Positions 1 through 64,000 of a stretch of DNA of 64,000 nt are shown here, in pieces (position 1 is the stretch's first letter; every line of letters starts with the position of its first letter). The stretch covers positions 1,178,001-1,242,000 of the forward strand of contig NW_026781981.1 of the NCBI RefSeq assembly GCF_031769215.1. Direction: 5' to 3'. The position numbers were made by a program, and so were the translations under genes. The notes under the pieces are model-generated. The model saw nothing but the letters and a program-made list of their open reading frames with translations, searched no databases and was not told the DNA's origin. Source of the DNA: Ylistrum balloti (lineage: Eukaryota).

Positions 1-2808
1 TGATATCAACCAGCCTATCCGAGATAATTTCTCAATTATCAGAAACATTGCCTGAAAGATTATAAATAAACATGCATTTTTATATGTAGTTCACCCACAT
101 CTCTGTTGACACAGTAACGAAGGAGACATTTTGGAGACGAATACGGGTTCATCGACTAGGTCTTTTCCTCATAGCCTAATAATACTTTAATCAAAGGGAT
201 AAACAAGCATCAACCCTTGTTCTCATATAGCAGATGGCACACTTGTGTTGTGTGATCATCATATAACCGTATTGTCAGAACTAGTCATATAACGTATTGT
301 CAGAACTTGAGCATCTTGGTAATGTCTTCGGGATTAAATCCCTAGTATTGTCATCTTGAAAATGACAAATATACATTCATCTAACATATTACGATAGACC
401 GAAGTAGTCTTTTCACCTAGTTGTCGGTTCTAAATTGATTTTAAATCGTTTCAAGGAAAAACTGATTTTATCCTTTTACATAACTTTGTCATTAAGGATA
501 AAACAGAAAATATGAAAATAAAATAATTACGTGACATTCATGAAGTTAACAATGCTATTATGAATATTCGTCCACATATATATATAATACATAAGGAATT
601 CCGCCCTGGTTTCATACATCATACATGTGCCAGTTTTATATGTCTCTGAAGATTCAACGATGTATCAAGCATACATGCACGTGTATTTCGTGCACCGTTG
701 CTGCAATTCACGTGGTGTCTTTGAAGTTGTATCTCATAGTCACCGTTATAGAAACCCTGTCAAAATATTTAAGTGCATGTTCATATCATATATTGACGTT
801 ATGTGTGTGCATATGATATATTTTAGTGTGTAAAATATATGAGGTATGTCTCTACGCTAAATATTTTGGAGTTCATACTTGAATATCTTGCTTTCAACGT
901 GGAAAAAAAACTTTTTAACTTTAATCATTTTGGAGTGCACTTTATAAAAGTGTTCTCGGATTCAAATGCTTAACATTTCCATGTAAATTATTCTAGTATT
1001 TATGCTGTAGACTAGATTTCAATCAAGTGGGCATCCCGTACAACATCAGGTCGGCATCAGCTGGTTTGAAATTTCAAGTGCCTGTTCTCAATGTTCTCTT
1101 TTAATCAAATAGTTAGAATATCTTAATGATTTGTTAAAAACACATATATATGAAGATAATTTATGATACAAAATACAATGAATGGTAACATGTTGCTAGA
1201 AAATGAATTATGTGGTGTTAAATTTAGTATAACGAGGTATTCACTATGGGAGATATTGAACAATGTTTTCAAAATACCTCCGACTTTTTCAAGAGCTTTG
1301 CTTTGATGTTAACAGTGAACGGACCACGTTCGTATAGAATGATTCTAGCCTGATGGGATATTTACAGTGAACATTGCTATTTAGCCACAGAAACCTTGAC
1401 ATTAAGTGTTTAAGGTCCACTAAATCACCCTTTCCACTTGTAAAGGAACTGTCATTTGATTTTTCCTCTCCGCAACGATAAGTCAAGTTGAGAGGTTACG
1501 GAAACAGGGAAGCCCTCTCTCCTCTCCATTGCTCATTGCCGTAAGATGGCGCCATTCTCTATCATTCTCATGTCATTTTTACGTTTTAATTTGCTCAACA
1601 AGATGGACCAGTAGGTCCCGAGCGTCACGGATGAAAGGGAAGCGTATGGCGAGGTTAAGTAGATAAGTTATGATATGCACATGTGTTCGGTGTATGTAAG
1701 GTAGCACATACTATCAAAAATGACTTGTGTATGCCATCATAACACTTTAGTATTTTACCCTTCCATCCTCGGGACGATTTGAGATTGTGTACAAGGATTT
1801 TTGGGGTAGCGAAGGGCATACAACTTGGTACGTTGTTACACATACACACAACTATCATGTAGTGTACCCAAAAAGTGACCTTTATCATAGTTAAGTTCAT
1901 TCCCGTACCAGGTGCTGCCTTTAGGGTTGGGTCCTCAATTTCTACAAGTATTACTCGTTCCCTCATTTCCTATATTGAAACATTGCCACATCATCCTTAA
2001 TATGATATTGTCCAATGATTACCAGCATAGTCAACTTAAGACAGAAAACTGAAGACAGTGTTAATTATTAAGCTTCGTAATGGTAACGTTTATGTTTTTT
2101 TCTCCTATAGAAGACAGAACGATTTTTTTTCTGTCGTGTACCGAATCATAACTCACATTATATAAACAAAACTAGATAACACATTAAACACATACAAATA
2201 AACATTTTAGTAACGTCACATATGTTTTTAAAAAAACCTGGCAGAACAGTTTCAGAAGAGAAGATATTAACACGTGCAGTTTGTGTATATGTTACATCAA
2301 CAATAAATCTCCGCATAACAGTTGTAGTCTTCACATAGAAATAACTGTCACATGGCCATCTAATGTAACAATGGTGAGGTTAGATCTAATGAGCATAATA
2401 CGCATGGAATTATGAGAAGGAGAAGAAGAGTGAAGGATGGAGGGAGATATATACTTCTGTTTCACTATAACTATCAACATTTGCTTTAGTCTAATGGGTT
2501 GTGTACAAAATGTCGTAGCCGGCATCGTAAACAGTCTTCCTGTGTAGCATTGCTTGTCAGGGCTCCAACAGATTTGGCACAATAAGGGTATTGGTGTTCG
2601 TTAAATATAGGGCAAGCATTGCTCATTTCAGATCTGCAATGTATAAACAATGGAGGCGAGTACAACAGATACAGTAAATACTCAAAAGATTTTTCCCGTA
2701 TTTTTAATAACAGAAAAAAAATAAATAAATCTGATTGTGCACATGTGTTCACAGATACATTACGTGTATTACCACATTTTAGAAAAGTTATTGGCCTGAG
2801 ATGTTTGA

Positions 2809-3117
<309 letters not shown>

Positions 3118-3987
3118 TAGTATTAGGTAAATTTGACATATAAGTTACAGTCACACCCATACCATCGTATCTGTAGGCTCACACATCACACTGTAACACA
3201 TATTTGTCTCATCTGTAACAGTAGGTACCCTTAACTTTCATACCGTATTGTTTTATATTGTCTTTGAACTATACAAGACAGTATCACAATAAGATATACA
3301 CACATTACCACTAGATTTATAGATGTAATTGCCCGATGGTATATTATGTACATGCAGGACAATACAATATCGCCTACTTACAAATGATACTAATACATGC
3401 CTACACCTGTTAAAGCTACAATGTTCGCCTGACTCTTTTATATTATATTTAAAAAAATCATGTTTCTGGTTCTTATATGTAGCAAATATACCTTTAGTCT
3501 AATCTTAAATAAAAGATTTTACTGCGAGGATCATTAATCAAATCATATAAACTCACAACTTACCCAGCAGGTCCATACAAACAAAACCAATCACTATGTG
3601 ACCATACCACTAACAAGATGGAAAGTAATATAAAACACTGAAATAGCTTGAATGTTTTTTCATAATATAATCTCAGTTTTAGGTAAACATGATATTGCAA
3701 GGTATGCCCTTACATGCATAAATTAGAACATGAACGAATAGTTTAATGTATTGTCACTTTCAGGCAAAACGTGTAATATTCTATAAGAGAGTTTCGTATA
3801 GCAATAATTCAAAAGTGTAATAATGTTGGGAGATACATGTTATGTTTATAATGTTAACAAAATGATTTATATAGATGAAAATCATTTAAAATTGCATTAA
3901 CAATAAAAAAATGTCCAAGTGCGATATTCTTGTTTTATAACAAATTGGAAAACAGGGATACTAAAAGTTTTGTATATTCATTTTCAG

Positions 3988-4317
3988 GTATGGTTCCAAA
4001 ACAGAAGAGCAAAATTTCGTCGAAACGAACGGAATATGATGGCTCAAAGGGGGAACCTTTACGGCCGGCCGGAAAACACGCCAATTGAGCAACCCATTAC
4101 GCCCCGCCCATCATCAATGAACACTGACAACCTGTCATGGTATGCCCCACCCGCGTACAGTCCCTCCACATCATCAAACAGTTGTGCTCTGGCGAACCAC
4201 TCCTACACCCCTCCTCCACCAAACATCGGCTCCAGCATTGCATGTCTTCGGCTCAAGGCCCAAGAATACAATAACGTTATGCAACATAATCCTTACGGAC
4301 ATCAAATGCAGCAATGA
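3988..4317 (+). CDS. Prrx: Prrx homeobox gene, last coding exon (helix 3, EQPITPRP/DNLSW motifs, OAR domain)
   Basis: Acceptor ttttcag at 3981-3987. VWFQNRRAKFRRNER (Q50), EQPITPRP..DNLSW resembling PRRX1 EQPIVPRP..DYLSW, OAR motif SSIACLRLKAQEY, stop TGA at 4315-4317. Confidence 0.95.
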   Translation, partial: VWFQNRRAKFRRNERNMMAQRGNLYGRPENTPIEQPITPRPSSMNTDNLSWYAPPAYSPSTSSNSCALANHSYTPPPPNIGSSIACLRLKAQEYNNVMQHNPYGHQMQQ

Positions 4318-4479
4318 CTAGGCGGAGGGGGTGTTGGAGTGGGTGGGACTAACCTTGCGGGAGGGGCACTGGGAGGGGAAAAACAGACTTATGGTAGCCC
4401 TTACGGGCAGTTTGGCCAAGAAATTAATCATGGACTTCAAACGCAAGACAATGATAACTACACAATTGCTCAGATATAA
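4318..4479 (+). CDS. Prrx: Putative stop-codon readthrough extension of Prrx (53 codons + TAA)
   Basis: TGA-CTAG context. In-frame LGGGGVGVGGTNLAGGALGGEKQTYGSPYGQFGQEINHGLQTQDNDNYTIAQI, then TAA at 4477-4479. 15 Gly codons use GGC/GGA/GGG/GGT. Translation itself is inferred. Confidence 0.65.
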   Translation, partial: LGGGGVGVGGTNLAGGALGGEKQTYGSPYGQFGQEINHGLQTQDNDNYTIAQI

Positions 4480-6327
4480 CTGATCAAGCAAAGTTACATA
4501 ATAAGCTTCTAAAACCATGTTGCAACGTGTTGGTGTTACCATAATCGTTGTCAAAATATTTGGAAGTCATGATGTTTGCTGCAAAAACAGCTTGGATCTC
4601 AATCTGACAATTTCATTAAATACGACAAAGGAAGCTACTGGAATTGTTGTAAATTCCATGGACTTCTACATCGATGCGTCATTGATATTCCGGAAGTTTA
4701 TGAAATAATTTTGATGAAAACTTCCGGTTGTGATATGCCAAGAAATATGAAAGGAAAGAGCTGATCTGTTGACGTTTTGAAGTGGAACTTTTTACAATTA
4801 GGCAATAAATGAAAAGTATTGACAACCAATAAGCCAAGTTATGGAAATTAAATACGGGTGTTACTTTTACAATGCATAATGTCACCCCATTCAAGTGAAA
4901 GGATTTAAGTTCTCATTTAAAATTCCATCCAAATTCCAGTATCTTGGCAATTTCATATGATTAAAACTTTCTGATATTGTACTGAAAGGTTTGACAAAGC
5001 TAAAGATGATTATCATCAACCATAAAAAACATCACTGTCATATTAAACGACTTCATCATTTGTTTCTTGTACAGCACAGCCAACTAAAAGTTAAATCAAC
5101 GAACAAAAACGAAAATACCGAAACCCTCAGCAACATTCAAAAACCCTTGCATCGCCAAAAATATCTGGCGGCGCATGATTCAGAACGATTTTTGTGTCTA
5201 TACGCCGTCTTCCTAGAGTGTTAAAGACATACTTGCCCAGAGATTCTTGTGCTGATAATGTCACGTGATGTAGATCTGCAAGTGAAAGGTATTCTTAGCA
5301 ACACAGTAATCATCCCAGCTGATTCCGTCTCATTGACATTATCATCGAAAATATCATGCGCGATAAAGAGGAGAAACTCCACGTTGACAGTATCGAGATC
5401 ATCTGTAGAGGTCAAATGGATCAAGTGTAAATCACAGCATATAGTCAAGGATATTTATCTTGATAAAAACACAATTTTAGCCTAAATAAGCAGTTTGTAT
5501 ATAACTTATTCAAATAAGTTGTGCAATATTGATACTACATGTCTATCTGTTTCAAATTTGGTTAATTCATATGGTATTTATGCCTGTGTAATTTCACTAA
5601 AATTATTCTTACATGAGCTGCTGTAAAATATATGGAAAATGGCACAGATTTTGAATTCATAAGTTTGTCATATCTTCAGTGTGGTGTACACAGTTTTAAA
5701 TAGTATCAGGGATATGACCATAAGCAGATTTAGAACATGAAGCTTGTCGAAAAAAAACCACCGCACGTTTATTGTTTTTCTCTGATTTTGAAGACATGTT
5801 ATTTAGACCGTTTATTTATTGATATTATTTTCATTTTTAATCGCTGAAAGTGCTAAATCTCTTCGATACACTGTTTGGTGTTGTATTCATAAGTAAAATG
5901 TGAATATGAGAGAAAGCATGGAGAGCAAATAAAAACTGAAATCCTTGCTAAGTGCTATTGGTGAAATGGGGTACACGTATCATTACGTACGAGGAGGTAA
6001 CATTATTGTAAATAACATTGAATGGAAGTGATTTGTGTCACCGCAATAATACTTGTTATACTTTGATTGTTGGGTATTTCGGTCACCATGTGTATGTATG
6101 AGGATGAGTGTGTTACAAATGTTTCTAAAGTGAAAATGGACATATGAATGTGTATGTTTTTTAAATGGTGCACAAGAATATTGTGTGAAAGCTGACGGAT
6201 AAAGTGTGGTCCCTAAAGGACAGTATTATCACTGTTGTATACATCTCCTTACTGTTGTAAATGACTGTAAACTATTTTCATACGTTTAATATCGTTTAAT
6301 ATCTTTATTGATATGCATAATTATAAA

Positions 6328-6333
6328 AATAAA
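6328..6333 (+). terminator. Candidate polyadenylation signal of Prrx
   Basis: AATAAA followed by a T/GT-rich tract (gtcttttgtttt), about 2 kb after the stop. Not the only AATAAA downstream of the stop, so the site is a best guess. Confidence 0.45.
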
Positions 6334-9300
6334 TCTTTTTGATATAAATTGTCTTTTGTTTTAAAAAGAAATCCTGGTCGGTGCTTACACTTTTCGCCCT
6401 TCCCACAGAGAGCAACACCGTTGAATATGATAGAAACAAATGTGTAAATTCTTACCCCCAAAGATCAGTTTTGATTATAATTTTCTGGTTACGATTCTAA
6501 ATATTACTATTGCATCGATTTATAATAATTTGTACAGGGACACAATTTTAGCATAGAATGTTTCATGTGAATTCTTTATGAATATCATTAAAAATACAAC
6601 GAAACCAATTGATACGAAAAACAAAACTCAATTTATTTCTCCAGGAAGTTTCAAAATTCGCTTTCACATAAATCTGTACAAATAATAGATTGTTTCTTTG
6701 AAGAAAGATACAGAAATCTTGCACGTTCCTTTGAAGGTGAATAAGTCTGATAATACCACTGCTCCACATCAGATTAATGTTTCAGAAATATATCGAAGAT
6801 ATCAGCTTACTCGTCCGGAACCCTGATATCATGGCCGATTGTATTTTCTCACGGGCGATTGGAAAAATAGTCACATGCTTCCGGCGTTGTAAATATTTCA
6901 ACAAATGAAAGGTTTACAGCAGAAAAGTACTCTAAGGGAAGTTGTGAAGGAATTGTGCATATATTCAGGTTAGATTAAGGAAAATCATGAAATTCAAAAC
7001 ACCGATAAAAAAAGTTACTTGCGCAGAAAGAGAGAGTTTTTGATTGCGAAGATAAGCTTTTTAATACTTCCTGTAGTATTTTCGAAGATTGTATATACAG
7101 ATGAACCCGATGGCTTGTCTCGTAAATAACCTTTTTAATAGGCATGTCCTCAAACTATTTTTTGTTAACATTCTGAGATGAATAACGGCAACACAGCGTC
7201 ACTGCTCCTCTCTTGTATGGACAATGCATATGTCTCCACAAAGAATGAATCTTTAGATATGGGAGTAGAGTAGTATTTATAAACTCCATCGACCAATATA
7301 GGAAATAGGACGTATCTTCATAATTGTTATGGTATCTTTATAGAATTTCGGAATTCGATTCTCCAAACAAACGTGACAAAGTTACGAGGTCCTCTTCCCT
7401 AGAAAGTGGGAATTTCCCGGATACTAGAGTTACCTTTCACATTTACATCCATCCGCAACAAGAGCAGTATATAAGTAAGATGTTTAATAATTGTTGTAAA
7501 ATAAAGTTGAATTTTCCTCACAGTTGAAATGACTTGATATCTCGCTTCTTTTGTGTTACCTTGATTATGAATTATATTAACTGTGTTTTTACTTATCTAA
7601 GTATTTCTCTTCTCAGCTATATCACTCGCCGCCTATGTGTACTGCCAACTAACCTAGGTTATTATCAACAATCACTTTTCTTTCTTCATGTTCAGCGTAA
7701 ACATTCAATTCATACATGCTCTATCAGAAATTGGGTTTTAAGCATACCGGTCAATAATGTGTTAAAATCATTATTGAAAATTCATTTGAAATACATAGGT
7801 ACATACAACCTGTGGAAGCCAGTGACGTTATAACACCATAGTGATATTTAAACACACTACGAAAAAATTTGACCTATAGATAGACATTTTCTTTGTGACT
7901 TAAAAATCCGTCAACACTCTGTGCAACAGAATACAAAAAGGTGTAGTCTTTGATCATTGCACAACATGACATCAACATTATTGTTTTTAGACTATCAACT
8001 AACCACTGAAGTATCCCTTGCGGAAATGTTTGTCGATCTATTATGACGTATATATTAACTCTCGCTAATCACATATGACAGATGTTCTTGAAACATCATG
8101 AAAATAATATTACATAATGGTATTACTACAGCATTCGAGATATTACAATGCATTTGGGAAATACGATTTCTTTAGAGTAGCTTTAACAAGTTAGACAAGC
8201 CGATTCGAATTTGTTTCTTTGCTAATTTAATAAAAAGAAACATGTAAGTTATACTTCATAAGCTAGTAGTGAACATAAGTTCTGACATGTTATAGAAACC
8301 CTCTATTGCGTGGCATCACCTACCATTAAAATAAACATTGAGTAGATAAAAACGCGCCCGATAATTCCCATATATTCTTACTAATGAGAGTGGATAAGAT
8401 CCCTATACGCTTGCTTTCTTTGATTCCTAGGACTAAAGTTTTATCTACAGGACGGTGTTCGTTTCATATTCTCTGATAACACTGCCAATTAAAGAGGTGA
8501 TCTGTGAGGGCCCGGTCTTCAGCGCGCGAGCACGAGACTGGCATTCCCGAACAACTGATCTGGACTTATTTTCAAAAAAACCTTTGTGGATGGTAGTAAT
8601 TTTGGAAGAACCACTTGAAATTTTGAATCTGATACAATATAGACAAATATTGAATTAAAATGTATCAAAATGATGTGCCTACCTTTTAGAACTCGTCTGT
8701 GATTTAAGGACCTACAATGTAAATTGCTGAAACCCAGGATGAGAAAGGTAAAAAAAAATATCGAAATTAGTCGAAAGAATGTCACAATATAGACAGGAGA
8801 AGCGCTAACCGTATGATTGATTATGAATGACAATAGCAATTTTCGACATTTTTTCATTATTTGGTATACAGTTATAAATTGGTATTATACTTGATGATAA
8901 ACAATGGCTTACTATTTTACAAGGCTTTGTTCTCACAACTTTGTTAAGTCTACGCAGCTTTCACTTTTGTTTTCATATGACCTTGTTTCCATGGATTTCT
9001 CTTTATGTCAACGTTGGTCTATATTTTTCCTTGTTAGATGTTATCAAATTTCAGATGAATTAAAGGATATATTCACAAAATGAAATGATCATTTTCATCA
9101 TCATTTGATTATGATGAAAAAAGATATTTCGAGTTGATTTCTAAGAATTGTGTATAACAAAAAATATTTCATTTAGACACAATGCTATTAATATAACGAT
9201 ATATCTTTATTTCATTTTTCATTACAAGATATTATTTTTCAAATGTGAATCAATTTGGTCGTGTGACATTGAAACAACACTTACCAGCAACGTTTTTCCA

Positions 9301-12300
9301 ATGTCATGGCATGTATTTTTTTCTGATGGATCATGACATTTTACTCTCCGTTTAGCTAGATCATCCATTTATGATATTGTTCCTTTTAATATCTTTTCGG
9401 TTCGGTCGTTTATTTGAAGGACGAATCATTACGATAATGTCATACCTGAAGTTACCTCATGCCACTTCGAGAAATCATAAAATACCACACTGTGAGGGAT
9501 TCTTTTGTCTCAATATTCAGCCCGTGGCGCTAGAATACATTAAAGATGCCGGTACGGGTTTGAGCAATAGAGCACTATTTGTAGATGTCATCACCTTTAT
9601 TCTGTGTTTTGTCAAATTGTTTGTTGTAGTCTACACTATGTTTGAGTATTATCTAACCGTCTACCAACATATATCAGTGTTTTTGAGAGGAAGACAATAA
9701 GTCTGAACATCCTCTGTTAATGTGGCTAAATATTGTCTAAAAGATGACCTTTTTACTGTCACCCAGCTTTGTGGTTACCTGGGGAGATAACTGGGGACAG
9801 CCCTGTTTGGGAACACCCAAATACCTTCGATAAACATGTGTAGATGTACGTTTTCTTTATATTTTAGAAAACCTGAGAACGACTAATGTTACAAACGACT
9901 AGACGTATGACAATAAATCTGTATTAAACATTTAATGACACACATTATCAAGTATATATATCCATAGGTATAGGTACCCTTTGTTAATGCTGTCCTTTTC
10001 CCCGGCCGTATCCACAGTGTATAAAATAAAGCGTATTTTGAATGAAATTTGCAGACTTAAGTGTGTTAGTTATATTCTATTATATTACCTTACATAATGA
10101 ATTGTAAGCATCCTTTTAAATGCACGTCCCGCTGACCTCGATAATTACGTACCGTCTACCAAGTGAAATTTGTGACCGCAACCTCATTTTTGTCACTGTG
10201 CTATTCATTTTGATATGAACCAATGTGGCCTCAATGGTTGGCCCGACATATCAGTACAATCGAAACTGATCACCAATGGTGAAACATGGATTTGCCAAAC
10301 GATAAGAACAGCACGAACCAATTGTGACCTTTTTCGACCTATCTTGACCCTTGACCCAACCGCCATGTTGTATATGTTGCCGTCCGTCAAAGCCTGTCGA
10401 AAATGACACGTTATGCAATCGATGCATGTCATGTGCATGCTGGAGATGTCGTAAACATGTGCCCGGTATCTGGTATCGAGCCAAAGTGCCTCCTATCAAT
10501 GATATCGTGGTTCTAAAGACGTCATCTTCCACCGTCAGAAGTCTTCCTGATTTATCGAACTGTCTAATTAATGAATGAAAATATGAGGCCACACACGGGT
10601 TTGTTTAGATCTACTATCTTAATGAACCATAGCTTAAGAGTTATCGTTGGTTGATGACCAGAAAGATTCCCTTAAGAGCCTCTCTAATCTAAATGATAAC
10701 AAAATGTAATTGAGTTCCAGCCCAGTGTTTCTCGATTATGACGATTTTCGGCCTTGCCCCTTCCTCGTTCACAAAGCATTAACATCAGTTTTACATAGAA
10801 TGATGGCTTTTACACTACCAAATTAATATTAAGATTTAATTAAAATGAAAATATCATTTTTTTTTAAAATTTGTACATGTATTTGTAAATAATTTTATAT
10901 GAAATATGACAAAATTAGATAATTCTAAAGAATGGAGACGTCAGTTAAATTATAATCGAATAAAAGATGCTATTTCAATCAATAAAATCTCAGTACAGCT
11001 TTTTGTTTCTTTTTCGGATGTTTCAGTATAGTGGTCTTACGGATAATACAGCTTTATTAAATCATATCCTTATTACGGTAACTTTTTTCATGTTTAACCA
11101 TTAAAATAATTTTTATTTAAACGAAGGGAGGTAACTCTTGCTAAGAGAGACAGTGATCTAGTCATGGAAATTGTACTGACCATACTTAAATACAACCAAC
11201 ATATGACAATTGATTAACATCAAAAACCATCTGAAAAACGTATGGATAAAAGTAAGTTTTCACTGAAAAGAATTTTTTTAATTGACATAGTCATTGTACT
11301 ATATGCTAATTTTTGGATATGTCCTATCGATGCAGGCCGAAATAGACCTGACTTTTATCTCCAGTTTCGGTATGTAATGTCCAGTATATAATTGGAAATG
11401 CTAGGTATCGTTAAATCTATATACATTCGAAATCCCTTCACTCTCGAATCTGGTTTTGTTTTCATGAGCTAACTTTTCCCTTGACGTTATTTAACGTGCG
11501 TGGTTTGTATTTTCACAATTAGTTTAAATTTCGGTTCTAGTTATATTTTTGGCATTGAATCGGTATATATAACATGTATGAATATACAGGAAAACAAACA
11601 ATGATATCTTTATTATGTACTTGTGGCCATTGACATTCAATGTACAAATACCAAACAAGCTTCAATACTGAATATAACTAAAGGTGTATCTATATATATC
11701 TTCAATTAAACAAGAAATAGATATGTAAGTTAAAGCACATCTTTACGTTTCATATGAGGTGCATCTCAAAAGTTAAAAGCACGCTATCATACATCACATA
11801 CTGTTCGTCAGACACAGGCATTCAAACAAAGTTCTAAGCTCATATATAAAATACTAAGATTTCAGATCTGTCATATATCTTAACGAGTATGCTATCAAAA
11901 TTTCACAATTGTATCGTATATTTATTTTACGTTCATTTTAACATACATGAACATATTCATTATACTTCATTTGACAATATAAAATTCAGAGCATTTTATT
12001 CTGTAAAAAAGGATAGTTTTTATCGTGACATGTCATGTTCACTTTTCATTTTGTGTAATACAATTCATGTAACCAATATCATCGCAGGTATTAATATAGT
12101 ACGCTGTAGTACAGACAGTCACATGCTAGGTTGTGTTATTATATTGCAAATGGGAACATGCTGGTACAAGCTATTACATACACTGTTATATTATAGTACA
12201 ATATGCAAATTCAATGCGAAATGAAGACAAAACGCATGAAGTTATCGTATCACAACAGCACTGGAATATTCCGCTTTTGAAAATGGTTCCAAGAAATAAA

Positions 12301-15300
12301 GTTCGTTTGCAATTTCATTTTTGAGAAAATATTGATTTTTAAGAAAATTTCAATACAAAAATTTTAATTAGATTTTAAGCAAGTGATAAATAGATGAAAT
12401 TGCTTGTTAAGTATCAAAAATGTATTGTTAGTTTTGATGTAATTTTAGACAGGTTTAGCAGCAAGTTGAATGGGTGAAAACGAAGAACTGTAAGTATAAG
12501 AATTAATAATCTACTTTATTTAAGTTATGGGGAGATAACTACAATTAACATTTTGTGAATCACGCATTACATGTTTAGTCAGTTAATAAGTTAATCCAGT
12601 CTTTGATTGAAGTTATCCCCGATAACCTAAACAAAAATGAAAATTAATCCTTTAATTACTACACAGCAAAATAAAAAAAAAATCCGTATAAATGAAATAT
12701 AAACATCTCATTACCGTGTTTTATAAAATACTTTCTTTCCATTCTCTCTCCGAAAATATCAATGATTTTCGAGTTTATGGATTTCGGTGTTCAGTGCACC
12801 TTCAAATTCATATCGTAAAATTTGTGCTTTTAGATTCAGTATTTAATGTATCTATCACATAATCGTCCTGTTATTCGATGAATTCACCCGTGATATATGT
12901 TTGCATATGTCACTAGTGTAATAAGGTACGTAGGAACGTACGTTTAGTTGGTTGCACTAATCAGAAATGAATAGAATTGTCATAACATGGAAAACCAGGT
13001 GACGTCATGGAATGAAAACGACGTAACAAAATGTCTACCTCTGTTTGGTTTTGCTCCTCAATAGATTTTTATATACCTATGTTTCTTTTCTTTACTCCGA
13101 AAATGTGGGATTACTTTTGTGGTAAAAACATGATAAAATTGATATACAATATGTCATAGGTACAGGTTGATATATATAGGTAGGCAAGCTATATATACAT
13201 CAGTTAGTTTCGATCACTTTAGATTTATCTCAATCGCGTTTGTGTCTATAAAAATATAAGCATCACTGACAGGTACTAGAAGGACGGAAACGTTGTATGA
13301 TGCAGTTTAATTCAATATTTGGCACTACATTATCTAATTGTGAAATATATTAAAATGTGCTATTCATTTGTGTGTCTGTTGTACGATCCTATTTTAGTCA
13401 ACAAAAGCATAATCTTTATGAAAATAGTCAATTGCCTATGTTTACTACCTAATCGTCATTTTGAGTCCCAATGAAACAGTTTTTTTCTTTGGGTAAGTCA
13501 CGACCTTCACCATGGATGTCGTTTATTCCAACATAACTCTGTCTCACGAAAACACATCGACATATAAATTACAGTGGGATTTTTTGAAGATAAGATTCCA
13601 AAACGTCATTCTCTAAGCTGTTTATGACAAAAATGAGATTTATTTTACCCGATCCCTATAGTCATGGAATTCTATCCTCGTCGTTTCCAAGGGGACATAA
13701 AAAGTAAATAGCTGTATGTATACATGAGTGTATCTAGGGATTGTGAAATATGGTGTGTATAGATGGCTCATATGCCAGGGGTATGAATGGAGAATGCCGA
13801 AACTGATACAAGGTAAATGTGGAAGAGGAATAGATTTATCGTGGACTGGAGCAGTAGAAACATTTATATGTTTGTGGGAGGGGTTAAGGCTCATGTAACT
13901 ATTTCATCGGAAAATACAATATGGTGGAAAGATGGATGGCCAATATGATTAAGAAGCGATAAGTTCTTTCCAGACGTCTTCATGGAAATAGTTACATATG
14001 GTGGTCAGAGAACATTTATTGGTTTTCCTATAGCGAAGGGGGATCCCCGCAGACATCTCTCTAGAAATAGATGTATGTGGAACAGGGGGATAGGTAACAT
14101 TTATACATTTTGGGAAGGAGTGGCAGAATCCAAACAGCCTTTCTCCTACCGTGAACACACACATATTGCAAATGGGCCATTGTTGAAAGTATGCTGTAAG
14201 TACAGGATCCCGTAAACCATCTCCTCCATCACTGGGCAGTGACGTCAGAAGTATTGTCAGCTTGTCTGTGTAGATACAGTACAGCACAACGTTGACCAAA
14301 CCTGGGTGTTTTTGGAGTCTTGGCTAAGAACAGATGCAAGGCATGCCTCTAGGGACCCGAGTCAGATGTCAAAGGGGAAAACGGCCATAAATATTGGTAA
14401 ACATTACATATGTATCTCCCGCAATGTTATGAAGGCAGAACAATCCTGATGGCCCACTTCGTTCATTCTCTTCAGCTTTAAAGGCCTGGATCGCTACTGG
14501 AAATCATTTTTGATTTAGTTAAAGCAAGTGATTCATTTTTTCACATCACAATTAAAATGGTATCATGAGCTACATATGACATATTTACAGTGTATATTTT
14601 AATGCTTGAGCGCAAACAAGACGAGCTTGTTGTCGTGGCAGATGCTTGTCTTGTTTCTTTGATAGACTACTTATGGAATTAGGAACCATCACTTTAAATG
14701 GGAATACCAGACTGAACATTTTACTAAACTCGATATATTAATCTCCGTATCTACCGACATATGAAAAACCGTTGGCGTTCATAACAAACACTTGACTGAC
14801 ACTTAAATTGTACAAAAATAGCTATGTAATGAATCAAGCTGCACCATTTTGCTGTTTTTACTTCAAGGACACGTCAGTGATAATAAGGACCTAAATTTTC
14901 AAACCTATGATGCGACTGAGGAAAATCCAAAGAAATCGAAATAAATGTCTAACTCTAATGGGGCAGTGCATAATTTTCTTATTAACGCAGAATACGAAAA
15001 ATAAATAAATAAATAAAATAACAAACAAAAAATACCAAAACGTCAACATAATCATAAATCAATCAAACGAAGGCAAATATGAACCAAAACAAAGACGTTA
15101 GGTCAGGTGTTCCGGAAGAATATGCTTCATCGCTGAAACCCGCAATGGCCAAGTCATGTAAGTAATGTTACGTTCTCAAATGAGAACAAGGTATACAACA
15201 ACGAAACCAACAGAGAAACTAACGAGCATCAAAAACGTTCAAATCGCACAGAGAAAATGAATATTTCTGAATGATGTCACTATGACGAACTTTTAAAAAT

Positions 15301-16262
15301 TCTTTCAATTTTCATCTACCTGCATCTTTAAAACTCCGTGTTTCGAGTTTGTATATCAGTTGATGACGTCTTGTACGAAAATCGTGATAATGTTATCGTG
15401 CTCTTGAATATCGACTCAACATGTAAACATCAGAGGTTGGGAATGCAATGGAGTTGTTATCTAGAAATGGAAAATTCATAATAGGTAAATTTAAATCATC
15501 ACGCTTATCATGTAGCTTGGTGATAAGCTGTCCAAGTTGGTTTCGTTTTAGGAAAAGATCAAAATAAACGACTGATGTTTACAAAGACCGATATGTGTAT
15601 CGGTATAGTATCATTACTACACACACTCCTTGTTCTTTTTCAGATGCTTCCGTGGAAATCGTTCCTTTGTTAATGTTATATGTTTTGCCCTAGTTGTATT
15701 TAATTTGATTTGGATTGTGATTTTGATGGCATGTTGTTATTTTCTTCTTTGTATATTTATGCTGATATCAGCTATTTTTGGAATTATTCTGTAATGACCT
15801 GACCTATTTCAGAATACATATTAAGTGACATTAGCTCATGCAGTACTGATTCTCTTAGTTGTGATTACTTAAGTATAATCAGGCGTCATATAAAGTCATA
15901 ATCCAATGTAGATATCAAGACACATTAAAGTTGAGTTAAAAGCACACCAATTTTTTTTATCTAAATGCGAATTTTAAAATAAAGCTCAATTAAGTATACA
16001 AATTTAACAGTGGTTAGATTTTAAAAGTTAGTATTTAGTACTTTGAGTGAATTACTTTTGTCTAATATTTATTCTATTACCCTATCTTGTTACAAGGGTA
16101 TGCATAATATTATATATTCTTTTACAATACCATAACCTAGACTTATTTTGTCTATTGTACCTATAGTGTAATTGGTGTGCTGTTATTTATGTTGTAAAAT
16201 ATGTTCTTTTCCATTTGTTTCATGTCTTATGCAAATGTGTTTTGTTTGAAAATGTGAAAATA

Positions 16263-16288
16263 ATATATATATATATATATATATATAT
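16263..16288. repeat. (AT)13 microsatellite
   Basis: Direct reading of the sequence. Confidence 0.95.
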
Positions 16289-19200
16289 CAAAATGCTATA
16301 CAGTTTTTAGTGTTGATTTTGCATTGAAGTTCGGACGACATAAATAATGCAATTTAATAGCCTTTTCCCTTTATTAGCACTACCGTTACATTCTCCTGAT
16401 AGTGTGTCTACAGCCGACGGTCTCAGAAATGAACTCATATCTTGCTTTAACCTTTTTGTGATATACCCTGGAGCATTTTTACTAAGTCAGAAATATCATA
16501 ATATCATAATATGGACAATGATGTGAGTGTTGCGTCATGAACTGAAAATGTCACAACAAAATGGTTTCTGTATTCGATATTGAACTCTAAAATTTATGAA
16601 AGTGTAACTTTTCTGAGTAATGTGGTAAAACTATTTTAAATCTGTTTTCATTTTGTATGAAATTTTAATCTTTGCCCGCAGTTTTTATTTCTTATGGTAT
16701 ATTCTGAAACGAGTCATGGAAGTTGTCATTTTCGCGAAAGTTGGTTAAGATTTTTGCAAGATATAAATGCCATATATAGCTGTGAGCTATGTTGGCAGTA
16801 TCATAAAAATATGACATTTAGCTGTATTTCTATTACTGACTAATAATGATGTCGTTTGTAAAATATAAACAAACATCATATAATTGAAAACTCATGTAAG
16901 ATAAAAAATATCATATCTATTTGTAAGATTTAAAGTTTGTAAAATTACTTTTAACCAGTCGCGTCTTCAAGAAAACATGAAAATACCAATATCTTAACAG
17001 AATTGTAATCAAAATTCACATTTAAAAAACTAGGGCAAAATATATCATACAACTTGGTGGAAAGTTTTCCAGGTTGGTTTCTTTGAATGAAAAATTCGAG
17101 ATAAATGGCTAATGAATACAAATGTGTCTTGTCTTTGATTTTCCAATTCTGTTTGGTATATACGATGGACGTGGACAATAGATTTACTGTTATTTAAAGA
17201 CAAGACGTCATTAATATATCTGAAAGTGAAATTAAACGACTTTGCAAGGTCTTTGTAACCTGTTTTGGTAAGTTCTTTAATACATTCAGCCTTAGTGTGA
17301 AATAAAAAAACAAGTTAGTCAAGAGAAGGGCACAATTAGTTAACATGCATATGCCAATATTCTGTTGGAAGACGCTTTCGTATAGTTCACAACGATATAT
17401 TTCTATAGTCGTGCACATTTCCTGGAGAGAAAGTTCCTATCACAAGAGAACGAAGGCGTTCTTTCAGTTTAGTTTCAGTTTTTAAAATATGTACTGATAT
17501 AAAAATGCAATTTTCATACTGTTGTGTTATAATAATCGACTAAATTAATTCATGGAACCCGTCTACACGTCACATTAGAGTGCGATGTTTTCGACCTCCC
17601 AATGGAAGTGGTTCGAAGATGCATTGTAATCATGCCATATTAAAGGGTAAATGGCAAATAAATGTGGCTCGTCTCAGTGTTACACCGTTATTCACCATAC
17701 ACTATTGTGTGTTATATGTGCACATTTTCTATTTCTTCGTTCCTCCTCAGTTTCCTTGTCATGCGAAATCCCATTCATGTAATGTCGTCTATTTTTGCAA
17801 ACTGTTTTTCATGGGTAACCCTTCGTCTTTCTGAAAAAAATGACATTAATTACAATTGGCTAAAGTACGTTTAAACCAATCCCCGTAACTTGAAACTGCA
17901 AGACACGAGCAATATGTATACAATGCAGGCATTATTTTCTCTCGTTTGTGCTTGCGCTTGGCTTGGTTATTGTTTACTTGACATTGTCATCGAATATGAA
18001 CATCTGAAGGTGATGTAAGAACGTTCCGGAGTATACGTAAGCAATTATATTCTTGTAAAAAATAAGCTCAACATTTCTCCTTACTAATGCAGTTCAAATG
18101 GAAATTAACAATGCAAGTAACAACTCACTCATGAACATCAGTAAACAGCAAAAATAAGGAAAGGAGTTGTTGGTAAAGTTGCTCCTTGTAGTGGCGTTTA
18201 TACATCTAAATATCGCAAGCTCATTATCGTTTCAATTATCAACAGTGATAACCACATCCTTTGTAATCTGCATGAATCTTTAGATGTGATGAAGCAAAAA
18301 TGATTGATTAATAATCTCAAAATTTATATAGCATTGTTTTCGTTTTCATTTTATATTTCTAATTTAAGTAAATCATTTTCCCTGTCCGTCCAACAGCCAA
18401 TTCGGATACCTTAGAGATCAAAACTTCAATAGAAACTTCTTCGATAAATAGTATTGAAATAAAATAGCAGGCATTTATTTCTTTGACTGACGAAAACTCT
18501 TTATTTCAAGTTACAATGTCCCTAAATACTTACGCTGATAAGATATTAATCACATTGAAGAAATTGTTATGTACTCGTATAAATAGAGTTGTTTATGTGG
18601 CAACAAGCATTCCTTTGACAATCACCACAGGAATGGAACTAATTATCGTATTGGGTAAAAACAAGGTTTGAAAAAGTCTACATTTAGTTCCCGAGATTAA
18701 GATACTTACATGGTACTGAATGGGACTGACGGATCATTTACGTTAAGAATGGACCCTGAGAAATTGCTGAATTAAGGTAAACTTTAAAAAGACACAAAAC
18801 ATTCTTTTCACACTTTATCTTTTCTTACTAATTTGCAATTTAAAAGTTGAAGATTTCTTCAAAGAGAAGGAGAAGGTCGCGTCTGTTGACCCTTAGGAAG
18901 CAGATCCCTTATAGTCAGACAGTAGTTAGTGTGCCCCTAAAACATACCACATTGGGTTAATTATGATGGCGTCGTTGAAGCAGCTTCCGTCCTCCCGCCT
19001 CAGCCCATCCGTGCCAGCCACCGTATCATCCCAAATTATATGCAACAGATAGGAAACGTGGCTACCAGCCATTTACCGGTCAGAAGTCTCCAGTCCTTAA
19101 ACGCTGAGTATTAATTTATTAGTTATGTTGATTTTATTTTCCCACTTTAAAACGACATCTTAATTTTGTCCTACGTTAATAAAATTACTTCTTTGTCGTG

Positions 19201-22200
19201 TTTAATCTATGTAGAGAATTATGATATCCTACTTGAAAATGTCACCGCTTCGACATGTCCTTTACCAAAGGTTAGGTTTGTCGGAAGTAGCCATCCAGAA
19301 TGATGTGATCAATAAAGATTGTACAATAATGTCTTTCACTTGTAACTGTCATCAAAGCATACCAGCGTACCAGAAAAAAGTGTTTGAATTTGTCAAATCT
19401 CTAGAGAAGATTATCTGATAACTTATAACATTTACTGGACCTCATTAAATTGGTTCTTTTATTATTATTATCGCACAATAAATCATGAAAATCATTTTGA
19501 ATCAACAGTTGATATATTCTATTCATTGTCATTTCTTTAATGCATAACAAATTTTGACTCCATTACGTCTGATCATTCTATAAACCGAAATAAATTAATA
19601 AATAACAATAAGAAAATGACCATATGTTTACTTTTATTACAAATCAATACAGCTTTTCCAAATCCAAACTCTAAGATATATATACATCAATTTTATTTAG
19701 TCGTCAAGAACACAAAGATTTTAACTTAACATACATTCTTGTATGTTGGGCTATTATTATTCACAGTGTAACTGAATCTGAATTGAAATTTGTATAATTG
19801 GCCTAATGAATTAGGTCAGGCAGTTTTTACAATGTCGTGAAAAGTAATGAATTTGACAAGTAACTCGCTTTAACACTAAAATCATGTTATACTGACACTC
19901 AGTTATTTCACTTTCCTGTTGTTTTCACACTGTTTACGTTACAAAAAACGTTCTTGCTTTGATTTTTAGTAAGACTAATGATGAACATGTTTAAGTCGTT
20001 TCAAATAATTGAATATTATCTTACAGCCTTACTTTATGGACGGCCTTAAACGTTTTATCATTAAACAAAATGTGTTGATCTAGTCGAATAAAAACCCAAT
20101 AAACATCACAGTATTGTTTTTATTGTTTTAATGTTTCAGTTTATCATCGGTTTATCAAGTGTAATACATTGAGGTTGGTTTTTTACTGAAATATATAATC
20201 ATTAAGATTTATGATTGTCGATGCATGACCTCTTTGTTTTGCCAAATTATGTAATTGTTATTTTGTTTTGTTTTTGTACCCAATCCTGTTGCTTATCACC
20301 ATGGCAATAAGATACATTTGAATCAAAACGCTTTTAAAATTTATTACAACATATGTCACTACATATGTATATAAGCCTCAACATACAAATAGCTTCTCGG
20401 ATTATCTTTATTGGTTGAAAAGCATACTTATTGAATACAAAACAAAGGATCCCAAAAGATTAAATGTTAATCCGACGATTAGGGAAGAGAGTAAATTAAG
20501 ACGATTGGACTTTTTTATTTATTTAAGCAAAAGCCCATCTTCTCGAATAAAATTCAACTTATCATGTATGAATTCTAATAATATTGTGTAGTAGCAAAAC
20601 ACAGGTTAGATATTGTGATGGTTTAATTGCATTGTTCACTTACATAAACTGAGTAAAGTTGTGAAAAACCGAGTGACACGCATTTTATACATAAAATCTC
20701 ACAAAACACGTGTTTACCATCATATGTTATTGTCTATGGAAATACACTCTGCAACTAACGATAATGAGTACTGAAATAGCATCTAGGTCTCATTGGTGTT
20801 GTTAACAATATGTACACTCGATTCGTAAAACAGTGTTCATCCTGATGTCATCCTAAAAAGCAATGATGAATTCAGAAAGATATAATTGCTACAAAGCATC
20901 ATACATAACAGCGATTAGCAGTAACTTAAAAACAAATGTAACCATGGTTAAGTGATTATATTTCCACTTTCAAGTGCCAATATCACGAATTTATGGAAAG
21001 CGGAAGTAAAATTACCTACAGGAAAACTAGAGACGGTAATCCGGAACTGTATATTCGACTATTTTTCCGGTTCCCCTTCAGCGTCTATACAAATAAATAT
21101 CAACCCTTTATCATTTCGTAATTTTTTCGAAAGAATAATCCTCAGAACGTAGAGGCTGTCAAGACAAAATGTTAAAGATATCGTGATATAATTAAGCTTA
21201 TCTGACATTGTTAGGTAAAGTTCTATGACGAAAATAGTACCTTCTGACCTCATCAAAGCTAATCATATGCCTGTCATTGTTCATTACAACAGACGTGATC
21301 CTTAGAAAGGATGATCTGCTTTGTATGCTTCGATATCTACTAGCATATGCAAATAGAAAGTCAAAAGCATTACTGAATCAATGAAGTTACTGTTTTTTAA
21401 TATTTAAACTTTAAAATGATTTAGATGTGTTTTAATGGATTATTGCTTGTCGTTGTGATATTATATCTTATTTATACTTATATAGCAAGAGGATTTCAAG
21501 TCAATAACACTTAGGTATCTTACATAGGAATTGCGACAGGAACAAACAAGGATACATTTCTACATTGGAAAGAGTCGAAGAGTTTTCTCTTTACTAAAAA
21601 AACACAAATGAATTAATAAAACAACATTACAATATATTGTGAACATTGTTTCTTAATATTGAAGAGAAATGCGTTTTTATTTGTGATTTTTAAGATGCTA
21701 GTTTGAATATTTCCCGGAAGCATTCATTGATCAAATATAAAGTTGACTATTTGGAACAGTTTTGTATTAGATAATATTCAGCTGACCAACCCCGTGACCT
21801 AGGGGTTATTGGGAGTGTGTTAGAAATAAAGGCTGGTTTTAAATTGCTAAAAGCTTGTCATGGTGGAAGAAGTAAAAGGCCCAATATTGACGATGACGGC
21901 TGTCAGAACAATCGCATATTGCATAAGTTTATTTAATAAAACTGTAACATACCGCTGGTTTCCCCTTCTAGAGAATACGCCTCTCTTAACGAAAAGTTCT
22001 GTATAGAAATACGAACATACATGTACTAACTTCCACATGCACAATATCAAGAATAATATGCTGTTCATAAAATATGACTTTGAATTTTACGTTTGGTTAC
22101 CTTCCATATTTTAAAATAATAAAATAGACATTCATTGATTCCATAATTATCAGTAGATGCTACAAATGTGATCATAATAGTGGTAGGTTTTAGGTCTGAT

Positions 22201-25200
22201 TTTACTTTCAGAAAATAAATCACATGTAAAGAATATAACGTTGTTCCTGTCCGTATTAATTAGGCAAAGCAAAACTAAAGTAAGTCTTGTATCGAGACTT
22301 TGCTTTTTAATTCTTCTTTACAGAGAAATTCATTTGTTGGAAACTTTATTTGTTTGTATTTATTTTAAGATTTACCATAAATATTTTGGTTTCACAACGA
22401 CAAAGTCGAAAAGCAAAATATAATATGTATAAAATTTTAGGGATTAATAACTTATATATATGTGAAAATTATGATTTCAAGACTTTACGTAAAAACATGA
22501 CCTTGATCCTTTTATTTTATCTGTTTAGGTTAGACGTTCGTTAACGCGTCGATGTTCTCTCTTTGATTTCTTTACCTGTCTAAGAGATTTACGATGAAAT
22601 TACTTCATTACAAATACTAGAATAAAAAATCGTTTATGAACAGGCATCAGGATTTATTTCACAGAGCTCATATACTATATTTCTAAAAGTTTCAGGTCAA
22701 GCAAGGCGAGGAAGCTACCATGGCGACCACCGAATGTGAGTAGTCAGAGGTAATTAAGTCAACGTTTCTCAGACATTTCTTTTCCCAGCGAGACAATACT
22801 GTTCCAAGGGTCATTTACCTTATAATTACACTACCCACAAGGTCAGATGTTCCGGTTTCCGACGCGTACGCACACGGTGTAAAACTCTTATGTTATGTAT
22901 GTAATATAAATAGTATATATTCATTGGTAAATCATTTAAATATTTACATGTTGTATCTTACTGATTGTGTTTCATCACATTTCTCTTTAAATATTAAGAA
23001 AGTGACGATATGTCAAATGTCTCTATGAAATGTTTTCAAGCCAACAAAAACTTTTGCTGAATTAAACAAAATCACGTTTGTCGGTCTGGAAGAGTACTTG
23101 TACTGTTTTAGAGAGAGAGGGTCTGTGTTTAGAATACTAATGTTTGTAATTTATATTTTAGCAAATAAATTAAACATATACTATAAAGTGTACATAAACA
23201 TCTACAAACATAGTAATGCGTTCTGATTTCATCTAGTGTTAATTTCATCATATTGTTATATTTTGTAACGAGTGTATGTATGTTAATAATGTTGATCATT
23301 GATATTTAAATATACATGATATTTATGTATAATGGATTTCTCTTTCTAGGTATAGAGGTATTTTAAACAAGTTTTAATCTTGGTGTATGGGCTCTAATAG
23401 TTCTTGTCTCATTGACTTTTGTCCTATGAATATTTAGATAAGGTAACACCTTTACAATATGTCTCCTCTGTTGTACTTCCACTTAATGATGACACTTAAC
23501 TTTTTGCGTACTTTGTACTGGCAGGTGATGATTTGGCAAGGATAAATGTGGTTTGGCAAGGACATATTTCAAACCATTGAAACATTGGAAATGCACTCGA
23601 CACTCACACCTACTATTTATATACAGGTGAAATGTAACATAATTGTATGACCCTTTTAGTGTAATTAATACAAATCAGTATGCGTACTCCCCTTAACCAA
23701 ATAAATGGTTTGGTCTGATTGTAGTTAATGTGTTGACTAACTTTGTTCTAACCGAACTCATCCCCACTCATCATCCGCTCCATTCTTGTTACTTTCATCT
23801 TACCAACATTCATTTCCAAATGGCAGAGTTTTAATAGCATATCCCGTCTACAACGGTTTTACCTGCAGGACGAGAATGCTAATTACTATAAATTTCATAC
23901 AAAAATTAGCGAATGGTTTCAATTTCATATGTTGTGTAAACAGCATGGGTGTTCGTCGCCAGTGCCGCTGTGAGCACGTGACTATTAAACATTTCCTTGT
24001 AACATCGTCCCATCTGGTACGTGCAGCGCACGCGCGCTAAGGTATTCAGATGGGACCTCGCGCTGTGATGGCGCCAAGACTGAACAGCTAGATGGGAAAA
24101 GGGTCAAGGTAATATCAGTTCAGGTAAAAATAACTCGTATGAAGTTAAATTCACTTTGACAGAACCTATGCGCCGTGTTGCTTCACAGGAAACTTACTTG
24201 TATATTTATTGTATTCGTGTATTATAAACTTCTGATCTGTTCCAGATACTTACAAGTGAAAGGAAACGCGAAAAAAGTGCATACCATAGCCCTTATATGA
24301 AGTCCCATGATTACTTATTAGTAAACAGAGTAGTAAATTGTAGTAGTAAAAGCGATGGGGAATACAAAGCAATATCATACGACCATACGTACTACAATCA
24401 AATTCAGCAATTGTTTTTTTCGCTTTCTATTATAGCACAAAACAAATAATTGTCAATTAACCGTCTTACCGCAATCACGCGTTTATAGCAAGCCTGGCGA
24501 ACGTTTTGTGGTATTGCCTGTGGAAATCAAATCTGATAGAAAAAATCAACAAGCACTAATGTAATCGGGTTTGGACACCTAGCTCCTGGAACCTTCTGCA
24601 GAAAGAACTGTGAACTTCAGATTCTCGATCGGTTAAAAAGTATTCTGACAAAATATCCTTTCAAACATTCATGTAGAAATACGAACAAAAGGTTTTAAAC
24701 AGATTCAAATTATTCAAATAAAACCAACAAAATATACATTGATAGTTTGAAACATGTAATGTCCAAAATAATTTCGAGAAAGTTGATATAGACCATAAGG
24801 ATCAAAGGAAAGTGACAAATAATATTTTAAAGAAAAAACGGAAAAAAGTTGTACTACTGCTTGTAGTCATGTCGGTAGCCCCTTTAAGTATATGGTAACA
24901 TAATACCGAGTTGATATTGCAATTAGTGAGGAGCTAAATTGCCAAATATTCAGGTATCGAAAGAAATAATTCAAAAACATTTCTATGACTTAATGACCTT
25001 GCTAAAATAGCATCTTATAGCATTGTTTGCATTGCGCAAATTGATACAAATTTATGATAGAGCTTTGCTTCATATTTGTCACTAGCTAATATTACATGTT
25101 TTAATCAGTCAACACATATAAAGGTCACATAATCAATATATATACTAAATCCTGTTTTTACTTTATATTCTATTTTTGTATGTTATCGAATCTCGAATTT

Positions 25201-39471: not shown

Positions 39472-40506
39472 CAAAGTTTTCTGGTTGTTCAGGTAAGCCT
39501 CTTGCGTATATAGATTTCACGCCATCACTACAAATCACAGATGTTATATTCGTGAATTCCAACCTTGTGACCACTTTTCCGGAATTTTAAGGACCCAAAA
39601 TTAACATATCGCCAGCTGGTTTCTTGATCGTCGAAAAACTGTCTATTTCGGTGAAAATGGCAAAATAATAAAGCATATTCTCAATCAAAACTTAAAAGTC
39701 TTAAAAATAATACTGAAAGATGGTTAAATAAAAGATTGATGTACGAAGCACTTTTATATGATTTTTTCTTTGTCACCAAGTATCATACCCTTACTTTGCA
39801 AGACGAAGATGAAACTTTAATTCATATAAGGTGCCGAGAAAATAACAGAAAATATTAGTTATTTAGGAAATAAACTAAATAACATATGGAATGAATTATT
39901 TCCTATCACACATACAGATGTATTCTGACGCCTGTACTGGAAAAAGAAGTCCAGCAACAAATGCGTTATTTAGCTTTTTTATTACTTTCTAATATCAAAC
40001 CTTTCACAAAAACATCATCAGAAAAAATATTATCGTGGAATTGTTAGCGAGTTATGCAAATGATTCATGTCCCCCCAAATCTATCTAGATCGTTTTGGAT
40101 TATACTGTTCCTTAGTCATACAAATGGTTCTTAAGAACGTGTTATTGGTCATAAAACAAATATAAAAGGCACTCTCATTGTGTTGAACGATCGCCATGAT
40201 TTGTCTTAAGACACATTCAGCTATAATGTAACAGTGCTCGAGAATTCTTTTAAGTTTGAAATAAGTTTCTTACCTACATAAGATATCTTATATGACGGGA
40301 CTTCGCATCATGTAAGATATGTCATTTAGTATAAGTTATAGATAAATAGGAATTGAAATGATCTTATATAATATCTTATATAATATAGTGTACCTTATAT
40401 AGCAACTGATGCAGTTTCTAAGATAGTATAAAATTCACACAAGTGTTTATCACATTTTCAGAATTTTAGAGTAAGATACACAAGAGTCAAACAATAAATC
40501 AAATTG

Positions 40507-41922
40507 CATCATACATCTGTTTCGTCCTTCTAGGACTCGTCAGTGATGATATATCAAACATCTATTTCGTCCTTCTAGGACTCGTCAGTGATGATATATC
40601 AAACATCTATTTCGTCCTTCTAGGACTCGTCAGTGATGATATATCAAACATCTGTTTCGTCCATCTAGGACTCGTCAGTGATGATACATCACATAGCTGT
40701 TTCGTCCTTCTAGGACTCGTCAGTGATGATACATCATACAGCGGTTTCGTCCTTCTAGGTCTCGTCAGTGATGCTACGACACATAGCTGTTTCGTCCTTC
40801 TAGGACTCGTCAGTGATGATACTGTTTCGTCCTTCTAGGACTCGTCAGTGATGATATATCAAACATCTGTTTCGTCCTTCTAGGACTCGTCAGTGATGCT
40901 ACATCATACATCTATTTCGTCCTTCTAGGACTCGTCAGTGATGATATATCAAACATCTGTTTCGTCCTTCTAGGACTCGTCAGTGATGATATATCAAACA
41001 TCTGTTTCGTCCTTCTAGGACTCGTCAGTGATGATATATCAAACATCTGTTTCGTCCTTCTAGGACTCGTCAGTGATGATACATCACATAGCTGTTTCGT
41101 CCTTCTAGGACTCGTCAGTGATGATATATCAAACATCTGTTTCGTCCTTCTAGGACTCGTCAGTGATGATATATCAAACATCTGTTTCGTCCAGTGATGA
41201 TATATCAAACATCTGTTTCGTCCTTCTAGGACTCGTCAGTGATGCTACATCACATAGCTGTTTCGTCCTTAAAGGACTTGTCAGTGATGATACATCAAAC
41301 ATCTGTTTCGTCCTTCTAGGACTCGTCAGTGATGATACATCATACAGCGGTTTCGTCCTTCTAGGTCTCGTCAGTGATGCTACGACACATAGCTGTTTCG
41401 TCCTTCTAGGACTCGTCAGTGATGATACATCACATAGCTGTTTCGTCCTTCTAGGACTCGTCAGTGATGATACATCAAACATCTGTTTCGTCCTTTTAGG
41501 ACTCGTCAGTGATGATACATTAAACATCTGTTTCGTCCTTCTAGGACTCGTCAGTGATGCTACATCACATAGCTGTATCGTCCTTCAAGGACTTGTCAGT
41601 GATGATACATCAAACATCTGTTTCGTCCTTCTAGGACACGTCAGTGATGATACATCAAACATGTGTTTCGTCCTTCTAGGACTCGTCAGTGATGCTACTT
41701 CAAACATCTGTTTCGTCCTTCTAGGACTCGTCAGTGATGCTACATCAAACATCTGTTTCGTCCTTCTAGGACACGTTAGTGATGTTACATCAAACATTTA
41801 TTTCGTCCTTCTAGGACACGTCAGTGATGATACATCATACAGCTGTTTCGTCCTTCTAGGACTTGTCAGTGATGCTACATCAAACATCTGTTTCGTCCTT
41901 CTAGGACTTGTCAGTGATGCTA
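40507..41922. repeat. 45-bp minisatellite, about 31 units
   Basis: Consensus TCTGTTTCGTCCTTCTAGGACTCGTCAGTGATGATA(T/C)ATCAAACA, with internal deletions near 40820 and 41190. Confidence 0.97.
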
Positions 41923-42692
41923 AGTGCGCAAAGTTTGAAGTCTAAGAGGCCACTATCGAAAGTGATCAAAAGAAAAGTCAAACAGCCTCGTAAATTTCGT
42001 AATCTTCATACATCAGATAATTGAGTTACATATATCACATAGTATGTAAGATATCTTATATATTATTTATCCAATCAAGATATTTGATATACTATGAAAG
42101 ATATGTTGTATATCTGAAAAACAATATGGACCGACATTACTTCTGAAATAAATGATATGTTGGTTTACCGTATGTTTCCTATTCAAGTACTGTTTCAGCA
42201 TGCCATATGGTAGAAGGGAAGCAACTCTCACTGACTGCTAATCTCAATACAGTACCATTGTGTCAAGCAATATGAAAACTGTTTCACTGGGGAAATAATT
42301 CAATTATTTTTTTTCTATTTTAACTCATTGTTTTCAAAAATGAAATGATGACGATGAAAAGTTGCATTAAATAAGCTGACATAATTACTATGACATACCA
42401 ACTTCAACAAAAACGTACCGCTACAGGATCACCAATCTTACCGGGTGGTACACTTATGCCATTGAATCCAAATTTAGTCATCAACACTTACACGGCTCAC
42501 AAACACGTGACCAGAGATACTTAATTCACAATCAAAGAATATAACTAGTAAAGTTTCTGATTATTTTAAATAAATTATATAGATGATGCATGTCTAAAAC
42601 AATTCTGAAACAAAATAAGGAAAACAAACTTTTGAGCAAAATAAATTTAATCTAAATCACATTGTGCTTACAAACCTATGTACATCAGCATA

Positions 42693-42698
42693 TTTATT
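42693..42698 (-). terminator. Candidate polyadenylation signal of SLC5 gene A
   Basis: AATAAA on the - strand (tttatt on +), about 470 nt past the stop. Confidence 0.35.
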
Positions 42699-43165
42699 TT
42701 CTAGTTTGTTCTTAGCGTAATGTAGAAGTGATGCATCGGACATGCGAATGCATTACGCGTCACATATCGTTTTAATTTGATTTATGTCATATATACAGAT
42801 CTGAACATCAAATTCAAGATGATTGGCACGAATAACGACTACATGTAGTCAAATTATCCTCTGAAAAGATAATAGAATTAGTTAAGTTTTCAACTAATCA
42901 GCATTAAAGTAAAGTATAATATTAAAGTATGATTTCAACCTATGCGTCAAATATACATTCTATAATATTATCATCTATTGCATACAATGTACTTCCTTAT
43001 TTAGAAAGCCTGAGTTAAATCAATTGAAACATATCATTCTATTTTAAGTAGATGTACGTAAACTGCTTAGTGGAAAGAAAATTTTATCCGTAACACAATG
43101 AGTAAATCATCATAAATTACATATGATTTTTTAATGTCATATTTTAAAATGATTAGTGTAAACAT

Positions 43166-43378
43166 TTACAACTTTGTTAGATCGTCATCGTTGTCAGGCA
43201 TCAGACCGTTTTCGTGATAGCCAGGGGCTTCATGAGTCTGACGTGATGTGTCCCTATATCGTGTTTGTGTCATTTGTACGTTTGGCTGAAGTTCGAGATC
43301 TCCGTTTGTAACAGTATACGGTCCGTCATATGTGTATGCCTCGGTCTTTTTCGATGAGGATTCGTAAAACTGTGAAGG
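43166..43378 (-). CDS. SLC5: SLC5 gene A exon 15 (cytosolic tail, ends ...DDDLTKL*)
   Basis: Acceptor tcttttcag, phase 0, PSQFYESSSKK...LTKL, TAA at 43168-43166. Confidence 0.85.
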   Translation of the reverse strand, partial: PSQFYESSSKKTEAYTYDGPYTVTNGDLELQPNVQMTQTRYRDTSRQTHEAPGYHENGLMPDNDDDLTKL

Positions 43379-43872
43379 CTGAAAAGAAGAAATCAGTTTC
43401 ATGATAACCATATTATACTGAACTGATTCAAAATATCATATATCATTCTAGAATTATTGATAAAACCATTCTACAATGGACAGGTCAAATGCTACGTCAT
43501 CCATACTTCTATTGTTTTATCGATAACAATGTTATAGTGTCCTATTTATAGATCATAAACTCATCATCAGGGATAACGGAAATGTTACAAGCAGCAAATC
43601 GATTTATGTTTCCTTGAAAACTTCGAACGCCTACCACGTTTACAGCGGTGAAACATACATCCTACAATGTTTAGGTCTCTTTTATCCGTAAATACTGCAT
43701 TTGAAAATGACAAGGGAGATAAGTGGAAAACACTGATAGTGCGAATATCCTACAACCGTGATCTTCCTTCTAGATCAAACCCTAATCACACCACTTACAC
43801 AGGTGATTCCTCAATAGACATGACAGTGTAGCATATATCTTCCAGTACTTGTATACATAAGTGACGACTTAC

Positions 43873-43982
43873 TGGTTTCGTCAGACGATTAACCTTTTGA
43901 CATGATAAAGCAGGGTAACAGCATACTCTGTCAGAAACTGGATGTACCAATTCTTTGTCCAAGTCTTCAGGACGGTTCAAAT
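43873..43982 (-). CDS. SLC5: SLC5 gene A exon 14
   Basis: atttcag|(D)LNRPEDLDKELVHPVSDRVCCYPALSCQKVNRLTKP|gtaagt. Confidence 0.88.
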
Positions 43983-44375
43983 CTGAAATAAAGGTAATTA
44001 GAAATTCACATTTACAGTTTACTATTTTTTTCCCCATTTCATTCATCAAGTTGAAATGCGATCGATCGATATCAAATATATTTCACAAAGACAGATGTTT
44101 GTTTCCGAAAGAGTGGGGCGTTTTGCTGTATTTGTGTTTTGTTGTTGTTTTTTTTTTTTTCTTATTTTTATTATCATTATTTATTCATTAATTTGTTATT
44201 GTTGTTGTTGCTGCTGCAGCTGCTCTTATCTATGTTATGCATATTCAGTGATGACGTGAATTAGATTGGTATCCAGCTTTGGTGTTGAATTTGACACTGA
44301 TTTCATATTTTGCATGCCATCGTTATCAGGCACTGCTTTAAAACAAAGAAAGAAAAGAAAGTGTGATGATCTTAC

Positions 44376-44476
44376 CAGTGCAGAAATTTGACAGAAGTGT
44401 AACGACAGTTCCAACGAAGAGAGATATCAACACGGCGAATAAGGCATACCATAAGTAGGAGATATGGTAAATCCAC
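44376..44476 (-). CDS. SLC5: SLC5 gene A exon 13 (last TM)
   Basis: ttatctag|WIYHISYLWYALFAVLISLFVGTVVTLLSNFCT|gtaag. Confidence 0.92.
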
Positions 44477-44836
44477 CTAGATAAGGACATACATAGGAAA
44501 ATAAATACAAACACGTGTCATTAAAATGTATGAGGACCGATAGAGAATAGAAACAAAGTGCACAAAAATGGGCTTTTTGATCATGTAAATCAATTTAATA
44601 ATGAAAAATAGGGCTTGGAAATATTTTTGATTTATGCCATAATTCGTTGGGATGGTATTCGGTTTCATCTTTACATATTGCATGTCATTCATATCACATG
44701 AGGCAGTCAATCGCTTGTAATGATGTTCATTTTGAAATACAAGGTAAGATTACTAAACGTTTAATCTAACAAATGAACGAGCGCACATATGACACTAAAT
44801 CCTACGAATTGTTGATGAAAGTCAATTAAAACTTAC

Positions 44837-45090
44837 AAATCCTGTCCATTTGGTGTAGCTGCTGTAGGTATCTCTGTCGAAGTGTTGTAATATATTGTTG
44901 AAATAGGTGTCATGGTACTGTAAAGTGTTGCTGTGTTCTGATTATCAGCTGATGACGTACAGTTTCGCTGGAAGTGTTGACATATAGACGCTGAAACTTT
45001 CTTTATCGGAGGTATTGGTAATATTACAGAACCTCCGACACCCACCCAGAATGTCAATACAGCACTGCAGACAAGTCCACAAAACGCTCC
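44837..45090 (-). CDS. SLC5: SLC5 gene A exon 12 (TM + glycosylated loop)
   Basis: ctacag|GAFCGLVCSAVLTFWVGVGG...RNCTSS...YNTST...|gtaagt. Confidence 0.9.
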
Positions 45091-45845
45091 CTGTAGTAAT
45101 GAGGTTTAGAATAAAATGATAACGTTGACAAAAACAAATGATCGCTTTTTAAATAAACGTAAAAATCAATGCCGGTGTAATTCATGATTTTACATTAAGT
45201 GATTGGTTTTATGGTATTTAATTCTCATTTGGGATCGTTGAATTACTTGTATTGGCCAGGATTTATATTCTCCTCATGCTTTGTAAGATGTCTAAAATTC
45301 TTCCTTTTGTTCTTCTTTTGTCATGGTTCATTCGAATTAAAGCATGAGTTAAGTTTCCGTATTTTCTTTGTTCTTTTTGAAAACCAATTTGCAATAGGCC
45401 GTGCACAATACAATATTTCGGGATTCCATGCACGTGATATACAATAATGATTCGTATCCAATGGTAAGTGCAATATTTCAATGCTTCATTATTATAATAT
45501 CACCGATGTAGCAAACAATCGCAAAATCTTATCGTACCTGACTGTAAAACTCCGTCCCATTCTACACAATTTGTGATTGTACATTTAGACAGGAATAGTA
45601 CAATTAATCATTTTCAAGAAGAGATCATTCAATACATAGCGATATGTCTTCCATACAAGCTGTCAAATTAATTCGTTTAGAAATAGCTTACAATATCTGT
45701 TAACATTCTTTTCAACAATGACATTTTAAACAGCGCTGTTCTTTTCAATAATCATTAAAGAAAGATAGGACTGTACACAAAACGTTACAGATCCAATACC
45801 CAGTAATTGTAAGACAATTAACAGTTTTTGTCTGTGTATACTTAC

Positions 45846-45932
45846 CGCCGAATTTACCCAGGGTAGAAAAATCCCGTTGAGAAACAATCCTAGCAGAGGA
45901 CCTCCCACCATGCCGAATATACTAAGCATAAT
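45846..45932 (-). CDS. SLC5: SLC5 gene A exon 11
   Basis: ttcgcag|[29 protein letters not shown]|gtaagt. Confidence 0.93.
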
Positions 45933-46301
45933 CTGCGAAAGATCGACAGAAAATAAACAATCTGAAATACAATTTGAGTAAACGATACTTTAAAGGAATG
46001 TTTATATGATAAACAAGGTCTTATATTGGTGCCCATATTTATTTTTATTATATTTAACATATGGATTCAATAATTTGGTATTACCTAAGCCTCCATGAGA
46101 ATATTATTTCAAATTATTGGACGTGATAATTGAGTTTAAAATGACACGTGCTTTCTATTCATTACCATAAATCCATAGTAAAAGAATTCAGCGTTACCAC
46201 TGTGTTTTCCCAAGAAGAAGAAAATGCGAATTTAAATGGGACTTATTTCAGCACCAAGACGATGGCATGACGTGACATCACAAGGCATCTTTGCATTTTA
46301 C

Positions 46302-46372
46302 CTGAAGAACAGTTTGTCCGAGAAACTGGGAGAGAAACGCAATGCCAATCACCATTCCTCCACATATAAATC
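46302..46372 (-). CDS. SLC5: SLC5 gene A exon 10
   Basis: ttattcag|(G)FICGGMVIGIAFLSQFLGQTVLQ|gtaaaa. Confidence 0.92.
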
Positions 46373-46643
46373 CTGAATAAAATTAATCACTTTTCAGTTT
46401 TTTGCAAACAGGTACTTTTAGCTTTTACGACCATACATATTTAGTTATTGTTTAAGAAATCAATTATTATCATTGTGATAACGCAACGAAAGGCACGGTT
46501 CAAAATAACACTGTCGTAGATTCAACCCAATGTTATCTCAATAAAGATAATAAAATATGATAAATAAACATTTCGTTTGAGACAATTGAATTAATTCATT
46601 TATAAGATCGACATTATTTAGAATTACTTTGCTAGAAGCTTAC

Positions 46644-46768
46644 CCAACACTTTAGCAATACGTCCCTGGACAACTGGTAATGGTTCTCCCCCGTTATGCC
46701 GCCAGTATATCTTTAGTATATCTTCTAATATAACAATGGCAAGGGCATTCAGTCCAGATGAGATAGAA
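46644..46768 (-). CDS. SLC5: SLC5 gene A exon 9
   Basis: cttacag|(S)SISSGLNALAIVILEDILK...IAKVL|gtaagc. Confidence 0.93.
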
Positions 46769-47617
46769 CTGTAAGTATATTGTCGTTTTAATATGAAACA
46801 ATTATATTGGTTCAATGTTATATAATCAGCAATATATATGTATATATGTGTGTGCGTTTTACTATCTGATAAAACATAAACTTATAAAATGATGAAAAGT
46901 CCAGTCACATATGTAATAAGCTCACAGTGTTTGTACAATACATATCACAAAAATGCTTAGATATGATCTGAAACAGTATATCAATGTCCACCATTATCAG
47001 ACATGCAAATAACCAATTTCTCTCTATAACGTTTATGTACATGAATACACTAGAGAATAAAGTAATAATGCATAGTAATTGTTGCGATTCAACGCTGATT
47101 GATCGATATAATGGTTACATTTTAATTTTACAATATAAATTAAATTCTCGTAATAAGAAATGATTCCTTTTTATTTCATATAAAACTAAATGTGGTGCAA
47201 ACTTTGCAATGATATTCCACATGTGTTCAGATTGTACGTATAATTTGTTTACTCTAGGGAAAAGATTTCAACTGCCAAAAAGAAACCATATTTGGCTTTG
47301 CATGAATGATAAGTTGGTTTAGCCTTTCGATAGAGACAATTCACCAGATGAACAACTGTTTAACGATACAAAAGGTTACATAGATCGATACATAGACGCT
47401 TCTTTTAACCCCAGGTACAGTAAATATGTCACAAAGCAACATGGGTGAAATAACTTTATCCCGAATTCCACGTGCATCAAATACAATCAGATTCGGAACA
47501 TACCAATAAAAAAGCATTAAAGATCAAAAATGCAATAATTTCTGGGTAGATATTGGTTTCAGTGGTGTGATAATATGTAGGTAGAAGCAGAATAAAATTA
47601 CAAATGTCACAGCTTAC

Positions 47618-47706
47618 CTGAGAGAGGCACTGAAAAGACTGGCCACAAACAATCCGGGTAGACCAGGTAAGAATGTAAGCTTATCCATAACCAAGAATGG
47701 TAGCAA
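47618..47706 (-). CDS. SLC5: SLC5 gene A exon 8
   Basis: tttacag|LLPFLVMDKLTFLPGLPGLFVASLFSASL|gtaagc. Confidence 0.94.
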
Positions 47707-48292
47707 CTGTAAAGAAAATAATACGTCATATGTCGATAATACCGTCTTAGAATATGTGTAGTAATAATTAATGATAGACAGTAGTAGACACCAACGAAAA
47801 ACAGAAATAACGGCTGTAAACAGCCACAGGTACACTCCTGAACTTGCTTCTTATCTAACGATTTGTTTGAAAACTAGGATTGATATTTCATATTATGAAG
47901 GATATAAACAGTTACCTATCTAAACAAGATAACTAATTGTTCAAAATACTAAAACTATTACTGGAAATAAAACTTTATTCCATCCTTTTTATTTTATTAG
48001 TTATCATTTGTGGAAGTTGTGACGTTATTGGAATTTGTAACATACATAAACACTGGATAAGATGATCCAGTTCAACAGAAACACGTTTATATATGTACTA
48101 TTTCGATTTGGAAAAAAAGTTTAATTAATAATACACCCCTTGATGACATTTGATACATTATCTGGAAATTATCGACGTAGATGTAATCATCAAAACATGC
48201 AATTAAACTCTTAAACGGAATAAATCATGAACTTTTTAAAATTTTATTGTTCTATCATAAACCATGCGTTTTTATAATAACATTATCTCTAC

Positions 48293-48422
48293 CTGGTCTC
48301 TGGCTTTGACGAGGTTCAGGATTTTCGGATCGCAATCATGATAAGTAGCATATATGACAATTCCTACCAGACACACCACCGTGGACAGGATCAAAGTCAA
48401 TGGGAGACTTACATACAGTGCT
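48293..48422 (-). CDS. SLC5: SLC5 gene A exon 7
   Basis: gtcatag|(R)ALYVSLPLTLILSTVVCLVGIVIYATYHDCDPKILNLVKARDQ|gtagag. Confidence 0.93.
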
Positions 48423-48912
48423 CTATGACAACACAAATATTATATCGCCATATTTCATTTACGTACAATGGAAAAATAGGAAAATAATTAATCCACAAAA
48501 TGCAAAAATACCCAATAAAAACTGAAACGGATTTAAATTATTCACGCGTAAATAATTAAGTTTAGTTATATCAATCAATTGCTGCTTAACATTCATGTGA
48601 ACAGGTGAACTCATTGAAATGTTCTATTTCTGAATGTGCATATTTTCACAGTTTTTTCGATGCGTGGTTCAAAACTGGTGTAATTTTTGCTAAATAAGTG
48701 AAATTGTTTTATTTGTTTTATTTACGTTTTTCGCGATTTTATTTTTTCTTCGAAAATACAACATGAACAGTAATAAACTTTCTCATTATACTGTTTCATA
48801 AGATCACAAAATGCATTTGATACATTGTCACTTCATTTAACAGTCAGGTATTATTAACGTCATCAAACAGTATGATTAACAGTTATCCAGGTAAAAGTTT
48901 GCTGTTTATTAC

Positions 48913-49053
48913 CTTTTAGAGTTTGTTATTTCTTTGATCGCCAAATATCGCTGAATCATTGTCTGATTGGCTGCGTAAATCGTCAGCTGACCAACAATAG
49001 AACCAATGACAAGTGCCCAGAAGGAGTGACGAACGGTAGGGTCGGCACTCCAG
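48913..49053 (-). CDS. SLC5: SLC5 gene A exon 6
   Basis: ttttcag|(D)WSADPTVRHSFWALVIGSIVGQLTIYAANQTMIQRYLAIKEITNSK|gtaata. Confidence 0.93.
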
Positions 49054-49559
49054 CTGAAAATATTGTATTATTAAAAGATGTAAATTTCACTTTTTAGCGT
49101 TGGAGAAATTTACGTCGATGTCATTTTATTCGATATACACACTGATGTATATTCTAACAGGTTGAATTGAGAAACGTTTGTATTCCAACAAAGCAATCGT
49201 ATTCATTATTTGATTATATACCTGACCAATATAAAACAACATTTGCAGTTCATAAGTTGAAAAAATCATACTCTCGGCATATATGATTTATCAAAATACG
49301 CCACTCTTATCGCATAAGAAACGATTAAGGGTTGTAATCGCGTATAACATATGCTCTGATGATTGCAATGAGGGAAAATCGTGAGATTTGTTAATCAGCT
49401 TAATTTGTGCAACTCAATATGTCGTTTCGTAAAATAGGGTCAACAAGATTGGATAAAATAAGTTGATTAAGCATGTTTCGGAATTATTGTTTAAAAAGTT
49501 GTTATAATTATTTTTATATTTGACATAATGATGGGTAGCATTTTTGATAGATAACGTAC

Positions 49560-49714
49560 TCAATGAAATGTATTCTGCCACCATGCTCAGCTATTTGCCA
49601 GACTCTATCCAAGCCACCGACCTCACGTGACCCTACTACAATAATGGCGATAAGTCCGGCCATGACGACAAATGTTTGAAATGTGTCGGTCCATACAACA
49701 GCTCTTAGTCCACC
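49560..49714 (-). CDS. SLC5: SLC5 gene A exon 5
   Basis: ctctacag|GGLRAVVWTDTFQTFVVMAGLIAIIVVGSREVGGLDRVWQIAEHGGRIHFI|gtacgt. Confidence 0.94.
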
Positions 49715-49926
49715 CTGTAGAGCAGAACCAAGACCGAAGAAAATACATTTATTTATGTTAATTTGAGATTAGATAATGCAAATACTTTTGGTTCATTTCC
49801 TTCAATCTACGTACCATGATTTGATATTTGTACTCTAAAGTGCATTTCACTTTTTAATGAATGATTTCATTTGATTCATATTTGAATATTGCAATACTTA
49901 AGACATTGATCTCAAAAATAACTTAC

Positions 49927-49994
49927 CAGTGCCGTGTAGAATGTACACACCAGGCCTATACAGACAATTGACAGCGACAAACTCAGACCAGTAA
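49927..49994 (-). CDS. SLC5: SLC5 gene A exon 4
   Basis: cttgtag|(V)TGLSLSLSIVCIGLVCTFYTAL|gtaagt. Confidence 0.93.
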
Positions 49995-50378
49995 CTACAA
50001 GAAGGGTTTTAAGCAATGCCACAGTGTAAATAGTCAGTACTTAAAGTCATCAAACAAAAAAACACTAAATTATGAAAAGGTCATTGAAGTCTTTCTCTAA
50101 AAACAGGTATACCAATATAATGTCAACAGTGGAAAAACGGTGAAATCTCGTAGGTGGAAGATATATAAACGTGTATAAATACGAGAGAAGATACCTCTTC
50201 TCCAACAACCAATTGTTTATTTTATAATAATTCAACGTACAATTAAATTGAATGGGCCTGGATTTTGAAACTTAAAACTCCTATCATACCTTTATTTTTT
50301 ACTTATCATATTTTTAATATATTTCACTGATTGTGTTATTGTTGCATTTTGATGATTGCCTGATACGTCTCAACATAC

Positions 50379-50430
50379 CTTGATTCAATGCCAAGGCAGG
50401 TGCATACAAAACTACTCCCATATACAGGAG
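50379..50430 (-). CDS. SLC5: SLC5 gene A exon 3
   Basis: cttatag|LLYMGVVLYAPALALNQ|gtatgt. Confidence 0.93.
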
Positions 50431-50944
50431 CTATAAGGGAACATGTAAAATGTTGGTAAGTAACGTCATATTTATTCACTGCTTCTAAATTATTGTGATG
50501 GTTTGTGTGAGTTTATATTAGAGTTAGAATTAATTGTTTACATCATACACTGACAGTAAAATCATGTGAAGTGTATTCATAGAGTACGTTCAAATAAACG
50601 TTCCATGCATTAATATCAATATTGATAATGCATCAGAGAATATACCTGAATATTGCATCTTAATGACGGCATCCTACGAGATACAATATCTTATATCGAA
50701 GTTAAGTTTTTTCTCTTATAACTATTAATTGTGCTTTTGTTTCGATGATACAATAGATCAGTTAATAAGCAAACAATGCAAATGTGAGGTCAGTGCAATA
50801 ATATCTTGCAAGAAAATAAAAAGTTAAATTCAAAAAAGCAAAAGCAAAAGCAACACAAAAACCAAGAAATGTGACACTATAAATAAACAGGTAAAAAGAG
50901 AGAAATAGTAATTGAGTATAGAGTTAAGGTTTATTTCTACTTAC

Positions 50945-51010
50945 CATATTCATCATAAAGATCAATGATGCACATACTCGTACAACTACGTTAAATCTCT
51001 TCTCCAAGTA
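50945..51010 (-). CDS. SLC5: SLC5 gene A exon 2
   Basis: ttttctttcag|YLEKRFNVVVRVCASLIFMMNM|gtaagt. Confidence 0.94.
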
Positions 51011-51054
51011 CTGAAAGAAAAAAAAGCGCAAATAGGTGGCATTTGTCCGAACAC

Positions 51055-51265
51055 TCGAGTACATTCGATAATTGGGTACATTTAATACTTGAGTACACCT
51101 AATACTGGTTAACATTTGAAACTTAGTGTTCATTTGATACTGGAGTACATCTAATACTGGTGTACTTTGGATACAAAAGTACATTTGATACTGGATTACA
51201 TCTAATACTAGAGTACATCTAATACTCAGTACATTTAATACTGGATCACATCTAATATTACATTT
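51055..51265. repeat. Degenerate 17-18-bp minisatellite in gene A intron 1
   Basis: Repeated (g)agtacat(c/t)taatactg units, about 11-12 copies. This explains the spurious ORF 50924..51268. Confidence 0.85.
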
Positions 51266-52128
51266 CAATTAAGAGATAATAATTCAATTAAGGTTGCTTT
51301 TTCGATAGCCATGTTTTTATATTAATGTATCTTTTCTCATTCAGACAGCATTTATCGTATTTAACAAACAGTCGCTTCGTTATTTGAGATGTAGTGTAAA
51401 CGTATTAACTTGGCACCGGATTTCTCCTTATTGCATCGGCAGAAGTAATTTGTGACAACAGGATGGATGTATGGTTATCTAAAAAAAGTTAAATTCTAAC
51501 AATAAATTTTGATGTGTCTTTTTATCGAATAAGTAGCATTATAAGTAGCAACTGTTACTGCTGGATGCACTTTCAGGTAGAATAAAATCCATTTTTAAAC
51601 AAATTAGCAGCTTAAACTGTAAAATGCAAACAAAACACAACTCTGTATTCCATGATCCTAATGTTTAATTCTTGCTTGATGATTTACATAAGAGGTATAT
51701 TATTGTGCCTGCAGATAAGGCATCCAATAACTCTATCCTTGTCTGCATACATTATTAGATCTCCTGCATACAATGAAGAACCTGCTAAATAACGACGGAA
51801 ACTCTACCTACACATCATATACAGTCTTTCCAAAGACCATGCTTAAACATGCTTAAGTATTATATCATATTGTTTATTATTGATAAGGATACGGGCCTTC
51901 TTCGTTTATATGGGATTCCTTAACTTCACGAGAATCCATATTAACAACTTGTTATTGATGGTTCATCTAGTAGATGTTACAGAACTCAAAAGAGTAACCT
52001 TTTTTTAAATACAACTGTGAAAGAAAAATATGAAATATATTGTTGAAATACAGTTACCACCGACCACCCCGCTATTCCGTATTCTTCAAACAACAAAAAA
52101 ACCCAAATTGGGACAGCTTAATATGATG

Positions 52129-52360
52129 TTGTATGATAATCGGTTGATTTTAATTTCCCTGTCGTAAAATGTTTCTATTGTGGATGGCAACATCCCAGCA
52201 TCCCCATCTGATATTGTTGCAATTGATTCGATATTCAAGAACTTCAATATCACAATTCCTGTGCGAAATGTTGGCAACTGAAAGACATACTCATTACAGA
52301 GGGTTTCGAGAGATGCAGACTAAGAAAGATTACAGAAAAAAATTACGTTTTATATAATGG
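52129..52360 (+). mobile_element. Frameshifted relic of a reverse transcriptase C-terminal region, Penelope-like retroelement type
   Basis: Across frames it reads LYD(N)R-DFNFPVV-DGNIPASP-QLIRYSR-ILITEGFERCRLRK. This is collinear with the LYDKRDDFNF..DGNIP..SQLIRxxR..LLxQGYxxxKLRK motif series I recall from invertebrate Penelope-like RTs. Antisense to gene A. Family assignment needs a profile search. Confidence 0.65.
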
Positions 52361-54636
52361 TCACCTATAAAAAATTCTTTGTACGATATAAATTCGGACG
52401 TGTTTGGTGTTCCCTTGTTTTCTCAGAGATTGTGTTGTTCTTTACCTGTTCTCCTTTGTGAATGTATTTTAGTTTATTTGCTTTGACTGAGACTAACGTC
52501 GCAGGTATCGTTGATGAAGCAGAAGACGCTTACTCTTCCAGATCGCATTGTCTTATTTTCTGAATCTTTCTTTTTGTTCATATTTTGTCCCAGTTTCATT
52601 AAATCCGAGCTTGACTTATTGTATCGATACTTTCTTTGTTATTCAATTTTGATACATATGATTGAAATGTTCTGCAGAGTTGTTACTGATAGTTAAGCTA
52701 CATGTAGGCTATAAGGCTTGTGTTCTCATAAAGACAGTTCTTAGTAGAAATATAACATGTAACCAGTATCTCCTATCGAGACATGGTGACACATTCCCAA
52801 CAGGTGAATCCATTAATACAGGTAAATACCGATAACAATAACAATGATTATCAGTTCGTTCGATATCCAAATAAAGTTCCTTATCGATGTCCGTCAATAG
52901 ACTGATATGTATAACTATACTCATGGTTAACACATACAAACATGTACAGTGAATGTATATGTTAAAACTGCATGCACCGCTATACTCACCAGCAGTTCTG
53001 ACATTTTTACAAATATTTAAGTCCTTTTGTTCATTTATTAAAACAATTAATGACGAAATATTTTTCATTGTTTGAATGTTTAACAAACACACACTGATTA
53101 ATCATCCAGGTCTAATTATTGCATTCTAAGACACTGACATTCCGTTACAATGTTTTTATATGTATTTGTACATTCATAACTAGCAACTGATATCATCTTC
53201 ATCTTTCATCTAACAGGAGATTAACAATTTACTGGTAACAAAATGATATTTTGCATGTGTTTGTACATACATTCTTACGTAGTTAGTTGTATATCAAGAT
53301 AGTATTGAAGAGGAGAGAGGGCTGTAGATATGAAACAACGTGAATGGAAGTTTGAGGTTTGTTCAGGACATGGTTTCTTTATTTGGGTAAGTTGTCGGAG
53401 TATCATTTATTTCTCTTAAATCAACCCCTTACGTGTTTTGCATGTTTTCCGATAACTTTAGGCTATATGTATAGTAAATGTGCTCGCTAACTGCAAAGTT
53501 TCCATTCTTTCGAAACACACCATCAATTATTGATTACAAATTCTACATTATTGTTCTTTCAATCACGTTGTGTTGATCTGCTATTCCAGGAAATGTGATA
53601 TATTTTTCCTGAATTTTTGTTCACAAAAGTCAATTGACGTCAACATCATATATGTTTGGCGTTTTTTTTGATAATCATTTTAGTTGGAATTAGATAAATA
53701 TCATGTAGATCAAACAAACCTTTAAAGGTTTTTTTAAATCTAACCATTTGATAATAAGTAACAGCATAGTTTCCTCGGCAATAACAGAGCTGCAGTGCTG
53801 ATAAATTGGCATTGTTACCGTGTATAAACATACGATAAGGAGAGATCAATAGTATAACACAAGGCGGTACACATATAGTTGATGGTTTTCCTGGTGTAGT
53901 GATACGATATAGGAGTGTTAATGCTTTTTGTACTGAATTAAGAAAGTATTAATCATGCCCTTCCTGTAGTAGATAGACATGGAATAAAGAATGATATTTA
54001 TGTCATTCTTTATATTAACTTGAATAGTAATCAATTGAAACTCATTTTCTGTAATGCTTCAGCAAGTCCGGAAAGGAAATGCAAACAACAAAATCCTACG
54101 TGCGTAAACCAAAGATGAAATGAAACAATTTGATACTTCAATATATTACAAAATATACATAATTTCCATTTTGGTCAATGCATTATATTGTATAATCATT
54201 ATATTCTGTTACTCCCTCAATAAATCGATACGTTGCGCAAACATGGTAGATACCGTGTATAGTTCATGTCTGTAGCAGAGAAAATAAATCGTCGCCATAC
54301 CAAAAGGTTAACACTATGTGTACGTTTTGATGATAAATGAATATAAAGATTGTGCATGGTTAAGATAAATGTGTATACAAATGTGATGAATGGATTATTT
54401 ATTGATATCTTAGATTATATTGACAATTGTATATCTCGCCATCGTCATGTTGCGTTTGATATAATTCCACTGGAAACAGATGCAGTAAAATGTAATTTGT
54501 TGTGAGAAATAAAAATTGCGTCACAAAATTAAATTATCGTTTTTTTTATATTGATAAAGACTGTTATGGTTGTTTGTTTGAATAACTAAATATAGCTACA
54601 ATTGAAGAAGAAAATCGATGCATCGATAATACTTAC

Positions 54637-55047
54637 TTCATATGCACTGGTTAGGCTTAGCTTATGGAAAAAGGGAAGAAACACGTGATTGGTCAGTATC
54701 GTTGTGATGATAATAGCGTTTCCAGCAATCCAGTAACTTGTGTTGTTATTGTACATTTCGGTAGGTGTTCCCAACACTGTTATAGCAGACATAAAACTAG
54801 CCATCAAGGACATAGCTATAGGAAAGATTCCTATATCCCTTCCGCCCATCAGAACATCATCGGCTGTGGCTTGTTTCGCTGCACGTGCTTCTTGGACCAT
54901 GTAGAAAACTCCAATAAGTGCTGAAACTACCAGAACCCCTGCAAACAGTACATAGTCCACTGCCACAAATGATCCGATTTGTTCTCCATCACAAAGTTCA
55001 CATACTTTCTTGCATGTTTTTAAACTCGATTCGGTATAAATATCCAT
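54637..55047 (-). CDS. SLC5: SLC5 gene A exon 1
   Basis: ATG in strong Kozak context (agcATGG) with an in-frame TGA upstream at 55101-55099. MDIYTESSLKTCKKVCELCDG...DYVLFAGVLVVSALIG...LMGGR...SFMSAITVLGTP...TSAYE|gtaagt. Confidence 0.93.
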
Positions 55048-55271
55048 GCTGTATATCCTGTAATCGTACGTCACAGAACACCACTCAGTGGACAATGGTC
55101 ACTTATGGGCGTGGACAAAATAGAAAAAATTGAAAGTAAAATTAAACTATTTCTATGAATATTTTCTCGACAATCCAATTATGATATTCACATCATAATC
55201 ACAAAATTCGACGTATAATTATAATATCCCATTAACAAATTACCTCCCACATGCCCACTGTATAACCTGTA

Positions 55272-55289
55272 TATAACCAGCTGGTTATA
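55272..55289. promoter_or_regulatory. Perfect 18-bp palindrome with central E-box in the gene A proximal promoter region
   Basis: TATAACCAGCTGGTTATA is self-complementary and sits 225 bp upstream of the ATG, with a CCAAT on the - strand near 55319-55323. Function is inferred. Confidence 0.4.
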
Positions 55290-56845
55290 GAACTACACGA
55301 GATACCTCATGGTTTTTCATTGGTAACGTTATCTTCAATTCGCCTGATAAATAACGAAGTCTGAAAGATTGAAAGCCTGGTCGTCTTGACCAGACATCTG
55401 TATATTACTAAAGATATCCATTAATAAAGTATGTTGTCAGATAAATGTTTGTATCGATAAACAAACCACTAGCTGACTTTACACCAGTCTACGTCTGTAG
55501 GAAATCTATGTATATCTATGTCCTTCGGAAATCCTTTCGCTTGCATTAAAGCTTCACATATACCAATAGACATGGCGCAAATGCCCACGCGAACATAGAG
55601 GACACTATCAGGGCCTGATAATCCCTACCTTGACCACCAGGTTATGACATTGGCCAAGGTGTACACTACTGACCGTAACATATGATGACCACGATAATTC
55701 GGCTAACAAAACCTGACGGAGGATAATTTTGACGCATCGTTTGTTTGATATTGAGTCTTGAAAAATGAAAATCACTCTTAAACAATACAAAATTATTTTT
55801 ATTTTCATTACAAATTAATGTCTACCAAATGTCACACAAATAACTAGCCCATTTAGATTGTTACACCCATTCTTATTTGTATGGATGTCTTGGTACATTT
55901 TACACGGGCTTACATTTTAAAACTACATACAATGTATAACCATACCTTTTCCAGCCAAAATGTCACAACATAGTTCGTGTGCCTTAAGCATCTCCCTTCC
56001 GTCTCCCCTACCTAGAGTGCCTGCACATTCACGTTCACATTAAGAGGTACCCTAGACTCTAGGTTGTTCAGATATGGATATCACGGTTAAAATATATTTT
56101 TTCTATTGATGGTATGTGTTTTTATACCTCCAGTTACGTTTCGATGCCTTCCCAATATTCATAATTGATTCCCAATGTCCAGCTCGACCACTTCTAAAAC
56201 TTAGTTATAGAATGGAGGCAGTTCATTTTGTAGACGAATACATGATGACGGGTAAACATGACATAGTAAATAAAATTTAATGTGTTTTGATAACTCAAAG
56301 TCAATTCAGAATTACGAATTTAATAAATTAAATGGAATATCATATATGACTAAAAACTTTTAGATATCTAGACTTTTGTTCACCAAATAAGATTTTCTCT
56401 TTATAATTATTAATTAAACCAAGTATGTACATATTTCAGCGAAAACCTACTGTCCTTGTTGATAAGGTGATACACTTAATTATATAAACTATAAAAATGA
56501 GTAAAAGATTGTTTCACCTTGATGTCGGTTTAATTTAATTGGTACAACCCAAAGAAACACATCACTGAATTATGTAAAAGATTCATTCAGCATTCCTCAA
56601 GAAAAATGTGACAGTATCTTCGGATGGTCCTACGCTTAATCACTATTGTATGACATGCGTCATAGATCAACCAGCCGTGCGATGAATGTGTGATAGAATA
56701 TTCAAGGATTACAATAGGTATATATACATATATATATATATGAAGAAAGAATCAACTATATAGCTTTTCTTTTAATCATATGCAAATTATAATCTATTTA
56801 TGTAATCAAAACGCATCGGGAAAATTTGGAGTGTCACATTGTTTA

Positions 56846-57004
56846 TTAAACATCAAATTCGTTCATTTCCGTTTCGAAGCTATCCATACGCCGCGATTTT
56901 GGAGGAAGAAGCTTTGCTGTCTCACGGGTTTCCATCTTTAGTTTGCTGAACTCTTCTTCTTCCTCCTCGTCATCTGACAAAACATCGCTCATGCTACCAA
57001 CATT
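56846..57004 (-). CDS. SLC5: SLC5 gene B exon 15 (tail ends ...EMNEFDV*)
   Basis: ttttgttacag|NVGSMSDVLSDDEEEEEEFSKLKMETRETAKLLPPKSRRMDSFETEMNEFDV TAA. Confidence 0.83.
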   Translation of the reverse strand, partial: NVGSMSDVLSDDEEEEEEFSKLKMETRETAKLLPPKSRRMDSFETEMNEFDV

Positions 57005-57945
57005 CTGTAACAAAAAATCAGCAACATCAATGTTTATATTATGATATTCATTAACAACAATGTTTACATTATAAAATTCAGCAACAACATAATATTATTC
57101 TGTAACAACCATAGTTACATAATAACGAGGACAGGAAACACAATGACAAACATGGTAAGATCGTATCAAGGCCGGGTTTTCTGTAGTCTCTTCTTAAGTT
57201 TCTTAGAGAACTAATTCATATTACAATATTATTACTTACGACAGTTCGAAATTTTCTTCACGCCCGTCTTTATCACTTTATCTTTCTAGGAATACCCCTT
57301 CTTTTACATTGTAACTCTGTATACAATTTAATAATATTGAACTGATAGGTAGCTACGACTACCATGTTTCCTTGAATAGCCTTAGTGTACTATTGATGGT
57401 TTGTCGAATGATAAGTACTTGGCAACTGTGTGATCAGAGAGATGACATGACGTCGATAACATATGTAGAAACGTACATATTTCTATATCATGAAATCGCT
57501 TTCAGGTTTAATCATTTTAGTACAAATAATCAAAAGCCAATATAACCATTCGATTGAAATAAGCTATATAACCATGAATCCAGAATTACACGTCAACGCC
57601 TAATTAGAAAGTGGTTTTACTTTTAGTCTTGTAAAATTTCAGTATGTCCTTTAGAATGTTCCACTTTTACCACAAGGAGAATAATTGTAAAATTCTTAAA
57701 CCAAAAAAATAATCTGCATACGGAAGCAGGGTGTGCTGGAAATGTAACTAAACCAACTAAATACCTAGACAGATACGATAGTTGACCTGTGTCGTGAGTT
57801 ATATGACATGGTTAAATCAATTGATAATTAATAATATCGATAACTGTAACTTCAATTTATATCTTATTTTACCATTCTATGGGCCTTATAGAAAAAACAT
57901 TCAAAATCTACAAACCAAAAGACAGATAGTATGTAGTGTACGTAC

Positions 57946-58061
57946 ATATTTCCACAATTTAAAACAGTTTAGTTTCCTCCGGACACAACTGGGAAGACAG
58001 CAGCACAACTTCTCAGATACCGGATACACAAATTTAGGAGCAATCTTCTCACTCTGCCAAC
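57946..58061 (-). CDS. SLC5: SLC5 gene B exon 14
   Basis: actctag|(G)WQSEKIAPKFVYPVSEKLCCCLPSCVRRKLNCFKLWKY|gtacgt. Confidence 0.87.
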
Positions 58062-58608
58062 CTAGAGTATTAAAAAAACAATATTCATAAGACCGATGAA
58101 GATAATGAAATGTATGTAACCTTTATATAAACTTATGACGTTTGGGTAAAATTGCAGTGCTAGTATTTCGAATAGAACAGGTGTTTTGTCAAGTATTGAT
58201 TATGATAATTTTAACATGCTGGTATAGTTGTTGGTTTTTAATAACTTTTGGAAAGGAATGACAGTGAAAAACCAAAATTATATATATTAACCACGAGTTT
58301 GTTTATTCAAGGTAATATTTTGATTCTTAGCGTCAGAACTTACCAACAAGTTTTATAAATAAAAAATTACCAATAACTTTTCTCCGAAATGAAAATGCTG
58401 ACTAGTTTTCTATTCGTCACATATTACCTATACGTTGTCCATGTAATTAAACATTGGCAAAATTAAGTCTACTTTCACTGTAATAAGAAATTACAAAGTA
58501 CTTTGTAAATTTTCCAAGAAAACAAAACCTAACAATATGTTCTCTACATACATATATAATAGTATATCATAGGAAAACTACTGCCGACTAGTGCAAGAAC
58601 CAACGTAC

Positions 58609-58709
58609 CTGTAAGACAACTGACGAGGATGCCGACGACCAAAGCGATACATATAGCCACTGTTGGATACCACAGGAACGACAACCTGTACACCGCCATG
58701 GGACCAGAC
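58609..58709 (-). CDS. SLC5: SLC5 gene B exon 13
   Basis: tttacag|(W)SGPMAVYRLSFLWYPTVAICIALVVGILVSCLT|gtacgt. Confidence 0.92.
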
Positions 58710-59187
58710 CTGTAAATATGATCATTACAGTCAAAATTATACAGAAACATATAAAAAATATATTCGTAAACCTGATAAATGTATTTCTAATTACATCACT
58801 ATGTAATATGTTTTAACATCCATGTCTCAATTACATAAACCCTGAAATCACAGTGTCACAGCTGTAAAGTGATGTATGTATTGTTGATAAAGCAGAACAC
58901 ATTTATCATCCTGGAACCCCTGGTCTTATCACCTTCTTGTAATATTTCTGTTATTTATGTTTCATGCCATATTGTATCTGGAAAATTATTTATTCGTGTG
59001 ATGGAATACAATGACATATGATGCTTGCAATACACCTAATAAACCAACCCGATTTATTCAATAACGCTATTTCTACATTTCATATTCGTTGTGTCTCCGC
59101 AACGCTATGTCAATAAACTTAATTTACGTCAGTATAATCAGGATATACCAATGCAAATATCAAAATACACTATATATCTGAACTTAC

Positions 59188-59414
59188 CAATCAATTTCAG
59201 TTTCAGCTATATAACTGTCACTGATCGGAACTCTAGGCATGTTTAAATCCGGAGAATTCATTACAAAGTTATTCATAGCATACGTAACACCATCTTCTAC
59301 GTCACATCCGTCGGTCCCAAACGGAAGCGTTGGCATAGGAACGTGATATACAAAAGAGCCAACCACGATCCAGAATATTACGACTGTGCTAACAACCATG
59401 CCAGCCAATGCCCC
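59188..59414 (-). CDS. SLC5: SLC5 gene B exon 12
   Basis: tttctttctgaag|GALAGMVVSTVVIFWIVVGS...LPFGTDGC...ETEID|gtaagt (AAG acceptor). Confidence 0.9.
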
Positions 59415-59574
59415 CTTCAGAAAGAAAAAAACCAATCTACGTAACTATCGAGCATTTGCTGATTTTTACAGGCAGAAAATCTGTGATTTTTCTGAAGAAA
59501 TCTGATAGATGATTAGAAAGAAGTTCTCAATACTTAGTCATGTTTTCTTCAACCAAAACAATAAATCAATTTAC

Positions 59575-59661
59575 CTTGCCGTTGACACATGGCAAAAACA
59601 TCCCCATCAGAAACAAACCAAGTAGTGGACCTCCTGCCATTCCTAATACCGATATCATTAT
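59575..59661 (-). CDS. SLC5: SLC5 gene B exon 11
   Basis: atactag|[29 protein letters not shown]|gtaaat. Confidence 0.93.
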
Positions 59662-59866
59662 CTAGTATAGAAATGGAGAAAAGCGGTAATAATCTTGAAA
59701 ATACATCATTGTCTGGTTAAAATGCGTATTTAAAAATCAATTTTCCTTTCGTCTGAAATAATAGTCTCAAATAAATATCTATCATTTCGCATTATTGATT
59801 TACAAAACAAATAATTATTAATACAATCATGAATGCAACTTATGTTTCTTTTTAGTTGGAAATTAC

Positions 59867-59937
59867 CTGAAGCACAGTCGAACCCAGCAGTGCAGACAAG
59901 AAGGCAAATCCAATTACAACCAATCCTCCCAGGGCAC
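59867..59937 (-). CDS. SLC5: SLC5 gene B exon 10
   Basis: tatgcag|(G)ALGGLVVIGFAFLSALLGSTVLQ|gtaatt. Confidence 0.92.
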
Positions 59938-60019
59938 CTGCATATAAATATTTTTTACAGTATGCAATGAACATAAAACATAAAAAGTGATAACCTTTTA
60001 CTCTGCATAATTATATCAC

Positions 60020-60450
60020 AAATAACTGAATCAGCAGTGTAATGTTACTTTGTAGATAGTTAATAGTTGCGACAACCTACATGGTACTGATCAGCTGTGT
60101 AAAGTTACATTGTAGATAGTTGACAGTTGCAACAAACAACAAAGTACTACATCAGCTGTATATATGTATATATATATATATTGTTTATAGATATCCTATA
60201 TTATATTACAGATGTATATATTTTTATCCTATATTGAACTACAGATGTGTATACTTCTATTAGGTGTTGTACTACAGGTGTGTACAGTTCTTTCCAATAT
60301 TGTACTAAAGAGGTGTATACTTCTATACTATATTGTACAACAGATGTGTATACTTCATCCTATATTGTACTACATAGTTGTATAGCTCTATCCTATATTG
60401 TCTTAGATCTATACTATATTGTACTGTGTTTAGTTACAACCTACATTTTA
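60020..60450. repeat. Two adjacent degenerate tandem repeats in gene B intron 9 (about 60-bp duplication, then about 33-bp units)
   Basis: atcagc(a/t)gtgtaa(t/a)gttac(t/a)ttgtagatagtt occurs twice (about 60030-60160). Then atcctatattgtactacagatgtgtatacttct-like units run over about 60190-60450. Confidence 0.75.
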
Positions 60451-60830
60451 TTACAGCTGTGTATTGCTACAACATACATAACTAATAATTACCTCTATAA
60501 TATATCTACCATCTCCCCAACCCAAGGACTCACGTTTACATCATATTGATATATTTAAGAACAAATTTAACGCCTGATTTTAGGTAAAGGCGAATGCAAG
60601 GAGTCATATCAGCTTGACAATTTGATCTGATAAATTACATTCGGCTGTATCTCTGTTTCTATAACTACCATAAACATTTATTCGTAAAGTACAATGTGCA
60701 AGATCGATGAGGAAAAATGGATCATTATATCATTTCAGCCCTATTCATTTTCAAATCATACAGTTTGCATATATCAGATATGCATGGCTGATATCAAAAC
60801 CATTGGATAAAGCTATTGTCCCATGCTCAC

Positions 60831-60955
60831 CTAATATATTTGCAGCTTTCGCTTCTGCGGATGCTTTCATTACTACACCAATGTAATCCAGGAAAGGTTT
60901 CAGCAAGTCCTCCAATAAGGTTATAGAGAGGGCATTCAAACAAGAAGATATAGAG
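60831..60955 (-). CDS. SLC5: SLC5 gene B exon 9
   Basis: tttttatattcaag|(S)SISSCLNALSITLLEDLLKPFLDY...ANIL|gtgagc (AAG acceptor; same 125 nt as in gene A). Confidence 0.9.
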
Positions 60956-61220
60956 CTTGAATATAAAAAGAAGACAATAGTTATGTACCATCAACCAAAT
61001 AAGAAATGCATACGAATTGCTACAACAACTTAATGAGTATTGTATGGAATCCGACTATAAATGTCAGTAATTTCAATACAAATTTATGTCTTCTTGTTGA
61101 ATGATTCACTTTCAGTGGAAAACATTATACTTTTTTATCAATTCATTAATTGGTGTATTGATTTTCATATTTATAGACACAGCAAGTTATCACCCCTTCC
61201 CCGTTTAAATGATGCATTAC

Positions 61221-61309
61221 CTCAACGCAGCACTGAATATGCATGCCACGAACAGTCCAGGTATTCCAGGTATTCTACCAAGACTCTCCATCACGTAGTA
61301 CGGTAACAG
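61221..61309 (-). CDS. SLC5: SLC5 gene B exon 8
   Basis: gttatag|LLPYYVMESLGRIPGIPGLFVACIFSAAL|gtaatg. Confidence 0.93.
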
Positions 61310-63030
61310 CTATAACACAGTCATTAACCATTAGGCATTAAGGGTGTGAAATGGAAGTGGTCCGAATTCAATAACATAAATTGGTCTTTTTGACATTCAT
61401 TATGACTGGTGTTCGAATTATAACCAACCTTATGGTATATTGATGATGATGCCCAAATTGAATTTCGATCAATATCCGTAGGAAATCAATTAACTAAACA
61501 ATTATGCATATTCTAAACAAAAGCATGAAATTTGGTATAGATGTAGATTTATATATGAATGCATGGCGATAATTGTCCACATCCGTGTTCTTATAGACGA
61601 CATCCATTTTATGGTAATAAAATGGCGTTGGTGATTCATAAATGATAGTTTCGATGTCTTTTTTAATTGTGATGTTATGATTGGTGTGATGTCAAGGAGT
61701 CCCGACCTCAAAAGGTTCCAAACGAACAAAATCATCACTACCTGTTATCAACAGTAGCATATATCAAAAATGTGGTGAAGCATCATTGTGTCTTATACGC
61801 CATGGCTTAAACCTTTCTAACTAAAATTGTATGAGAATTGAACTTTTCAGATTTGCTGAGATATCAATAAGATGTATACTATATTTGGTCAATCAGGAAC
61901 ATGACGTCTTATTTAGTTCTCAATATTTCAATGAAACCTTACATTTGCAATTGCTAGCTGTAATGCTGTCTCTTTAGGGAAAAGGAAACAATGGCATTGA
62001 AGACATTAAGAACAAACCAATACCATCAAGGTATAATAAGGCGTCCCATTCCCTAACGAACACAAAGCATACGTAGTTCTTTGACGAGAGTCAAATTAAA
62101 ACTACTAGACCCGACTGAATAAAGCTGTTTGGATCACACGAAAGCCTGTTAACTTGAGTAGTCTGATACTGTCCTCACCAGTAGAACTGTCTTGGATTGT
62201 ACAAACAAAATATTCAAGTGGTATTAGACTCTTGGGAGCCTTTGTGAGCATCTTTCACATTCCCGACACATCAAAATTTTGCGTAACTTACTTCAATGCG
62301 ATACAAGAAAATTAGAAGAACGGCCTTCAATGCATCAGGCTGATTTGAAGAGCACTTGTCTTTGTTACCGTAATAGATATTTGGATACATTGTTATGTTA
62401 AATAGGTAGTGGTCTGCATTATCTGTACATTTAATGCTTGACATCACATCTTTGACTTGGAGTTAATTCCGTCATAGTAAGTATGGTCATTCTACTACGA
62501 CGTATTTTTGTCGAATTTAGAATCACCATAGCGTTTATTGTAAAGGCATTAACCGTAAATCCAAAATTACCATACCAGTATTCCAGCCTGTATTATCTCA
62601 GTATACATTTGGACCATACTAGAATGATGTGCTTCTAACAGAAAGGCTAGATATGTGAATGTTATCAATCAAGCGTGCATTTAATCAAAGATATACATAA
62701 CCATACACTTCATATATTGACAGAACGATAAAAGGGATGTTCAAAATTAGTTTTTTATTAGTAGTATTTAGGCGTAGCGTTCATTCTGTAAACCACTGGA
62801 GAAAACGATGAAAGAAAGAGTACTTGAGAGTCTGGAAAATCGTATGAAACACTCCGACACCAACTTATTAACATATATGTTTGAAAAGGTAAACTAATAA
62901 GCACTTGTGGAGTTGATAACGAATTAGACGATGTCCTTTATTGCACCAACAGAACAGATTAACAGACGTGTTTTCTGTAATCGTTTCTAAATCGTTATTA
63001 TTAATTTCCTTATATGAATTGCATATTTAC

Positions 63031-63160
63031 CTGGTCCCTGGATATAAGTTTACCGTCCAGTAAAGGATCACAGTCGTGGTACTCCGCGTAAATGACCAGT
63101 CCGGACAGGCACACCAGAGTGACCAAAATGATGGTGGCTGGTAAGCTCACGAAAAGGGCT
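63031..63160 (-). CDS. SLC5: SLC5 gene B exon 7
   Basis: atcatag|(R)ALFVSLPATIILVTLVCLSGLVIYAEYHDCDPLLDGKLISRDQ|gtaaat. Confidence 0.93.
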
Positions 63161-63420
63161 CTATGATACAAATTACAACCATATATATAATATATATTAG
63201 TATATTGTGATGTTGTTTCCAAATTTGTTTTTTCAAGATTTTAAGATTTTTGTCGTTTGACAAATAAATATATAAATTAAAATATATTTATATATATATA
63301 TATAACTTAAATATCATTATATGTCAATTTTATGTTGCGAATAATGTTTTTGTTTTCAAATAAATGGACTAAGTCAAAAAACAAAAATCTGGAACAGTTT
63401 CAAACTCTCATGAAAATCAA

Positions 63421-64000
63421 ATGTATACTTACATCTGCGCGTTTTTAACATTACTGATACCCGTATGTATACTTACATGTGCGCGTGTTTAACATTACTG
63501 ATACCCGTATGTACTTACATCTGCGCGTGTTTAACATTACTGATACCCGTATGTATACTTACATCTGCGCGTTTTTAACATAACTGATACCCGTATGTAT
63601 ACTTACATCTGCGCGTTTTTAACATTACTGATACCCGTATGTATACTTACATCTGCGCGTGTTTAACATTACTGATACCCGTATGTATACTTACACATGC
63701 GCGTTTTTAACATTAATGATACCCGTATGTATACTTACATCTGCACGTGTTTAACATTACTGATACCCGTATGTACTTACATCTGCGCGTTTTTAACATT
63801 ACTGATACCCGCATGTATACTTACATGTGCGCGTGTTTAACATTACTGATACCCGTATGTACTTACATCTGCGCGTTTTTAACATTACTGATACCCGTAT
63901 GTATACTTACATCTGCGCGGTTTTAACATTGCTGATACCCGTATGTATACTTACATCTGCGCGTTTTTAACATTGCTGATACCCGCATGTATACTTACAT
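63421..64000. repeat. 44-bp (42-bp variant) minisatellite in gene B intron 6, at least 14 units, runs off the window
   Basis: Consensus ATGTATACTTACATCTGCGCGT(T/G)TTTAACATTACTGATACCCGT. Unit starts at 63421, 63465, 63509, 63551, 63595, 63639, 63683, 63727, 63771, 63813, 63857, 63899, 63943 and 63987. Confidence 0.97.

Follow-up and report, generated by a model that had tools for sequence, protein, structure and literature searches.

Probable programmed UGA readthrough of the homeobox gene Prrx in scallops

We analyzed a stretch of 64,000 nucleotides of the Ylistrum balloti genome (contig NW_026781981.1, positions 1,178,001 to 1,242,000 of the forward strand; hereafter the window), which carries two coding exons of the paired-related homeobox gene Prrx (Table 1). 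Exon 2 is bordered by an AG acceptor (2922-2923) and a GT donor (3109-3110). The presence of a paired-like homeodomain interrupted by a phase-0 intron, together with a C-terminal OAR motif, places the gene in the Prrx family, and a protein search with the last exon returned molluscan Prrx proteins (79-89% identical) and vertebrate PRRX1/2 as best matches. The translations of exons 2 and 3 correspond exactly to Ylistrum balloti XP_060064249, annotated as "paired mesoderm homeobox protein 2-like", and the 90% cluster at Argopecten irradians XP_069121311 includes 277-aa proteins of Pecten maximus, Mizuhopecten yessoensis and Ylistrum balloti. Since the gene extends over 25-28 kb in other scallops, exon 1 is located beyond the window. 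The scallop and pearl-oyster genome annotations that we examined list only a Prrx form of 276-277 aa.

Table 1. Features of the Prrx locus and its downstream region in the window (positions counted from the first nucleotide of the window).
Feature	Position	Strand	Remarks
Prrx exon 2	2924-3108	+	Acidic/basic linker and homeodomain positions 1-45; Pfam Homeodomain, E=1.4e-14
Prrx last coding exon	3988-4314	+	109 codons, phase 0; homeodomain helix 3, linker, OAR, C-terminus ...NPYGHQMQQ
OAR motif	4228-4272	+	Residues 81-95 of the last exon; Pfam PF03826, E=1.8e-6, above the curated cut-off
First Prrx stop TGA, proposed recoded codon	4315-4317	+	TGA in 11/11 distinct molluscan loci examined
CTAG readthrough context	4318-4333	+	CTAGGC equals the human OPRL1 hexamer (PMC4132726); 16/16 nt invariant in four scallop genera
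Candidate in-frame readthrough extension	4318-4476	+	53 codons; variable Gly-rich first 20, then a near-invariant Tyr/Gly/Gln-rich part
G3+ quadruplex-type motif	4359-4378	+	Inside the G-rich tract
Second stop TAA	4477-4479	+	Same position but TAG in Argopecten, Pecten and Mizuhopecten
Conserved downstream block 1	5116-5412		Probably 3' UTR or regulatory element
Conserved downstream block 2	6210-6347		Probably 3' UTR or regulatory element
Conserved downstream block 3	6642-7120		Probably 3' UTR or regulatory element

The last exon of Prrx ends in ...CAG CAA, followed by TGA and then by CTAGGCGGAGGG, and the frame remains open for 53 codons. The original prediction had drawn attention to this TGA-CTAG and to the open frame that runs from it to the TAA at 4477-4479, and its description proved accurate when we re-read the region. 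Our recount likewise gave the 15 Gly codons reported for the extension, and both the SPYGQ within the extension and the NPYGHQ upstream of the stop that it was said to echo are present. The fall in GC content claimed near the second stop was measured as a change from 0.50-0.57 (up to about position 4450) to 0.33-0.37 beyond. The extension contains no in-frame ATG and the coding signature described below starts at the stop, so that separate initiation is unlikely.

Elsewhere in the window, a frame that follows a stop triplet runs on for at least 53 codons in 3.3% of cases, and about 0.2% of TGA triplets precede CTAG. Given these background rates, a single open TGA-CTAG case per genome could be due to chance, and a genome of about 20,000 genes could hold one or two of them. 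It is the cross-species data that lead us to conclude that the Prrx extension is not such a chance case.

We aligned the window with the Prrx loci of three other scallop genera, Argopecten (L010), Pecten (L011) and Mizuhopecten (L012), each of which reads ...ATGCAGCAA TGA CTAGGCGGAGGG, as in the window. A readthrough extension had been predicted to show a conserved TGA-CTAG, an intact frame, a dN/dS below 1 and a conserved second stop, and all of this was observed. TGA-CTAG is shared by the four scallop genera and recurs in three more lineages of bivalves; the extension has 53 codons and zero indels in all four scallops; dN/dS (NG86) ranges over 0.08-0.39 for frame 0, against values of about 1 for the two remaining frames; and the second stop keeps its position in the four scallops though its codon differs (TAA vs TAG). 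The alignment has zero gaps from the splice acceptor to the second stop, and the invariant fraction of its columns is 0.68-0.84 through position 4476, dropping past 4479 to 0.32 and then to 0.20, with indels.

Several analyses point to selection on the encoded protein. Among the four scallops, the counts of variable sites at codon positions 1, 2 and 3 are 7/7/20 for the extension, where the excess at position 3 has a binomial p of 0.002, and 5/2/58 for the last Prrx exon, while frames +1 and +2 of the extension contain stops and have Nei-Gojobori dN/dS values scattered around 1. Between the window and Argopecten, the extension differs by 18 synonymous and 7 non-synonymous changes (Fisher p=2.4e-8). 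When 25 random substitutions were simulated in the extension, a stop was created in 60% of trials, and 0 of 100,000 trials remained stop-free with at most 5 amino-acid changes, the number observed. The closest pair, Pecten and Mizuhopecten, gave p=0.083, which is not significant taken alone. At the residue level, 43 of the 53 positions are invariant in the four scallops, with the changes concentrated in the Gly-rich first 20 and the rest almost fixed. These comparisons show that the extension is under purifying selection as protein in four scallop genera. It should be noted that synonymous divergence is reduced in the extension (dS 0.18-0.75, compared with 0.44-1.7 for the upstream exon), so that nucleotide-level constraint accounts for some of the conservation; the 16 nt that follow the TGA are invariant although dS in the upstream exon reaches 0.44-1.7 among the same scallops.

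This lower dS, together with the presence of several strongly conserved non-coding blocks in the same 3' region, would fit an untranslated 3' UTR element whose open frame is a coincidence. The three blocks downstream of the second stop (Table 1) provide a direct comparison, as 0.6-0.96 of their columns are invariant in the four scallops and they align almost without gaps. Variation in these blocks is flat over the three positions (27/21/22 and 62/63/64), in contrast to the 7/7/20 of the extension, and inspection of both strands revealed neither codon periodicity nor a consistently open frame in any of them; the blocks probably represent conserved regulatory or 3' UTR elements of a developmental gene. 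Since equally conserved sequence at the locus is flat, the periodicity of the extension is not the pattern that nucleotide-level conservation produces here. An untranslated element also fits poorly with the excess of synonymous over non-synonymous changes (p down to 2.4e-8), with the lack of any indel or stop in four genera, and with a second stop that is fixed in position while alternating between TAA and TAG. We therefore consider this explanation very unlikely.

The Prrx 3' UTR also harbors a perfect 10 bp hairpin, formed by CCGGAAGTTT (4690-4699) and AAACTTCCGG (4718-4727) around an 18-nt loop. All four scallops show conservation of its arms, though not of its loop; one base pair is preserved in Mizuhopecten by a double change from G-C to A-T, and Argopecten has one mismatch.

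Taking into account the stop context and the selection on the extension, we consider it very likely that scallop Prrx undergoes functional programmed UGA readthrough, producing a 331-aa isoform with a disordered Gly/Tyr/Gln-rich tail past the OAR motif. Most ribosomes would stop at the first UGA and release the annotated 277-aa protein, and the leaky UGA-CUAGGC would allow a fraction of them to accept a near-cognate tRNA (Arg, Trp or Cys) at the UGA and to translate the 53 in-frame codons as far as the conserved second stop. The resulting tail would consist of a flexible Gly-rich linker and a conserved Tyr/Gly/Gln-rich segment. Because it directly follows the OAR, it would most likely alter C-terminal regulation, through OAR autoinhibition or partner binding, and any such change would affect a fixed or regulated fraction of Prrx molecules. 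That the long form differs in C-terminal regulation is the most likely outcome by analogy with VDR and Drosophila Drifter. We infer from sequence the passage of the stop by readthrough, as well as its efficiency, the residue inserted and the function of the tail. A second isoform of this mesoderm-patterning factor may be absent from the scallop and pearl-oyster annotations.

The tail looks intrinsically disordered in structure prediction, as AlphaFold run on the four-scallop alignment of the extension gave a pLDDT of 52 and no secondary structure. No Pfam match was found in the scallop, Pinctada or L001 extensions (the latter two are described below), and a search of the extension against 1.84 billion representative proteins returned no homologue, only two long low-complexity proteins (E ~1e-4). 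At the RNA level, no stable or conserved helix was detected past the stop (z-score 0.52, covariation term 0, one compensatory pair). The first 70 nt past the stop (4318-4387 in the window, and the same place in the other three scallops) contain about 50% G, and a G3+ quadruplex-type motif lies within 65 nt of the stop in all four, beginning 9 nt past it in the three scallops other than Ylistrum. This motif was not found in the other CTAG-bearing lineages (Pinctada, L001 and L002), and a role for it as a readthrough stimulator is speculative.

An A-to-I editing event that changes the UGA to UGG (Trp) in some transcripts would also account for the conserved in-frame extension, which would then be translated without ribosomal readthrough, and RNA editing is common in molluscs. 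The target A, however, has a 5' G neighbour, which ADARs disfavour, and the folding analysis (z-score 0.52, covariation term 0) detected no stable or conserved duplex around the stop. Editing would moreover leave the strict conservation of CTAG unexplained, all of which makes it a most improbable source of the longer protein.

Alternatively, the stop could be removed by splicing, which would make the extension an alternatively spliced coding segment, either through a short excision of the retained-intron type or through a 3' splice site placed after CTAG, whose terminal AG would serve as acceptor. Splicing is how vertebrate PRRX1 acquires its C-terminal isoforms, PRRX1a and PRRX1b being two proteins that differ in whether alternative splicing has retained or removed the OAR. 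In scallops, joining the phase-0 exon 2 to the AG at 4320-4321 would instead shift translation to frame +1, which contains stops in three scallops and has a dN/dS of about 1 or more, and neither a plausible in-frame donor nor a polypyrimidine tract adjoins the stop. In addition, both the coding signature and the 16-nt invariant stretch start at the first base past the TGA, an exact in-frame contiguity with the stop for which splicing has no need. Removal of the stop by splicing is thus highly improbable. Under the readthrough that we favor, scallop Prrx would resemble PRRX1a/PRRX1b as a member of the same family that makes two proteins differing only C-terminally around the OAR; unlike the vertebrate pair, both scallop forms would keep the OAR and the long one would add its tail by recoding.

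We then compared the scallop stop with that of other molluscan Prrx loci. Three lineages carry CTAG after the TGA: Pinctada imbricata (L013; CTAGGC, 63 codons, chance of staying open 0.021), an ENA metagenome contig (L001; CTAGAT, 84 codons, chance <0.003) and a Logan contig (L002; CTAGAG, 34 codons, chance 0.079). In the remaining loci, TGA is followed by CTAT and 11 codons (Mytilus-like, L003-L006), by CGG and 6 codons (oyster-like, L008), by ACG and 5 codons (Solemya velum, L009) or by GAC and 21 codons (abalone-like, L007), lengths for which the chance of staying open is within 0.28-0.75. In these loci, a long open extension thus accompanies CTAG, each being absent where the other is absent, and the extension is a lineage-limited trait, as judged from its absence in the oyster-like, mussel-like, Solemya and abalone-like sequences. 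A tree of the last exon groups the scallops, Pinctada, L001, L002 and the Mytilus-like and oyster-like loci in one pteriomorph clade (96/92) that is unresolved inside.

The extensions are barely alignable between orders, sharing only a leading Leu and patches rich in Tyr, Gly, Ser, Pro and Gln (YGSP in scallops and L001), and the CTAG motif is retained in lineages whose extensions barely align. Within the pearl oysters, a second Pinctada-like sequence available as protein only (P0008) aligns with the P. imbricata extension over about 40 residues with two frame-keeping indels. The oysters served as a negative control: they lack CTAG, and the sequence past the stop is unlike between Crassostrea gigas and the C. 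virginica-like L008. The C. gigas cluster (P0124, P0151, P0153 and P0199) is polymorphic past the stop, with IDPV and IGPV. A post-stop motif x-D-P-V/Y, seemingly shared by Solemya, C. gigas and heterodonts, was considered and dropped, as the major C. gigas variant has G for D and the C. virginica-like locus is unrelated.

A different arrangement is found in heterodont clams. Their Prrx proteins (Mercenaria, Ruditapes, Mactra, Mya and about 12 unannotated sequences; P0157, P0158, P0159, P0018, P0133-P0137, P0160, P0169, P0182, P0203 and P0209) read ...YGQMTQ, then Arg, then LDPYEH or LDPYDH and a stop, so that Arg occupies exactly the position of the pteriomorph TGA and is followed by a conserved 6-residue tail. 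The presence of this Arg and of the conserved LDPYEH indicates that sequence past the pteriomorph stop is translated and selected in the sister lineage. Arg is also among the residues inserted at UGA by near-cognate tRNAs, and the Leu-Asp of the heterodont tail is what the TGA-CTA-GAT of L001 would encode after the TGA. We infer that the leaky stop and the heterodont sense Arg could be just one TGA/CGA substitution apart.

These homologues also bear on whether the UGA could encode selenocysteine, with the longer Prrx as sole or main product. Two observations would be in line with this, namely the strict conservation of UGA as the stop and the protein-level selection on the frame that follows it. 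However, homologues carry Arg or a true stop at this position and not Cys, many molluscs terminate at the UGA without a conserved extension, and a redox-type motif around the UGA is absent. A SECIS search over 3900-8000 (3.7 kb downstream) gave no match at E<=10, and selenocysteine insertion does not need CTAG, which is diagnostic of near-cognate readthrough (PMC4132726). Selenocysteine is therefore an exceedingly unlikely explanation.

The context of the Prrx stop matches a well-described signal. The original prediction named UGA-CUAG as the leaky context of AQP4, OPRL1, OPRK1, MAPK10 and VDR, which is correct (PMC4132726, PMC5868278). UGA_CUA alone gives about 1.5% readthrough, the human UGA_CUAG genes tested give 1.3-6.7%, and OPRL1, with the hexamer CUAGGC, reaches up to 31%; 12 nt past the stop are sufficient in the human genes (PMC4132726, PMC5868278), and a recent mutational scan found modulating positions up to +27 (10.64898/2026.07.14.738498). 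The 16 invariant nt past the scallop stop fit the range of these readthrough-modulating positions.

As in human OPRL1, OPRK1, AQP4 and MAPK10 (Loughran et al. 2014, PMC4132726), the scallop UGA is directly followed by CUAG, and the OPRL1 hexamer CUAGGC is identical in scallops and Pinctada. Further similarities with the human genes are the conservation of the motif and adjacent nucleotides at the nucleotide level, the conserved second stop, a protein-level selection on the extension that is strongest towards the C-terminus, and no need for an RNA stem. The scallop gene differs in encoding a homeobox factor, and not a receptor, channel or kinase, in a different phylum (Mollusca), in having 53 extension codons where the human genes have 13-30, and in its G-rich tract with a quadruplex-type motif. 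Experimental assays of the UGA-CUAG motif have been confined to vertebrate cells.

With VDR and Drifter/Vvl, scallop Prrx would share the gain of a C-terminal readthrough tail by a DNA-binding transcription factor, and in both of these the tail changes transcription-factor activity (PMC5868278, PMC8417969); their functional effect is known, while the scallop tail is a candidate module. VDR also has the UGA_CUAG context and an extension of similar length (67 aa), but its extension is only weakly conserved and limited to Old World monkeys (apes and human among them), whereas that of scallops is conserved across four genera of one family. Comparative surveys have found abundant readthrough only in Pancrustacea, that is, in insects and a crustacean (Jungreis et al. 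2016, PMC5100048). The same comparative signature detects those cases and scallop Prrx, and stop-to-sense switches among orthologues, comparable to the heterodont Arg, occur there as well; unlike the scallop stop, the insect sites are not CUAG-defined.

A full-text literature search turned up no description of readthrough for Prrx or for any cellular gene of molluscs, in agreement with the original prediction, whose author knew of no such report for Prrx or in this lineage. The mechanism is already known; what is new is the gene, the phylum and the series of true stop, leaky stop and sense codon. For insects, functional readthrough of cellular genes has been amply documented; in vertebrates it is known for only a few genes, almost all of them with UGA-CUAG, and the Prrx locus would bring this signal, down to the OPRL1 hexamer CUAGGC, into Lophotrochozoa. 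This would imply that the target of the signal is a property conserved in eukaryotic ribosomes or release factors. Prrx also offers a natural series for the gain and loss of extensions, in which the same position holds a true stop in some lineages, a leaky one ahead of a long tail in others, and in heterodonts a sense codon ahead of a short tail.

Regarding the origin of the leaky stop, it is conceivable, though in our view somewhat doubtful, that Prrx readthrough is ancient in autobranch bivalves and that the UGA-CUAG was already read through in the ancestor of pteriomorphs and heterodonts. As joint parts of the same tentative reconstruction, heterodonts would have fixed the extension as constitutive through a single UGA-to-CGA change, oysters and mussels would have lost it, and scallops and pearl oysters would have lengthened the tail into a Tyr/Gly/Gln-rich module tuning OAR-dependent regulation. 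If this were true, UGA-CUAG would be a signal common to Bilateria, kept in one developmental gene since early bivalves.

Finally, some observations concern the gene calls and gene models that were consulted. A metagenome scan with a profile of the last exon yielded only generic paired-like homeobox matches and no further bivalve Prrx. In eight Logan/ENA gene calls (P0003-P0006, P0008, P0013, P0017 and P0021), all made on contigs of animal DNA, the terminal Gln is followed by W, which implies a TGA translated as Trp, and the DNA retrieved for W-continuing calls has TGA at that position under the standard code. Such false W extensions provide handy access to the post-stop sequence of unannotated eukaryotes, and here they supplied it for many unannotated molluscs. 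In one heterodont gene call made under code 4, the stop after the LDPYEH/LDPYDH tail is again TGA. The Mya arenaria protein (P0018) skips part of the homeodomain, with ...DAFV joined to WFQNRR, which is probably a gene-model error. The freshwater mussel Sinanodonta woodiana has two Prrx genes (P0138 and P0139) with consecutive locus tags on one contig, probably the result of a tandem duplication.
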